From positions 8,418-72,417 of the forward strand of contig CALWBL010000008.1 of NCBI GenBank assembly GCA_944376065.1: a DNA stretch of 64,000 bases, read 5' to 3'. Position numbers and translations under genes: made by a program. Each line of letters opens with the position of its first letter. Position 1 is the stretch's first letter. This DNA is from an uncultured Butyricicoccus sp. (GTDB taxonomy: Bacteria > Bacillota > Clostridia > Oscillospirales > Butyricicoccaceae). This document shows, in pieces, positions 1-64,000 of this stretch. Below the pieces are notes generated by a model that made no database searches, was not told the DNA's origin, and saw only the letters and a list, made by a program, of their open reading frames with translations.

Positions 1-488
1 CAAATTTCCTCTGCACTGCCAATAACATTTTGTTTACCCATGGTTTCAAGACATATAGTTTGTTTAAATCCATGTTGTTCCACCGCATTTAATATGTTTT
101 TTATATTTATAACTGTGTTTTCCATGGCTTTAATGCGGGTTTGCTTGCCAAGTCCACCTGTATGAACTACAAGCCTGGTAGCACCCATTGCTGTGGCTAT
201 CACACAGCTTTTTATTATATAACCCACATTTTTCTCTAGTCTTTCAGGCTCTATTGATGATAAATTTATATAATAAGGCGTATGGAGTGATAGTGAAATG
301 TTATACTTTTCAGCTTCAAGCCCTATTTTTTTTGCTGTTTCTTCACCTATATTTACGCCTCTGCCACATTGATATTCATATGCATTAAGCCCCATTTCAG
401 AGAGCCATTTAGGTGCGTCTACAGTTGCCTTAAATCCTGCCTTTGCAAATGAATCTGAATTACCTGCTGGCCCGAATTTAATTTCCAC
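1..488 (-). CDS. AP endonuclease family 2 / endonuclease IV-like TIM-barrel protein (3' end runs off the window)
   Basis: Not in the ORF track. My translation from GTG at 488 (SD GGAGG upstream) gives MEIKFGPAGNS...EYQCGRGV...SLHTPYYINL...LVVHTG...CLETMGK. The H-x-P-Y-x-I-N-L, V-H-x-G and E-T-M-G-K motifs are typical of endonuclease IV-like proteins. Confidence 0.8.
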   Translation of the reverse strand, partial: MEIKFGPAGNSDSFAKAGFKATVDAPKWLSEMGLNAYEYQCGRGVNIGEETAKKIGLEAEKYNISLSLHTPYYINLSSIEPERLEKNVGYIIKSCVIATAMGATRLVVHTGGLGKQTRIKAMENTVINIKNILNAVEQHGFKQTICLETMGKQNVIGSAEEI

Positions 489-996
489 GTTTCATATCCT
501 CCTGCATTTTTTTGCGTCCGCGTTTTATAAATCCGCTTTCAAGACGATAACGAACACCAATCCAAAATTCACCAATATCAATGGATTTAACTTGACATGT
601 TAAAGCACCTAAGCGGTTTCCACCTAAGACATCAGTAAAAATTTGATCACCGATAACGGCGATTTGATTCATAGGTAAATCAAGTATCTCTGCACCTTTT
701 TTAAACCCTCTGCTGAGGGGTTTTGTGGCTCTGCTCACCCATTTAATTCCAACTTGTTCGCTAAAGACACCAACACGTTCACGTTTATTATTAGATAAAA
801 ATATAACCTTAATACCTGTATTGGTTAATGTCTTGATATATTCGCATAGTTCAGATGAGGGATTTTTGATTTTATGAGATGCAACAGTGCCATCAATGTC
901 AATTAAAGCACCCTTTATACCTCTTGAAAGCAAAAATTCGGGTGTAATCTCATATATACTGTCAAAAACACAGTCTGGTGTTAAATATCTTAACAT
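478..996 (-). CDS. YqeG-family HAD IIIA phosphatase
   Basis: DIDGT motif I, SNN, KP, and GDQIFTDVLGGNRLG motif IV. Confidence 0.9.
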   Translation of the reverse strand: MLRYLTPDCVFDSIYEITPEFLLSRGIKGALIDIDGTVASHKIKNPSSELCEYIKTLTNTGIKVIFLSNNKRERVGVFSEQVGIKWVSRATKPLSRGFKKGAEILDLPMNQIAVIGDQIFTDVLGGNRLGALTCQVKSIDIGEFWIGVRYRLESGFIKRGRKKMQEDMKRGN

Positions 997-1098
997 AGTT
1001 AATAAAATCTACTCCGTTTCTTCTAAAATTCACACTACTTGCATATAATATTGTATGCTATCAAAGCAAAAAAGTCCAGAAAAAAGGAGAACATTGAT

Positions 1099-1857
1099 AT
1101 GCTTTCGACAAATGGGCTAGTTATAGTATGTGCTGGAAAGGATACATTAAAGGCATCTACATATAATATTCAGCTTTTACAATTATGTATTTCAGTGGGA
1201 AAAGGCATGAGTTTAAACAGGTTATATATTCCGGCAAAAACTAAGGGTGATATACTAGGTCTTAGTGATATAGGAATAACAGATGGAGAAACAAATTTTT
1301 GTGTAAAATCAATTCTGCATGAAGTAAAAAGAGGAGAATTTGCTGGTATATTTGCGGATTTTGAGCGAAAAGACAAGGCGGTATGCTCACTTCTTTCAGA
1401 GCTTGATGAAATGACAAATAAGGAAAATATACCATTTTATGTACCCGTTTGCAATGAAAGAGCGGTAAAATATGCAACACTTGTTACACAATCTGCATTA
1501 AGCGGCGGAAGTTTAGAAGAGTATATACTAGGGCTTGATAAAAAATATAAAGATAGGATAGCGGTATCTATAAGACCTATATGCACAGACTTTATTTTGC
1601 CATCAGAAAACAGTGAAGGAACACCGATTTCACACAGAGAAAAACAAGAAAAAATGCAGAAATATAATGCAGGAGCATTTTTTTCCCGCGAATTATGTGC
1701 AAAATATTTTACTTATATGGACGAAAGCGATCAAGGTCATTTTGTGCTTTTCGATGATTTAGGAACAATATCTGCTAAAATTGAAATATTAAACAATTTG
1801 CCAGTCAAAAAGATTTTCGCTTTATATCCAGATATAGAAAAATTATTAAGAGATTAA
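1099..1857 (+). CDS. Hypothetical protein with a weak GH18-like signature
   Basis: ATG at 1099 after AGGAGA. GIFADFE resembles the GH18 DxxDxDxE motif. The C-terminal YFTY...FVLFDD...AKI resembles GH18 spore hydrolase C-termini. Confidence 0.55.
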   Translation: MLSTNGLVIVCAGKDTLKASTYNIQLLQLCISVGKGMSLNRLYIPAKTKGDILGLSDIGITDGETNFCVKSILHEVKRGEFAGIFADFERKDKAVCSLLSELDEMTNKENIPFYVPVCNERAVKYATLVTQSALSGGSLEEYILGLDKKYKDRIAVSIRPICTDFILPSENSEGTPISHREKQEKMQKYNAGAFFSRELCAKYFTYMDESDQGHFVLFDDLGTISAKIEILNNLPVKKIFALYPDIEKLLRD

Positions 1858-2322
1858 ATCATAAGTTTGTGCATTAACAAGTTTTATTAAATCTGATGGA
1901 TTAAGTTCTATTTGCATACCTATCTTACCAGCACTGACGATAATTGTGGGTATATTGTTTGCTGTTTCATGGATTGTTATTTTATATGGTTTTTTAAGTC
2001 CAACAGGTGAGCAGCCACCACGAACATAACCAGTAAGACTCAAGAGTTCTTTTACCGCTGTGAGTTCAATTGATTTTTCAGATACCGCTTTTGCGGCTTT
2101 TTTTAGGTCAAGCTCTTTTGCAACAGGAATTACAAACACATAAATTTCTGAACTTTTACCCCTTGCAACTAGGGTTTTAAAAACATAATCTGGGTTTTGA
2201 TTTAAAAGATTTGCAACTGAAACGCCATCTGGAGCCTCCTTGCCATGTGGATAAGTATGAGCTGTATATGTTATTTTATTTTGTTCTAAAATACGCATAA
2301 CATTAGTTTTTGTTTGTGCCAT
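1846..2322 (-). CDS. ybaK: YbaK/EbsC-family Cys-tRNA(Pro) deacylase
   Basis: KTNVMRILE, VFKTLV, LDLKKAAKA, TGYVRGGCSPVG and SAGKIG motifs. ATG at 2322 after GAGGA. Confidence 0.9.
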   Translation of the reverse strand: MAQTKTNVMRILEQNKITYTAHTYPHGKEAPDGVSVANLLNQNPDYVFKTLVARGKSSEIYVFVIPVAKELDLKKAAKAVSEKSIELTAVKELLSLTGYVRGGCSPVGLKKPYKITIHETANNIPTIIVSAGKIGMQIELNPSDLIKLVNAQTYDLIS

Positions 2323-2461
2323 TTTTAAAGTCCTCACTTTAAGTTTTTTATATTTATAATTATATTCATTTGTTTTTCATAGGCAATATGATATTCAAAT
2401 TTTAATCTTGCTATGGTATACTGAAGATAAAATCAGGAAATGCTTATTATTGGGAGGACTT

Positions 2462-3271
2462 ATGGAAAAAATAGCTTTATTTGCCACAGATTTAGATGGA
2501 ACACTGTTTTATGACCGCACAAATATTACAGACCGTGATAGAAACACACTCAAAAAATTAAAAGAAAAAGGGTGTATAATATGTTTTGCAACCGGCAGGG
2601 AATTTGAAGTCATAACACCGGCATTAGATAGACTGGAGCTTTGGGACTTGGTTGATTATTTTATAATGTGTGGTGGCAGCCAGATTTATGATGTAAAAGC
2701 TAAAAAGATACAAATAGTAGGTGAGTTAAGCCCAGAATGTATGCATGATATTTACAATCGCTATAATAATATGCCAGCAGCGGTCGTAATTCCGCGGGAT
2801 AATGTTTTCCATACAAACCGAATATCTGATGAACTTGTAAAGGAGAGTGAGCTTTTAGGTTCGCAAATCAAAGTTTATGATGATATGACAGAAGTGCTTG
2901 ATATTCCAAATCCTAAATTTTTGTTTTTTGGCACAAGTGAGCAAATTGATAAAACAATAGAAGTTATGAGTAAAGACACAGACCCACGCCTTACAATTTG
3001 CAGAAGCCAAGCAAAATATATAGATTGTTATGCCGCAGGAATAAATAAAGGCACAGCATTAAAAATTCTTTGCAAACATTTGAATATTGATTTAAGCCAA
3101 ACAGCAGCAATTGGTGACAATCAAAATGATATTGAGCTTTTTGAAGCAGCATCTTTTTCCGCTTGTCCAGGTGATGCAACCGAAGATGCGAAGAAACATG
3201 CGGGATATATATGCTGCGATGCACATGAAGGAGCAGTTTCTGATTTCTGTGAGTATTTAAAACTTATATAA
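2462..3271 (+). CDS. Cof-type HAD-IIB hydrolase
   Basis: DLDGTL, ATGR, NKGTAL and GDNQND motifs. SD GGAGG before ATG 2462. Confidence 0.9.
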   Translation: MEKIALFATDLDGTLFYDRTNITDRDRNTLKKLKEKGCIICFATGREFEVITPALDRLELWDLVDYFIMCGGSQIYDVKAKKIQIVGELSPECMHDIYNRYNNMPAAVVIPRDNVFHTNRISDELVKESELLGSQIKVYDDMTEVLDIPNPKFLFFGTSEQIDKTIEVMSKDTDPRLTICRSQAKYIDCYAAGINKGTALKILCKHLNIDLSQTAAIGDNQNDIELFEAASFSACPGDATEDAKKHAGYICCDAHEGAVSDFCEYLKLI

Positions 3272-3294
3272 ACTAAAAAAAGAGGTGAATTTTC

Positions 3295-3633
3295 ATGGCA
3301 CACCCAGAGTCATCAGAAAGAACCAAAATGCTGCTTGTTTTATCACTGCTTGAGCAGGGAGAGCAGACAGGCTTTGCACTTATTCGTATGATGGAGTTAA
3401 GACGAGAATTTGCCTTTTTATCAGAAGAAGCTATGATTTATCCGATTTTACATGAAATGCAGCAGCGTGGACTTATAACAAGCTATGAAAAGCAAACCGA
3501 AGTGGGAATAAGGCGATTTTATAAGGTAAGAAAGCAAGGAATGCATTTTTTATCATATTTAAGAAAGCTATACCCGAATCATATTCCAAACAAAGTCGGA
3601 GGTGGTGCGTGTGCCAAGTCAGAAAATAAATGA
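3295..3633 (+). CDS. PadR-family transcriptional regulator
   Basis: LVLSLL...G(F)...IYPILHEM...GLI...RRFY wHTH pattern. SD GAGGTG. Confidence 0.8.
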   Translation: MAHPESSERTKMLLVLSLLEQGEQTGFALIRMMELRREFAFLSEEAMIYPILHEMQQRGLITSYEKQTEVGIRRFYKVRKQGMHFLSYLRKLYPNHIPNKVGGGACAKSENK

Positions 3634-3925
3634 ATGGTTAGATGAGGTATGTGCACACATTTTAAGACCTTCTTATAAGAAAAACGTTAGAAAAGAGCTT
3701 GAAGGGCATATAAATGACAGAATACGTCAGCTTGAAAATGATGGTTTGAGTTATGAAAAGGCAGTTGAACAAGCTATATGTTTAATGGGTGATGCAAAAA
3801 AATTGGGTCAGGCGTTTGCAAAACGTGACCATTGTTTATTATCAATTCGTAAGATATTATTAAATTTTGCTATTTGGATTATGATAGTGATTTTGCTTTT
3901 TTACTTAATAAATCATATAAAATAA
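3611..3925 (+). CDS. Small membrane protein with a permease-prefix/HAAS-like N-terminal domain
   Basis: GTG at 3611 after GGAGG, overlapping the PadR end. The VRKELEGHI...G...EKAVEQAI..MGD...LG pattern is followed by one C-terminal hydrophobic helix. Confidence 0.7.
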   Translation: MPSQKINEWLDEVCAHILRPSYKKNVRKELEGHINDRIRQLENDGLSYEKAVEQAICLMGDAKKLGQAFAKRDHCLLSIRKILLNFAIWIMIVILLFYLINHIK

Positions 3926-3950
3926 AAAGGTCTGAGGAAATATAAAATCC

Positions 3951-4565
3951 TTAGACCTTGCTTTTTAATTTTGAATATGCTTTTTTAATTCCCTTGTACA
4001 TAAACTTTCCAAGAAAAAAACTAGATATAATGCATATAACACCCAAGATAAGAGATAAAGATGCACTTTTTATATCCCAAATCCTGAATATTGATACAAA
4101 TATCAACCCAACACCAATGGAAAAAATAATAATAGGCATCAAAAAAATGATAAATATAACTCCAAAAACGATAGATAAAATAGCAAAAATTATAGCGCTT
4201 GCATTGCCAAGAAGTGGGAGAATAATAAGTATAAACGCCAAAATTAGAATTATAGCTATTACTATATTTTTAAAATTAAATTTATAATCTTTTATTATAC
4301 TTCCTGTTTTAATTTTATCAAAGAAATCGAAAAATTTTCGTTTTCCATCGGATAAGTTCGCTCTTTTTAGACTTTTTTGATGCTCTTTTATTATATTATT
4401 GGCTATAATCTTAGGATTTCCCAGTTTGAAAATTATAGCTTTTTCGCTCACCTCGTCAATTCCATCAAAACACGCTTTGTAATAAACCATATATTTTTCA
4501 CGTTTATCTTCTGGCAAAGATTCTAATTCTTTTTCAAGTATGGAAAGAAATTCTTCTTTGTTCAT
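3951..4565 (-). CDS. DUF1700/HAAS-domain membrane protein
   Basis: MNKEEFLSILEKEL..LP...YY..CFD...LGNPKIIA N-terminus followed by several TM segments. Confidence 0.75.
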   Translation of the reverse strand: MNKEEFLSILEKELESLPEDKREKYMVYYKACFDGIDEVSEKAIIFKLGNPKIIANNIIKEHQKSLKRANLSDGKRKFFDFFDKIKTGSIIKDYKFNFKNIVIAIILILAFILIILPLLGNASAIIFAILSIVFGVIFIIFLMPIIIFSIGVGLIFVSIFRIWDIKSASLSLILGVICIISSFFLGKFMYKGIKKAYSKLKSKV

Positions 4566-4693
4566 TGATTTTTCCCTCCCTTTAAGCATAACTATATTAT
4601 AGAAAACTGTTATATGTCAAGGTATAACAACATTTTGCACAGATTTAACAGTGTATATTATAACTATTTGTTCTGTATTTTTTGTGTAATTGT

Positions 4694-4722
4694 TTGTGTT
4701 TTTTAAAATTTTAGCGTATACT
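4694..4722 (+). promoter_or_regulatory. Putative sigma-A promoter for ddl-murI
   Basis: TTGTGT-17 nt-TATACT about 50 nt upstream of ddl. Confidence 0.4.
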
Positions 4723-4770
4723 TAATACTGAATATATGTGGCAATCTGTAGAAGGAGCATTTGAGTCAAT

Positions 4771-5835
4771 ATGAGACTTTTGATATTATTCGGTGGCATT
4801 TCAAGCGAACATGAAGTATCATGCATTTCAGCAGCATCTATTGTTCGAAATGTAGACAAGGAAAAATATGAAATTTATGCTATTGGCATCACAAAACAGG
4901 GTGCTTGGCGTTTAATCGAAAATATAAATCCATATGAAATAGAGTCTGGTGAATGGGAAAATGTTGATGCTGTTCAAGCGATGATAGTTCCAGACCGCTC
5001 TATTCATGGCATAGTAGTTATAAGAGAAGGAAAAACAGAAAAAATTAAAATCGATTGCTGTTTCCCTGTGCTGCATGGATCAGGTGGTGAGGATGGAACT
5101 ATACAGGGTCTTTTGGAGCTTGCGGGTATTCCTTATGTTGGCTGTGGTGTGGCTTCTAGTGCAAACTGCATGGATAAAAGCCTTACTAAAATTATTGTTG
5201 ACACATCTGGTGTGCCTCAAGCAGTATATGCACTTGCCATTAAACATGATTATAACAAAAATCCAGAGCAGGTTATGCAAAATGCTATGCAAAAGCTAAA
5301 AAAATTCCCTGTATTTATCAAACCTTGTTCATCGGGTTCATCTGTTGGCGTACATAAAGCGACCAATATGCAAAGTCTAAAAGAAGGTCTTGATGAGGCG
5401 TTTAATTGGGATAATAAGGTTTTAATAGAGGAATTTATCAAGGGCAGAGAGGTAGAGGTTGCTGTCATGGGTAACTTAGAACCAATTGCATCTATCGCTG
5501 GTGAAATCGCCCCAACTCAGGAGTTTTACACATATGATGCTAAATACAAAGACGAATCTTCTGCACTTTATATACCTGCCAGAATTTCTGATAAAGCCAT
5601 AAATAAGATTAGAGAAAATGCCCTGCGTGTCTATACTGCTATGAGCTGTCGTGGACTTTCCCGTGTGGATTTCTTTTGTACAGATACAGAGGAAATAATA
5701 TTTAATGAGATTAACACAATTCCAGGGTTTACTTCGATAAGCATGTATCCAAAACTTTTCGGTCATGGCGGCATAGCTTATTCACAGCTTATTGATAAGC
5801 TGATAGCATTAGCACTGGAGGAGCATAATGGATAA
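4771..5835 (+). CDS. ddl: D-alanine--D-alanine ligase
   Basis: GGISSEHEVS, FPVLHG..GEDGTIQG, KP...GSSVG and NEINTIPGFT motifs. The omega loop FYTYDAKY has Tyr, as in D-Ala-D-Ala ligases. Confidence 0.95.
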   Translation: MRLLILFGGISSEHEVSCISAASIVRNVDKEKYEIYAIGITKQGAWRLIENINPYEIESGEWENVDAVQAMIVPDRSIHGIVVIREGKTEKIKIDCCFPVLHGSGGEDGTIQGLLELAGIPYVGCGVASSANCMDKSLTKIIVDTSGVPQAVYALAIKHDYNKNPEQVMQNAMQKLKKFPVFIKPCSSGSSVGVHKATNMQSLKEGLDEAFNWDNKVLIEEFIKGREVEVAVMGNLEPIASIAGEIAPTQEFYTYDAKYKDESSALYIPARISDKAINKIRENALRVYTAMSCRGLSRVDFFCTDTEEIIFNEINTIPGFTSISMYPKLFGHGGIAYSQLIDKLIALALEEHNG

Positions 5836-6628
5836 TAGACCCATTGGTGTTTTTGATTCAGGTGTAGGTGGACTTACAGCTGTTCGTCGTATGCATGAAA
5901 TAATGCCTAATGAAAGCATTATTTATTTTGGTGATACTAGCAGAGTTCCTTATGGCACACGCTCGGCTCAGACAATTTTGCATTACACAAGGCAAGATGT
6001 CGCTTTTTTGCGTTCATTTGATATAAAAGCTATTGTTGTAGCTTGTGGCACAGTTTCTTCGGTTGCATTAAATATAGTAGCTCGTGAGCAAAATATACCT
6101 ATGATTGGTGTTGTTGAGCCAGCAAGTTTGAAAGCACTGGAAAAAACCAAAAATGGTCGAATTGGTGTTATTGGCACAGCAGGCACAATAAAATCGTGCT
6201 CTTATGAGCGTTTTTTGCATGAAAAAGATAATAAACTCAATATATTTACAAAGGCTTGTCCGCTTTTTGTTCCTTTGGTTGAAAATGGCAGGGTAAATAA
6301 AGGCGATATAGTGATAGAAACAGTAGTAAAAGAGTATTTAACCGAACTTAAAGAGCAAAAAATAGATACTCTAATTTTGGGCTGTACACATTTTCCACTG
6401 ATTAGGGAAGTTATCGCTGATTTTATGGGCGAAGATGTGGAACTTATTGATTCTGGTGCAGCAGCAGCAGATTATGCAAAGCGTATTCTAACTTTATCAG
6501 ATAATAAAAACGCTGAAACAAAATATTTTGTATCTGATGACCCAGATTCATTTAAAGCACTTTCACATATTTTCTTAAATGGCGAGATTGCTGAAAATGT
6601 TGGAAATGTGGAAATTGCAACATATTAA
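5828..6628 (+). CDS. murI: Glutamate racemase
   Basis: IGVFDSGVGGL, VACGT, and LILGCTHF with both catalytic Cys. Confidence 0.95.
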   Translation: MDNRPIGVFDSGVGGLTAVRRMHEIMPNESIIYFGDTSRVPYGTRSAQTILHYTRQDVAFLRSFDIKAIVVACGTVSSVALNIVAREQNIPMIGVVEPASLKALEKTKNGRIGVIGTAGTIKSCSYERFLHEKDNKLNIFTKACPLFVPLVENGRVNKGDIVIETVVKEYLTELKEQKIDTLILGCTHFPLIREVIADFMGEDVELIDSGAAAADYAKRILTLSDNKNAETKYFVSDDPDSFKALSHIFLNGEIAENVGNVEIATY

Positions 6629-6643
6629 AAAAATGAGGAAGAT

Positions 6644-7090
6644 ATGAAACGAGATATAATGCTGTCGATTCGCTCGACACAACAATTTGAGGGCTGTGAT
6701 GAGGAAAAAATCGACCTCATGACAGAGGCCAGACTTTATGAACGTGGCGGAAAATTTTATATTTCATATGAAGAAAGCGAGTTAACTGGTCTTGTAGGTA
6801 CACGCACAACGGTCAAAATAGATGGTGATACAATAACAATGATGCGTACTGGTACATATTCATCAGAAATGCTTTTTGGCAAAAATCAACGTCATGTGGG
6901 ACTTTATCATACAGAATTTGGCGCAATGACTATTTCAACCCATACAAATGAGCTTAAAAGCACCATAAATAAAGATGGTGGACAACTTGAAATTGATTAT
7001 ACGGTTGAGGTAGACCAGTCAATGGTTGGTCATCATAACTTTAAAATGGTGGTAAAGCCAATCGGAGAAGATTTAGATGAGAATAAATAA
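6644..7090 (+). CDS. DUF1934-domain protein
   Basis: Beta-rich 148 aa protein (YEESEL.G..GTRTTVKI...Y.TEFG) in the usual position upstream of argS. Confidence 0.8.
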   Translation: MKRDIMLSIRSTQQFEGCDEEKIDLMTEARLYERGGKFYISYEESELTGLVGTRTTVKIDGDTITMMRTGTYSSEMLFGKNQRHVGLYHTEFGAMTISTHTNELKSTINKDGGQLEIDYTVEVDQSMVGHHNFKMVVKPIGEDLDENK

Positions 7091-7108
7091 AAAACGGAGA
7101 GTGTAAAA

Positions 7109-8803
7109 ATGAACTTAATGGAAAATGCAAAGATTCAAGCTGCAAATATTGTTAAAGTTGCATATGAGAAAGCAAATGTAGCAGGCGTTTTACCACAGGC
7201 TCAACTGCCTAAAGTAGCTGTTGAAACACCAAAAGATTCTTCAAATGGTGACTGGGCTAGTCCGATTGCCATGCAGTGCACAAAGCTGCTTAGTATGCCA
7301 CCAAGAAAGATTGCCGAGGTATTAGTGGAAAATATGGAGCTTAACGGCACTTGTTTTGAAAAAGTAGATATTGCTGGTCCCGGCTTTATCAACTTTACAT
7401 ATAACATGGACTGGTATAAAGATGCACTTAAAGCAGCAGTTTTAGAAGGTAAAGATTATGGCAAAACAAAGCTCCAAAATCCAGAAAAAATCATGGTTGA
7501 GTTTGTATCCGCAAACCCAACTGGTCCTATGCACATGGGTAATGCTCGTGGTGGTGTACTAGGCGATTGTCTAGCTGAGGTTTTAAGCTGGGCGGGTCAT
7601 GATGTAACAAGAGAATTTTATATAAATGATGCTGGCAACCAGGTGGACAAGTTCGCCCACTCTGTTGAAGGCAGATATATCCAAATTATTAAGGGTGAGG
7701 ACGCTATTGAGTTTGACCCTTCTTGGTATCAAGGTGCAGATATCAAAGAACTGGCTCAGATGCTTGTAGATGCTCATGGTGATAAGCTGCTCGATATGAG
7801 CGAACAAGAGCGTTTTGATGCCATAGTTGGTTTTGGTCTGCCACATAATATTGAGAAAATGCAGCGTGACCTAGCACGTTATAAAATTACTTATGATGTA
7901 TGGTTTAGAGAAAGTACACTTCATAAGTCGGGTGCAGTTGAGGAAACTGTTAAAATGCTCACTGATGCTGGTGTAACTTATGAACAAGATGGTGCATTAT
8001 GGCTGCGTTCTACCGATTTTGGTGCAGAAAAGGACGATGTTCTTCGCCGTGCAAATGGTTTCTACACTTATTTTGCTGCTGATATTGCATACCATAGAAA
8101 TAAATTTGAAACACGTCATTTTGACAGAGTAATTAACATATGGGGAGCTGACCACCATGGTCATGTTGCTCGTTTGCAAAGAGCATTAGATGCTATAGGC
8201 TTAAACGGCTCTGAACGTCTTGAAATTGTGCTTATGCAGCTTGTGCGTATGATGCAAGGCGGCGAAGTTGTTCGTATGTCTAAGCGTACTGGCAAGAGCC
8301 TTACTCTCTCTGATTTACTTGATGAAATCCCAGTTGATGCTGCTCGTTTCTTCTTTAACTCTCGTGCAGCAGAAACTCAGATGGAGTTTGACCTAGACCT
8401 GGCTGTAAAGCAGGACAGTGAAAACCCACTTTACTATGTTCAGTATGCTCATGCTCGTATTTGTTCAGTGCTGAATGGTGCTATGCAGGACGGTAAAGAG
8501 CTGCCAAAGGCTGATGATGTTGATTTAACCGTGCTTTGTGAACCAGATGAAAAGGCACTTATTCGTGTTATAGCACAGCTGCCAGAAGAAATTATCAGTG
8601 CTGCAAATGACCGTGACCCATCTCAGATGAATAAGTATGGCGTGCATCTTGCGGCTCAGTTCCACAGATTCTATAACTCATGTCGTATTAACGATGCACA
8701 GCCTAATATTCGCGATGCTCGTTTGGTATTGTGCCAGGCTGCTGCACAAGCCATTAAAAATGTGCTTGGTATCATTGGTGTAGATGCTCCAGAGCATATG
8801 TAA
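7109..8803 (+). CDS. argS: Arginine--tRNA ligase
   Basis: VEFVSANPTGPMHMGNARG (HIGH-like), WGADHHG, MSKRTG and YYVQYAHARICS. Confidence 0.97.
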   Translation: MNLMENAKIQAANIVKVAYEKANVAGVLPQAQLPKVAVETPKDSSNGDWASPIAMQCTKLLSMPPRKIAEVLVENMELNGTCFEKVDIAGPGFINFTYNMDWYKDALKAAVLEGKDYGKTKLQNPEKIMVEFVSANPTGPMHMGNARGGVLGDCLAEVLSWAGHDVTREFYINDAGNQVDKFAHSVEGRYIQIIKGEDAIEFDPSWYQGADIKELAQMLVDAHGDKLLDMSEQERFDAIVGFGLPHNIEKMQRDLARYKITYDVWFRESTLHKSGAVEETVKMLTDAGVTYEQDGALWLRSTDFGAEKDDVLRRANGFYTYFAADIAYHRNKFETRHFDRVINIWGADHHGHVARLQRALDAIGLNGSERLEIVLMQLVRMMQGGEVVRMSKRTGKSLTLSDLLDEIPVDAARFFFNSRAAETQMEFDLDLAVKQDSENPLYYVQYAHARICSVLNGAMQDGKELPKADDVDLTVLCEPDEKALIRVIAQLPEEIISAANDRDPSQMNKYGVHLAAQFHRFYNSCRINDAQPNIRDARLVLCQAAAQAIKNVLGIIGVDAPEHM

Positions 8804-8849
8804 TACAATATGAGTCCCAAAACCTATACATAAAAAGGAGGCGTTTTCG

Positions 8850-10343
8850 ATGTTTCGCCACATGAAAAAACTTGCAGCACTTGTTTTATCATCCGCCATT
8901 ACTTTTACAAGTGCGGCAGCATTTACAGGAACACCAACAACACAATTTGACTATATTCTGCAAAAAATAGAGCAAAGCAGCTTGTATACACAAAATAATG
9001 AAATGCCAAGCGAGCAAGTCGCAGAAAAAAATGCCTATATTGAGCAAAATCCGGATAAACTTCAAGAAGTTATCAATGAGTATTTGCAAACATTGGATAC
9101 ACACTCTATGTTTTTAACTAAAGAGGAATATGAAAAAGGATTTTCTACATTAGTTGAAACAAGTGGTATTGGTGTTACAATTCAAAAACAGGGTGATAAG
9201 GTTATAATAATTGATATTGAAAAGGCCAGTCCAGCAGCACAGACGGGGCTTACAATAGGGGACGAGATTAAAAAAATAGATGGCGTTTCCATAGAGAATA
9301 TGGAAATTTCACAAATGGGAGAACTGCTAAGGGGTGAAACAGGCTCTCAGGTTAAAGTTACAGTACTTAGAAATGGTCAAACAATCGATTACACCTTAAC
9401 AAGAGCATATATAAGACCAAGTTATGTATCCAGCTATACCGTTGATGAAGGAATTGAATATATTCGCATAGAAGCTATGGGTTCAGAAAGTGATTTGAGA
9501 GATTTTGATGAAATCTGGAACGGTCTGGATGAAAAAAGCACTAAAGCAGTTATTCTTGACCTCCGTTCTAACGGTGGCGGACTTGTAGATGTCGCTTTAG
9601 AAATGGCAGATATTATTCTGGAAGATGATGGAACATATATGGGTGGTATTCAGTGGCGTGAAGATAATGGTGGATTTGAAAAATTCTATTCAAGAGGCAC
9701 TGGTTTACCATTAAATGAAATTTGTGTACTTGTAGATGAAAATACAGCATCTGCGGCTGAACTTTTAGCGGGTATATTAAAAGAAACAGGTACAGCAGAA
9801 ATCGTAGGCACTACTACTTATGGTAAGGGTCAGGGACAGTATCATTTTGATGTTTTGGGTGGTCAGTATAGGCTGATTGTAACATGTATGGAAATGAACC
9901 TTCCGCAGACAGGCTGTTGGGAGGGAAAAGGTATTACACCAACCGTTGAACCTTCACAAAATAATAATGTTATAGATACTGCATTAAATCAACTGCCAGC
10001 TATAGACAGCAATGCAACTATAAGTTATGGTGATAAGTCTGAGCAAGTACAGGCACTTTCGGGTAGATTGTACCTTTTAGGTTATATGGATACTATTCAA
10101 GATGTATTTGATACAAATATGTTGTCAGCACTCAGAGCCTTCCAGAAAGATGAAGGTCTAACAACAGGAATATTTGCAGGTCAGAAAACATTTGAAAAGC
10201 TAGAAGAAAAAATAAATAAACTAAAAAATGTTGGAAGTTCTGGTGATGCAGTATATGACACTGCCGTTGAAATATGTCAAAAGGCAGCATCTGAACCACT
10301 TCGTTATGTTTCGTTATCAGATGGAAGTTATAAAGTAGCATAA
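8850..10343 (+). CDS. S41 C-terminal processing peptidase with PDZ and peptidoglycan-binding domains
   Basis: Signal peptide, GIGV PDZ motif, DLRSNGGG, TASAAE (catalytic Ser), TYGKG (Lys), and a C-terminal PG-binding repeat (LRAFQKDEGL). Confidence 0.9.
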   Translation: MFRHMKKLAALVLSSAITFTSAAAFTGTPTTQFDYILQKIEQSSLYTQNNEMPSEQVAEKNAYIEQNPDKLQEVINEYLQTLDTHSMFLTKEEYEKGFSTLVETSGIGVTIQKQGDKVIIIDIEKASPAAQTGLTIGDEIKKIDGVSIENMEISQMGELLRGETGSQVKVTVLRNGQTIDYTLTRAYIRPSYVSSYTVDEGIEYIRIEAMGSESDLRDFDEIWNGLDEKSTKAVILDLRSNGGGLVDVALEMADIILEDDGTYMGGIQWREDNGGFEKFYSRGTGLPLNEICVLVDENTASAAELLAGILKETGTAEIVGTTTYGKGQGQYHFDVLGGQYRLIVTCMEMNLPQTGCWEGKGITPTVEPSQNNNVIDTALNQLPAIDSNATISYGDKSEQVQALSGRLYLLGYMDTIQDVFDTNMLSALRAFQKDEGLTTGIFAGQKTFEKLEEKINKLKNVGSSGDAVYDTAVEICQKAASEPLRYVSLSDGSYKVA

Positions 10344-10375
10344 ATTTAAAAACATATGATAAAATGGGAGGAAAT

Positions 10376-11398
10376 ATGGAACCCAGTCCTTTATGTACTC
10401 GTCAAATAATTGTTTCGTCGAAAAAAGATACTGGATTTGCTGAAAAACATTCTGATAATGTTGCGGCTGTGCTTACAAGCTCAAAAGAGCAATTCATGCA
10501 AACCCAAAAATTAAAGCAATTGCCATATGGAATAATTTTGGATTGCCCTAAAATGCCAGATAACCTTGAGTTCCCTATTACAGAACAGTATATTGCACTT
10601 TGTAAAAAGCATTTTAAATCTCAAATGAGCAACGATGCAACATTTTATTATTTGCGTGGGTTGGATGATTTTCAATCTCTTAGAGCAGCAGTTATTTCTA
10701 TGACAGACCTTTGCGGAAGAACAATTATAACAGAAATTCATGCAGGTGAAGATGCAAGAATGCAAGATAATACAGATTGCCTTGCGGCTATGGGTGTATT
10801 GCAACGTATAGGCGTATCAACTATAATTTTTACGGCAAATACTCCAGAACAATTAGAAGATACACTAGAAAGAGTCGCACCATATGCGAGAATTTCTATT
10901 GGCGTACGTATACCTGCCAAGTGGCTTGAGAATGGCATTAAACTCACAAATGTTGAAATTTTAATGCCTTATAGCGGAGAAAATGCATCGCAACTTTGGG
11001 GTGTATTAAAGAAATATAAGGCAGGCAGAACCGCAAGCCGTGACCATGATGACTATATTTTAGCACCAGACGGTAGAGATGCCCATTTTATCGATGCTGT
11101 TACCGGAATTTCTGACGAAATAGAGTGTGATCATAGATTGCAGGAACGTTTGCTTGAGATAGAGGACGAGGAGGCAGCAGCACTTAAACTTGTGCTATGT
11201 GAGGAAGATGACCTTTATAATCTTGAAGAAGACCTTTATATGCTAACTCGTCCGGTCTGCCTTTGTGCACAAACACCGGAGCTGCTTGAAAAAGCGCTCA
11301 GGATTTACTCAGGACTTGCAATTTATGATGGAACATGGGAATTAAAACCAGAAGTTATAAAATATTTTTCTGAAAAATACGGAATGATTTGGCTGTAA
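10376..11398 (+). CDS. Hypothetical protein resembling a degenerate homocysteine methyltransferase/pterin-binding fusion (MetH N-terminal-like)
   Basis: ATG 10376 after GGAGG. The C-terminus RPVCLCAQTPELLEKALRIYSGLAIYDG...KYG parallels the pterin-binding domain. No GxNC or GGCC Zn motifs are present. Confidence 0.5.
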   Translation: MEPSPLCTRQIIVSSKKDTGFAEKHSDNVAAVLTSSKEQFMQTQKLKQLPYGIILDCPKMPDNLEFPITEQYIALCKKHFKSQMSNDATFYYLRGLDDFQSLRAAVISMTDLCGRTIITEIHAGEDARMQDNTDCLAAMGVLQRIGVSTIIFTANTPEQLEDTLERVAPYARISIGVRIPAKWLENGIKLTNVEILMPYSGENASQLWGVLKKYKAGRTASRDHDDYILAPDGRDAHFIDAVTGISDEIECDHRLQERLLEIEDEEAAALKLVLCEEDDLYNLEEDLYMLTRPVCLCAQTPELLEKALRIYSGLAIYDGTWELKPEVIKYFSEKYGMIWL

Positions 11399-11430
11399 TT
11401 AAAGCTATTTTAATGAAAAGAGGTATAAAA

Positions 11431-12393
11431 TTGGATTGGACTGAAGTTACTATATTTACCTCAACAGAGGGAATTATGCCTGTGACAGATTTACTTGAAA
11501 ATCAAGGCATTGAGGGTTATGCACTTGAAGATGCTGCTGATTTTCAAGAATTCTTGCAGGATACAGAAATTTATTGGGATTATGTAGATGAAGACCTTAA
11601 ACAAAAACTGTCTAACCAAGAAACAAAAATAAAGATTTATCTTTCTGATGATGAAGAAGGCAGAACACAGTATAATATCCTTTGCTCAAAACTGAATGAA
11701 CTTAAAGCTCAAGATGAAAATAATGCTTATGGCAGACTTGTTACACAGACAAGCCTTACACGCCAGGAGGACTGGGAATGGGGTTGGAAACAGTATTTTA
11801 AACCATTTCCAGTTGGTGAAACTTTTATGATTAAGCCTTCATGGGAAACCGTTGAGGACACACAGGGAAGAACTATACTTGAAATCGACCCTGCATCTAG
11901 TTTCGGAACCGGTACACATGATACAACTCAGCTTTGCATTACTGCACTTGAACAGACTATAAAAGGTGGAGAAAAACTGCTTGATATGGGCACAGGTTCA
12001 GGTATTTTGGCAGTAGCTGCTGGTATGCTCGGTGCAAATCCTCATACAATAGTTGATATTGATGAACATTGTCTGACATGTGCTGATGAAAATGCACAGA
12101 GAAATGGTGTAACACTTGGCAGAAAGCTGCATGGTGATGCGCTTAAAAATCCTCAATTAGCCGAGCAAATCGGAGTGGATTATGATATTATTGTTGCTAA
12201 TATAGTTGCTGATGTAATAATTGGTATGAGCAATATGTTTTGGGACAAACTAAAAAATAACGGTACTTTAATCTGTTCTGGTATTCTAAATGAGCGCGCA
12301 GATGAAGTCGAAAATGCACTTGTAAGTGCTGGATTTACAATTTGTAAACGTTCATCAAGCGATGACTGGACTGCATTTACTGCAAAAAAGTGA
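11431..12393 (+). CDS. prmA: Ribosomal protein L11 methyltransferase
   Basis: WKQYFKP, IDPASSFGTGTHDTT, LDMGTGSGILA, IVANIVAD and LICSGI motifs. TTG start at 11431 after GAGG. Confidence 0.93.
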   Translation: MDWTEVTIFTSTEGIMPVTDLLENQGIEGYALEDAADFQEFLQDTEIYWDYVDEDLKQKLSNQETKIKIYLSDDEEGRTQYNILCSKLNELKAQDENNAYGRLVTQTSLTRQEDWEWGWKQYFKPFPVGETFMIKPSWETVEDTQGRTILEIDPASSFGTGTHDTTQLCITALEQTIKGGEKLLDMGTGSGILAVAAGMLGANPHTIVDIDEHCLTCADENAQRNGVTLGRKLHGDALKNPQLAEQIGVDYDIIVANIVADVIIGMSNMFWDKLKNNGTLICSGILNERADEVENALVSAGFTICKRSSSDDWTAFTAKK

Positions 12394-12494
12394 AGTAAAA
12401 TAAGGTATATAACCAAAAAATCTGGACATCAGAATAGGTTTTTGTTACAATAGTAAGTAACCGTTTATGGTATAAAAAGGCAGAGAGGTATAAA

Positions 12495-13226
12495 ATGCCA
12501 AGATTTTTTATTGATGATGTACCAAATGGTGTATCGGTTAATATAACCGGTGAAGATGCACACCACATAACAAGAGTGCTGCGTATGAAAGCGGGTGAGA
12601 TGCTCACTCTTTGCGACTCACGGGGTAATGATTATATATGTGAGCTTGAAAGCTCAGAAAAAAATAATGTAACCTGTAAAATTTTGAAAACAATTCCTTC
12701 GGTTGGTGAGCCATCAGTTGACATAACTATTTATATGGCGCTGCCCAAAGGCGATAAAATGGATTTTATTGTTCAAAAAGCAGTTGAGCTTGGAGCAAAA
12801 AGGATTGTACCATTTATAGCAAAACGCAGTGTATCCCGCCCAGATGAAAAGTCGCTTTACAAAAAATGCGATAGATGGCGAAAAATTGCCAAAGAAGCAG
12901 CTATGCAAAGCGAACGTGGAGCTGTGCCACAAGTTTCAGATGTTTTAAATTATAAACAGGCTGTTGATGAGGCTGGTGAACATGAACTCGCTATATTTCT
13001 TTATGAAAATGAAAAAGAAACAAGTATTCACAGTGTACTTGAGGACAAAATATTTTCTTCGGTTGCAATTATGATAGGTCCAGAGGGTGGTTTTGCTGAC
13101 GAAGAAGTTAATACAGCCATACAAGGAAAAATGCAAAGCGTATCACTTGGTTCTAGAATATTACGCTGCGAAACTGCGCCTATTGCAGCATTAAGCATTG
13201 TTATGTATGAAAGCGGAAGTTTCTGA
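12495..13226 (+). CDS. rsmE: 16S rRNA m3U1498 methyltransferase
   Basis: MPRFF, HITRVLRM, QKAVELG, IGPEGGF and LGSRILRCETA motifs. Confidence 0.95.
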   Translation: MPRFFIDDVPNGVSVNITGEDAHHITRVLRMKAGEMLTLCDSRGNDYICELESSEKNNVTCKILKTIPSVGEPSVDITIYMALPKGDKMDFIVQKAVELGAKRIVPFIAKRSVSRPDEKSLYKKCDRWRKIAKEAAMQSERGAVPQVSDVLNYKQAVDEAGEHELAIFLYENEKETSIHSVLEDKIFSSVAIMIGPEGGFADEEVNTAIQGKMQSVSLGSRILRCETAPIAALSIVMYESGSF

Positions 13227-13248
13227 TGATTAAAAATTTAGACTGGAG

Positions 13249-14034
13249 TTGATTTTTTTGGCGGCAAATAATGTGCCTAAAAAAAGGGAAGAAGAATATA
13301 CTACCAATAAGGTTTTAGTTGTTTTTAGCCTTTGTTTGCTCGGTGTGTTAGTCCTTATGGGCATAAAAAATATGGTCAATTATGGCTCATCATACCTGAC
13401 AGGTATGATGCTTATTAGAGTTTTAATCGGTGTTTCGGCGTTATGTGTGATAATAGGCATAATTAAGATGATTCGTGAAAAACAGAGCAAAATAAGCACT
13501 GCAATGCGTATCCTAACAGGAAAGAATATATTTATTGTATCTTTTGTATCTTTAATAGTATTTACTTTAACCTATAAATACCTGTTTTTGGTATTTAATA
13601 TATTTTATGTGGCTTTGCCAGCATTAGCCGTTTATTATCTGATTTTTCACTCATATCAGAGAGAGTTTTTTGTTATTGCTGTTGATGGTGGTGTGGCTGG
13701 TGTACTTTTATTTATTGTGCGTAGAGCGGTTGCCAGTTCCCAAATGAAGATAGCATGGGCAGCGGTCGCTATTATGGCGGTTATACTAATTGTTCAGGCG
13801 GTTATTGTGGCTAAAATAAAGTCTAACGATGGTAAACTAAAGGTTGGAGCAAAAGAATATGATTTTGCTTTCTCTAAAAACGCGTATACTATGATGTTTT
13901 TGACTCCACTTGTTATGACTGCACTGGTTGCATTAGGTGCGGCTACAAGTGTGACAATAGGTTTTTATGCTATTATTGTAGTAGCGGCATATTTATTTGT
14001 CACAGCTGTATACTATACTGTGAAACTAATGTAA
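13249..14034 (+). CDS. Hypothetical polytopic membrane protein
   Basis: About 7-8 hydrophobic segments. SD GGAG. Followed by a terminator. The start codon is uncertain. Confidence 0.7.
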   Translation: MIFLAANNVPKKREEEYTTNKVLVVFSLCLLGVLVLMGIKNMVNYGSSYLTGMMLIRVLIGVSALCVIIGIIKMIREKQSKISTAMRILTGKNIFIVSFVSLIVFTLTYKYLFLVFNIFYVALPALAVYYLIFHSYQREFFVIAVDGGVAGVLLFIVRRAVASSQMKIAWAAVAIMAVILIVQAVIVAKIKSNDGKLKVGAKEYDFAFSKNAYTMMFLTPLVMTALVALGAATSVTIGFYAIIVVAAYLFVTAVYYTVKLM

Positions 14035-14039
14035 AATAT

Positions 14040-14068
14040 AAGCGGATAGCTATTTGGCTGTCCGCTTT
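14040..14068 (+). terminator. Intrinsic terminator
   Basis: AAGCGGATAGC / GCTGTCCGCTT stem followed by T's. Confidence 0.65.
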
Positions 14069-14087
14069 AATCTTTAGAGGTGTTTTA

Positions 14088-14843
14088 ATGAAACGTATTG
14101 TTTGTTTGTGTTTATCACTTTTAATGCTTTGCGGCTGTAAGCCCATAATAAAAAAAGTTGATTCATCGCTTGAGACTGCAACACAAATGCAGCAGACACT
14201 AAATAATAATGAAAATCATGCAATATTTATAAGCGAAAAAATGGACGGAGATGAAGTGTTTCAAAGCTTAGAGTCCATATATCCATATGCTTTTTCAATG
14301 GAATTTATATATTATCCAATTCGAATAACGGAAATAACGGTTGATATACAAAATCATGCACAACAAATGCAGGCTAAATTATTAGCAGAACAAATAGCTA
14401 AACAACAAGTTGAAGGCTTACAAACACAAGAGGATATGTTTGCAGCTTTGCATGATTATTTAACAACACATTGTCAGTATGATACACAAACAGTTGAGCA
14501 AGATAATCTAGATGGCACAAGTGCTCCATTCACCGCTTATGGGGCGTTAGTCAATGGCAAAGCAGTCTGCTCCGGATATGCTAGAGCATTTATGATGATG
14601 TGCAGGGCAGTTGGACTTGATACAATTTATATTTCAGATTCTCAGATGAATCATAGCTGGAATGCTGTAATGATTGATGGTGAGATTTTCTACATAGACT
14701 GTACCTTTGATGACCCTATTCCAGACCAAGGTGAAAAAATAATTCGTGAATATTTTTTGAAAACAGGTGATGAGCTAGAAAAAACTCATACATGGGATCG
14801 TGATTTTTATGAGGATTTAATAACTGAAATATACGGAAAATAG
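14088..14843 (+). CDS. Transglutaminase-like domain lipoprotein
   Basis: Lipobox LCGC. Putative Cys-His-Asp triad in AVCSGYARAF, HSWN and YIDCTFD. Confidence 0.8.
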   Translation: MKRIVCLCLSLLMLCGCKPIIKKVDSSLETATQMQQTLNNNENHAIFISEKMDGDEVFQSLESIYPYAFSMEFIYYPIRITEITVDIQNHAQQMQAKLLAEQIAKQQVEGLQTQEDMFAALHDYLTTHCQYDTQTVEQDNLDGTSAPFTAYGALVNGKAVCSGYARAFMMMCRAVGLDTIYISDSQMNHSWNAVMIDGEIFYIDCTFDDPIPDQGEKIIREYFLKTGDELEKTHTWDRDFYEDLITEIYGK

Positions 14844-14900
14844 AGTAAAATTGAACTTTAAAAAGGATTTAAAAAACTTATAAAAAATATGAAAAAAGTG

Positions 14901-14929
14901 TTGACAAATGGGGTATAAGCGTATATAAT
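14901..14929 (+). promoter_or_regulatory. Consensus sigma-A promoter of the tRNA cluster
   Basis: TTGACA-17 nt-TATAAT with an A-rich upstream element. Confidence 0.85.
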
Positions 14930-14994
14930 AAATCATGTCGCTGATGAGTGACGGCAAATAAACCAAAGCCAAGGCGATGATAACTTAATAAGAT

Positions 14995-15071
14995 GGCGGT
15001 ATAGCTTAGTTGGCTAGAGCGTTCGGTTCATACCCGAAAGGTCATTGGTTCAAGTCCGATTACCGCTACCA
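14995..15071 (+). tRNA. tRNA-Met (CAT), elongator type
   Basis: Cloverleaf GGCGGTA...TTCGG-TTCATAC-CCGAA...TTCAAGT...TACCGCT ACCA. It has a G1 acceptor pair and lacks the GGG/CCC anticodon stem of initiator tRNA. Confidence 0.92.
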
Positions 15072-15074
15072 TTT

Positions 15075-15149
15075 GGCCCGTTGGTCAAGCGGCTAAGACA
15101 CCGCCCTTTCACGGCGGTAACACGGGTTCGATTCCCGTACGGGTCACCA
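15075..15149 (+). tRNA. tRNA-Glu (TTC)
   Basis: GGCCCGTTGGTCAAGCGG...CCGCC-CTTTCAC-GGCGG...TTCGATT...GGGTCACCA. Confidence 0.95.
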
Positions 15150-15152
15150 TTT

Positions 15153-15228
15153 GGAAGTTTAGCTCAGCTGGGAGAGCATCTGCCTTACAAGCAGAGGGTC
15201 AGCGGTTCGAGCCCGTTAACTTCCACCA
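15153..15228 (+). tRNA. tRNA-Val (TAC)
   Basis: GGAAGTTTAGCTCAGCTGGGAGAGC...TCTGC-CTTACAA-GCAGA...TTCGAGC...AACTTCCACCA. Confidence 0.95.
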
Positions 15229-15231
15229 AAG

Positions 15232-15260
15232 AAAACACGCATTAAAATGCGTGTTTTTTG
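15232..15260. terminator. Bidirectional intrinsic terminator (tRNA cluster / dedA-like gene)
   Basis: AAAACACGCAT / ATGCGTGTTTT inverted repeat between convergent units. Confidence 0.8.
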
Positions 15261-15284
15261 TTTATATAAATAAAAATTGGGGAA

Positions 15285-15809
15285 TTACCCCCAAAGTGAA
15301 AATGAACCAGCTAAAAATGCCTCGCTGAAAAAATAACCACAGCAAATTAAAAATGTGTTCCATATTGTTATTCCTGCTGCAGACCAACTAATATATTCTC
15401 TGATTGGCATTTGCAAAAGACCAGCTGGAATGGAAACAATGGTTCTAAGCATGGGAATGATTCTACATATCATAAGTGCTTTACCGCCGCCATGCTCCAA
15501 ACGTTTATGACACTGCTCTACAAACTCGTGGAATTTTTTGCTCTTGCCAAAAAGTTTGTTTAAAAGCGGTGCACCGCCAAAATAACATATTGCATACATG
15601 ACGATGGAACCAGCAATTCCTGCAAGAACAGAAACAACTATACATAAAATAAGATTGTGCCCGCTTTGTGCTATAAGCACGCCAACAGCAGGCATTATAA
15701 TACCAGCAGGAAGTCCAGGAAGATTTAGATATTCACAAAAGAAAACAGCCGCCATCATTGGCAGACCATACTGCTCAAAAAGTGAAATTACGCTCTGTAT
15801 ACTGCTCAT
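15285..15809 (-). CDS. DedA-family membrane protein
   Basis: E...LPGLPAGIIMPAVG, GS..Y..GG, CRIIPMLRTIVSIPAG and WNT motifs. Confidence 0.88.
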   Translation of the reverse strand: MSSIQSVISLFEQYGLPMMAAVFFCEYLNLPGLPAGIIMPAVGVLIAQSGHNLILCIVVSVLAGIAGSIVMYAICYFGGAPLLNKLFGKSKKFHEFVEQCHKRLEHGGGKALMICRIIPMLRTIVSIPAGLLQMPIREYISWSAAGITIWNTFLICCGYFFSEAFLAGSFSLWG

Positions 15810-15920
15810 CTATATATTTCGCCGTCCTTATATTTTTTATTTAATAATAGCAACAGGCGACAGCCCACGCAATAGCTATCGCCTGAAATTTAAAAACAAT
15901 TCATATTTATATATTAAATA

Positions 15921-16202
15921 TTAAAATAATGGTATGGAGAAAATAGTGCTTACCACCCACAATGCACTTACCACTCCTGCACCAGTTAAACCGGCTAAAA
16001 ATAAATGTGCATTTGTCCATCGTTTGCGTACATATCGTTTTACATGGGGTTTACCAAGATATTGATTAGCTATTTGACAAGCCTCATGCATAATGTCATT
16101 TGTTTTTTTGTTTTGGTCTTTAATAATAAAAATTGCTTGTTCAAAGGCAGTCGAGTCAGACGGCTGCACAACAACTATTCTTCTGGAAATTCCTTTGACC
16201 AT
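15921..16202 (-). CDS. Small hypothetical membrane-anchored protein
   Basis: SD AAAGGAG. MVKGISRRIVVV...FEQAIFII N-terminus with a C-terminal TM helix. Lies directly downstream of spoIIE. Confidence 0.75.
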   Translation of the reverse strand: MVKGISRRIVVVQPSDSTAFEQAIFIIKDQNKKTNDIMHEACQIANQYLGKPHVKRYVRKRWTNAHLFLAGLTGAGVVSALWVVSTIFSIPLF

Positions 16203-16260
16203 AACTGTTCTCCTTTAGAGCTTTTTGTTTGCTCTACCATTATGCCCTTTATATGGAGTT

Positions 16261-18612
16261 TTATACAGGCAATGGTCTTTGTTCAAGTCTGAAAACTAAA
16301 GCAGACAAGTCATCGGATATTCCACGTTTTGCAGCAGCTACAACGAGTTGCGCTGCAATTTCTTTTGGACTGTCTTTTTTATGCTCATATATCAAGGATT
16401 TAAGCCATTTATCGTCTGTGCTGTCACATATGCCATCGGATACCATGACAAATAAATCGCCTCTTTGAAGTTTTATGGGTATGCTTTGGTCTGCTGCGGT
16501 GTCATCAGATAGTCCCACAGGCAAATTTCCACCAGCGATACTGGTTATTTTATTTTCGCTTACAATATAACTCGATGCTGCTCCGCACTTTAGACAACTT
16601 CCTCTTCCAGTAAATAAATCAAGCATAAGTAAATCAAGTGTAACTCCTCGTGTGCTGTCGCATTTTAATCTGAAAGCAGGGGATACCGTTCTAAGTGCAT
16701 CATCGGGTGGTATACCTGCCCTAAGAAATCGCTCCATAAGGGATAAAATCATGCGGCTGTCTTTTGCAGCAGGTTCACCTGTCCCCATACCATCAGCAAG
16801 AAGCAAACACGCTTGGCCACTATCGGTTACAAACGACCTAGCAGTGTCACCAGAAACATGTTCACTTTGTTTTTGACGCTGACCAATTCCAACAACTGCC
16901 CTAAAGGGTGCTTGTTCTTTTAAAATTAAACGTGTGCCTAATTCATCAGATATGCGTTCCGGCTCAGTAAGGCACACAGAAAGCACTGCTGAAAGTCCGG
17001 CTGCAAAGCCACGGCGTTCATGTAATATATTTTCCATTGCATCGCCGTCCAGTTCAACCCTTAAATGCCCAGTGCCATCACGGAAAACAGCCACTTTATC
17101 TATATTTCCAAATGCAGAGGCATAGCTTCTGACTTGTCGCTCTCTTGCTGGAAGTTCGGCTTGCTCGCAGCCAAGGGTGCTGCTTATTTGTCTTAATATG
17201 CCAGTAAGTCCAGCATATTGTTGAGCTATAAGCGAACAGTTTTCTTCACAGCGTCTGCGGTATTGCTGACGCTCTCTAAGGGAAAATAATGCTCGGTTTA
17301 TTGATGTTAATAGCTCTGGAAAATGTATGCAGCGTTCGGAAAAATGTTTTGGGAAATCGCTTGCCTCTGCTCGTCCGCGTTTAAGCATTGGTACAGATAC
17401 ATCATTTAAGGCTGAAAGCGTGGAAACATAATCCTTTTGCCAGCATTGATTGCATATTCTGCAAGTGCGACACACAGAATCAGCTGCACAATCAAAAATT
17501 GCATGTATATCTTCATCGGCACTTGCACGTCCGGTTTGTATTCCGCTCATCATGGCAAGATACATTTCATAAAATGCATCAGATGCCTCGCTTGCATATT
17601 TTCCTGCACTGTGTTTCATTCTTAAAAGTTTATCAAGCGTGTTTTCAGGTGCAGGAATAAGAGAGTCTTTTATGTATTGCCAAAGAGTTTCAGGGATAAA
17701 CCAAAATGCAAATGCAGATAAACAACACTCATATACACAGGAAATAAAGAACGGGTTATCTACTGCCAGCAGACAAGCTGCACTTGATGTCATAGCTGCA
17801 CTAAACAAAAATGGAATTTTGCCCATAGACCGAAATGCTCCGGACAAAAGGGCGGATAAACTATATACACACGTGAAAAATGCTCCGCTCCCGCTGGATA
17901 AATCCATTGTAACGCCAAAGATAACACCAAAAGTTGCTCCGCTTGCACTTGAACCAAGATATGCTCCAGCAAGCGCTAAAATATATGCTGCAATTCTTGC
18001 AGGAGAAATAACATTAAAAAGGGTGATATTCCCTGTCGAGATAAGTACGCTTGCTGTTATAGCAAGCAGTCCAGCGGGTTTTCGCAAGTCACCGAGTCGT
18101 TTAGGGGTTGAAAATGCCTGCATATAACACCAGCATAGACTTCCTGTTATGATGCACATAGTGAAAAATTTAAAAATATCCCAAATGGTTAGAAAAGGCG
18201 GAGCAGGTAAAAGTATAAATGTACAGACGGCTGTCATAAGAGAACAAGCAAGAGGCATAAACCAGCCTTTTTTTAAATGTTCTCTGAAAATATAAGCACA
18301 TACAAATGTAAGTATGCTTGCTGCCGCAGACGAAATGCCAACCATTCCGCCACGTACAAAAACAGAACCTAAAACAGAACCTAAAAGAGCATATATTCCA
18401 TTTCTGCTTACTGTGCAAGCTGATGTGAATGCTATGCCAAGAGGGGAGTATGTGCCAAAAAATATGCCTTGAGATAAAATTACACCGAGCAAAAACCGCC
18501 TTATGCCATTTATAAGCCTTCGGGCGGCGTCGGTGCGCGTAAGTCGTGTCCAAACAGCGGCTGTATGTGCGGCTGCCTCAAAACTTTTGCGTTCTAGTGT
18601 TTGCTTGTCCAT
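16261..18612 (-). CDS. spoIIE: Stage II sporulation protein E (membrane PP2C phosphatase)
   Basis: N-terminal TM region, central Cys cluster (CRTC...CW...C), and PP2C motifs SGD, ADGMGTG, TLDL, SDGI and DD. SD AAGGAGG. Confidence 0.85.
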   Translation of the reverse strand: MDKQTLERKSFEAAAHTAAVWTRLTRTDAARRLINGIRRFLLGVILSQGIFFGTYSPLGIAFTSACTVSRNGIYALLGSVLGSVFVRGGMVGISSAAASILTFVCAYIFREHLKKGWFMPLACSLMTAVCTFILLPAPPFLTIWDIFKFFTMCIITGSLCWCYMQAFSTPKRLGDLRKPAGLLAITASVLISTGNITLFNVISPARIAAYILALAGAYLGSSASGATFGVIFGVTMDLSSGSGAFFTCVYSLSALLSGAFRSMGKIPFLFSAAMTSSAACLLAVDNPFFISCVYECCLSAFAFWFIPETLWQYIKDSLIPAPENTLDKLLRMKHSAGKYASEASDAFYEMYLAMMSGIQTGRASADEDIHAIFDCAADSVCRTCRICNQCWQKDYVSTLSALNDVSVPMLKRGRAEASDFPKHFSERCIHFPELLTSINRALFSLRERQQYRRRCEENCSLIAQQYAGLTGILRQISSTLGCEQAELPARERQVRSYASAFGNIDKVAVFRDGTGHLRVELDGDAMENILHERRGFAAGLSAVLSVCLTEPERISDELGTRLILKEQAPFRAVVGIGQRQKQSEHVSGDTARSFVTDSGQACLLLADGMGTGEPAAKDSRMILSLMERFLRAGIPPDDALRTVSPAFRLKCDSTRGVTLDLLMLDLFTGRGSCLKCGAASSYIVSENKITSIAGGNLPVGLSDDTAADQSIPIKLQRGDLFVMVSDGICDSTDDKWLKSLIYEHKKDSPKEIAAQLVVAAAKRGISDDLSALVFRLEQRPLPV

Positions 18613-18864
18613 GGTGAAACCTCCTTGGGTTTCAGTATATGTGCTACGCTGTGCGTGTTTTGTTGGAAAATAAGCATGGAAATATCAAAATCATATTTTT
18701 TATGCATTCTTGCAATCGGAAATATAGCAAAATGAGGAAAAATAATAGGAAATGCAGGGAAAACAATGGAAATAAAACGCTATTATGTGTTGTTTGCATT
18801 GTATGTTTGGATATGCTAGAATAGACTGAAATCAAATTTTATTAAAATCTTATGGAGGATATAT

Positions 18865-19830
18865 ATGAATATTGGAAAGGTGGAGGTAAATGGCAGACTT
18901 ATACTTGCACCTATGGCAGGTGTTACAGATAAAGCATTCAGACAGATTTGCAGAGAACATGGTGCCGCCCTTACAGTAACTGAGATGGTATCTGCAAAGG
19001 CACTTTGCTTTAAAGATAAAAAAACACCTAGACTGCTGGGTTTGTCAGAAAACGAACACCCTGCATCAGTTCAAATTTTTGGCTCAGAGCCAGAAAGTAT
19101 GGCGGAAGGTGCTATTATTGCAAAAGAAATTTCTGGTTGTGATATAATAGATATAAATATGGGTTGTCCTGCACCTAAGATTGTGAATAATGGTGATGGG
19201 TCTGCACTGATGAAAGATATTAAACTTGCCGAAAAGATTATTTGTGCGGTTAAAAAAGCCGTTAATTGCACTGTTACAGTTAAATTTAGAAAGGGTTGGG
19301 ATGAGAAAAGTATAAACTGCATAGAGTTTGCTAAAATGTGCGAGCAGTCAGGTGCCGATATGATTGCCATTCACGGCAGAACAAGAGCACAACAATATTC
19401 AGGACATGCAGATTGGGACGCTATAAAAAATGTGAAACAAGCGGTTAAAATTCCGGTTGCTGCAAACGGAGATGTTTTTACTCCAAAAGATGCTGTTAAA
19501 ATAATAAACTATACTGGTGCTGATTTTGTTATGATTGGCAGAGGAGCTTTGGGTGACCCGTGGCTGTTTTCAAGGAGTAATGCGCTCATAGAAACAGGTA
19601 TACTTCCAGATGAACCAACCCTTTGCAAAAGACTTGATACAGCAGTTAGACAAATAGAGCTTGCGTTAGAGGATAAAGGTGAGCATATAGCTATGCTTGA
19701 GGCTAGAAAACATGTTAACTGGTATTTAAAAGGTTCATCAGGTCTTAAAGAATTTAAAAAGCGTGTATGTGCATTTAATAAAATAGATGAGCTTTACAAG
19801 TTGTGTGAGGAAATAAAGGCTCAGATGTAA
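18865..19830 (+). CDS. dusB: tRNA-dihydrouridine synthase B
   Basis: LAPMAGVTD, QIFGS, IDINMGCP, HGRTRAQ, NGD and MIGRG motifs. Confidence 0.93.
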   Translation: MNIGKVEVNGRLILAPMAGVTDKAFRQICREHGAALTVTEMVSAKALCFKDKKTPRLLGLSENEHPASVQIFGSEPESMAEGAIIAKEISGCDIIDINMGCPAPKIVNNGDGSALMKDIKLAEKIICAVKKAVNCTVTVKFRKGWDEKSINCIEFAKMCEQSGADMIAIHGRTRAQQYSGHADWDAIKNVKQAVKIPVAANGDVFTPKDAVKIINYTGADFVMIGRGALGDPWLFSRSNALIETGILPDEPTLCKRLDTAVRQIELALEDKGEHIAMLEARKHVNWYLKGSSGLKEFKKRVCAFNKIDELYKLCEEIKAQM

Positions 19831-19847
19831 AAAAGGGGGCTTCACCG

Positions 19848-20456
19848 ATGACAGAAGATGTGCTGATTAAACGTGCTAAAAATGGTGAAGTGGCTGCATT
19901 TGAGGCATTAGTGTCAGCTTATGAACGTCGAGTGTATACTCTTGCAATTCGTTCAACAAATTCACATGAAGATGCACTTGATATAACTCAAGAGGTTTTT
20001 TTAAAGGCTTATAAGTCAATATCGTCATTTAGAGGAGATAGCGGATTTTCTACATGGCTTTATAGAATCACTATGAACCAGTGTGTTGACTTTGCAAGGC
20101 GTAAAAAAAATATAACCGTCCAATCAATAGATGATGACAACTTGTTACAGTTGCCAGACACAAAAGAAAGCAATCAACCAGAACACTCTCTTGAAAAAAG
20201 TGAGCTAAGAAAAGAACTTGACACTGCTCTTGATATGGTATCACAAGAACATCGAGCAGTGGTTATAATGCGAGATGTTGTTGGTATGAAATACTCTGAT
20301 ATAGCTAAAACGCTTGAGGTTGAAGAGGGAACAGTGAAATCTCGTCTTGCAAGGGCAAGGTCGGCTCTTAGAAAAATTCTAATAGAAAGAGGGAACATTT
20401 CCTTACCATCTACGTCTAAACAGTCGGAAAGGAGGCGGGAAAATGCCAAACTGTGA
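19848..20456 (+). CDS. ECF RNA polymerase sigma factor
   Basis: AFEALV..YE, DITQEVFLKAY, FSTWLYRI.MN.C.D (region 2), and GTVKSRLARAR (region 4). Confidence 0.92.
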   Translation: MTEDVLIKRAKNGEVAAFEALVSAYERRVYTLAIRSTNSHEDALDITQEVFLKAYKSISSFRGDSGFSTWLYRITMNQCVDFARRKKNITVQSIDDDNLLQLPDTKESNQPEHSLEKSELRKELDTALDMVSQEHRAVVIMRDVVGMKYSDIAKTLEVEEGTVKSRLARARSALRKILIERGNISLPSTSKQSERRRENAKL

Positions 20457-21435
20457 AAAATACCGTGAGCTTTGCTCATCAAGTATTGACGGTCAGTTAT
20501 CAGAAATTGAAGAAAAAGAACTTTTAGAGCATTTGTCAGAATGTCCCGCCTGTGCAGAGTATCTTGAAGATATTCGTCAAATGCAAAATGCATGGGAGGA
20601 TATAAAACAGCCACTGCCAGATGATTTGCATGAGAAAATTATGAAAAATATTGTGTTGGAGACAGAAAAACAAACACATAGACAAAAAAGTGCAAAGAGT
20701 CAGTTCCCCGTTTTTACAGTTATATCAGCGGTCGCTGCATGTGTAATGATTGCTTTATCTGGTGCAGTTGGTGATATAATTAGTATTGTTTCAAATAATG
20801 AAAATAATGAAACGGAAGGTAATCAGCCAACCGGTCAGCTTGTTATGGAGAAAACAATTGAAGAAACAAAGGAAAACATTGAAGAACCTAGCCAGCCGGA
20901 GCAGAATGAGCAGACGCAGCCTGAAACTCAGCAGACGCCTGAGACTGAATATGAGCAGGAGCAACCACAGGTGGAACAGCATTATGAGGTTTTGCCTAGA
21001 GTTGTTGATGAGCAGCCACAAACCAAACAAGAGCAAATACCAGCAGTTGCATCTAACGAGCAGGGAAAACAAGATAGTGAACAGACTGTGATGCAATCAC
21101 CAGCCGCATTTTCGGTTGAGGGTCAGCAACAGTTGCCAAGAAATGCCGCTGAAAATCAATCGGTAAAAATTCCATCTTATATGCAAACATCTAGCTTTGC
21201 TTTTTGTTGTGTTGCAGTTGGCTCCGGTGAGGTGCCTGTAATTGAAAATTCAAACCTTGTAGAAAAAGATGATAATATATATTATTTTAAAGTGACAGGT
21301 GTTATAAGTGATTTTGATAACACTGTTGCTGCTTTGAAAGAAAATGGTTTTGAAACAACTATGCGTACAGATTTGGACGTTAAAATAGATACAAATGCAT
21401 CTGAAGGTTTGCTTATTTTGGTTGTAAACCAATAA
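20443..21435 (+). CDS. Zinc-binding (ZAS, zf-HC2) anti-sigma factor with one TM helix and a Q/E/P-rich linker
   Basis: HLSECPAC (HxxxCxxC) motif, TM at residues ~90-115, overlaps the sigma gene stop. Confidence 0.85.
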   Translation: MPNCEKYRELCSSSIDGQLSEIEEKELLEHLSECPACAEYLEDIRQMQNAWEDIKQPLPDDLHEKIMKNIVLETEKQTHRQKSAKSQFPVFTVISAVAACVMIALSGAVGDIISIVSNNENNETEGNQPTGQLVMEKTIEETKENIEEPSQPEQNEQTQPETQQTPETEYEQEQPQVEQHYEVLPRVVDEQPQTKQEQIPAVASNEQGKQDSEQTVMQSPAAFSVEGQQQLPRNAAENQSVKIPSYMQTSSFAFCCVAVGSGEVPVIENSNLVEKDDNIYYFKVTGVISDFDNTVAALKENGFETTMRTDLDVKIDTNASEGLLILVVNQ

Positions 21436-21502
21436 GAAAATGTATGTAAATTCCGGTAAAATTATTTTATCGGAATTTTTTTGTTTTTTTCGATAAAAGA
21501 TA

Positions 21503-21531
21503 TTGACAAATAATAAAAAATGAGTTATTCT
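21503..21531 (+). promoter_or_regulatory. sigma-A promoter of the S10 operon
   Basis: TTGACA-17 nt-TATTCT upstream of the long rpsJ leader. Confidence 0.7.
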
Positions 21532-21534
21532 ATA

Positions 21535-21867
21535 CAAGACCTGCAAAAAGGCAGGCAAAATGCGATGATATCGGAGATTGCTGACATGTGTCAGGTAACT
21601 TCGATGGAGTAGGTCCGACAATCGGGCGGTTGAGACAACTGCTTATTGTAAAACGTCAATGTTCTTGCGTAAATTCGGGACTTTTGGCAGCTTTGCCAAA
21701 AAGCCGATGGCACGAACCTCCTGCGTTATTTTGACCGGATTTTTCACAGACAGTGTGCCGGTTATTTTCATGCCCGTAGGCGATACGCCGGGCGGGGTTG
21801 CAGTATCTCTCCGTAACGAGTCGACACATTTTTAAATGTACGACATGTACGAGGAGGAAAAACCAAA
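21535..21867 (+). promoter_or_regulatory. Long structured 5' leader of rpsJ (candidate r-protein leader RNA)
   Basis: About 330 nt with no convincing ORF and many short GC-rich hairpins. Confidence 0.55.
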
Positions 21868-22179
21868 ATGGCAAATGCTGAAAAGATTCGTATCCGCCTG
21901 AAGGCATACGACCACGAGCTTATCGATCAGTCCGCAGAGAAGATTGTTGAAACCGCTAAGCGTACAGGTGCTAAGGTTTCTGGACCAATCCCTCTGCCAA
22001 CCGAAAAAGAAATTATCACTATTCTGCGTGCTGTTCATAAGTACAAGGACAGCCGTGAGCAGTTTGAGCGTCGTACTCATAAGCGTCTTATCGATATCGT
22101 TAATCCAGGACAGAAGACTGTCGAGTCCCTTATGACTCTTGATCTTCCAGCTGGCGTTGAAATCGAAATTAAGCTCTAA
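21868..22179 (+). CDS. rpsJ: 30S ribosomal protein S10
   Basis: [11 protein letters not shown]...SGPIPLPT...HKRLIDI. Confidence 0.98.
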
Positions 22180-22308
22180 TTTTACTGAACTAACAAATCT
22201 GTTGCAAATGCAGCGGTTTGCACCTAGCCACAACAGTGTGGCAGGGTCAAGTTGGCAGCAGGCTGAGACCTCTGTCAACCAATAACCTTTAATAGGAGGA
22301 AAACAAAA

Positions 22309-23010
22309 ATGCTGAACAAAGCAATTATCGGCAAGAAAGTTGGTATGACCCAAATCTTCGACGATGAAGGTAAGGTTATCCCAGTAACTGTAATCGAAGC
22401 TGGTCCATGTGTAGTAACTCAGCTAAAGAGCGTTGAGAAGGAAGGCTACGCTGCTGTACAGCTAGGTTTCGAGGACATTAAGGAAAAGAAACTCAACAAG
22501 CCAGAGCTAGGTCATTTAAAGAAGGCTGGCGAGGCTGTTAAGAAGTACCTCAAGGAGTTCCGTTTTGACGATTGCTCCGCTTTCCAGGTTGGTGACGTAA
22601 TCACCGCTGATATGTTCCAGGTTGGCGATTATGTTGATGTAACTGGTATCTCTAAGGGTAAAGGTTTTGCTGGCGTTATCAAGCGTTTTAACGCTGGTCG
22701 CTCCCCAATGAGCCATGGTGCTGGTCCTATGCACCGTCATCAGGGTTCTATGGGCGCTTGTTCTGACCCTTCTAAGATTATGAAGGGTAAGATGATGCCT
22801 GGTCACCTCGGCAACGAGCAGGTTACTGTTCAAAACCTTGATGTTGTTAAGGTTGATGCTGAACTGAACTTAATCGCTGTTTGCGGTGCTATCCCAGGTC
22901 CTAAGGGCGGCATCGTGTTCCTGAAGAACACTGTTAAGAAGAATCCTGAGAAGAAGGGTCCTGCTGCTGGTATCAGTAAGAACCCACAGAAGGCTTCTGC
23001 AAGAAAGTAA
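22309..23010 (+). CDS. rplC: 50S ribosomal protein L3
   Basis: [22 protein letters not shown] and MPGHLG. Has a C-terminal basic extension. Confidence 0.98.
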
Positions 23011-23028
23011 GGGGAGGAGGAAATACTA

Positions 23029-23652
23029 ATGCCTACAGTTAAGGTTTACAATATGGCTGGTCAGGAGACTGGCACAATCGAGCTTAATGCTGATATCTTC
23101 GGCATCGAGCCTAATATGTCTGCTATGCATGCAGTAGTAAAGAACCATCTCGCTAACAAGCGTCAGGGCACTCAGTCCACTCTGACCCGTGCAGAGGTTC
23201 GCGGCGGTGGCATTAAGCCATGGCGTCAGAAGGGCACAGGCCGTGCTCGTCAGGGTTCTATCCGCTCTCCACAGTGGACTCACGGTGGTATTGCCTTAGG
23301 TCCTAAGCCACGTTCTTACCGTTATACTCTGAACAAGAAGCTGCGTCGTCTGGCTATGATGTCTGCTCTGTCTGCAAAGGCTGCTGCTGGCGAAATCATC
23401 GTTATTGATGACCTGAACATGGGTGAAATCAAGACTAAGACTTTTGCAGGTTTCCTGAAGTCTGTTGATGCAACTGGCAAGAGCCTTGTTGTAACTCCAG
23501 AGTCTCGCACCAATGTTATTAAGAGTGCTGCAAATATTCCAGGTGTTCGCACTACTATTGCTACTACTCTAAATGTTTATGATATCCTCAACGCTGACAA
23601 GTTCATCATCGACAAGGCAGCGGTTGCTAAAATCGAGGAGGTTTACGCATAA
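23029..23652 (+). CDS. rplD: 50S ribosomal protein L4
   Basis: RQGTQSTLTRAEVRGGGIKPWRQKGTGRARQGS. Confidence 0.98.
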   Translation: MPTVKVYNMAGQETGTIELNADIFGIEPNMSAMHAVVKNHLANKRQGTQSTLTRAEVRGGGIKPWRQKGTGRARQGSIRSPQWTHGGIALGPKPRSYRYTLNKKLRRLAMMSALSAKAAAGEIIVIDDLNMGEIKTKTFAGFLKSVDATGKSLVVTPESRTNVIKSAANIPGVRTTIATTLNVYDILNADKFIIDKAAVAKIEEVYA

Positions 23653-23945
23653 TGAAATTCGCACATGACGTAATCATTAGGCCTATTATTACCGAGCGTT
23701 CTATGGAAGGTATAGCTGAAAACAAGTATGTTTTCGAGGTTGCTCCAAACGCTGGTAAGATTGAAATTAAAAAGGCTGCTGAAGAAATCTTCGGCGTTAA
23801 AGTTGCTAAGGTTAACACCATTAAGCTGCCAGGTAAGTGGAAGCGTATGGGCGTTCACACTGGTAAGCGCAAGGACATCAAGAAGGCTGTCATTACCCTG
23901 ACTGATGATTCCAAGAAGATTGAAATCTTTGAAAATATGATGTAA
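23652..23945 (+). CDS. rplW: 50S ribosomal protein L23
   Basis: [16 protein letters not shown] and KKAVITL motifs; position in the operon. Confidence 0.97.
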
Positions 23946-24039
23946 TTTACCGCAAGGTGAATATATAAATGCGACAATCGGTCGCAGGTATGGGGATGTC
24001 ACCCCGATAAGAACAGATTTTAAGGAGTTGAAAAACAAA

Positions 24040-24873
24040 ATGGCGATCAAAACTTTCAACCCTACGACACCTTCCCGCCGTAACATGACTACTCTGTCTA
24101 ATGCGGGACTGTCTAAGGTAAAGCCAGAGAAGAGCCTTCTCGAAAAGCTGAAAAAGACCGCTGGTCGTAATAGCTACGGCCGTATCACCGTGCGCCATAA
24201 GGGCGGCGGAAACAAGCAGAAGTACCGTATTATCGACTTCAAGCGTCAGAAGCTGGATATGCCAGCTACTGTTCTGACTCTGGAATATGACCCAAACCGT
24301 TCCGCTAACATCGCTCTCATTCAGTATGAGGACGGCGTTAAGGCTTATATCCTCGCTCCAGAGGGTCTAAACATCGGTGACAAGGTTATTTCCTCTGTTA
24401 ATGCTGACATCAAGCCTGGCAACTGCCTGCCAGTTCATGCAATTCCAGTTGGTACTATGATTCATAACATTGAGCTTTACCCAGGTAAGGGCGCTCAGCT
24501 AGTTCGTTCTGCAGGCGTTGGCGCTCAGCTAATGGCTAAGGAAAACGGCAAGGCAATGGTTCGTCTGCCATCTGGTGAGCTGCGTTATGTTCGTCTTGAG
24601 TGCAAGGCTACAATCGGTGTAGTTGGTAACTCTGACCACTCTAACGTTCAGCTTGGTAAGGCTGGTCGCAGCCGTCATATGGGTATCCGCCCAACAGTTC
24701 GTGGTTCTGTAATGAACCCTTGTGATCACCCACATGGTGGTGGTGAAGGTAAGAGCCCAATTGGCCGTCCAGCACCTGTTACCCCATGGGGCAAACCTGC
24801 TATGGGTTATAAGACTCGTAAGAAGAATCACCGTACCGACAAACAGATTGTTCGTCGTCGTAACGGTAAGTAA
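24040..24873 (+). CDS. rplB: 50S ribosomal protein L2
   Basis: [19 protein letters not shown] and [18 protein letters not shown]. Confidence 0.98.
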
Positions 24874-24891
24874 GGAAAGGAGAACAGAAAT

Positions 24892-25173
24892 ATGGGCAGA
24901 AGTGTTAAGAAGGGCCCTTTTGTGGCTCCTGAGCTTTACAAAAGAGTCGTTGCTATGAATGAAGCTGGCGAGAAGAAGGTTGTTAAGACCTGGTCTCGTG
25001 CATCTACAATTTTTCCTGAGTTCGTTGGTCATACTATCGCAGTTCATGACGGTCGTAAGCACGTTCCAGTATATGTTACTGAGGACATGGTAGGTCATAA
25101 GCTGGGTGAGTTCGCTCCAACCCGTACCTATAAGGGTCACGCGGGCAGCAAGACCTCCAACAACGGTAAGTAA
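24892..25173 (+). CDS. rpsS: 30S ribosomal protein S19
   Basis: RSVKKGPF and [10 protein letters not shown]. Confidence 0.98.
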
Positions 25174-25187
25174 GGGAGGACGAACAG

Positions 25188-25523
25188 ATGGAAGCAAGAG
25201 CAATCGTTAGAAACGTCCGCATGACCCCTCGTAAGATGAAGCTAATCTGTGACCTGATTCGTGGTAAAGACGCAGGCACTGCTATGGCTATCATCATGAA
25301 CACTCCTAAGGCTGCTAGCGAAGTTATGGCTAAGCTGCTAAAGAGTGCTGTTGCTAATGCGGAGAATAATCACAACATGAACACTGATAAGCTGTATGTT
25401 AAGGAAGTTCATGTAGCACCAGGTCCTATCATGAAGCGTATTATGCCACGTGCACAGGGTCGTGCATTCCGTATCCTGAAGAGAACCTCTCATGTGACTC
25501 TGGTTCTCGCAGAGAAAGAATAA
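25188..25523 (+). CDS. rplV: 50S ribosomal protein L22
   Basis: TPRKMKLICDLIRG and PRAQGRA...KRTSH. Confidence 0.98.
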   Translation: MEARAIVRNVRMTPRKMKLICDLIRGKDAGTAMAIIMNTPKAASEVMAKLLKSAVANAENNHNMNTDKLYVKEVHVAPGPIMKRIMPRAQGRAFRILKRTSHVTLVLAEKE

Positions 25524-25537
25524 GGGGAGGTTAAACA

Positions 25538-26305
25538 ATGGGCCAGAAAGTAAATCCGAACGGTCTTCGTGTCGGCGTAATTAAAAATTGGGATTCCCGT
25601 TGGTTCGCTAAGGACAATGTTTTTGGCGATCTCCTCGTGGAAGACTATAACATTCGTAAGTATCTTAAGAATCTTCTCAAGGATGCAGGCGTTCCTGCTA
25701 TTGAGATTGAGCGTACCGCTAAGGACGTTAAGATTCTGATTCAGTGTGCTCGTCCAGGCTTTGTTATCGGTCAGGGCGGCGAAAAGATTGAAAAGCTACA
25801 GGCTGATGTTGCTAAGATGATTGGTAAGCCAGTTAAGATTTCTATTATTGAAATCAAGAACCCAGATACCAATGCAACTCTGGTAGCTGAAAACATTGCT
25901 GCACAACTGGAAAAGCGTATCTCTTTCCGTCGTGCAATGAAGCAGTGCATGGGCCGCGCAATGCGTATGGGTGCTAAGGGCATCAAGACCGCTTGCTCCG
26001 GTCGTCTAGGCGGCGCAGAAATCGCTCGTACTGAGCATTATCATGAGGGTACTATCCCACTACAAACTCTGCGTGCTGATATTGACTACGGTTTTGCTGA
26101 GGCTGATACAACCTACGGTAAAATCGGTGTTAAGGTTTGGATTTATAAGGGTGAGGTTCTGACAGGTGGTCCTCGTCTTGGTCGTTCAATCGAGGCTCCA
26201 AAGCCAGCATCTGAACGCCGCGACCGCCGTGATGGTGACCGTCGCCGTAGAAATAATAATCGTGGCGAGCGTCGTGCTCCACGTCAGGAAGGAGGCAACC
26301 GCTAA
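25538..26305 (+). CDS. rpsC: 30S ribosomal protein S3
   Basis: [11 protein letters not shown] and [13 protein letters not shown]. Has an Arg-rich C-terminal tail. Confidence 0.98.
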
Positions 26306-26733
26306 TGCTGCTCCCAAAGAGAGTTAAATACCGTCGTGTGCATCGTGGCCGTCTTAAGGGCAAGGCATCACGTGGTAATTTCGTAGCTTATGGTGATTTC
26401 GGTCTTCAGGCTACAGAGCCATGCTGGATCACCTCTAACCAGATTGAGGCTGCCCGTATTGCGATGACTCGTTATACTAAGCGTGGCGGTAAGGTTTGGA
26501 TTAAAATTTTCCCTGACAAGCCAATTACTGAGAAGCCAGCTGAAACCCGAATGGGTTCCGGTAAGGGTTCTCCAGAGTACTGGGTTGCTGTAGTTAAGCC
26601 AGGTCGTGTTCTTTTTGAAATCGCTGGTGTTTCTGAGGAAGTTGCTCGTGAGGCACTTCGTCTGGCTAGCCACAAGCTGCCTTGTAAGACAAAGTTTGTT
26701 ACTCGTGAGACCAAGAATGGTGGTGAAGTATGA
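26305..26733 (+). CDS. rplP: 50S ribosomal protein L16
   Basis: PKRVKYRR and [14 protein letters not shown]. Confidence 0.98.
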
Positions 26734-26930
26734 TGAAGGCAAAAGAGATTAGATCACTGAGTGCTGAACAGCTGCAGGATAAGCTCGCAGAGCTTAAGAA
26801 GGACCTCTTCAACCTTCGTCTCCAGCACGCTACCAATCAGCTTGACAATGTAAACAAGATAACAGAAGTTAAGCGTGACATTGCACGTGTCAACACCGTT
26901 CTCCGCGAGCTTCAGCTTGCGGCAAAGTAA
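26730..26930 (+). CDS. rpmC: 50S ribosomal protein L29
   Basis: LFNLRLQ...KRDIARVNT; position in the operon. Confidence 0.96.
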
Positions 26931-26944
26931 GGAGGTAAGCGAAG

Positions 26945-27202
26945 TTGAGCGAGAGAGCGTTAAGAAAAACCCGTGTGGGTAAGGTAGTATCCGATAAGAT
27001 GGATAAGACTATCGTTGTAGCAATCGAGGATAGCGTACAGCATCCTCTGTATAAAAAGGTTATGAAGCGTACCTATAAGCTCAAGGCACACGACGAAAAC
27101 AACGAGTGCCGTGTAGGCGATAAGGTTAAGGTAATGGAAACCCGCCCACTGTCCAAGGACAAGCGTTGGCGTTTGGTTGAAGTTGTCGAGAAGGCGAAGT
27201 AA
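26945..27202 (+). CDS. rpsQ: 30S ribosomal protein S17
   Basis: [11 protein letters not shown] and [14 protein letters not shown] start. Confidence 0.97.
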
Positions 27203-27214
27203 GGAGGGGAACAC

Positions 27215-27583
27215 ATGATTCAGCAGGAAACTTATCTGCGTGCGGCTGACAACAGCGGTGCGAAAGAACTGAAATGTATCCGTGTTCTCGGTGGCTCTAC
27301 CCGTAAGTACGGTAATATCGGCGACGTAATCGTTTGCTCTGTACGTAAGTGTACACCAGGCGGCGGCGTTAAGAAGGGCGATGTTGTTAAGGCAGTTATC
27401 GTTCGTACTGTTAAGGGTCTGCGTCGCGCAGATGGCAGCTATATCCGTTTCGATGAGAATGCGGCAGTTATTATTAAAGAAGATAAAAACCCACGTGGTA
27501 CCCGTATCTTTGGGCCAATTGCAAGAGAGCTGCGTGATAAGGATTATATGAAGATTCTGTCACTTGCTCCAGAAGTACTGTAA
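27215..27583 (+). CDS. rplN: 50S ribosomal protein L14
   Basis: ADNSGAK and [14 protein letters not shown]. Confidence 0.98.
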
Positions 27584-27599
27584 GGGAGGTCGCCATAAT

Positions 27600-27917
27600 A
27601 TGAATAATCTGCATGTTAAAACCGGCGACACCGCCGTTGTTCTTTCTGGTAAGGAAAAGGGCAAAAAGGGTAAAGTACTATCTGTTAACCCTAAGAAGGG
27701 TATGGTAGTAATCGAAGGCGTTAATATGGTAACTTGCCATATGAAGCCTCGTCGTCAGGGTGAAACCGGCGGCATCGTAAAGCGCGAGGGTGCTCTGCGT
27801 GCTTGTAAGGTTATGAAGGTTTGTCCTAAGTGTGACAAGCCAACACGTCCTGCACATAAGATTTTAGACAGCGGCAAAAAGGTTTGCGTTTGCAAGCACT
27901 GTGGCGCTGAAATTTAA
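27600..27917 (+). CDS. rplX: 50S ribosomal protein L24
   Basis: KOW motif [22 protein letters not shown] 27600 after GGAGG. Confidence 0.97.
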
Positions 27918-27931
27918 GGGGAGGAAAAGCT

Positions 27932-28474
27932 ATGCCTAGATTAAAGGATAAATATGAAGCAGAAGCTCGTCCTGCTCTGATGAAGAAGTTCGAGTATAAG
28001 AGCCCAATGCAGATTCCACAGCTTGATAAGATTGTTATCAACGTTGGTTGTGGCAAGGAAGCAAACGGCAATGCAAAGGTTATCGAAGCTGTTGTTCGTG
28101 ACCTGACTGCTATTACTGGTCAGAAGCCAGTTGTTACTCAGGCTAAGAAGTCTGTTGCTAACTTTAAGCTCCGTGAAGGTATGCCAGTAGGTGCGAAGGT
28201 TACTCTTCGTTCCGACCGTATGTGGGAGTTCCTAGACCGTCTGTTCAACGTGGCTCTGCCTCGTGTGCGTGACTTCCGTGGTATTTCTGCTAACTCTTTC
28301 GACGGCCGCGGCAACTATGCTTTCGGTCTGAAAGAGCAGCTGATTTTCCCAGAAATCGAGTATGACCAGATTGATAAGATTCGTGGTATGGATATCATCA
28401 TCTGTACTACTGCTAAAACTGATGAAGAAGCTCGTGAGCTGCTCACCATTATGGGCGCTCCATTTGCTAAGTAA
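27932..28474 (+). CDS. rplE: 50S ribosomal protein L5
   Basis: [16 protein letters not shown] and LPRVRDFRG. Confidence 0.98.
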
Positions 28475-28491
28475 GAAGGAGGAGAATTCAA

Positions 28492-28677
28492 ATGGCTAAG
28501 AAGGCAATGGTACTCAAGCAGCAGAAGACTCCTAAGTTCTCTACTCGTCAGTACAATCGTTGTAAAATTTGCGGTCGTCCACACGCTTATCTGCGTGATT
28601 TTGGTATCTGCCGTATCTGTTTCCGTGAGCTGGCTTATAAGGGTCAGATTCCAGGTGTTCGTAAGGCTTCCTGGTAA
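28492..28677 (+). CDS. rpsZ: 30S ribosomal protein S14, Zn-binding type Z
   Basis: 61 aa with CKICGR...CRIC and the GVRKASW end. Confidence 0.97.
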
Positions 28678-28687
28678 AAGGAAAAAT

Positions 28688-28719
28688 AAAAAGAGAGTGC
28701 TTTTTGCACTCTCTTTTTT
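28688..28719 (+). terminator. Intrinsic terminator immediately after rpsZ, inside the spc operon
   Basis: Perfect 13-bp stem AAAAAGAGAGTGC / GCACTCTCTTTTT with a U-tract. Confidence 0.8.
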
Positions 28720-28754
28720 GTATAAAATCTCAGAAAGATTTTTGTAAAAAACAC

Positions 28755-28784
28755 TTGAAATGTATATATTATATGTGATATAAT
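28755..28784 (+). promoter_or_regulatory. sigma-A promoter P1 (extended -10)
   Basis: TTGAAA-18 nt-TATAAT with TG at -15/-14. Confidence 0.7.
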
Positions 28785-28989
28785 ATATAATAGTTACGCA
28801 TGAGTGTGACATATTCCGCAAAACGCATGGTGAGCGTTTTTTGCGAAGTCTTTCGTTGGCCATTACCCGATAGTTTCGGCGTGGTCTTTGAAATGAAGGA
28901 AACACGGCCGACCTGCCGTAATATCAAGGCTTTTAGCAAAATAACCGCAAAATTAAACGATTCTGTACAAAAATCAGTAGTTTTTTATA

Positions 28990-29018
28990 TTGCGGATATT
29001 GGTTTGTCATGATATAAT
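28990..29018 (+). promoter_or_regulatory. sigma-A promoter P2 (extended -10) for the rpsH-distal spc genes
   Basis: TTGCGG-17 nt-TATAAT with TG at -15/-14. Confidence 0.6.
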
Positions 29019-29021
29019 TAC

Positions 29022-29056
29022 CGCTGGTCTGATGTGTTTCAGGCCAGCGATTTTTT
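29022..29056 (+). terminator. Intrinsic terminator-like hairpin
   Basis: CGCTGGTCTGA / TCAGGCCAGCG 11-bp stem followed by ATTTTTT. Confidence 0.65.
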
Positions 29057-29096
29057 AACTTCACAACCCGCTGTGAAAGGGTCACGGCGGTGTAGT

Positions 29097-29152
29097 AAGA
29101 AAAGTGGACGGCAACCCGACGGCGTTCCGTCACGAAGTACCGTCAAACTTCT
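29097..29152 (+). promoter_or_regulatory. Candidate S8-binding leader (16S helix 21 mimic)
   Basis: AAGTG-GACGG ... CCGTC-AAACTT pairing, directly 5' of the rpsH SD. Confidence 0.45.
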
Positions 29153-29169
29153 GAAAGGAGCAAGAAAGA

Positions 29170-29568
29170 ATGCAGATCACAGATCCAATTGCAGATATGT
29201 TGACCCGTATCCGCAACGCAGCTGCTGCTCGTCACGACTCTGTTGACGTTCCAGCATCTAAGATGAAGAAGTCCATCGCTCAAATTCTTCTTGACGAGGG
29301 CTACATCAAGAATTTCCAAATCGTAGACAATGGCAATCAGGGCATTATCCGTATCGCTCTGAAGTATGGTGCAAACCGCCAAAAGGCTATCACCGGCTTA
29401 AAGCGTGTTTCTAAGCCAGGTCTGCGTGTATACGCAGGTGCTCAGGAGCTTCCTAAGGTTCTTAGAGGACTTGGTATTGCAATTATTTCAACTTCCAAGG
29501 GCGTAATGACCGACAAGAAAGCTCGTGAGCTGAATGTTGGTGGCGAAGTCCTGGCATTCGTATGGTAA
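29170..29568 (+). CDS. rpsH: 30S ribosomal protein S8
   Basis: [23 protein letters not shown] and ISTSKGVMT. Confidence 0.98.
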
Positions 29569-29583
29569 GGAGGGTAATGAATC

Positions 29584-30129
29584 ATGTCTAGAATCGGCAG
29601 AGCTCCCATTGCCATTCCAGCAGGCGTAAATGTCACTGTTGAAGGCACTACCGTTACTGTTAAGGGCGCAAAGGCTACCCTAACTCGTGACGTGCATCCA
29701 AATATGACTGTTAAGGTAGAAGGCAATGAGATTATTGTAACTCGTCCAAACGATGAGAAGCAAAACCGTGCACTTCACGGCTTAACTCGCAGCCTTATTA
29801 ACAACATGGTAATCGGCGTAAGCGAAGGCTTCAAAAAGGAACTTGACGTTAACGGCGTTGGCTACCGTGTACAGAAGCAGGGTAAAGACCTTGTTATGAA
29901 CCTGGGTTATTCACACCCAGTTACTATGACCGAAATCGAGGGCATCACTATTGAGTGTCCAACAGCTAATAAGATTATCGTTTCCGGTCCTGACAAGCAG
30001 AAGGTTGGCCAGTTTGCAGCTGAAATACGTGAAAAGCGTCCACCAGAGCCATATAAGGGCAAGGGTATTAAGTACGTTGATGAGTATATCCGCCGCAAGG
30101 AAGGCAAGACCGGCGCTAAGAAGAAGTAA
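29584..30129 (+). CDS. rplF: 50S ribosomal protein L6
   Basis: MSRIGR and [13 protein letters not shown]. Confidence 0.98.
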
Positions 30130-30147
30130 GGAAGGAGAGTGTGCTAA

Positions 30148-30507
30148 ATGGTTTCCAAGAAGGATTCTAACAAGGCGCGTCTTAAGCGCCATAAGAGAGT
30201 ACGCAGCAAGGTTTCTGGTACAGCTATTCGTCCACGCCTTGATGTATTTAGAAGTGCGAAGAACATCTATGCACAGGTTATCGACGATGTAGCAGGCGTA
30301 ACCTTAGTCTCCGCTTCTACCACAGAGAAGAGCTTCACTGAGTATGGCGGTAACAAGGACGCAGCTAAGAAGGTTGGTCTGATTATCGCAGAGCGTTGCA
30401 AGGCAAAGGGCATTGAAAACGTTGTATTTGACCGTGGTGGTTATCTGTACCATGGTCGTGTGAAGGAACTCGCAGAAGGTGCCCGCGAGGGCGGCCTTCA
30501 GTTTTAA
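30148..30507 (+). CDS. rplR: 50S ribosomal protein L18
   Basis: RPRLDVFRS and [15 protein letters not shown]. Confidence 0.98.
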
Positions 30508-30525
30508 GTCGGGAGGAGGTAAAAC

Positions 30526-31029
30526 ATGGCTAAGTTTGATCGTAACGAAAAGAGAGAGGACGAGTTCAAAGAAACCGTCGTATCCCTAAATCGTGTTTCC
30601 AAGACTGTTAAGGGCGGTCGTATCTTTAAGTTTGCAGCTCTTGTGGTTGTAGGCGACGGAAAGGGTACTGTTGGCTTCGGTCTAGGAAAGGCCTCCGAAG
30701 TTCCAGACGCAATCCGTAAGGGCATTGAGGACGCTAAGAAGAATCTTGTTAAGATTTCACTAAAGGGCACAAGTATCCCTCACGAAGTAATCGGTGAGTT
30801 CGGTGCTGGTCGAGTGCTTCTAAAGCCTGCTGCTACTGGTACTGGTGTTATCGCTGGTGGTGCAGTTCGTGCCGTTGTTGAGGCTGCTGGCATCAAGGAT
30901 ATCCGTACTAAATGCCTGCGTTCTAATAACCCACAGAACGTTGTAACCGCTACAATCGAAGGTCTAAAGAGCCTGCGTGACGCTGCTGAAGTTGCAGCAG
31001 TTCGTGGCAAGGCTGTTAATGAACTATAA
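30526..31029 (+). CDS. rpsE: 30S ribosomal protein S5
   Basis: [11 protein letters not shown] and GTGVIAGG. Confidence 0.98.
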
Positions 31030-31048
31030 TATAGGAGGGTAATAAAAA

Positions 31049-31231
31049 ATGGCAAACATCAAGATTACCCTAAAAAAGAGCTTAGTTGGTCGTAAGGCAA
31101 ACCACATTGCAACAGCTAACGCTCTGGGTTTAAAGAAAATCAATGACGTAACTGTTCAGCCAGACAACGCTTGCACACGTGGCAAGATTGCTAAGATCAG
31201 TTACTTGCTTGAAATCGCAGAGGAGGTGTAA
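31049..31231 (+). CDS. rpmD: 50S ribosomal protein L30
   Basis: IKITLKKS...ALGL.KI; position in the operon. Confidence 0.95.
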
Positions 31232-31235
31232 ACTA

Positions 31236-31676
31236 ATGAAACTTCAGGATTTACAACCATCTGTAGGTTCTACCCGCCCTGCATACCGTAAGGGTCGTGG
31301 TGCTGGTTCCGGCAACGGTAAAACTGCTGGTCGTGGTCATAAGGGTCAGTGGGCTCGTTCTGGCGGTGGCGTTCGTCCAGGATTTGAAGGCGGTCAGATG
31401 CCTTTAGCTCGTCGTCTGCCTAAGCGCGGCTTTACCAACATCTTCGGTACAACTTACGCTCCAGTTAATGTAGATGCTCTAAACCGTTTTGAGGACGGCA
31501 CAGAAGTTACTACTGAGCTGTTAATCGAAACTGGTGTTATTTCTAAGGCTCTTGACGGTGTTAAGATTCTTGGTAATGGCGAAATCACAAAGAAGCTGAC
31601 CGTTAAGGCAGCAGCTTTCTCCGCTTCCGCTAAGCAGAAGATTGAGGCAGCTGGCGGAAAGGCTGAGGTGATCTAA
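31236..31676 (+). CDS. rplO: 50S ribosomal protein L15
   Basis: [19 protein letters not shown] and [17 protein letters not shown]. Confidence 0.98.
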
Positions 31677-31677
31677 G

Positions 31678-32967
31678 GTGTTCGAGACACTTAGAAACGC
31701 ATGGCGGTCTCCAGAATTGCGTAAAAAGATTCTTTATACGTTGTTTATTCTGTTTATATTCCGTCTTGGCGCTTCAATTCCGGTGCCGTTTATCAATAAG
31801 GAATTGCTTGCAGCGTATTTCGCCCAGCTAGATTCAGCGGGTGGAATGCTCAGCTATATCAACGTATTTACCGGCGGCGGTTTGTCGAATGCAACTATTT
31901 TTGCAATGTCGATTACTCCGTATATTAACGCTTCCATTATCCTTCAGCTCCTTACAGTTGCAATTCCAGCACTTGAGCGTATGGTTAAGGATGGCGGTGA
32001 GGAAGGTCGTAAGAAAATCACATCTTGGACACGCTATTTAGCTGTTGTTCTTGGTTTGATTCAGGGCTTCTCTTTCTACATGATGCTTCGTAACGCAAGT
32101 CTTCTAAATAATACTAGCGTTTGGGCAGCAGTAGTTATTGTTATGACTTTTACCGCAGGTACTGCACTGATTATGTGGCTGGGTGAGCATATCACTCAGA
32201 ACGGCGTTGGCAATGGTATCTCGATCATCCTGTTTGCAGGCATTATTTCGCGTGGTCCTACACTGGCAAATAGCCTGTACACTCTCGTCACAACTGGCGG
32301 CAAGGGCGCACTGACAGCTGCATTGATGGTTATTATCGGTTTGGCTCTGGTCGTGTTCATCGTTTATATGTCTAACGCTGAGCGTAGAATTCCTATTCAG
32401 TATGCTAAGCGTGTTGTTGGTAGAAAAATGTATGGCGGTCAGTCTACTTTCCTGCCAATTAAGGTTAATGCAACCGGCGTTATGCCAATTATCTTTGCAT
32501 CATCAATTCTGTCACTTCCGTCTACAGTATTTGCGTTCTATACGCCGCAGACGGGCAGTATCGGTGCTGTCGTCAAGGATTTGTTCTCTCAGGACAATCC
32601 GTTCTATATTGTACTTTATGCAATTATGATTATCGCTTTCTCGTATTTTTACGCTTCGATACAGTTTAATCCGATTGAAATTGCGAATAATCTTAAAAAG
32701 AATGGTGGCTTTATCCCAGGTTTCCGTCCTGGTAAGCCTACCTCAGATTTTATTACCAAGGCTCTAGCCAAGGTAGTTTTCGTTGGTGCATTGTTCTTAG
32801 GTGTTGTAGCTCTTTTACCACTTATTGTTGGTGCATTCTCAACCAGCCTTCAGAATGTCGCTGTCGGCGGTACTTCTGTTATTATTTTGGTTGGTGTTGC
32901 TCTTGAAACTGTTAAGCAAATTGAGGCTCAGCTTACAATGCGTCACCATAAGGGATTCTTAGAATAA
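31678..32967 (+). CDS. secY: Preprotein translocase subunit SecY
   Basis: SITPYINASIILQLL, GVGNGISIILFAG and PGFRPG; 10 TM segments. Confidence 0.98.
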   Translation: MFETLRNAWRSPELRKKILYTLFILFIFRLGASIPVPFINKELLAAYFAQLDSAGGMLSYINVFTGGGLSNATIFAMSITPYINASIILQLLTVAIPALERMVKDGGEEGRKKITSWTRYLAVVLGLIQGFSFYMMLRNASLLNNTSVWAAVVIVMTFTAGTALIMWLGEHITQNGVGNGISIILFAGIISRGPTLANSLYTLVTTGGKGALTAALMVIIGLALVVFIVYMSNAERRIPIQYAKRVVGRKMYGGQSTFLPIKVNATGVMPIIFASSILSLPSTVFAFYTPQTGSIGAVVKDLFSQDNPFYIVLYAIMIIAFSYFYASIQFNPIEIANNLKKNGGFIPGFRPGKPTSDFITKALAKVVFVGALFLGVVALLPLIVGAFSTSLQNVAVGGTSVIILVGVALETVKQIEAQLTMRHHKGFLE

Positions 32968-33000
32968 GAATATCCACGTTTAAATCTGGAGGCAATAACA

Positions 33001-33630
33001 GTGAATTTGATTTTACTAGGTGCTCCGGGTGCTGGTAAGGGTACTTTAGCGGCATATCTCATCGAAAAAATGGGTGTGCCGTCTGTATCCACCGGCAATA
33101 TTCTCCGTGAAGCAATTGCAAATAATACACCACTTGGCATGAAAGCTAAGCAGTTTATGGACTCAGGTCAGCTTGTTCCAGACCAACTGGTTATTGATCT
33201 ACTCAAAGACCGTATTGCTCAGGACGACTGTAAGAATGGTTTTATTCTTGATGGTTTCCCACGCACTATTCCGCAGGCTGAAGAACTGGACAAGATTGCA
33301 AACATTGATTGTGCTTTGTCTCTTGAAGTGCCAGATGAGGTTATCGAAGGTCGTATGACTGGTCGTCGAGTATGCCTAAAGTGTGGTGCGACTTATCATA
33401 TTGAGGCAAACCCACCAAAGAAAGAAAATACTTGTGATAACTGTGCAGAGGCTCTGCATATTCGTAAGGACGACCATGCAGATGTTGTCAAGAACCGTCT
33501 TGCTACTTACCATGAGCAGACCGAACCATTAAAGGATTACTACGGTAAGCAGGGCAAGGTTAAGAGCATTGACGGAACACAGGGCATTGAAGAAACCAAG
33601 CGTCTTGCTGAACAGGCTCTGGGGCTTTGA
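33001..33630 (+). CDS. adk: Adenylate kinase
   Basis: GAPGAGKGT P-loop, LDGFPR, and a Zn-type LID (CLKC...CDNC). GTG start. Confidence 0.97.
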   Translation: MNLILLGAPGAGKGTLAAYLIEKMGVPSVSTGNILREAIANNTPLGMKAKQFMDSGQLVPDQLVIDLLKDRIAQDDCKNGFILDGFPRTIPQAEELDKIANIDCALSLEVPDEVIEGRMTGRRVCLKCGATYHIEANPPKKENTCDNCAEALHIRKDDHADVVKNRLATYHEQTEPLKDYYGKQGKVKSIDGTQGIEETKRLAEQALGL

Positions 33631-33636
33631 TGCGAT

Positions 33637-34401
33637 ATGATTCAAATTAAAACGGAAAAAGAATTGGAGCTTATGAGAGTGGCTTGCAAAATAACTGCAA
33701 TCGCTCGTAAAGCAGCGGCTGATGCTGTGGCTCCGGGAGTTACTACAGACGAAATTGACCGAGCTGTCCACAAAGCTATTAAGAGCCATGGAGCTGTTCC
33801 ATCTTTCTTAGGCTATGCTGGCTTTCCGGCAAGCGCCTGTGTATCGATAAATGATGAGGTTATACATGGTATCCCATCTAAAAAGCGTGTTGTACATGAG
33901 GGCGATATCGTTAAAGTTGATGTCGGTGCTTATATACATGGCTTTCATGGCGATTGTGCTTGCACCATCGCTTGCGGTGAGGTTACCGAGGAAGCTAAAC
34001 GCCTTATCGAGGTAACTCGACAGAGTTTCTATGAGGGTATCAAGTTTGCCCGTGTAGGCAATCGAGTTTCTGATATTTCAAGTGCAATTCAGGCTTATGT
34101 TGAAGCACATGGTTTTTCAGTTGTGCGTGATTTTGTTGGTCACGGTGTAGGTAAAAACCTGCATGAAAGCCCTGAAGTTCCTAACTTCGGCAGACCAGGT
34201 CATGGAATTCGCTTGCAGCCAGGAATGACACTTGCCATTGAACCCATGGTCAATGTGGGAACATATGGTGTGAAAGTCCTTGCAGATGGCTGGACTGTGA
34301 AAACCAAAGATGGTAAGCTGTCAGCACACTATGAAAATACTGTGGCGATTACCGACTCAGAGCCGGAAATCCTCACAAATATCGATGGAGAGGTACTTTA
34401 A
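33637..34401 (+). CDS. map: Type I methionine aminopeptidase
   Basis: SINDEVIHGIP, GHGVG, AIEPM and SAHYENT. Confidence 0.97.
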   Translation: MIQIKTEKELELMRVACKITAIARKAAADAVAPGVTTDEIDRAVHKAIKSHGAVPSFLGYAGFPASACVSINDEVIHGIPSKKRVVHEGDIVKVDVGAYIHGFHGDCACTIACGEVTEEAKRLIEVTRQSFYEGIKFARVGNRVSDISSAIQAYVEAHGFSVVRDFVGHGVGKNLHESPEVPNFGRPGHGIRLQPGMTLAIEPMVNVGTYGVKVLADGWTVKTKDGKLSAHYENTVAITDSEPEILTNIDGEVL

Positions 34402-34403
34402 AA

Positions 34404-34703
34404 GTGCAATCCCATATTTCTGATATTGTTTTGTCGCTGTCCGGTCGTGATAAAGATGAAATTATGATTGTCATTAAAGAAGACGATGATTATATCTATC
34501 TTGCAAACGGAAAGGGACGGAGGGCGGAAAACCCAAAACGTAAAAAGCGTAAGCATGTTGCGTATCAGGGTGCGTGTGATGAGTGGACCAAACAGCGTCT
34601 ATTTGTAAACGGTCGCCTGACCAATAGTGAAATCCGCAAGGCTCTTGCTATTTTTAAGCAAGATGCACCTGATAAAGGGGATTTATCACCCCAATCAAAT
34701 TGA
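34404..34703 (+). CDS. KOW-domain RNA-binding protein (L14e-like)
   Basis: V.SLSGRDK...LANG..R....PKRKKRKH, located between map and infA. Confidence 0.85.
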
Positions 34704-34726
34704 CCGAGGAAGGTAAGATTACTTTT

Positions 34727-34945
34727 ATGGCTAAAGATGATGTAATTGAGCTGGAAGGTACCGTCATAGAGGCGCTGCCAAATGCGACGTTCAAAGTGGA
34801 AATTCCGGGTGGACATCAGATTCTTGCCCATATATCCGGCAAGCTCCGCATGAACTTTATCCGCATTCTACCTGGTGACAAGGTCACGGTTCAAATGTCA
34901 CCTTACGACCTGACCCGTGGTCGTATAACTTGGCGTTCTAAGTAA
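34727..34945 (+). CDS. infA: Translation initiation factor IF-1
   Basis: [24 protein letters not shown] and [10 protein letters not shown]. Confidence 0.98.
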
Positions 34946-35036
34946 GGCTAAGAATAAAGCGGGCGGAGGCACATTTGTGACCTAAAGTGCCAGTGGTCGT
35001 TGATTCTAAAATCAATGTCCCATCTCACCATAATAA

Positions 35037-35171
<135 letters not shown>

Positions 35172-35179
35172 TTTTTTAG

Positions 35180-35209
35180 TTTACAGCTTGTAGATATTTG
35201 TGGTATCAT
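35180..35209 (+). promoter_or_regulatory. Putative internal promoter for rpsM-rpsK-rpsD-rpoA-rplQ
   Basis: TTTACA-18 nt-TATCAT with extended TG. Confidence 0.5.
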
Positions 35210-35352
35210 AAGCTGTGTATAAATTTTTCTGTTGTTTAAACGAAACCGACAAGCACACAGGGCAAACCTTGCGGCGCTGCAGAAGCGGAGGCGGCTTCTA
35301 TACTGGTTTTGTAAATACGCCTCAGTGTTAAACTTTTGGAGGTAATTATACT

Positions 35353-35721
35353 ATGGCACGTATTGCCGGTGTTGACCTTCCTCGTGAAAAGCGCGTAGAA
35401 ATTGGTTTAACCTATATCTACGGCATCGGTAGGAAGCTGTCTAATGACATTCTCACAAAAACTGGTATCAATCCAGATACCCGTGTAAAGGATTTGACCG
35501 AAGACGAGGCTGCTAAGCTGCGTGAAGTTATCGAACGTGACTACACAGTAGAAGGCGACCTGCGTCGTGAAATCGGTCTTAATATCAAGCGTTTGGTAGA
35601 AATTGGTTGTTACCGTGGTCTGCGTCATCGTCGTGGTCTGCCTGTTCGTGGTCAAAGAACCAAGACTAACGCTCGTACTCGCAAGGGTCCTAAGAAGACC
35701 ATTGCTAATAAGAAGAAGTAA
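35353..35721 (+). CDS. rpsM: 30S ribosomal protein S13
   Basis: [10 protein letters not shown] and [19 protein letters not shown]. Confidence 0.98.
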
Positions 35722-35737
35722 GGAGGGAGCGAGATAA

Positions 35738-36142
35738 ATGGCTAAGGTACAGAAAAAGGGCACTCAGGTTCGCACTAAGCGTCGTGAGCGTAAAAACATT
35801 GAAAAGGGTGCAGCTCATATCCGCTCTTCCTTTAACAATACTATTGTTACCATCACTGATTTACATGGTAACGCAATCTCTTGGGCATCTGCTGGTGAAA
35901 TGGGCTTCCGTGGCTCTCGTAAGTCTACACCATTCGCTGCTCAGACTGCTGCAGAAACCGCTGCTAAGGCTGCTATGGAGCACGGTCTGAAAACTGTTGA
36001 GGTTTTCGTTAAGGGCCCTGGTTCAGGTCGTGAAGCTGCTATACGTGCATTGCAGGCAACTGGTCTTGAGGTAACTATGATTAAGGACGTTACCCCAATT
36101 CCACACAACGGTTGTCGCCCACCAAAGAGAAGAAGAGTATAA
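35738..36142 (+). CDS. rpsK: 30S ribosomal protein S11
   Basis: [16 protein letters not shown] and [18 protein letters not shown]. Confidence 0.98.
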
Positions 36143-36162
36143 TTTAAGGAGGAACCAAAACT

Positions 36163-36759
36163 ATGGCAAAGAATATGCAGCCAATTACTAAGCGTTGCAG
36201 AACGCTGGGTCTTTCACCAGCTGTCCTTGGTTACTCCAAGGAATACACTAAGCGTAACCCTAAGCAAACTCGCCGCAAGCAGTCCGAATATGGTATGCAG
36301 CTAAACGAGAAGCAGAAGGTTAAGTTCATTTACGGCGTACTTGAGAAGCAGTTCCGTGCTTACTACGAGAAGGCTGAACGTAAGCAGGGCATCACTGGTG
36401 AAATTCTGCTTCAGGAGCTTGAGCGTCGTCTGGATAACGTAGTTTTCCGTATGGGCTTTGCAAATACCCGTCGTGAAGCTCGTCAGCTCGTAAACCACGG
36501 TCACTTCACTGTAAACGGCAAGCGTGTAAACATTCCATCTTACCAGATTAAGCCAGGTGATGTTGTTGCAGTTTGCGAGAAGTCCCGCACAACTACTAAG
36601 TTTAAGTCTCTTATCGAAGAGCAGGGCAAGAAGGTTTGTCCAAAGTGGATTGACAAGGCTGCTGATTCATTTGAAGGCAAAGTTATTGCTATGCCAGCTC
36701 GTGACGATATCGACTACGAAGTAGCTGAGCACTTGATCGTCGAGTTGTACTCCAAATAA
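36163..36759 (+). CDS. rpsD: 30S ribosomal protein S4
   Basis: [22 protein letters not shown] and ARQLVNHGH. Confidence 0.98.
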
Positions 36760-36903
36760 GCCAAATTCGCAATTTTGGATTTTTTATTCTGTGCAGCGTT
36801 TGCTGTGGCTGGTTTTGCTTGGCATTTCTGCTGCGGCTAATTTCGCTGCACAGATTTCCATCTTAAAAAGTAATTGGCCGAAATATGAAGGAGGGTACTA
36901 TAA

Positions 36904-37851
36904 ATGATCGAAATCGAAAAGCCACGCATTGACTGTGAGGAACTCGCCGAGGACGGTTCCTACGGTAAATTTGTTGTTGAGCCTCTTGAAAGAGGTTATG
37001 GCACAACGCTGGGTAACTCCCTGCGTCGAATCCTGTTGTCCTCCCTGCCAGGTACTGCTGCAAGCTCTATTAAGATTGCAGGTGTACAGCATGAGTTTTC
37101 CACCATTCCTGGTGTGAAGGAAGATGTTACTGAAATCGTTCTGAATGTTAAGAAAATCGTTGCAAAGCTGCACTGTGATGGCCCTAAGACAGTTTATATC
37201 GAAGCTGCAGGCGAAGGTGTGGTTCGTGCAGGCGATATTCATTCTGACGGCGAAGTAGAAATTCTGAATCCTGAACTGCATATCGCTACTCTGATGAGTG
37301 ATGCAAGACTTTCTATGGAGATCACCCTGACTTCTGGTCGTGGCTATGTTCCAGCTGAACGTAACAAGCAGTATCAGACAGCAATCGGTGTTATTCCAGT
37401 AGACTCAATTTATACTCCTGTATATAAGGTTAACTACACCGTTGAAAATACTCGTGTTGGTAATATGACCGACTACGATAAGCTGACACTGGAAGTATGG
37501 ACAGATTGCACCATTGCAGCCAAGGATGCTGTTTCTCTGGGTGCAAAAGTCCTGCGTGACCATCTCGATTTGTTCGTTGACCTTTCTGAAGAAATCGGCT
37601 CTAAGTCTACTGTGGTTGAAAAGGCTGAAGCACAGCATGATAAGGTTCTTGAAATGACAATCGAAGAACTTGATTTCTCCGTGCGTTCTTTCAACTGCTT
37701 AAAGCGTGCAGGCATCAACACTGTGGAAGACCTAATCAATACTTCTGAAGAAGATATGATGAAGGTTCGTAATTTAGGCCGCAAATCTCTGGAAGAGGTT
37801 ATCGGTAAGCTGGAGGCAATGGGCCTTGGCCTTGCAAAGTCTGAAGAGTAA
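36904..37851 (+). CDS. rpoA: RNA polymerase alpha subunit
   Basis: [37 protein letters not shown] and RNLGRKSL. Confidence 0.98.
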
Positions 37852-37974
37852 TTAAATTTTCAGCCGAAAATATAGCCGAATTGGGATATTTTCGTATTAA
37901 GTTAGAAGCACTATCGGCGGATAGTTTTGCCGCTTTGCCGCCGATTTCATATAAGCCTATGGAGGTATAATATT

Positions 37975-38316
37975 ATGGCAAAGAATCGTAAGCTGGGCAG
38001 AACCAGCGATCACCGTCGTGCAATGCTCCGTGCAATGGTAACTTACCTGCTGGAGAACGGTCGTATCGAAACAACTCTTGCTCGTGCAAAGGAGGTTGCT
38101 CCAATGTGCGAAAAGATGATAACACTTGGTAAGAAGAACACTCTGGCAACTCGTCGTCAGGCAATGGCTTACATCACTAAGGAAGCTGTTGTTGCTAAGC
38201 TGTTCTCTGAAACTGCTCCAAGCTATGCTGAGCGTAATGGCGGTTACACCCGTATCATTAAGACAGGTCCACGTCGTGGTGACTGTGCTGAAATGGCAAT
38301 TATCGAGCTTGTTTAA
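37975..38316 (+). CDS. rplQ: 50S ribosomal protein L17
   Basis: [13 protein letters not shown] and GGYTRI...RRGD.AEMA. Confidence 0.98.
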
Positions 38317-38339
38317 TTTAACGGTTTGATTTATTTTCA

Positions 38340-38383
38340 AAGAGCTTATCCTGAGGAGTGCTTCTCAGGGTATGCTCTTTTTT
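38340..38383 (+). terminator. Terminator of the alpha operon
   Basis: AGAGC-TATCCTGAG / CTCAGGGTA-TGCTCT stem followed by a T-tract. Confidence 0.75.
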
Positions 38384-38387
38384 ATTT

Positions 38388-38416
38388 GTATAAAATTTTT
38401 AAAATTCATCATACTA
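38388..38416 (+). promoter_or_regulatory. Putative sigma-G-type (forespore) promoter
   Basis: GTATA-17 nt-CATACTA matches the B. subtilis sigma-G consensus (GHATR / CATWHTA). Confidence 0.45.
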
Positions 38417-38433
38417 TAAATGGGTGATGAATT

Positions 38434-38598
38434 ATGAGAGAACAAAAGAAAAACCACGCAATGGATATGAGAATAAATCCAGAAACAAGACTTTGCCCTA
38501 AATTTGATATGAATAGCATAGCAAAATATGAAGTGGCAAAACGTGATGAGATGGGCGTGAGAGTAGTTGACAACTGTGCAGAGGAGCATATAATGTAA
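38434..38598 (+). CDS. Small 54-aa hypothetical protein
   Basis: Missed by the ORF track. MREQKKNHAMDMRINPETRLCPKFDMNSIAKYEVAKRDEMGVRVVDNCAEEHIM, with SD-like GGGTGA, its own promoter and a terminator. Confidence 0.55.
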   Translation: MREQKKNHAMDMRINPETRLCPKFDMNSIAKYEVAKRDEMGVRVVDNCAEEHIM

Positions 38599-38600
38599 AC

Positions 38601-38648
38601 AAATACGCCGTACCATAGGTTTTATTACCTTTGATACGGCGTATTTTT
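38601..38648. terminator. Bidirectional terminator
   Basis: AAATACGCCGTA / TACGGCGTATTT inverted repeat between convergent genes. Confidence 0.75.
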
Positions 38649-40606
38649 TAATTTAAAAAGAAAAATTCATCTTGCCTGTCATCATCAAATAGAAAGTTAT
38701 GGATTAAAAAATCATATTTATTATAAAAACTGTAATACTGAAAAGATGGAAAAGCATCATCTTTACCTATAACAGTGCCATCAGAAGTTATACATCCTGC
38801 TGGTGTTATAACAGGCAATTCTTCCATAAGTGAATATAAAAATTCTTGATAGCCAGTAAGCTCTATACCTGCTGTTTTCATCGCGAGCACACCAAGTCCC
38901 CAAGGTGATAAAATAATATCCTCTTGTTCAGGAATATCATAATTTGTCCAAATGAAAAATGGTGTTGTGTATTGTTTTAAAACTTCTTCTGTTGTTCTAT
39001 TGTTCATTGAAACATTAGTAATTTTTTCATAAAATGAGTTTGTAAGTGGAGGCTGATGGTCACCAAAAAATATTATCATGGTGGGAACATCTGTATTTGA
39101 ATAATGTGAAATTAAATTTCTAAGTGCATTATCTGATTCACGCATAAGGGAGAAAAATTGGTCTGCATCAGAGTATAGATTTTCCATGTCGCCAGTAAGC
39201 CAAATAGTTTTATCGAGATTTGTCCAAGGCACTCTATAGCCGCTGTGATTTTGCATGGTTACATTGAAAATAAATAGCGGCTCATTACCAGCGTTATCTG
39301 TTAAATAGTATAAATTTTCATAATCAGATTGGTCGGAGATATAGCCACGTATATAATATGGGTCTATCGTATCTTGTTGATACATTTGTTTGTCAAAGCC
39401 AAGCCAATTATAAACTGATGTTCTATTCCAGCCAGATGATTTATATGGGTGATATGCAACAGATGAATAACCAAGGCTTTTAAGCTGAGAAACAAGTGAT
39501 GGTGTGTTATCTTTTAGATAAAGCTGATATGCAACTGAATTTGCAGGCAAAAAAGAAATGGAATTGCCTGTTAAAAATTCAAATTCTACATTTGCAGTTC
39601 CTCCGCCTGTCACAGGTGAATACATAGTGCCTTTTATGGTGTTTTCTGAAAGACTATGCAAAAATGGCGTTGGGTCTGCTGAATATGGCACATTATATTC
39701 AGAAAAATCTGCAAAAGATTCATTCATAATCGCAATTATATGCACAGGCTGTGGATTATTGTCTGAATTAACATTGGGCGTATTTTCTATAATATTTAAA
39801 ACAGCCTCATCAGAGTAATTTTCTGGTGCAGTAACAATACTATATCTTAGTGAAACGGTGAAATTAAGCACAAATCCATTAGATTGAGTTTTCCACTGCT
39901 GTGAATATATACCAAAACTTTTCATCATGTCTGTGCCAAAGAATAATGACATGTAAACAATAGACAATGCACAAATTGTAAGTGAAATTCGTTTTTTTGG
40001 TCTTTTTGCTTTAGGCTCATGCGGCAAACAAAAAACTAAAATAAGATAGGCACAAGAGAATAAACATGCGCCAAGCATAGTTTTATCTGGTGTGAAATCA
40101 AATCCTTCGGACACATTAAGTGCAGTTTGCCATGAAAAAATATCACAAGGGAATATAACTCGTCCACGAAAACTTAAAACATAGTGATTTATAATTCCTA
40201 TTATGGTAAAAAATAAAGTTGAAATTACACAAGCAATTCTAATGCGACCCAGAAATATAGTTAAAAGCCCAAAAACAAGATAATACCAAACAAGATTAAA
40301 AAAACATTGAGTAACGCTTAGAGCATCAAAAGGATTGGTATTATTTAAAATTTCAACTGCAAGCAGGCAAACAGGTGCTCCTAAGACCAAAACAAATCTT
40401 GGAAACCATATTTTGCAAAAACCTTGAAGTGGGTGTGTTATAAATGAACAAAAACTGCATAAAATACCAAGTAAGGGTGCAAATTCTTTATTATCAGGAT
40501 AAAATCTATCGCAAACCAGCCAAACAACAAAAAATAAAATGACAGCTCGTATAGTAAGCAATCGTCTTTTAAAATGACCGTTTGCTTTTATGGTCAAAAA
40601 TGACAT
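38648..40606 (-). CDS. LTA synthase family / sulfatase-fold membrane protein
   Basis: N-terminal TMs, IMNESFAD, GGGTANVEFE (Thr nucleophile), TMQNH and FFGDHQP. Confidence 0.88.
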   Translation of the reverse strand: MSFLTIKANGHFKRRLLTIRAVILFFVVWLVCDRFYPDNKEFAPLLGILCSFCSFITHPLQGFCKIWFPRFVLVLGAPVCLLAVEILNNTNPFDALSVTQCFFNLVWYYLVFGLLTIFLGRIRIACVISTLFFTIIGIINHYVLSFRGRVIFPCDIFSWQTALNVSEGFDFTPDKTMLGACLFSCAYLILVFCLPHEPKAKRPKKRISLTICALSIVYMSLFFGTDMMKSFGIYSQQWKTQSNGFVLNFTVSLRYSIVTAPENYSDEAVLNIIENTPNVNSDNNPQPVHIIAIMNESFADFSEYNVPYSADPTPFLHSLSENTIKGTMYSPVTGGGTANVEFEFLTGNSISFLPANSVAYQLYLKDNTPSLVSQLKSLGYSSVAYHPYKSSGWNRTSVYNWLGFDKQMYQQDTIDPYYIRGYISDQSDYENLYYLTDNAGNEPLFIFNVTMQNHSGYRVPWTNLDKTIWLTGDMENLYSDADQFFSLMRESDNALRNLISHYSNTDVPTMIIFFGDHQPPLTNSFYEKITNVSMNNRTTEEVLKQYTTPFFIWTNYDIPEQEDIILSPWGLGVLAMKTAGIELTGYQEFLYSLMEELPVITPAGCITSDGTVIGKDDAFPSFQYYSFYNKYDFLIHNFLFDDDRQDEFFFLN

Positions 40607-40766
40607 AATTATCTCCTAAAAAATGAATATAGCTATATGGTAACTCTATAAATTTACTTTGTAAAGCATTTTTTAAATTTAATAGCTGTGTAAATGTTAA
40701 AACCGATATAATAAATGGTTTTAAATACATTTAAGAGGTAGAAATCGGAAAAAATTTGCGTTTTCC

Positions 40767-40795
40767 TTGCAATTTGTGTGTAGGCATGATATACT
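40767..40795 (+). promoter_or_regulatory. sigma-A promoter of the rimP-nusA-infB operon
   Basis: TTGCAA-17 nt-TATACT with extended TG. Confidence 0.7.
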
Positions 40796-40822
40796 CATAT
40801 AGGAAGTTAGTATGGAGTGTCG

Positions 40823-40850
40823 AGAGTGGGGAAACCCACTCTTTCTTATT
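40823..40850 (+). promoter_or_regulatory. rimP leader hairpin (attenuator-like)
   Basis: AGAGTGGG-GAAA-CCCACTCT followed by TTCTTATT, between the promoter and rimP. Confidence 0.7.
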
Positions 40851-40885
40851 GACCAAATCCAGAAACATATAAAAAGGAGGATTTT

Positions 40886-41350
40886 ATGCACACTAAAGAC
40901 CTTGTAAAGCGTGTAGAAGAGCTGGTTCTGCCCATTTGTGAGAACATAGGCGTAGAGCTTTGGGACGTTGAATTTGAAAAAGAGGGCGGACAATATATGC
41001 TGACCGTTACCATTGATAAGGAAGAAGGCGTGGATATTGACCACTGTGAGTCGGTTTCACGAACACTTGACCCAATGCTTGACGCAAAAGAATTTCAGTC
41101 AATGCCTGCGTATACACTGTGCGTATCTTCAGCAGGTTTAGAGCGTAGACTTAAAAAGAAAGCACATTTTGAAAAATTCATGGGTTCACCAGTAGAACTC
41201 AAGCTTTATAAGGCTATGAATGGTGCAAAAATCATTCAGGGTATACTAACAGCTTATGATGAGGGTGCAGTAACTCTCGATGTTGATGGTGAAACCCATA
41301 TTTATGAGCCGCAGGACATTGCGGCGGTTAGACTTACAGTACAATTTTAA
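40886..41350 (+). CDS. rimP: Ribosome maturation factor RimP
   Basis: IDKEEGVDIDHCE..SR, L.VSSAGLER.L; position upstream of nusA. Confidence 0.93.
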   Translation: MHTKDLVKRVEELVLPICENIGVELWDVEFEKEGGQYMLTVTIDKEEGVDIDHCESVSRTLDPMLDAKEFQSMPAYTLCVSSAGLERRLKKKAHFEKFMGSPVELKLYKAMNGAKIIQGILTAYDEGAVTLDVDGETHIYEPQDIAAVRLTVQF

Positions 41351-41371
41351 TTAAGGAGTGATTGTGGCAAG

Positions 41372-42502
41372 ATGAACGCAGAATTTTTTGCTGCATTAGA
41401 GCAGCTTGAGAAAGAAAAAGGTATTTCAGTAGATTATATGTTAGAGCGTGTAGGTCAGGCTCTTATTGCTGCATACAAAAAGATGAATGCAGGAATGACT
41501 GATAATGTATATGTTGAAACCGACCGCCAAAGAAAAGAAATCCGTATGTATGTTCGTAAGACAGTTGTTGATGATGTTTATGAACCATATGAAGAAATGA
41601 CTGTTGAAGAGGCTAGAGAATATAAACCAAATGCAATGCTTGGTGATATTATTGACATTGATATTCCACCTAAGTCCTTTGGCAGAATTGCAGCTCAGTC
41701 TGCAAAGCAGGTTATTATTCAAGGTATCCGTGAGGCAGAACATGGCATGACAATAACCGAGTTTGAGTCTAAATCACATGAGATTCTAAATGCAACTGTA
41801 AACCGTATTGACCCACGCTCTGGCAACGTTATCCTTGAGATTGTTTCCCATGGCGAAAAGACCGAGGCGGTACTCACTTCTTCTGAACAGGTTAAGGGGG
41901 AAACACTAAAGGAAGGTCAGCGTGTCAAGGTCTATGTCATGGAAGTGCGTCGTGGCACTCGCGGTCCTCAGATTATGATTTCTCGCACTCACCCTGGATT
42001 GGTTAAGCGTCTGTTTGAACTTGAGGTTCCAGAAATTCATGATGGTGTGGTAGAAGTTAAGTCTATTGCCCGTGAGGCAGGCAATCGTACAAAAATTGCT
42101 GTTTTCTCACAAGATGAAAATGTAGACCCAATTGGCGCTTGTGTTGGTACTCGTGGTGCTAGAGTTGGTAATATTGTAGATGAGCTTGGTGGCGAAAAGA
42201 TTGACATTATCAAGTGGTCTGAGGATATGGCAAAGTTTGTATCTGCAGCACTTGCTCCAGCAGACGTTATCACTGCTGAGATGCAGCCGGATGGAAAAAG
42301 CTGTCATGTAGTAGTTCCAGATGACCAGTTATCACTCGCTATTGGCAGAGAAGGTCAAAACGCTCGTTTGGCTGCAAAGCTGACAGGCTGCAAGATTGAT
42401 ATTGCACCAGCATCTCAGGCAAAAGCATCAGAGAAAGAAACAGATGACCAAATCATCGAAGAAGTTAGTGAAATTACTGAAACCGAGCAGATAGAGGAAT
42501 AA
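41372..42502 (+). CDS. nusA: Transcription factor NusA
   Basis: FGRIAAQSAKQVI, AREAGNRTKIAV and LSLAIGREGQNARLAAKLTG. Confidence 0.97.
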   Translation: MNAEFFAALEQLEKEKGISVDYMLERVGQALIAAYKKMNAGMTDNVYVETDRQRKEIRMYVRKTVVDDVYEPYEEMTVEEAREYKPNAMLGDIIDIDIPPKSFGRIAAQSAKQVIIQGIREAEHGMTITEFESKSHEILNATVNRIDPRSGNVILEIVSHGEKTEAVLTSSEQVKGETLKEGQRVKVYVMEVRRGTRGPQIMISRTHPGLVKRLFELEVPEIHDGVVEVKSIAREAGNRTKIAVFSQDENVDPIGACVGTRGARVGNIVDELGGEKIDIIKWSEDMAKFVSAALAPADVITAEMQPDGKSCHVVVPDDQLSLAIGREGQNARLAAKLTGCKIDIAPASQAKASEKETDDQIIEEVSEITETEQIEE

Positions 42503-42509
42503 AAGCATT

Positions 42510-42782
42510 ATGCAGAAAAAAATTCCTATGCGCCAGTGTTTAGGCTGCCGCACAATGTTCCCCAAAAAAGAGCTTATTCGCGTTGTGCGTTCTCCAGAGG
42601 GTGATTTATCCCTTGATTTTAAGGGTAAAGCACCAGGCAGAGGGGCATATCTTTGCCCAAATTCAGACTGTCTTAAAAAAGCAAGGAAATCCTGTGCTAT
42701 TGAAAGGGCATTTTCCATGCAGGTGCCAGAAGAAGTTTATAAGGCACTGGAACAGAAAATGGAGGACGAAACCAATGGCTAA
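42510..42782 (+). CDS. ylxR: YlxR/DUF448 RNA-binding protein
   Basis: PMRQCLGCR, KKELIRVV and GRGAYLC. Confidence 0.92.
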   Translation: MQKKIPMRQCLGCRTMFPKKELIRVVRSPEGDLSLDFKGKAPGRGAYLCPNSDCLKKARKSCAIERAFSMQVPEEVYKALEQKMEDETNG

Positions 42783-43161
42783 TGATGCAGCACTTGGGCT
42801 TTTAGGTTTAAGCCGCAGAGCGGGCAGGCTTGCTTTGGGTGAGGAACAAGTAAATGAAATGGTTGCAACTGGTAAATGCCGTGCAATTTTTATGGCTAAA
42901 GATATAGGCGATGCAACACGCAGAAAAGTAATGCGTCATGATGAAAAGATACCAGTATTTACACTTGAAGCTGAAAGAATTGACTTAGGTCACGCAATCG
43001 GTATGCAAGGCTGTGCAGTTTGTGCGGTAAATGATATTGGTATGGCAAACGCTATAGCTTTAAAACTAGAGTCAGCAAGCGAAAAAAATGCAAAGGCTGC
43101 CCAGCGTGTTTTTGAAAAAAAAGCAAGAATTGATAGCCGAAAGGGTAAAAAGAAAAAATAA
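42775..43161 (+). CDS. L7Ae/L30e-like RNA-binding protein (YlxQ-like)
   Basis: LGLLGLSRRAGRL..G; ATG 42775 after GGAGG; position before infB. Confidence 0.85.
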   Translation: MANDAALGLLGLSRRAGRLALGEEQVNEMVATGKCRAIFMAKDIGDATRRKVMRHDEKIPVFTLEAERIDLGHAIGMQGCAVCAVNDIGMANAIALKLESASEKNAKAAQRVFEKKARIDSRKGKKKK

Positions 43162-43216
43162 ATTCTTTTACACAGCGGTCAGAGCTGCGTTAAATTTCAT
43201 TAGGAGGTGAACGCCA

Positions 43217-45499
43217 ATGGCGATTGAAAATAAGTATAGAGTGCATGAAGTAGCGAAGGATTTTGGAAAAACCACCAAGGAAATTACAGACATTCTGACC
43301 AAATATGCAACAACTCCCAAAAACCATATGCAGGCATTAAATGATAAGGAGTTAAGCATTATTTTTGAGTCCATCACACAAAATCAGCAGGTAGACAATA
43401 TAGAGAAAGCATTAAATGCACAGGGCGGAAAAGAAGAAAAGAAGGTGACTAAAGTGGCCCAAAAGACAGAAAATGTACAACAGGAAGCTCCACGCTCCAC
43501 AAAGGTAAAACAGGTTCATAGAATCGATACAAGAGGCGGCGGAGATGTAAACCTTGATAAATATGACGAACGAATTGATTCTCTAGTATCTGAGAAAGCG
43601 GAAAGAATGCAGTCTACAGGTCAGAAAAAGCAAAAACTAACAAAGAAATCTGACCAGAGAGCTAGACAACAATATGGCTCCAAACGCCGTCTTGAGGAGC
43701 AAGAGAAAATGAAACGTTTGCAGCGTCAGCAGCAAACAGTGAAGAAAGTACAACTTAAAGTGTCCATTCCAGATGAAATCAATGTTGGTGAGTTCGCTCA
43801 GCGTATGAAACGAACCGCAGCAGATGTTATCAAAGAGCTGATGAAACTGGGTGTTATGGCATCAATCTCTCAAACAATCGATTTTGATACCGCTGCACTT
43901 GTTGCCGAAGAAATGGGTGCAAAGGTCGAACATGAGGTTCATGTGACGATTGAAGAAAAGCTGTTTGATGAATCTGAGGATAATGCAGAGGATTTAAAGC
44001 CACGTGACCCAGTAGTCGTTGTTATGGGACACGTTGACCATGGTAAAACATCTCTGCTTGATGCAATTAGAAAAACTAAGGTTACAGAAGGCGAAGCAGG
44101 TGGTATTACTCAGCATATTGGTGCTTACCGTGTTCATGTAAATGGAAAGCCAATTACATTCCTTGATACACCAGGTCACGCAGCATTTACTTCTATGCGT
44201 GCAAGAGGTGCTCAGGTAACTGATATTGCTATTCTAGTTGTTGCAGCTGATGATGGTATCATGCCACAGACAATAGAGGCGATCAATCATGCAAAAGCAG
44301 CGAATGTGCCAATTATTGTAGCTGTAAACAAGATTGATAAGGATGGTGCAAACCCAGAAAGAATTTTGCAGCAGCTTACAGAATACGAACTCGTTCCAGA
44401 AGAATGGGGCGGCGATACTATAGTTTGTAATATCTCAGCTAAGTTTGGTCAGGGTATTGAAAACCTACTAGAGATGGTTCTGCTTACAGCAGAAGTTGCA
44501 GACCTAAAGGCAAATCCAAACCGCCAAGCTAAGGGTACTGTTATTGAGGCTAAACTTGACAAGGGTCGTGGTCCGGTTGCAACTGTTCTCGTTCAAAATG
44601 GTACACTTCATGCAGGTGATATTATTATCGCAGGCACAGCAGTTGGTCGTGTTCGTGCAATGACCGATGATGATGGTAAGAAAATCAAGAGTGCAGGTCC
44701 ATCTGTACCAGTTGAGATTATCGGTCTTGCTGAAGTTCCTGGTGCGGGTGATATCTTCTATGCCGTTGATGATGAACGTATGGCTCGTCAGCTTGTAGAG
44801 CAGCGTAAGGAGAAAGAAAAAGAAGAACGTAATAAGGCAATGCATAAGGTTACACTTGATAATCTGTTCGCATCTATCCAAGAAGGTCAGATGAAGGAAC
44901 TTAATATCATTGTTAAGGCTGATGTTCAAGGCTCTGTTGAAGCTCTTCGTGCAAGTCTTGAAAAACTGTCTAATGATGAGGTTAGAGTTAAGGTTATCCA
45001 TGGTGCAGTTGGCGCTATTAGTGAATCTGATGTTATGCTTGCAAGTGCATCTGGTGCAATTATTGTAGGCTTTAATGTTCGCCCAGACCGTGCCGCATCT
45101 GAATCAGCAGACCAGCAGGGTGTTGATATGCGTATGTATCGCATTATCTATGATTGTATTGAGGAAATGGAGCAGGCTATGAAAGGCATGCTTGCACCAA
45201 AGTTCAGAGAGGCAATTTTAGGTCATGCAGAAGTACGTACAACATTCAGAGTATCTGGTGTTGGTACTATTGCAGGCTGCTATGTACAAGATGGAAAAAT
45301 TCAGCGTAATGCACAGGTTCGTATTGTTCGTGATGGTATTGTTGTTCATGAAGGTGTGCTGTCCTCACTCAAGCGATTTAAAGATGATGTTAAGGAAGTT
45401 GCGTCAAGTTATGAATGTGGTTGCGGTTTTGAAAACTTCAACGATATCAAGGAAGGCGATGTATTCGAGGCATTTGTAATGGAAGAAATTCCACGATAA
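43217..45499 (+). CDS. infB: Translation initiation factor IF-2
   Basis: [13 protein letters not shown] and NKID GTPase motifs; C-terminal IF2 domains. Confidence 0.98.
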
Positions 45500-45522
45500 T
45501 AAAATAAATTAGCTTTTTAGAT

Positions 45523-45549
45523 AGGGCGGGCGTTTCGCCCGTCCTGTTT
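45523..45549 (+). terminator. GC-rich hairpin between infB and rbfA (partial terminator or stabiliser)
   Basis: AGGGCGGGCG / CGCCCGTCCT followed by GTTT. Confidence 0.45.
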
Positions 45550-45578
45550 CGCTTTTTAACAAAGGAGGGAAATTTTAA

Positions 45579-45953
45579 ATGGCATCAAATAGAATTGATA
45601 GAATTTCAGAAGAAGTTATGAAAGCTCTTGCAGAGGCTTTGAGAAATGTAAAGGACCCACGAGTACAAAATGGTCTTGTTTCTGTAACTCATTGTGAAGT
45701 AACAGGCGATTTAAGATATGCCAAAATTTATATCTCTGTGTTTGGCTCTGACGAACAAGCAAAAGAGGTAATGAGAGGATTAAAATCTGCATCTGGCTGG
45801 CTGCGTCGTGAGGTAGGCCACAAGGTTCAGCTAAGATATGCTCCTGAGCTTGTATTCCACCTTGACAGCTCTATGACTCATGGTGCTCATATTTCACAGG
45901 TCATTCATGACCTTGAGCGTGATGGCAAAATGGGGGACAATACTGATGAGTAA
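45579..45953 (+). CDS. rbfA: Ribosome-binding factor A
   Basis: VKDPR, DLRYAKIYIS, and LRYAPEL.F..D.S. Confidence 0.95.
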   Translation: MASNRIDRISEEVMKALAEALRNVKDPRVQNGLVSVTHCEVTGDLRYAKIYISVFGSDEQAKEVMRGLKSASGWLRREVGHKVQLRYAPELVFHLDSSMTHGAHISQVIHDLERDGKMGDNTDE

Positions 45954-46923
45954 TATCAGCGTTATAAAGGCGGCTGAGCTTTTATTAAAAGCTAATAATA
46001 TTCTGATTATAACTCATCGCAGACCAGATGGAGATACAACAGGCTGTGCAGGTGCACTATGCAGAGCACTTCGTCAAATTGATAAAAACGCTTATATTTT
46101 GGAAAATCCAGATATAACAAAAAGATATACACCGCTTATTGCGCCTTATAAGCCAAACGAAAATTTTACACCAGATTTTATAGTTACAACTGATATTGCT
46201 GATACAAATTTATTTACGCTAAATGCTGAAAAGTATATTGGTAAAATTGATTTGGTCATTGACCATCATAAGTCAAACTCAGAGTTTGGCAAGGCTAATT
46301 TAATCAGACCTCAGGCAGGGGCTTGTGGTGAAGTAGTCCTTGATGTTATTGAGCATATGGGTGTAACTCTTACAACTGATATTGCTGAGTGCATTTATGT
46401 TGCACTCAGCACAGATACAGGCTGCTTTAAATTCTCAAATACAACCCCAGATACCTTGCGTGGAGCTGCAAAATGTCTTGAGGCAGGTGTAGATGGTGGT
46501 GAAATAAATAGGGCATTATTTGAAGTTAAAACATGGCCAAGATTTCAAATGGAACGCATTATTTTTGATACAATGGAGTTTGCAAACGATAGAAAAGTTG
46601 CCATTGCTAAACTTTACCGCAAAGATATTGATAAAACTGGTGCTGACATGGACGACCTTGATTCCATTGCATCATTAACCCGTCAGCTTGAGGGCGTGGA
46701 AGTGGGAATAACACTTACAGAAAATAAAGATGGAAGTGTTAAGGCATCTGTACGAACAACAAAAGAAGTTGACGCATCTGCAATTTGTTCAAAATGTGGC
46801 GGTGGTGGTCATATTCGTGCAGCGGGTGCAAGTTTTGGACCAGAAATTGATATGGAAAAAGCACATCAGATAATATTAAGTGCTACTATGGAGGTTTACA
46901 GAGAAGCAAATGCCAGAACTTAA
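45946..46923 (+). CDS. DHH/DHHA1 phosphoesterase (NrnA-like)
   Basis: HRRPDGD, IDHH, DTG.F, SVR and GGGGH..AAG. Confidence 0.92.
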   Translation: MSNISVIKAAELLLKANNILIITHRRPDGDTTGCAGALCRALRQIDKNAYILENPDITKRYTPLIAPYKPNENFTPDFIVTTDIADTNLFTLNAEKYIGKIDLVIDHHKSNSEFGKANLIRPQAGACGEVVLDVIEHMGVTLTTDIAECIYVALSTDTGCFKFSNTTPDTLRGAAKCLEAGVDGGEINRALFEVKTWPRFQMERIIFDTMEFANDRKVAIAKLYRKDIDKTGADMDDLDSIASLTRQLEGVEVGITLTENKDGSVKASVRTTKEVDASAICSKCGGGGHIRAAGASFGPEIDMEKAHQIILSATMEVYREANART

Positions 46924-47824
46924 TGGAATTTTACTGATGAATAAGCCTGAGGGATTTACCTCACATGATGTAGTGGCAAAATTAAGAGGTATGCTTAGAA
47001 CACGCAAAATCGGTCATGGCGGTACACTTGACCCCATGGCAACAGGAGTTTTGCCCATATTTATAGGTGGTGCAACTCGTGCAGCAGATTTTGCAGCAGC
47101 TCAGGAAAAAGAATATATTGCGGGGTTTAATCTTGGTTTTTGTACTGATACACAGGACACAACAGGTCAAATATTAAAAAAATCTGATAAAAAAGCCAGC
47201 CCTACTGAGATTTATATGGCTGTGAAATCTATAAAAGGACAGCAAAAGCAAACTCCGCCAATGTATTCGGCTGTTAAAATCGGTGGACAAAAACTCTACG
47301 ATTTGGCAAGAAAGGGCAAAGAAGTGGAGCGTCCAGAAAGAGATGTTTTTGTTGCTAAGAGTGAGCTTGTTTCTTTTGATGACCAAATGCAGTGCGGACA
47401 GATTCAGTTAGTTGTAAGCAAAGGCACATATGTACGCACGATAATACATGATTTAGGAGAAAATATAGGCACTTATGCCGTAATGAACAGCCTTGTTCGC
47501 ACTCGAGCGGGTGAATATAAACTAAACGAATGTGTGGATTTTGAGACCGTACAAAATGCAGCAAATGAGGGGGAAATACAAGCCTTACTTCATGCAACAG
47601 ATAGCTTGTTTTTAAACTATCCGGCGGTGTCACTTACAGATGAAGGTGAAGAAAGAGCTGCTCGTGGTGCGGTTTTATTCCAAAGACACACCCAAAATGG
47701 TTTTAAAGAGCAGCAAAATGAGCTGTATCGTGTATATGACAAACAAGGTTTTCGCATGTTAGGACAGATTCGTACACTTGATAAGGGCGGACTCGCACTG
47801 TTTGTTTATAAAAACTTCAGATAA
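46910..47824 (+). CDS. truB: tRNA pseudouridine(55) synthase
   Basis: KPEGFTSHD, GHGGTLDP.ATGVL, PPMYSAVK and SKGTYVR. Confidence 0.96.
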   Translation: MPELNGILLMNKPEGFTSHDVVAKLRGMLRTRKIGHGGTLDPMATGVLPIFIGGATRAADFAAAQEKEYIAGFNLGFCTDTQDTTGQILKKSDKKASPTEIYMAVKSIKGQQKQTPPMYSAVKIGGQKLYDLARKGKEVERPERDVFVAKSELVSFDDQMQCGQIQLVVSKGTYVRTIIHDLGENIGTYAVMNSLVRTRAGEYKLNECVDFETVQNAANEGEIQALLHATDSLFLNYPAVSLTDEGEERAARGAVLFQRHTQNGFKEQQNELYRVYDKQGFRMLGQIRTLDKGGLALFVYKNFR

Positions 47825-47862
47825 GCTGATATTTTATTGCAATCAATTAAGGAATTTAAAAG

Positions 47863-48771
47863 ATGAATAATAAGAAGGTGCCTCGTGCAATAGCACTTGG
47901 CTATTTTGATGGTGTGCATTTAGGGCATAAAGCACTTATGGATAAAGCTGTTTTAAGAGCAAAAGAAATAGGTGGAATTTCATCGGTTTTCACGTTTGAC
48001 CAGCACCCAACATCTGTAATGAGCGGCACACAAGTGCCTATGCTTACTGCAAAAGCATCAAGAGCAGATGAGATAAAACAGCTTGGCAAAGTTGATGAGG
48101 TTATTTTAGGGCATTTTGATGATAATTTACGCACAATGGACTGGAAAGACTTCATTCATGAGCTGCTTATAAAAAAATTCAATGCAAAATATATCATATC
48201 TGGGCATAATAACAGATTTGGCTATAAAGGACTTGGAACACCAGAGGGTATGGCAGAGGAATGCAAAAAGGCTGGTATAGGTTACGATTGTATACCAGAT
48301 GTTAAAGTTGATGGTATAACTGTTTCATCAACATATATTCGTCAGCTTATTTCCCAAGGCGAAATGGAAAGGGCAATTAAGTTTTTAGGTCACCCATATA
48401 CCGTTTCGGGAGTAGTTCAGCATGGAAGAAAGGTTGGAACTCGTACATTAGGTGTGCCTACTTTAAATTTGGCACTTCCAAAAGAAATGGCACTTCCACC
48501 TTATGGTGTTTATGCTGCACTTGTTGTGATAGATGGCAAAAGCTACCCTGCTGCTACAAATATCGGTATAAAGCCAACATTTGAAGATGGTGGGACACCT
48601 ACAATAGAGCCTCATTTGTTGGATTTTGTGGGTGATTTATATGGAAAATTTATTCATATTGAGTTTTATAAATTCTTGCGTCCTGAAAAAACATTTACAA
48701 ATGTACAGGAACTTAAAGCTGCAATAATGAAAAATATTGAGCAAACAAGGGAATATTTCGCATCGAATTAG
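47863..48771 (+). CDS. ribF: Bifunctional riboflavin kinase / FAD synthetase
   Basis: GYFDGVHLGH, VSSTYIR, PTLN, NIGIKPT and EPH. Confidence 0.95.
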   Translation: MNNKKVPRAIALGYFDGVHLGHKALMDKAVLRAKEIGGISSVFTFDQHPTSVMSGTQVPMLTAKASRADEIKQLGKVDEVILGHFDDNLRTMDWKDFIHELLIKKFNAKYIISGHNNRFGYKGLGTPEGMAEECKKAGIGYDCIPDVKVDGITVSSTYIRQLISQGEMERAIKFLGHPYTVSGVVQHGRKVGTRTLGVPTLNLALPKEMALPPYGVYAALVVIDGKSYPAATNIGIKPTFEDGGTPTIEPHLLDFVGDLYGKFIHIEFYKFLRPEKTFTNVQELKAAIMKNIEQTREYFASN

Positions 48772-48775
48772 AAAC

Positions 48776-48810
48776 TTATCCTCAGATTTTTATAGTCTGA
48801 GGATAAATTT
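48776..48810 (+). terminator. Terminator after ribF
   Basis: TTATCCTCAGA / TCTGAGGATAA inverted repeat. Confidence 0.6.
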
Positions 48811-48834
48811 TTATAATAAAAACATGAAAAATGC

Positions 48835-48863
48835 TTGAAAAAGATGAAAAAATCACATAGAAT
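48835..48863 (+). promoter_or_regulatory. sigma-A promoter of trmL
   Basis: TTGAAA-17 nt-TAGAAT. Confidence 0.6.
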
Positions 48864-48893
48864 AAAAGTGTAGACCATGAAAAGAGGGTATAT

Positions 48894-49394
48894 ATGTTTA
48901 ATATCGTTTTGGTTGAGCCGGAAATTCCTCAAAACACCGGTAATATAGCCCGCACCTGTGCTGCCACAGGTTCTGTACTTCATCTTGTTCGCCCGCTTGG
49001 CTTTGAGATTGATGATAAAAAACTAAAGCGTGCAGGACTTGATTACTGGCACCTTTTAGATATTAGATATTATGATAATCTGGACGATTTCTTCGATAAA
49101 AATCCAGATGGTCAGTATTTCTATCTTACAACAAAAGCACAGCATAGTTATACAGATGTAAAGTTTAATGATGGTGCTTATTTGCTTTTCGGTAAGGAAA
49201 CAAAAGGACTTGCTGAAGCCTTGCTTATCAAAAATCCAGAAAGATGCATTCGCATACCAATGCGTGAAGGTGCGAGAAGTCTTAACCTTTCAAATTCTGT
49301 TGCAATAACCGTTTTTGAGGCTTTAAGGCAGACTGGTTTCAAAGGTCTTGAGGAGGCGGGGGTTTTTCCTGCAGATATTGGACTTGCACTTTAA
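48894..49394 (+). CDS. trmL: tRNA (cytidine/uridine-2'-O)-methyltransferase
   Basis: PEIPQNTGNIARTC, LKRAGLDYW, FGKET.GL and RSLNLSNS. Confidence 0.95.
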   Translation: MFNIVLVEPEIPQNTGNIARTCAATGSVLHLVRPLGFEIDDKKLKRAGLDYWHLLDIRYYDNLDDFFDKNPDGQYFYLTTKAQHSYTDVKFNDGAYLLFGKETKGLAEALLIKNPERCIRIPMREGARSLNLSNSVAITVFEALRQTGFKGLEEAGVFPADIGLAL

Positions 49395-49579
49395 CTAAAG
49401 ATAGTTTGAAGCATTGAAAAGTAATTTATATGCAAAATTGGTTATAATAAACATAAATGGTTGTGTATACTTTTGTGTAGAAGTTATGAAAAAAACGCTG
49501 CAAATACATTTTTGTAAGGTGTGAAATTGAAAAAACACAAAACAATCTAATTTTTTGTGATATTTTTTCAAAAAGTCTA

Positions 49580-49608
49580 TTGATTGTTAAGGATAAAACA
49601 AGTATAAT
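49580..49608 (+). promoter_or_regulatory. sigma-A promoter of the pgk operon
   Basis: TTGATT-17 nt-TATAAT. Confidence 0.7.
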
Positions 49609-49710
49609 TCTGTCTTAGGAAGCAGTGTGTGCAGAATGCCTGCTATAAGCGGACAAACCTTCCGCTTTCAGTCCGTTTTGATAAAATTATTTGCTCAAAG
49701 GAGAGTCAAT

Positions 49711-50901
49711 ATGGATTACAATAAGAAGAATGTAGAAGACATCGACGTAGCTGGTAAGAAGGTAATTGTACGTTGCGATTTTAACGTGCCACAGGACGAA
49801 ACCGGCAAAATCACAGATGACAAGCGTATCGTAGCTGCTCTGCCAACTATTAAGTATCTGCTAAAGCAGAATGCAGCAGTTATTCTTTGCTCACATCTGG
49901 GTCGTCCAAAGGGCGAGTTTAAAATGAAGTATTCTCTAGCTCCAGTAGCTGAGCGTCTTACTGAGCTTTTAGGTCAGGAAGTTAAGCTGGCTAAGGACGT
50001 TATTGGTGAGGATGCAAAGGCAATGGCAGCAGCTCTTCAGCCAGGTCAGGCGATGCTGCTTGAAAACGTTCGTTTCCACAAGGAAGAGGAAAAGAACGAC
50101 CCAGCATTCGCTAAGGAACTTGCATCTATGGCTGAAATCTATGTAAATGATGCATTCGGCACTGCACACCGTGCACATGCTACTACTGCTGGTTTAGCAG
50201 ATTATCTGCCAGCTGTTTGTGGCTACCTAATCAACAAGGAAATCTCTATCATGGGTAAGGCTCTTGCAAACCCAGCTCGTCCATTCGTTGCAATCTTGGG
50301 CGGTGCTAAGGTTTCCGATAAGATTGGCGTTATAAATAATCTGATTGAAAAGTGTGATACTATCATCATCGGTGGTGGTATGGCTTATACATTTAGCAAG
50401 GCTCAGGGTGGCGAAATCGGTACTTCTCTATGCGAGGAAGATAAGCTAGAGCTTGCAAATGACCTGCTTAAGAAGGCTGCAGACAAGGGCGTTAAGCTGC
50501 TGCTGCCAGTTGACACAGTTTGCGCAGACCGTTTTGCAGCTGATGCAACTCCAGTTGTTCACGAGGCTGGCAAGATTCCATCAAACCTCATGGGTCTTGA
50601 CATCGGTCCTAAGACTATTGAGCTGTTCTCTGAGGCTGTTAAGGACGCTGGTACTGTTGTATGGAATGGCCCTATGGGTGTATTTGAATTTGATGCATTC
50701 GCAGTAGGTACTAAGGCTGTTGCTAAGGCAATCGCTGAATCTAATGCAATTTCCATCATCGGTGGTGGCGACTCTGCTGCGGCTGTTGAAAAGCTGGGTT
50801 ATGCAGATAAAATGACTCATATCTCTACCGGTGGCGGTGCATCTCTTGAGTTCCTTGAGGGTCTTGAGCTGCCAGGTATCGCTTGCCTAAACGACAAGTA
50901 A
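49711..50901 (+). CDS. pgk: Phosphoglycerate kinase
   Basis: [31 protein letters not shown] and [15 protein letters not shown]. Confidence 0.98.
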
Positions 50902-50975
50902 GAAATAAATAATATATAGTTTTTAAAAAGCCCTTATAGGCTATATGCTGTAAGGACGAAAGGGGTATTAACAAT

Positions 50976-51749
50976 ATGAATCGCAGATATCGTAAGACGA
51001 TTATCGCTGGTAACTGGAAGATGAACAAGACACCTAGCGAAGCTAAGGCTCTTATTGAAGAAATGAAGGGCATGCTTTCCAAGACAAAGTGGTGTGAAGT
51101 TGTTCTTTGTGTTCCATTCACCGATATTCAGGCAGCAGTAAAGGCTGCTAAGGGCTCTAAGATTGCAATTGGTGCAGAAAATATGCACTTTGAGAAGTCT
51201 GGTGCTTTTACTGGTGAAATTTCTGCTGATATGTTAAAGGAACTGGGCGTTAAATATGTTATCATTGGTCATTCTGAGCGTCGTCAGTACTTCAACGAAA
51301 CAGATGAGACTTGCAACAAGAAGGTAAAGGTTGCAATCGAAAATGGTCTGCGTCCAATTCTGTGTGTAGGTGAAAGCCTTGCAGAGCGTGAGCAGGATGT
51401 TACTATGGAAGTTATCCGCAAGCAGGTTAAGATTGCTCTGCAGGGCGTGACCGTTGATGATATTAAGAAGGTTGTTATCGCTTACGAGCCAATCTGGGCT
51501 ATCGGTACAGGCAAGACCGCAACTAGCGAGCAGGCTGGTGAGGTTTGTGCAAAGATTCGTGATTGCCTGCGTGAGCTGTATGGTGCTCGTGCAGCTCGTG
51601 CAATCACTATTCAGTATGGCGGTTCTATGAATGCTAAGAATGCAGCTGAGCTGCTTGCACAGCCAGATGTAGATGGCGGTCTTATTGGTGGTGCTTCCCT
51701 AAAGGCTCCAGATTTTGCAGCAATCGTAGAGGCAGCAAATCAGAACTAA
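50976..51749 (+). CDS. tpiA: Triosephosphate isomerase
   Basis: [25 protein letters not shown] and GLIGGASL. Confidence 0.98.
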
Positions 51750-51783
51750 AACTAGCGTTTTTACAAGACGTTTATGGGGTAGG

Positions 51784-51820
51784 AGGGGGAAAAAGCTAAT
51801 ATCGCTTTTATCCCCCTTTT
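51784..51820 (+). terminator. Intra-operon hairpin between tpiA and gpmI
   Basis: AGGGGGAAAAAGC / GCTTTTATCCCCCT followed by TTT. Confidence 0.5.
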
Positions 51821-51875
51821 ACCATTAAAGGAGATTTAATTTAGTATGAGAAAAACAAAGCAGGAGGGAGCAGCA

Positions 51876-53501
51876 GTGGAGAATAAGACAACAACTCGTC
51901 GTTCTCGTAAAACCGCTGCCACAAAGACTCAAGCAGCTAAAACTGCAACTGTAACTACCAGTGTAGCTAGTTCAGCTAAAAAGCCTCTTGCACTGATCAT
52001 TATGGACGGTTTCGGTCATCGTGACAGCGACAAGGGCAATGCAATCCATGCAGCTAAAACACCTAACATGGATAAGTATATCAAGGAATGTCCACATGTT
52101 CTGATTGGTGCATCTGGTATGGACGTAGGTCTGCCAGATGGTCAGATGGGCAACTCCGAAGTAGGTCACACAAATATCGGTGCAGGTCGCATCGTATATC
52201 AGGAGCTGACCCGTATTACAAAAGCAATTCAAGATGGCGATTTCTTTGAAAATGAGGCTTTTAAGAGTGCCGTTGACCAGTGCAAGTGGTTTAATTCCAC
52301 TTTACACATTTTTGGTCTAATGAGCGATGGTGGTGTTCATTCACACATCGACCATATCTGTGCACTGCTTGAGCTTGCTAAGAGAAATGGTCTTACTAAA
52401 GTTTGTGTACACTGTTTTATGGATGGTCGTGACACACCTCCAACTTCTGGTGCAGACTATGTTCAGAAGATTGTCAATAAGATTAACGAGCTGGGAATCG
52501 GTTGTATTTCTACTATCTCTGGTCGTTATTATGCAATGGATAGAGATAAGAACTGGGACCGTGTTGAACGTGCTTATAATGCTATTGTTCGTGGCGATGC
52601 TCCAGTATATACTGATGCTGTTGAAGCAATTAAGACTTGTTATGCAAATGGCAAAACAGACGAATTTATCGAGCCAATGATTATCACCGAGGGTGCAAAT
52701 GTTAAAAAAGATGATGCTATTATCTTCGCTAATTTCCGCCCAGACCGTGCTAGAGAAATCACTCGTGCAATCGTTGACCCAGATTTCGATGGTTTTGCTC
52801 GTGAAAATGGTAACTTACAGGTTAAGTACATCTGTATGACACAATATGATGCAACTATGCCTAATGTTGAAGTTGCTTTTAAACCACAATCTTTAACCAA
52901 TACATTCGGTGAATACATTGCAGAAAAGGGTCTAACTCAACTGCGTATTGCTGAAACCGAAAAATATGCTCATGTTACTTTCTTCTTTAACGGCGGCGTT
53001 GAGAAGGAATATAAAAATGAAGACCGTGCACTTATCAAGTCACCAGCAGTTGCAACTTATGACTTAAAACCAGAAATGTCTGCTATTGAAGTAACAGATG
53101 AAGTTGTTAAGCGTATTGAGTCTGGTAAATATGATGTTATCATTCTAAACTATGCTAACTGTGATATGGTTGGTCATACCGGCGTATTTGATGCGGCTGT
53201 AAAGGCTGTTGAAACTGTTGACACATGTGTTGGAAGAACTGTTGACGCTATCCTTGCAAAGGGTGGTGCAGCACTTATTACCGCTGACCATGGCAACGCT
53301 GACCAAATGCTTGAAGATGATGGAGTTTCTCCATTTACTGCACACTCCACCAATCCAGTTCCACTTATTCTGGTTGGCAGAGATGATGTTAAGGCACTTG
53401 CAGATGGCGGTGTACTTGCTGACCTGGCACCTACAATGCTTGAGTTGCTTGGTCTTGAAAAGCCAGCAGAAATGACTGGCAAGAGCTTACTTGTGAAGTA
53501 A
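51876..53501 (+). CDS. gpmI: 2,3-bisphosphoglycerate-independent phosphoglycerate mutase
   Basis: LIIMDGFG, GNSEVGH, AETEKYAHVTFF, DMVGH and TADHGN. Likely GTG start at 51876 after GGAGG (an ATG at 51846 is also in frame). Confidence 0.97.
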   Translation: MENKTTTRRSRKTAATKTQAAKTATVTTSVASSAKKPLALIIMDGFGHRDSDKGNAIHAAKTPNMDKYIKECPHVLIGASGMDVGLPDGQMGNSEVGHTNIGAGRIVYQELTRITKAIQDGDFFENEAFKSAVDQCKWFNSTLHIFGLMSDGGVHSHIDHICALLELAKRNGLTKVCVHCFMDGRDTPPTSGADYVQKIVNKINELGIGCISTISGRYYAMDRDKNWDRVERAYNAIVRGDAPVYTDAVEAIKTCYANGKTDEFIEPMIITEGANVKKDDAIIFANFRPDRAREITRAIVDPDFDGFARENGNLQVKYICMTQYDATMPNVEVAFKPQSLTNTFGEYIAEKGLTQLRIAETEKYAHVTFFFNGGVEKEYKNEDRALIKSPAVATYDLKPEMSAIEVTDEVVKRIESGKYDVIILNYANCDMVGHTGVFDAAVKAVETVDTCVGRTVDAILAKGGAALITADHGNADQMLEDDGVSPFTAHSTNPVPLILVGRDDVKALADGGVLADLAPTMLELLGLEKPAEMTGKSLLVK

Positions 53502-53519
53502 TTGGCTGTGCAAAAATAG

Positions 53520-54869
<1,350 letters not shown>

Positions 54870-54882
54870 TTTTAAATTTATG

Positions 54883-54914
54883 AACGGGCTGACTTTTGGG
54901 TCAGCTCGTTTTTT
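54883..54914 (+). terminator. Terminator after eno
   Basis: AACGGGCTGAC / GTCAGCTCGTT followed by a T-tract. Confidence 0.8.
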
Positions 54915-54966
54915 ATGCAAAAAAATACACTGCTTTATTTTAAAAGCAGTGCAAAAAGATTATATA

Positions 54967-55431
54967 TTACGGAAGCATATTACATATACCCCAAGTGAGC
55001 ATGCTCAGTTGTAGACCAGAATAAAATATAATTAAAAATGGCAGTACAATCTGTGGAACAATAGCATTAAAACCGAAAAGAGGAGCATTGACAATAAGCA
55101 TCATAAAAAAATACCATGAGTTTGATTGATTACTTGCAGGCAATATACCTGTAAGTTCTAAAACAATAGGTAGTGTAAGCAGTAAAATAGCTGCCCAGTA
55201 TAAAAAGGAAAGCATCATGTAAGCACGCTCAGTTTTTTGTATACAATATACAGAAAACAACAAACTGACTATCATATATACAGTGGACAAAGAAATGCAT
55301 ATGACAGAAGTATATTTTAGATTATTTGTGCCAAATAGATAATAACAACAACTATTGACAATCCAAGCAATAGAGCCAACCGTAAATGTTATTTTGCCAA
55401 TACTTGATTGTATGCGAGAGAACAACTCCAT
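54967..55431 (-). CDS. Hypothetical membrane protein (about 4-5 TM)
   Basis: SD GGAGG before ATG 55431; hydrophobic segments; no family recognised. Confidence 0.65.
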   Translation of the reverse strand: MELFSRIQSSIGKITFTVGSIAWIVNSCCYYLFGTNNLKYTSVICISLSTVYMIVSLLFSVYCIQKTERAYMMLSFLYWAAILLLTLPIVLELTGILPASNQSNSWYFFMMLIVNAPLFGFNAIVPQIVLPFLIIFYSGLQLSMLTWGICNMLP

Positions 55432-55774
55432 AGTAACCTCCGAGCAGATGAAAACATAAATGTCCTAGAAATTGTCAAACTATTATAATATGGAATTTTA
55501 ATTGAATACAGTGGAAAAGTCAAGCAACAATATGGACACAATAAATTTTCACACAATTTGTCTTTATATTATTGCTGTGATATACTTATGATAAAATAAT
55601 AAGAAATATGCACGAACTTTCAAGGCGCAAACTGGAGTGAAAAAATAGTGAGAGATTTGGAGAAATAGGCAAGGGTTATATCAGTTTTGCACCTGTTGTG
55701 TCACCAGAGTATATGACCAAAGTTGTAAACAGAATTACTCAAAGCGATTTACTTAAAAAAGGAGAAAATTCTAA

Positions 55775-56527
55775 ATGAAGTTAATTTCATGGAACGTAAA
55801 CGGATTAAGAGCCTGTGTTGGTAAGGGATTTTTTGAATTTTTGAAGTCACAAAGTCCGGACATGATGTGTTTGCAGGAAACTAAATTGCAGCCAGAACAA
55901 GCTCCAGAAATTCAAGATTATTATGATTATTGGAACTCAGCAGATAAGAAAGGCTATTCAGGTACAGCTATTTTTTCAAAAACTGAACCTATAAGCATAA
56001 AATATGACATGGGAATAGATATTCATGACCATGAGGGCAGAGTTATAACTGCTGAATATGATAGATTTTATCTTGTGACTGTTTATGTTCCAAATTCACA
56101 AGATGGATTAAAAAGACTTGATTATCGTATGCAGTGGGAGGACGATTTTAGAGCCTATGTAAAAAAGCTCGATGAAACTAAACCTGTTATTATATGCGGC
56201 GATATGAATGTCGCACATAGGGAAATTGATTTAAAAAATCCTAAAACTAACCGTAAAAATGCAGGTTTTACTGATGAAGAACGCAACAAAATGACAGAGC
56301 TTTTAGGCGAAGGATTTATTGATACATACAGATATTTTTATCCAGATAAAGAAGGCATTTATTCTTGGTGGAGTTATCGTTTTAATGCACGTAAGAATAA
56401 TGCAGGTTGGCGTATTGATTATTTTATCGTGTCAGAACGTTTTAAAGAGCATATTAAATCTGCGAATATTTTAAGCGATGTTCATGGTTCTGACCATTGT
56501 CCGGTGGTGCTTGAAATAGATGACTGA
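55775..56527 (+). CDS. xth: Exodeoxyribonuclease III / AP endonuclease
   Basis: [30 protein letters not shown] and SDHCP. Confidence 0.96.
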
Positions 56528-56825
56528 TAAAAATGAAGAATTTGAACGACCAGATTTATTTTTATATGAGCAGGAACAAGACATATATTTAGAATTTGAC
56601 CCATTTAATGGTGAATATGAGCCTTGTCCATGTTGTGGGGCAGAAAACCCTAAAAATCCATTCTATGGTTTTATATGCCCTGTTTGCTCATGGGAATATG
56701 ATGATGAAACATGTAAAAATCCTAATATGCCAAGCAAGCAAAATCATGGTCTTTCGCTTTATGAGGCGAAGCTAAATTTCGGTGCTTTTGGAAGCGCTTA
56801 TCCGCCCATATTTTGGGACAAATAA
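56520..56825 (+). CDS. CPCC-family cysteine-rich protein
   Basis: CPCCG...[10 protein letters not shown]...[13 protein letters not shown]; 8-nt overlap with xth. Confidence 0.75.
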
Positions 56826-56850
56826 AAATCCGCCGTATGGCGGATTTTTT
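56824..56850. terminator. Bidirectional terminator
   Basis: AAAAATCCGCC-GTAT-GGCGGATTTTT between convergent genes. Confidence 0.85.
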
Positions 56851-57593
56851 TAACCTTCATAATCGTCCTCGTTTTCCCAGTTGTGCCAAACTGACTGTAC
56901 ATCATCGTTATCTTCAAGGTTGTCCAGTAGTTTACGCATTTTAGCCATATCATCTTCGTTTGAGAGAGATACATAATTTTGAGGAACCATTTCAATTTCA
57001 GCAGATGCAAATTCTAAACCAGCCTTTTCAAGAGCCTCACGAACAGCACCAAATTCAGTAGGGTCGGTGTAAATCTGGAAAGTTTCTTCATCAGCTTGGA
57101 AATCATCAGCACCAGAATCGAGTGCAAGCATCATTGTTTCATCTTCATCAAGCTCTCCACGCTCAATAATAATAACACCCTTTCGGTCAAACTGCCAGCC
57201 AACACAGCCGGTAGCGCCCATGCCAGCACCATATTTATCAAGCAGATGGCGTACATCAGATGCAGTACGGTTGCGGTTATCGGTTAATGTTTCAACAATA
57301 ACAGCAACGCCGCCAACTCCATAACCCTCATAAGTGATTGCTTCGTATTCAATAGCACCGTTAGCACCAGAATACTTATCAAGAGAACGCTTGATGTTAT
57401 CATTAGGCATATTGTTCGCCTTGGCTTTAGCGATTACATCACGCAGACGAGAGTTATTATCAGGGTTTGCAGAGCCACCTTCCTTAATAGCGATTGCCAT
57501 TTCACGACCAATTTTGGTGAAGATTTTTGCTTTCTTGGCATCATTTGCACCCTTACGCTTTGCAATATTATGCCATTTAGAATGTCCACTCAT
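56850..57593 (-). CDS. yebC: YebC/PmpR-family protein
   Basis: MSGHSKWHNI, YEGYG.GGVA, and ETLTDNRNRT. Confidence 0.95.
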   Translation of the reverse strand: MSGHSKWHNIAKRKGANDAKKAKIFTKIGREMAIAIKEGGSANPDNNSRLRDVIAKAKANNMPNDNIKRSLDKYSGANGAIEYEAITYEGYGVGGVAVIVETLTDNRNRTASDVRHLLDKYGAGMGATGCVGWQFDRKGVIIIERGELDEDETMMLALDSGADDFQADEETFQIYTDPTEFGAVREALEKAGLEFASAEIEMVPQNYVSLSNEDDMAKMRKLLDNLEDNDDVQSVWHNWENEDDYEG

Positions 57594-57691
57594 AATTTAC
57601 TTACGCTCCTTATATAAAAAGAAAAAATAATAATCTTAGCTTATTGTATCAAAAAAGATTAAAAAGTGCAAGTATGGTCGATTTACAGCAT

Positions 57692-57725
57692 AAAAAAACC
57701 ACATGTATAGAACATGCGGTTTTTT
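57692..57725 (-). terminator. Terminator downstream of tRNA-Pro
   Basis: AAAAAACCACATGT / ACATGCGGTTTTTT inverted repeat. Confidence 0.6.
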
Positions 57726-57801
57726 GGTCGAGGTGACAGGATTTGAACCTGCGGCGTCTTCGTCCCGAACGAAGTGCTCTACCAAGCTGAGCCACACCTC
57801 G
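57725..57801 (-). tRNA. tRNA-Pro (CGG)
   Basis: Reverse complement CGAGGTGTGGCTCAGCTTGGTAGAGCA-CTTCG-TTCGGGA-CGAAG...GTTCAAATCC...CACCTCGACCA. Confidence 0.93.
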
Positions 57802-57898
57802 AAATATTTTAGTCTGCTTATTTATTATATATTAGCTAATTTTAAATGTCAACTTCATATATAAATTCATAATATATGACAAAAGGAGTGATTGTTTT

Positions 57899-58204
57899 AT
57901 GGATTTATTTTTATATGTTTTAGTTGGCATATTAGCGGCAACTGGTGCTATTTGCATTTTAAAAGAAGTGTATGCTATAATTATGATAAATTGCTTAAAT
58001 GGAGAAAATCATATTGTCATGACGATTAAAGGTGATGGATTAAAAAGTGAAATGATGCTTAGAACAGCTCTTTTAATTCGTCAAAGATATTTTCCAAAAA
58101 TGGAAATAGTATTTATTGAACAGGTGCAAAATATATATGAGCCAACGCCAGCGAAATATATGGCTCAGCAATACCAAATGCTCTATATAGATAGAAAGGA
58201 ATAA
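57899..58204 (+). CDS. Hypothetical protein with an N-terminal TM anchor
   Basis: SD AAGGAG; first gene of the recD2 unit. Confidence 0.65.
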   Translation: MDLFLYVLVGILAATGAICILKEVYAIIMINCLNGENHIVMTIKGDGLKSEMMLRTALLIRQRYFPKMEIVFIEQVQNIYEPTPAKYMAQQYQMLYIDRKE

Positions 58205-58206
58205 AA

Positions 58207-60435
58207 ATGCAGGAAACAGAATACCAAGTGATTTGTGGCACAGTATCACAAATTGTGTTCCAAAACGAGGAAAACGGTTACGCTGTAATACGATTAACCG
58301 CAAATGATGGAGAGGAAGTAACTGCAACAGGATATATACCAGGACTCGGGCTGGGTGAGGAATTAACTCTTTGCGGAAAGTGGGTTACACATCCATCATA
58401 TGGCGAACAGTTTACAGCTGATAGTTTTGAAAGACATTTGCCCGAAACTGCCCAAGGTATTGCGGATTATTTGGGTTCAGGAATTATAAAGGGCATAGGT
58501 CCAAGACTTGCAAAAAAAATTGCAGAAACTTTTGGAGAACAAACTTTTGATATATTGCAAAACGAACCAGAAAGGCTCGGTGAAATCCGTGGAATAACAC
58601 CACAAAAGGCTAGAAGTATAGGTAAACAATTCACTGAAATGAGTGAAATGCGTCTTTTGATGGATTTTTTGACTGAAAATGGCTTGCCTGTATGGCTTAC
58701 ACCTAGGCTTTATAAGCGACTTGGCGTTGTTGCTATGGACGCACTTACAGAAAATCCATATTTATTATGTGATGAATATTATGAAATTGATTTTTCGCTT
58801 GCAGATGCTCTTGCATTAAATTTGGGTCTTTCACGACTTTCAGATGAGCGTATAGATGCAGGTTTAATTTACACAATGACATTTAATCTGTCAAACGGTC
58901 ATACATTTATACCTATTGAAAAACTTGTTGTTGCAGCGTGTTCACTTTTATCTGATGACGAAGTTGAAGTAGAACAAGAGAGAGTATTAAACAGTATCAT
59001 CCGCTTAGAAATGCGAGCGACGATAGTTCGTGAGCAAATAGCGGGCAGAGACGCGGTTTATTTAAGGCAAATGTATGAGGCGGAGGATTTTCTTGCAGGT
59101 TTTCTTAAAGACCTAGCAGCAAAGCATTACAGTTATGATTTTAACCTTGATGAACTTCTTGATGTGTTATCCGAGGATATAGAAGTACAATACGCACCAC
59201 TGCAAAGAAAAGCGATTATTCAGGCGGCTCAGTGTGGTGTTTCAATACTAACAGGAGGTCCTGGTACAGGTAAGACAACAACGGTTCGTGGCATGCTTAG
59301 AATATTTGAATCACTTGGTTTGCAAGTGGTTTTAGCCGCACCAACAGGCAGGGCAGCAAAACGACTATCTGAACTTTGCGATATGGAGGCAAAGACAATA
59401 CACAGATTGCTTGAAGCAGGATATGGTAATGGTGGAAAATTAAGTTTCCAGCGTGGACTTACAAATCCGCTTGATTGTGATGTAGTTGTGCTTGATGAGG
59501 TTTCAATGGTTGATATTTCGCTTATGCAGGCACTTTTAGCCGCTATGCCAAATGGTGCAAGGCTTGTTTTAGTAGGTGATGCAGACCAGCTCCCACCAGT
59601 AGGACCTGGAAATTTTTTAAGAGATATGATTTTATCTGGCAAAATACCAGTTACACAGCTCACAGAAATTTTTAGACAGGCACAAAAGAGTGATATTGTT
59701 ATGAACGCTCATGCTATAAATCAAGGTCAGTCTCCAGTGCCATCAGGTAAAGATGGTGATTTCTTTATTATTCGTAAAGCCGACCCAGCGAGCGTTATTA
59801 AAACAGTTACTGAGCTATGTAAAAATAGGTTGCCAAGTTATTATGGATTAAATCCATCACAGATTCAGGTGCTTTCACCATCACGCAGACAAGGTGCAGG
59901 AACAATGCAGCTTAATCGTTCACTGCAAGAGGCATTAAACCCAGAGTCACCAGAAAAACAGGAAAAACGCTTTGGAGATATTATTTTCCGTGAAGGTGAT
60001 AGAGTTATGCAAATTCGTAATAATTATGATATTATCTGGGAGCGGGTGGATAATCATGAGCAGGGAACAGGCATGTTTAATGGTGATGTGGGGGAAATTT
60101 TGCAGATTTTTCCCTCACAAGAATGTCTGATAGTTAAATTTGACGATAAACTTGCAACTTATACATTTGACATGCTTGATGAGTTAGAGCTTGCCTATGC
60201 AATGACAGTTCATAAGGCACAAGGCAGCGAATTTGAGGCGGTTATAGTTGCTTTATCTAATTCAATTAGTAAAAGGCTTTTGACAAGAAACATACTGTAT
60301 ACAGCTATAACCCGTGCTAAAAAGCTGCTTGTTATAGTCGGTTCACAAGATGTGCTTAATACAATGGTTCATACAAATAATAAATCACGCAGGTATAGTG
60401 CCTTAAAAGCTCGAATGAACTCTGAGGAGGTATAA
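58207..60435 (+). CDS. recD2: ATP-dependent RecD2-like DNA helicase
   Basis: N-terminal OB/HhH region, GGPGTGKTT, APTGRAA, DEVSM, GDADQLP and AMTVHKAQGSE. Confidence 0.93.
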   Translation: MQETEYQVICGTVSQIVFQNEENGYAVIRLTANDGEEVTATGYIPGLGLGEELTLCGKWVTHPSYGEQFTADSFERHLPETAQGIADYLGSGIIKGIGPRLAKKIAETFGEQTFDILQNEPERLGEIRGITPQKARSIGKQFTEMSEMRLLMDFLTENGLPVWLTPRLYKRLGVVAMDALTENPYLLCDEYYEIDFSLADALALNLGLSRLSDERIDAGLIYTMTFNLSNGHTFIPIEKLVVAACSLLSDDEVEVEQERVLNSIIRLEMRATIVREQIAGRDAVYLRQMYEAEDFLAGFLKDLAAKHYSYDFNLDELLDVLSEDIEVQYAPLQRKAIIQAAQCGVSILTGGPGTGKTTTVRGMLRIFESLGLQVVLAAPTGRAAKRLSELCDMEAKTIHRLLEAGYGNGGKLSFQRGLTNPLDCDVVVLDEVSMVDISLMQALLAAMPNGARLVLVGDADQLPPVGPGNFLRDMILSGKIPVTQLTEIFRQAQKSDIVMNAHAINQGQSPVPSGKDGDFFIIRKADPASVIKTVTELCKNRLPSYYGLNPSQIQVLSPSRRQGAGTMQLNRSLQEALNPESPEKQEKRFGDIIFREGDRVMQIRNNYDIIWERVDNHEQGTGMFNGDVGEILQIFPSQECLIVKFDDKLATYTFDMLDELELAYAMTVHKAQGSEFEAVIVALSNSISKRLLTRNILYTAITRAKKLLVIVGSQDVLNTMVHTNNKSRRYSALKARMNSEEV

Positions 60436-60438
60436 ACC

Positions 60439-61089
60439 ATGCTTGATTTACTTTATCCGCATAGCTGTAAGATGTGTGGTGCTGACCTTCCAAAGGGAAT
60501 TGATATACTTTGTGATGATTGTCTTAAAAAGGGCGATTACTATTTTTACGATTCGTTTACTGCAGACTATGTAGATGATGCAGATTCACCACTTGTTTAT
60601 CGCGATTTTGTGCGTGAAGCCATGCACAGATATAAGTTTAACGGTCGCAGAGCTTATGCCGATTGGTTTGCAAGATTTACAGAAGATTGCATTAGAAGTA
60701 AAATGGATATTTGGAAACCGGATTTTATAACTTATGTTCCTTTGTCATTTGGAAGATGGTTTAAAAGAGGATATAATCAATCCGAGCTAGTGGCAAAACT
60801 TGTTGCAAATAAAATTGGATTAAAGTGTGAAAGCACTCTTAAAAAACGCGTATTTGTAAAAAGACAATCAGAGATTACTGATTATAGGCAGCGAGTGAAA
60901 AATGTAAGCAATGCATTCGTAATAAAATCAAATGTAAGGCTTGAAAAACGTCGAGTTTTGCTTATAGATGATGTTGTTACAACAGGTGCTACAATTTCAG
61001 CTTGTGGAAGTGTTCTTCATAAATCGGGGGCAGAAAAGGTATTTGTTGTAAGTATGACAAAAACTCCCGTAAAACACCAAAAAAATTAA
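60439..61089 (+). CDS. comFC: ComF-family protein (Zn ribbon + PRTase fold)
   Basis: CKMC...CDDC, RGYNQSE and LLIDDVVTTGAT. Confidence 0.88.
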   Translation: MLDLLYPHSCKMCGADLPKGIDILCDDCLKKGDYYFYDSFTADYVDDADSPLVYRDFVREAMHRYKFNGRRAYADWFARFTEDCIRSKMDIWKPDFITYVPLSFGRWFKRGYNQSELVAKLVANKIGLKCESTLKKRVFVKRQSEITDYRQRVKNVSNAFVIKSNVRLEKRRVLLIDDVVTTGATISACGSVLHKSGAEKVFVVSMTKTPVKHQKN

Positions 61090-61198
61090 AAGTTGGTGCA
61101 AACTTATTTAAAATATTACTGTTTTGTTTCTTGCAATACGGCACGAATACGGTATAATAAATCTAAAGGAAAAGTTCTGGAAAGCAGGTTACAATAAT

Positions 61199-62269
61199 AT
61201 GAGCACATCAAATACGCTAAAAAGAAAAAGAAGTTCTTTTTACTTTTTTTCAAGCGATGTCGGCATAGACCTTGGCACTGCATCGGTGCTGGTTTATGTG
61301 CGAGGAAAAGGTATAGTTTTAAATGAACCATCTGTTGTTGCGGTTGATAAAACCACAGGTAAAATCCTTTCAGTAGGTGATGAGGCGGAAAAAATGCTTG
61401 GGCGCACTCCAGGTAATATTATCGCTATTCGTCCGCTGCGTGAGGGCGTTATTTCTGACTATGAAATGACCGAACGTATGATTAAGGAGTTTATACGCAA
61501 AGTGCTTGGTATGCGTTTATTTAAGCCCAATGTTGTAATGTGTGTACCATCAATAATAACTGAGGTTGAAGAACGTGCAGTTATTGATGCAGGTACACAA
61601 GCAGGTGCAAAGCGTGTATTTTTGGTTGAAGAACCAGTTGCAGCAGCTATTGGTGCTGGCATAGATATTTCAAAGGCTAATGGCAATATGATAGTTGATA
61701 TTGGTGGTGGCACTACAGATATCGCTGTAATTTCGTTGGGTGGCATTGTAGAGTCAACATCTATTAAAATTGCAGGCGATAAATTCGATGAGGCAATTAT
61801 TAAATATATTCGCAGAAAGCATAACGTGCTTATTGGCGACCGCACTGCTGAAGCTATTAAAAGAGAGATTGGATGCGTTTATCCACGTCCCGAAGAAATC
61901 TCAATGGAAATTAAAGGTCGTTGCCTGATGACAGGTCTCCCACGCACATTCACAGTAGAATCACATGAAATTATGGGGGCATTTGATGAGGTTTCTTCAA
62001 CTATTGTTGAGGCTATTCATGGTGTGCTTGAGCGTACTCCTCCAGAGCTTACTGGTGATATATCCACAAATGGTATTGTTATGACCGGTGGCGGTGCGTT
62101 AATTTGGGGTTTTGATAAGCTAATCGCAGCTAAAACAGGTATCCCAACACGTGTTGCAGATGATGCAATCTCATGTGTAGCCCTTGGCACTGGAAACTGT
62201 CTTGAAAACCTTGATAAAATGCAGGATGGTACTATGAATCTATCCCGTAGACGTCAAATGATGAACTAA
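61199..62269 (+). CDS. MreB/Mbl-family rod shape-determining actin homolog
   Basis: GIDLGTAS, EPSVVA, RPLREGVI, VDIGGGTTD and MTGGGAL. Not followed by mreC/mreD, so Mbl-like. Confidence 0.92.
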   Translation: MSTSNTLKRKRSSFYFFSSDVGIDLGTASVLVYVRGKGIVLNEPSVVAVDKTTGKILSVGDEAEKMLGRTPGNIIAIRPLREGVISDYEMTERMIKEFIRKVLGMRLFKPNVVMCVPSIITEVEERAVIDAGTQAGAKRVFLVEEPVAAAIGAGIDISKANGNMIVDIGGGTTDIAVISLGGIVESTSIKIAGDKFDEAIIKYIRRKHNVLIGDRTAEAIKREIGCVYPRPEEISMEIKGRCLMTGLPRTFTVESHEIMGAFDEVSSTIVEAIHGVLERTPPELTGDISTNGIVMTGGGALIWGFDKLIAAKTGIPTRVADDAISCVALGTGNCLENLDKMQDGTMNLSRRRQMMN

Positions 62270-62278
62270 AAATAATTA

Positions 62279-62309
62279 AGCACACTGAATTTGCTCAGTG
62301 TGCTATTTT
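62279..62309. terminator. Bidirectional terminator
   Basis: AGCACACTGA / TCAGTGTGCT between convergent genes. Confidence 0.75.
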
Positions 62310-62313
62310 ATGC

Positions 62314-63612
62314 TTATTTTAAGAATAATTTAGTTTGATGTTTAACTATTGGCGCTAAAATCCATAAGCCATATAAATTAGGCAGAGCCATAAGTGCAGA
62401 GGCTATGTCGCATAAAACAAGCAAATCAGCAAGTGGAAAGAGACTGGAGAAAGCAACAGAAACTGCAATTAGAATAGGATAGAATGCATGAATGATACGT
62501 TTTACTTTAAGCCATCTAAGGCAGGCAAGGCCATAAAAGCTCCAACCAAGTACGGTTGATACAGCTAGAAAGATAACTATTATTGATATAAAATTCGCAG
62601 CAACATATCCAAAAAGCGAAGAAAAAGCAAAACTTGTCATAGAAAGTCCATAAAAACCACTTTGTTCTGCATCTGTCACAAGTATTACAAGTGATGTCAT
62701 TAGACAAACAACAAATGTATCAATGAAAACTTCAACAGCTCCTAGCATACCCTCCTCACAAGGTTTAGCACCAACAGTGCAGCCATGTGCAATTGGTGCG
62801 GAACCCATACCAGCCTCATTAGAGAACACACCCTTAGAAAAGCCATCTGATATTGCTCTGCTTGTTAAGAAACCTATTAAACCTCCACCTGCTGCAAGCG
62901 GCTCAGTTATACCATGAAATATTTTTAAAAATGCATTTGGAATATTATCTTTATGAATTATAAGAACTATCAAACCAGCTAGTAGATAAGAAACAGTCAT
63001 AAATGGAACTATTATAGAAGAAACTTTTGCAATTCTTTGTGAACCACCATATAATATAGGTAAAAGTAAAACACCTGTTATAATGCCAATGGTTACATGA
63101 GAAATGGGCAATACATTGCCTACAGCTTCAGCTATTGCACTCCCTTGAGCAGCCGCACCTGTGCCTATTGCTGAAATCACACAAAATATAGCAAAAAATT
63201 TAGCTAGTATAGGTAAATCTGCCCCTTTTGACAGATAGACCATAGGTCCACCAAGCGGACTTGCCTCTTTTGTTTGATAATATACGGCAAGAAGTAATTC
63301 AGAGTATTTTGTAGCCATGCCAAAAAACGCTGCAAGCAACATAAAAAATACCGCACCTGCACCACCTAGTTGAATAGCAATAGCAACTCCTGCAAGGTTT
63401 CCAACTCCAAGTGTACCACCAAGAGATGTGCAGAGTGCTTGCCATGGTGAAATTCCGGTTTCACCATTTTTATTATTAAATTTAAGTAATTTTGGTAGAC
63501 ACCAAAACTGTACAAGCCTAGATGAATATGTTAAATATATACCCGTAAGCAAAATAATAAGAATTGTAAATGGTCCCCAAAGGGTATAACGAATACTGTT
63601 AAGTAAAGTCAT
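62314..63612 (-). CDS. Alanine/glycine:cation symporter (AGCS family)
   Basis: GTLGVGNLAGVA.AI..GG.GAVF, GGPM.YL, FSNEAGMGSAPIAH and MALPNL. Confidence 0.9.
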   Translation of the reverse strand: MTLLNSIRYTLWGPFTILIILLTGIYLTYSSRLVQFWCLPKLLKFNNKNGETGISPWQALCTSLGGTLGVGNLAGVAIAIQLGGAGAVFFMLLAAFFGMATKYSELLLAVYYQTKEASPLGGPMVYLSKGADLPILAKFFAIFCVISAIGTGAAAQGSAIAEAVGNVLPISHVTIGIITGVLLLPILYGGSQRIAKVSSIIVPFMTVSYLLAGLIVLIIHKDNIPNAFLKIFHGITEPLAAGGGLIGFLTSRAISDGFSKGVFSNEAGMGSAPIAHGCTVGAKPCEEGMLGAVEVFIDTFVVCLMTSLVILVTDAEQSGFYGLSMTSFAFSSLFGYVAANFISIIVIFLAVSTVLGWSFYGLACLRWLKVKRIIHAFYPILIAVSVAFSSLFPLADLLVLCDIASALMALPNLYGLWILAPIVKHQTKLFLK

Positions 63613-63681
63613 AAAATTAAAATCCTCCTTAGATTAAACTTATGTTTAAAACGAAGGAGAAAGAACTGAAGAGGAAAATAA

Positions 63682-64000
63682 ATGAAGTATATGAAAGCAG
63701 CACTAAAACTTGCACAAAAGGCAGCAGATGAGGGAGAAGTTCCTGTGGGTGCAGTTGTGGTTTGCGACGGTAAAATAGTGGGTCGTGGCAGAAATCGACG
63801 AGAAACTAAAAAAAATGCAGTTCATCATGCAGAAATGGAGGCAATACAAAAAGCATGCAAAAAACTGGGTGGCTGGCGACTCCATAAATGCGATTTATAT
63901 GTAACGCTTGAGCCTTGTCCAATGTGTACAGGCGCCATTATAAATGCACGAATTAAAAATTTATATTATGGTGCAAAAGACGAAAAAGCGGGTTCTTGTG
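63682..64000 (+). CDS. tadA: tRNA adenosine(34) deaminase (3' end runs off the window)
   Basis: Not in the ORF track. My translation: MKYMKAALKLAQKAADEGEVPVGAV...HAEMEAI...LYVTLEPCPMC.GA, carrying the HAE and PCxxC deaminase motifs. Confidence 0.92.
   Translation, partial: MKYMKAALKLAQKAADEGEVPVGAVVVCDGKIVGRGRNRRETKKNAVHHAEMEAIQKACKKLGGWRLHKCDLYVTLEPCPMCTGAIINARIKNLYYGAKDEKAGSC

Follow-up and report, generated by a model that had tools for sequence, protein, structure and literature searches.

A conserved, structured RNA leader upstream of rpsH in Butyricicoccus and its relatives, probably a new S8 leader

In the Escherichia coli spc operon, the S8 operator reportedly lies where rplE begins (Cerretti 1988; Merianos 2004; Fu et al. 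2013, PMC3616713). Feedback control of spc genes by S8 has textbook status, yet it is known from E. coli and Vibrio alone, and a 2024 review describes spc-operon regulation in Bacillus subtilis and in other species outside these two groups as unknown (PMC10931766). The S8 RNA at rplE is restricted to gamma-proteobacteria (Fu et al. 2013, PMC3616713), and no S8 leader is among those listed by Eckert & Weinberg (2020, PMC7247131). The S8 site in 16S rRNA is helix 21 (h21; E. coli 588-651, core 595-598/640-644), whose core comprises the triples A595-(A596-U644) and (G597-C643)-N641, an invariant A642 and an odd-numbered loop (PMC4176348). The 596-644 pair varies in nature, with Thermus carrying G595-(C596-G644), and position 641 is variable as well (PMC4176348). 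In further full-text literature, we found no S8 leader upstream of rpsH. The sole structured RNA reported at this place is HMP2_4246, an automated candidate from the human microbiome (Fremin & Bhatt 2021, PMC8040213, Tables S4/S5), which comprises 34 instances of ~58-62 nt, is expressed in stool RNA-seq and was reported without interpretation.

We analyzed a 64,000-nt stretch of DNA from an uncultured Butyricicoccus sp. (hereafter the window), for which a sequence-only reading had proposed an S8 autoregulatory leader mimicking h21 directly in front of rpsH. Like the gamma-proteobacterial spc operator, the window element is an mRNA helix resembling the h21 core (A-(A-U) triple, G-C pair and, in one possible register, bulged A-N-A) that carries a variable distal stem and adjoins a ribosome-binding site in the spc cluster, with S8 feedback as the presumed logic. 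The E. coli operator, however, overlaps the rplE start codon and is permuted, with AAACU on the 5' strand (+7 to +11) and AAGU on the 3' strand (+80 to +83), whereas the window element (29060-29169) lies before rpsH, with rplE starting at 27932, and has an rRNA-like polarity (5' strand AAGU, 3' strand AAACU). The window element also leaves the start codon outside the helix, has its own promoter and belongs to Clostridia (Oscillospirales).

The window yielded no Rfam match to the gamma-proteobacterial S8 RNA at gathering or E-value thresholds, although Rfam 15 may lack that operator, and ten representative rpsH leaders had no match in Rfam 15 at E <= 0.1. No Rfam family explains the element, and an Rfam search detected no rRNA in the window. 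The statement in the sequence-only reading that no S8 leader was known at this position in Firmicutes agrees with the literature and with Rfam 15, the uninterpreted HMP2_4246 being the sole prior trace. The window does carry an S10-Clostridia leader (RF03136; PMC7247131) at 21557-21638, which is likewise a conserved structured 5' region of a Clostridia ribosomal-protein unit. The rpsH leader is a real, conserved and structured feature. It is probably a new S8 leader, most likely representing a new family that shares the kind of mechanism of the E. coli operator but differs from it in gene, polarity, phylum and architecture; the mechanism, as read from sequence, is plausible.

The window harbors a cluster of S10-spc-type ribosomal-protein genes, which is organized around the leader as follows:

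27932-28474: rplE
28492-28677: rpsZ (Zn-type S14)
28688-28719, + strand: intrinsic terminator after rpsZ (stem 28692-28700/28706-28714, U-run 28715-19)
28755-84: consensus-like promoter within the rpsZ-rpsH spacer
28990-29018, + strand: conserved promoter of the rpsH-onward unit (-35 TTGCGG 28990-95, 17-nt spacer, extended -10 TGaTATAAT 29010-18)
29022-29057, + strand: terminator-like hairpin and U-run (11 bp, 7 GC) at the predicted 5' end of the transcript
29170-29568, + strand: rpsH (S8), 132 aa, canonical, with the Ser-Thr-Ser RNA-contact motif and the conserved Tyr kept
29584: start of rplF

The best solved relative of the rpsH product is the Bacillus anthracis S8-RNA complex (4PDB, E = 7.5e-55), and the nearest S8 genes belong to Butyricicoccus species (93-98% amino-acid identity). 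The rpsZ-rpsH spacer spans 492 nt, the last 110 nt of which constitute the candidate leader. The terminator after rpsZ is strong, with an upstream A-run that gives it a bidirectional appearance, and the upstream portion of the S10-spc cluster ends there. Because this terminator cuts the operon, the rpsH unit uses its own promoter at 28990-29018, in which TTG..G and TG.TATAATT are invariant in an alignment of six species and which is missed by a simple promoter scan since its -35 element matches at just three of six positions. The related locus L001 carries the same promoter module despite unrelated genes upstream of rpsH. Transcription is predicted to start at ~29023-29027. The stem of the adjacent hairpin (29022-57) covaries and its U-run is kept in the six species, RNA contigs read through it, and it may act as an insulator against upstream transcription, as a 5' stabiliser or as an attenuator. 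In gut metatranscriptomes, contigs extend without interruption from ~28820 across the leader and into rpsH, and no RNA contig from four metatranscriptomes covers ~28657-28810; such contigs make transcription through the leader visible but do not allow its 5' end to be placed, and the 'FL-cDNA' runs behave like DNA. The terminator, the conserved promoter, the L001 module and the contig coverage together render a separately promoted rpsH-onward unit, as had been proposed from the sequence, well supported for the class of leaders found in the window (class A, described below).

The same spacer contains a 70-aa open reading frame (28800-29012) with weak tblastn matches only (42% over 57 aa in L007 and 65% over 20 aa in L002). 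The conservation across this stretch looks structural rather than coding.

The leader itself is composed of the following parts:

29068-29090, + strand: hairpin P0 (stem 29068-29076/29082-29090, pentaloop AAGGG 29077-81, consensus AARGG)
29098-29111, + strand: 5' strand of the S8-like helix (AGA 29098-100, bulge AA 29101-02, A29103, G29104, U29105, G29106, GACGG 29107-11)
29112-29139, + strand: distal part, with the internal loop CAACCC / ACGAAGUA and the hairpin GACGG-CGUU-CCGUC (29118-31)
29140-29152, + strand: 3' strand of the S8-like helix (CCGUC 29140-44, AAA 29145-47, C29148, U29149, UCU 29150-52)
29154-29172, + strand: rpsH ribosome-binding site (SD AAAGGAG 29154-60 with GGAG at 29157-60, ATG 29170-72)

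The 5' arm AAGTGGACGG (29102-29111) and the 3' arm CCGTCAAACTT (29140-29150) had been described with the correct letters and coordinates, as had the inner hairpin (29118-29131), the GAAGT (29134-38) and ACTTC (29147-51) segments, the hairpin at 29068-29090 and the SD (29154-60). The complete helix, AGA-[AA]-AG-U-G-GACGG (29098-29111) / CCGUC-AAA-CU-UCU (29140-29152), gains three outer pairs (A29098-U29152, G29099-C29151 and A29100-U29150) and, since AGA 29098-100 pairs with UCU 29150-52, the extra-helical A's are A29101 and A29102. The register of the helix is ambiguous, as G29107 may be bulged or G29106 may face A29145 in a mismatch that leaves the loop one nucleotide short; the single bulged G of the sequence-only reading corresponds to one register among two or three possible ones. 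Between the end of the helix and the GGAG of the SD lie 4 nt in the window and ~3-10 nt in relatives. The CUUCU tract at 29148-52 is also complementary to the SD (AGGAG).

Taken as a single sequence, the match to h21 lacks significance: 30 sites in 128 kb (both strands), one of them AAGU...UACU inside the tpiA coding region, satisfy a relaxed descriptor, and the fold z-score of the leader is only -2.3. It is the comparative evidence that sets the leader above chance, namely 16 distinct relatives with compensatory changes, RNAalifold and a covariance model. Two other folds of the window sequence were rejected. An alternative fold suggested earlier from the duplicated GACGG/CCGUC copies and from a GAAGU/ACUUC hairpin did not hold up, as the duplicates are not conserved (the fold is impossible in L001, L002, L003 and L005) and the GAAGU/ACUUC pairing occurs in Butyricicoccus only. 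The minimum-energy fold of the window, which hides the SD with GUUCC 29124-28, is not conserved in relatives.

To place the leader in a comparative context, 80 species-representative loci were fetched via the S8 protein (loci, including those from other lineages, are labelled with L-numbers throughout). The rpsZ-rpsH gap measures at least 121 nt in all 73 Oscillospirales species with rpsZ on the same piece (median 203), and its median is 21 nt at 70 unrelated S8 loci, which came from a metagenome scan with the N-terminal coding sequence of S8 as its sole anchor. Upstream of rpsH, the relatives show two architectures, termed class A and class B. Class A, the window's kind, is found in Butyricicoccus, Agathobaculum, Intestinibacillus and some uncultured lineages. 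Its consensus consists of P0, a linker, AGA-[A W]-AG-U-R, a 5-bp helix and an insert of 5-102 nt, followed by the 3' strand of the 5-bp helix, W-AA-CU-UCU, 3-9 nt and AGGAG. The window displays P0, the AGA-AW-AGU-R helix, WAACUUCU and the SD upstream of rpsH and, as is general for ribosomal-protein leaders, a conserved covarying structure adjacent to the ribosome-binding site, here that of rpsH.

The helix and P0 are kept in 16 distinct relatives, and the helices covary. In the full class-A alignment (14 species), 7 of 19 pairs have changed on both sides, the covariation score is reached by none of 500 shuffles and the fraction of paired cells drops from 89% to 40-54% in slid controls. RNAalifold, supplied with the MAFFT alignment alone, recovers P0 together with the outer and the inner helix. 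Within P0, four pairs have changed on both sides, including the loop-closing pair (GC 8, AU 5, GU 1). Among 13 distinct class-A core sequences, compensatory changes affect three inner-helix pairs, and the two pairs farthest out appear as AU/GU/UG and as AU/CG/UA/GU, the latter being unpaired in six sequences; the four central pairs and the loop are invariant. The central pairs provide no covariation support because they never vary, and selection of this set by conserved core letters on the 5' and 3' sides leaves the flanks as its sole unbiased part. Within Butyricicoccus, covariation is also seen in the inner hairpin (GACGG/CCGUC, GGGGG/CCUCC and GUGGG/CCCAC). A GGCAA...UACC internal loop is kept in most Butyricicoccus, Agathobaculum and Intestinibacillus sequences but not in L004, which also has a U.G in place of A-U at the outer pair and a CUUCG-SD spacing of 2 nt.

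A class-A covariance model (R2) matches only directly upstream of rpsH across 439 kb of related loci searched on both strands. It scores the window at 96 bits, the window being one of its training sequences. Among members outside the training set, L155, L098 and L153 are strong matches, L015, L033, L057, L134 and L108/L158 are recovered with E = 1.5e-5 to 5e-3, and L139 with E = 0.31.

We mapped the helix onto h21 using the E. coli numbering, checked on a real 16S sequence (A595 A596 G597 U598 C599 ... G639 A640 U641 A642 C643 U644). On the 5' strand, A29102 corresponds to 595, A29103 to 596, G29104 to 597, U29105 to 598 and G29106 to 599; on the 3' strand, A29145-47 correspond to 640-642 in the canonical register, C29148 to 643 and U29149 to 644. 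The 596-644 and 597-643 pairs are therefore present as A29103-U29149 and G29104-C29148, with A29102 (and A29101) unpaired. In this canonical register, [A]A-A-G-U-G / C-A-A-A-C-U supplies every core letter with an A at 641, which is also the base found in Bacillus-type 16S. As in h21, the loop has flanking helices on both sides: the outer helix comprises 3-4 bp, the inner one 5 bp with compensatory changes, and the distal insert is dispensable. The letters AAGU and (A/U)AACU are kept in relatives, where A595 is a U in L033 and L057 and the core pairs are invariant (13 distinct relatives counted).

The window departs from h21 in having a second bulged A (29101), a G-C rather than a C-G at 599-639, and either a bulged G one pair further in or a G.A mismatch with a loop one base short. 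The second register yields G.A, G.U or A-U at 599-639 and is needed for L134, in which A599 faces a U. The first loop base (640) is a U in 8 of 16 distinct relatives. RNAalifold pairs U598 with the last loop A, and U29105 of the window lies opposite A29145-47. On balance, S8 is somewhat more likely than not to be the ligand of the window's helix.

Class B, defined in this study and almost canonical in its h21-type S8 core, accounts for most relatives and occurs in Oscillospiraceae, such as Oscillibacter, Dysosmobacter, Lawsonibacter, Flavonifractor and Faecousia. It is laid out as P1-[N A]-GG-(U/C)-P2...P2'-(A/G)-[N A]-CC-P1', a hairpin P3, UAACUYCU and the SD; the core forms a separate upstream domain 49-59 nt before the ATG and is followed by P3. 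Of 64 class-B leaders, 45 fit a strict h21 descriptor, against a background of ~2% in other 150-nt windows, shuffles and tiles of the window. Across 34 curated, distinct sequences, compensatory changes occur at 11 of the 14 pairs; the 598-640 pair is U-A in 17 sequences and C-G in 17, and no variation is seen at the A-U pair, A595 (3' bulge base), GG/CC or A642. Leaders of the Faecousia type have AAGUC...GAUAC-C, reproducing the E. coli core letters but with a C at 644. In its short spacer, the class-B leader appears to be internal to the operon.

Both classes share the rpsZ-rpsH junction, the bacterial order in which they occur, the UAACUYCU tail with the SD and an h21-like loop, but class B has G596-C644 where the window has A-U. 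The strict class-B descriptor has no match in the window, the class-B covariance model (R1) has none at the leader at E <= 10 in a search of the whole window with filters off, and R1 and R2 give no cross-matches between the classes. Since R1 does not match the window leader, class A is not a diverged copy of class B at the level of these models.

Mimics of h21 at this junction extend to other lineages. L190, from an unrelated metagenomic lineage whose S8 is 57% identical, carries a perfect minimal mimic (GGUUAU-A-AG-UCGGCC CGGA GGCCGA-UA-CU-GUAACC) that directly abuts GAGGAGG and then rpsH, and L199 and L162 have similar motifs. The layout of a helix abutting the SD in L190 and L199 is that of the window. 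The h21-like cores of class B, L190, L199 and L162 argue that S8 is the natural ligand at the rpsH junction.

The comparative checks suggested in the sequence-only reading turned out favorable, and its interpretation is partly supported. We infer S8 as the ligand, repression as the outcome and a steric mechanism. In the model that we propose, the ~110 nt before rpsH would function as an S8-responsive cis-acting leader. The internal loop of the core helix, with [A]-A-G-U on its 5' side and A-A-A-C-U on its 3' side, would imitate h21 between generic flanking helices, and a dispensable distal insert would close the helix. S8 in excess over free 16S rRNA would bind the leader helix and, lying next to the SD, would hinder 30S initiation at rpsH by steric competition or trapping. 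Translation of S8 would then fall, and coupling or mRNA decay would extend this effect to the spc genes downstream. As a whole, this repression model seems to us slightly more probable than not.

The model has to accommodate the behavior of the SD in predicted folds, from which an alternative reading can be built. Here, CUUCU 29148-52 would be an anti-SD inherited from the class-B architecture and AGAAAAG an anti-anti-SD, forming a toggle that is protein-independent or otherwise controlled; the likeness to h21 would be partly coincidental, and S8, if bound, would expose the SD. In all class-B groups, UAACUYCU follows a hairpin (P3) and precedes the SD, and it has no AAGU partner, so that the 3' motif may be conserved for a different reason, for instance as an anti-SD. 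In groups B1 and B2, RNAalifold predicts pairing of CUCU/CUUC with GGAG, and in several class-A relatives (L006, L007, L008, L015 and L033) the minimum-energy fold joins the CUUCU tract to the SD region, at 0.2-4.8 kcal/mol from the S8-helix fold. Moreover, forcing the S8-like outer helix raises the predicted accessibility of the SD in 11 of 11 leaders (from 0.20 to 0.73 in L007). Because the forced helix exposes the SD, S8 cannot repress by sequestering the SD in the helix, and either the bulk of the bound protein or a toggle is needed; on these modeled folds, the sign of the regulation is not self-evident. Across genera, however, the 5' strand AGA-AW-AGU-R never changes and its complementarity is exact, and the h21 letters with their bulged A's would be superfluous in a plain anti-anti-SD. 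With a spacing to the SD of no more than 2-3 nt, L004, L139 and the Butyricicoccus group have barely enough room for a hairpin; in L004, the compensatory U.G keeps the outer helix, and the 2-nt CUUCG-SD spacing is too tight for the competing hairpin. In L190 and L199, an h21 mimic sits beside the SD and no anti-SD tract is present, and positive feedback by S8 would make no homeostatic sense. We thus regard such a toggle as unlikely and favor repression by bound S8.

Two further explanations do not involve S8. P0 and the internal loop are conserved in sequence in Butyricicoccaceae, which S8 mimicry does not explain, and ribosomal-protein leaders are often bound by a protein other than the first one encoded; L6, L18, S5, L30, L15, L5 or S14 might accordingly recognize the P0 pentaloop AARGG or the GGCAA/UACC loop. 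Both loops are nonetheless lost in distant class-A members, and the outer helix with its h21-like loop is all that distant class A (L015, L033, L057, L108, L134 and L139) has in common, whereas class B, L190 and L199 point specifically to S8, which leaves another regulator protein improbable. A structural spacer devoid of feedback, serving mRNA stability or processing or insulating the new unit after the operon split, would suit the terminator, new promoter and 5' hairpin that mark the split at this site, and 5' structures commonly stabilise mRNAs in Firmicutes. Yet a class-B leader of at least 121 nt persists even where the rpsZ-rpsH gap is 121-140 nt, apparently too short for a terminator and a promoter, and an invariant, asymmetric internal loop bearing h21 letters is more than a stabiliser would require; we give this explanation little credence.

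If S8 is the ligand, classes A and B would provide Firmicutes/Clostridia, a clade dominant in animal guts, with their first candidate S8 operators, and these candidates would act at another gene than the E. coli operator, with rRNA-like polarity and in several independent architectures. This would open the questions of how rRNA mimicry is re-invented and how far S8 tolerates deviation from the h21 core. The covariance models R1 and R2 can be used to annotate Oscillospirales genomes. HMP2_4246 lies directly upstream of rpsH like classes A and B and may correspond to one of them. A more tentative extension, possible rather than probable, is that S8 feedback at the rpsN/Z-rpsH junction is widespread and has evolved repeatedly, through at least three non-homologous RNAs (class A, class B and the minimal hairpins of L190, L199 and L162), with the 3' strand of class A doubling as an anti-SD in a three-state switch (SD sequestered, SD free and S8-bound).

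A pseudoknot between the P0 loop AAAGG and UACC 29138-41, which would create a class-B-type core, was considered and rejected, as the flanking strands are non-complementary in the window and in L006. In view of the shared letters G(N)GAAAGG(G)UCA, hairpin P0 may be what is left of a P1 stem of the class-B kind.

The S10-spc operon is physically split at the rpsZ–rpsH junction in the clade to which the window belongs, as evidenced by a terminator following rpsZ and by the composition of related loci. rpsZ was not found 5' of rpsH on the fetched DNA of five of these loci (L001, L002, L003, L005 and L007, with 382 nt only available for L002), and the region upstream of rpsH in L001 (positions 1-2000) comprises unrelated ORFs, among them one encoding an XRE-type HTH protein. 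The terminator and other RNA features of the window are as follows.

14995-15225 and 57728-57801: tRNA genes
21557-21638: S10-Clostridia ribosomal protein leader preceding the S10 gene cluster (Rfam RF03136; 39.5 bits, gathering score 35.1)
28688-28719: strong terminator after rpsZ, apparently bidirectional, which cuts the S10-spc cluster
28855-28925: further conserved structured element, about 250-310 nt upstream of rpsH
28990-29057: conserved extended -10 promoter; a covarying hairpin of 11 bp and then a U-run lie directly 3' of it

Since the promoter lies immediately 5' of the 11-bp hairpin, the transcript is predicted to start at or inside this terminator-like structure. The hairpin and its U-run may insulate the rpsH unit against upstream read-through, stabilize the 5' end or act as an attenuator.

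The element at 28855-28925, which Butyricicoccus (L001 among them) shares with Agathobaculum butyriciproducens and which has no match in Rfam, folds as a GGCCA.../...UGGUC stem surrounding a covarying CCGR-loop-YCGG hairpin, followed on the 3' side by a second, almost invariant hairpin (ACGGCCGACCUGCCGU). The presence of G·U pairs suggests that the element would be read from the + strand; the second hairpin would be terminator-like if read on the minus strand.

Oscillospiraceae harbor a distinct leader, designated class B, 5' of rpsH in loci L009-L080 (for example L023, at about 1890-1950, L041, L009 and L051). Its S8 core is a near-canonical helix 21 (h21) of the form X-[NA]-GG-U/C...A/G-[NA]-CC-X', positioned 49-59 nt before the rpsH ATG and followed by hairpin P3, UAACUYCU and the Shine–Dalgarno (SD) sequence. 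Covariation was detected in 11 of the 14 pairs, and no matching family was found in Rfam.

Minimal h21-type hairpins also occur 5' of rpsH in three unrelated metagenomic lineages, with S8 identities of 55-69%.

L190, 2467-2433 (on the minus strand of its locus): every letter identical to the E. coli core; GAGGAGG directly adjoins the hairpin
L199, 3101-3139: h21-type hairpin, 4 nt before GGAGG
L162, 1428-1397: h21-type hairpin, some 67 nt 5' of the ATG

These hairpins suggest that S8 operators were invented repeatedly at the junction before rpsH.

An automated candidate of ~60 nt, HMP2_4246, was previously listed directly 5' of rpsH in 34 instances from the human microbiome, with expression in stool RNA-seq data, without being discussed in that study (PMC8040213, Tables S4/S5). 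HMP2_4246 may correspond to one of the rpsH leaders reported here.

We rejected as a chance occurrence an h21-like match at window positions 51190-51295 (UUGA-GA-AG-UCUGG ... CAG-UA-CU-UCAA), which lies inside a triose-phosphate isomerase coding region and illustrates how readily the bare motif yields false positives.

Another lineage (L146, L138, L084, L082 and L199) shares the motif GCGAAG..GAAAGG(A/G)C just 3' of the rpsN stop codon and has long spacers before rpsH (87-101 nt and 72 nt); these loci may represent further leader classes. A spacer of at least 80 nt was observed in 18 of 70 unrelated loci. GAAAGG recurs in the P0 hairpin loops of class A, the window's own type of rpsH leader, and in class-B 5' strands.
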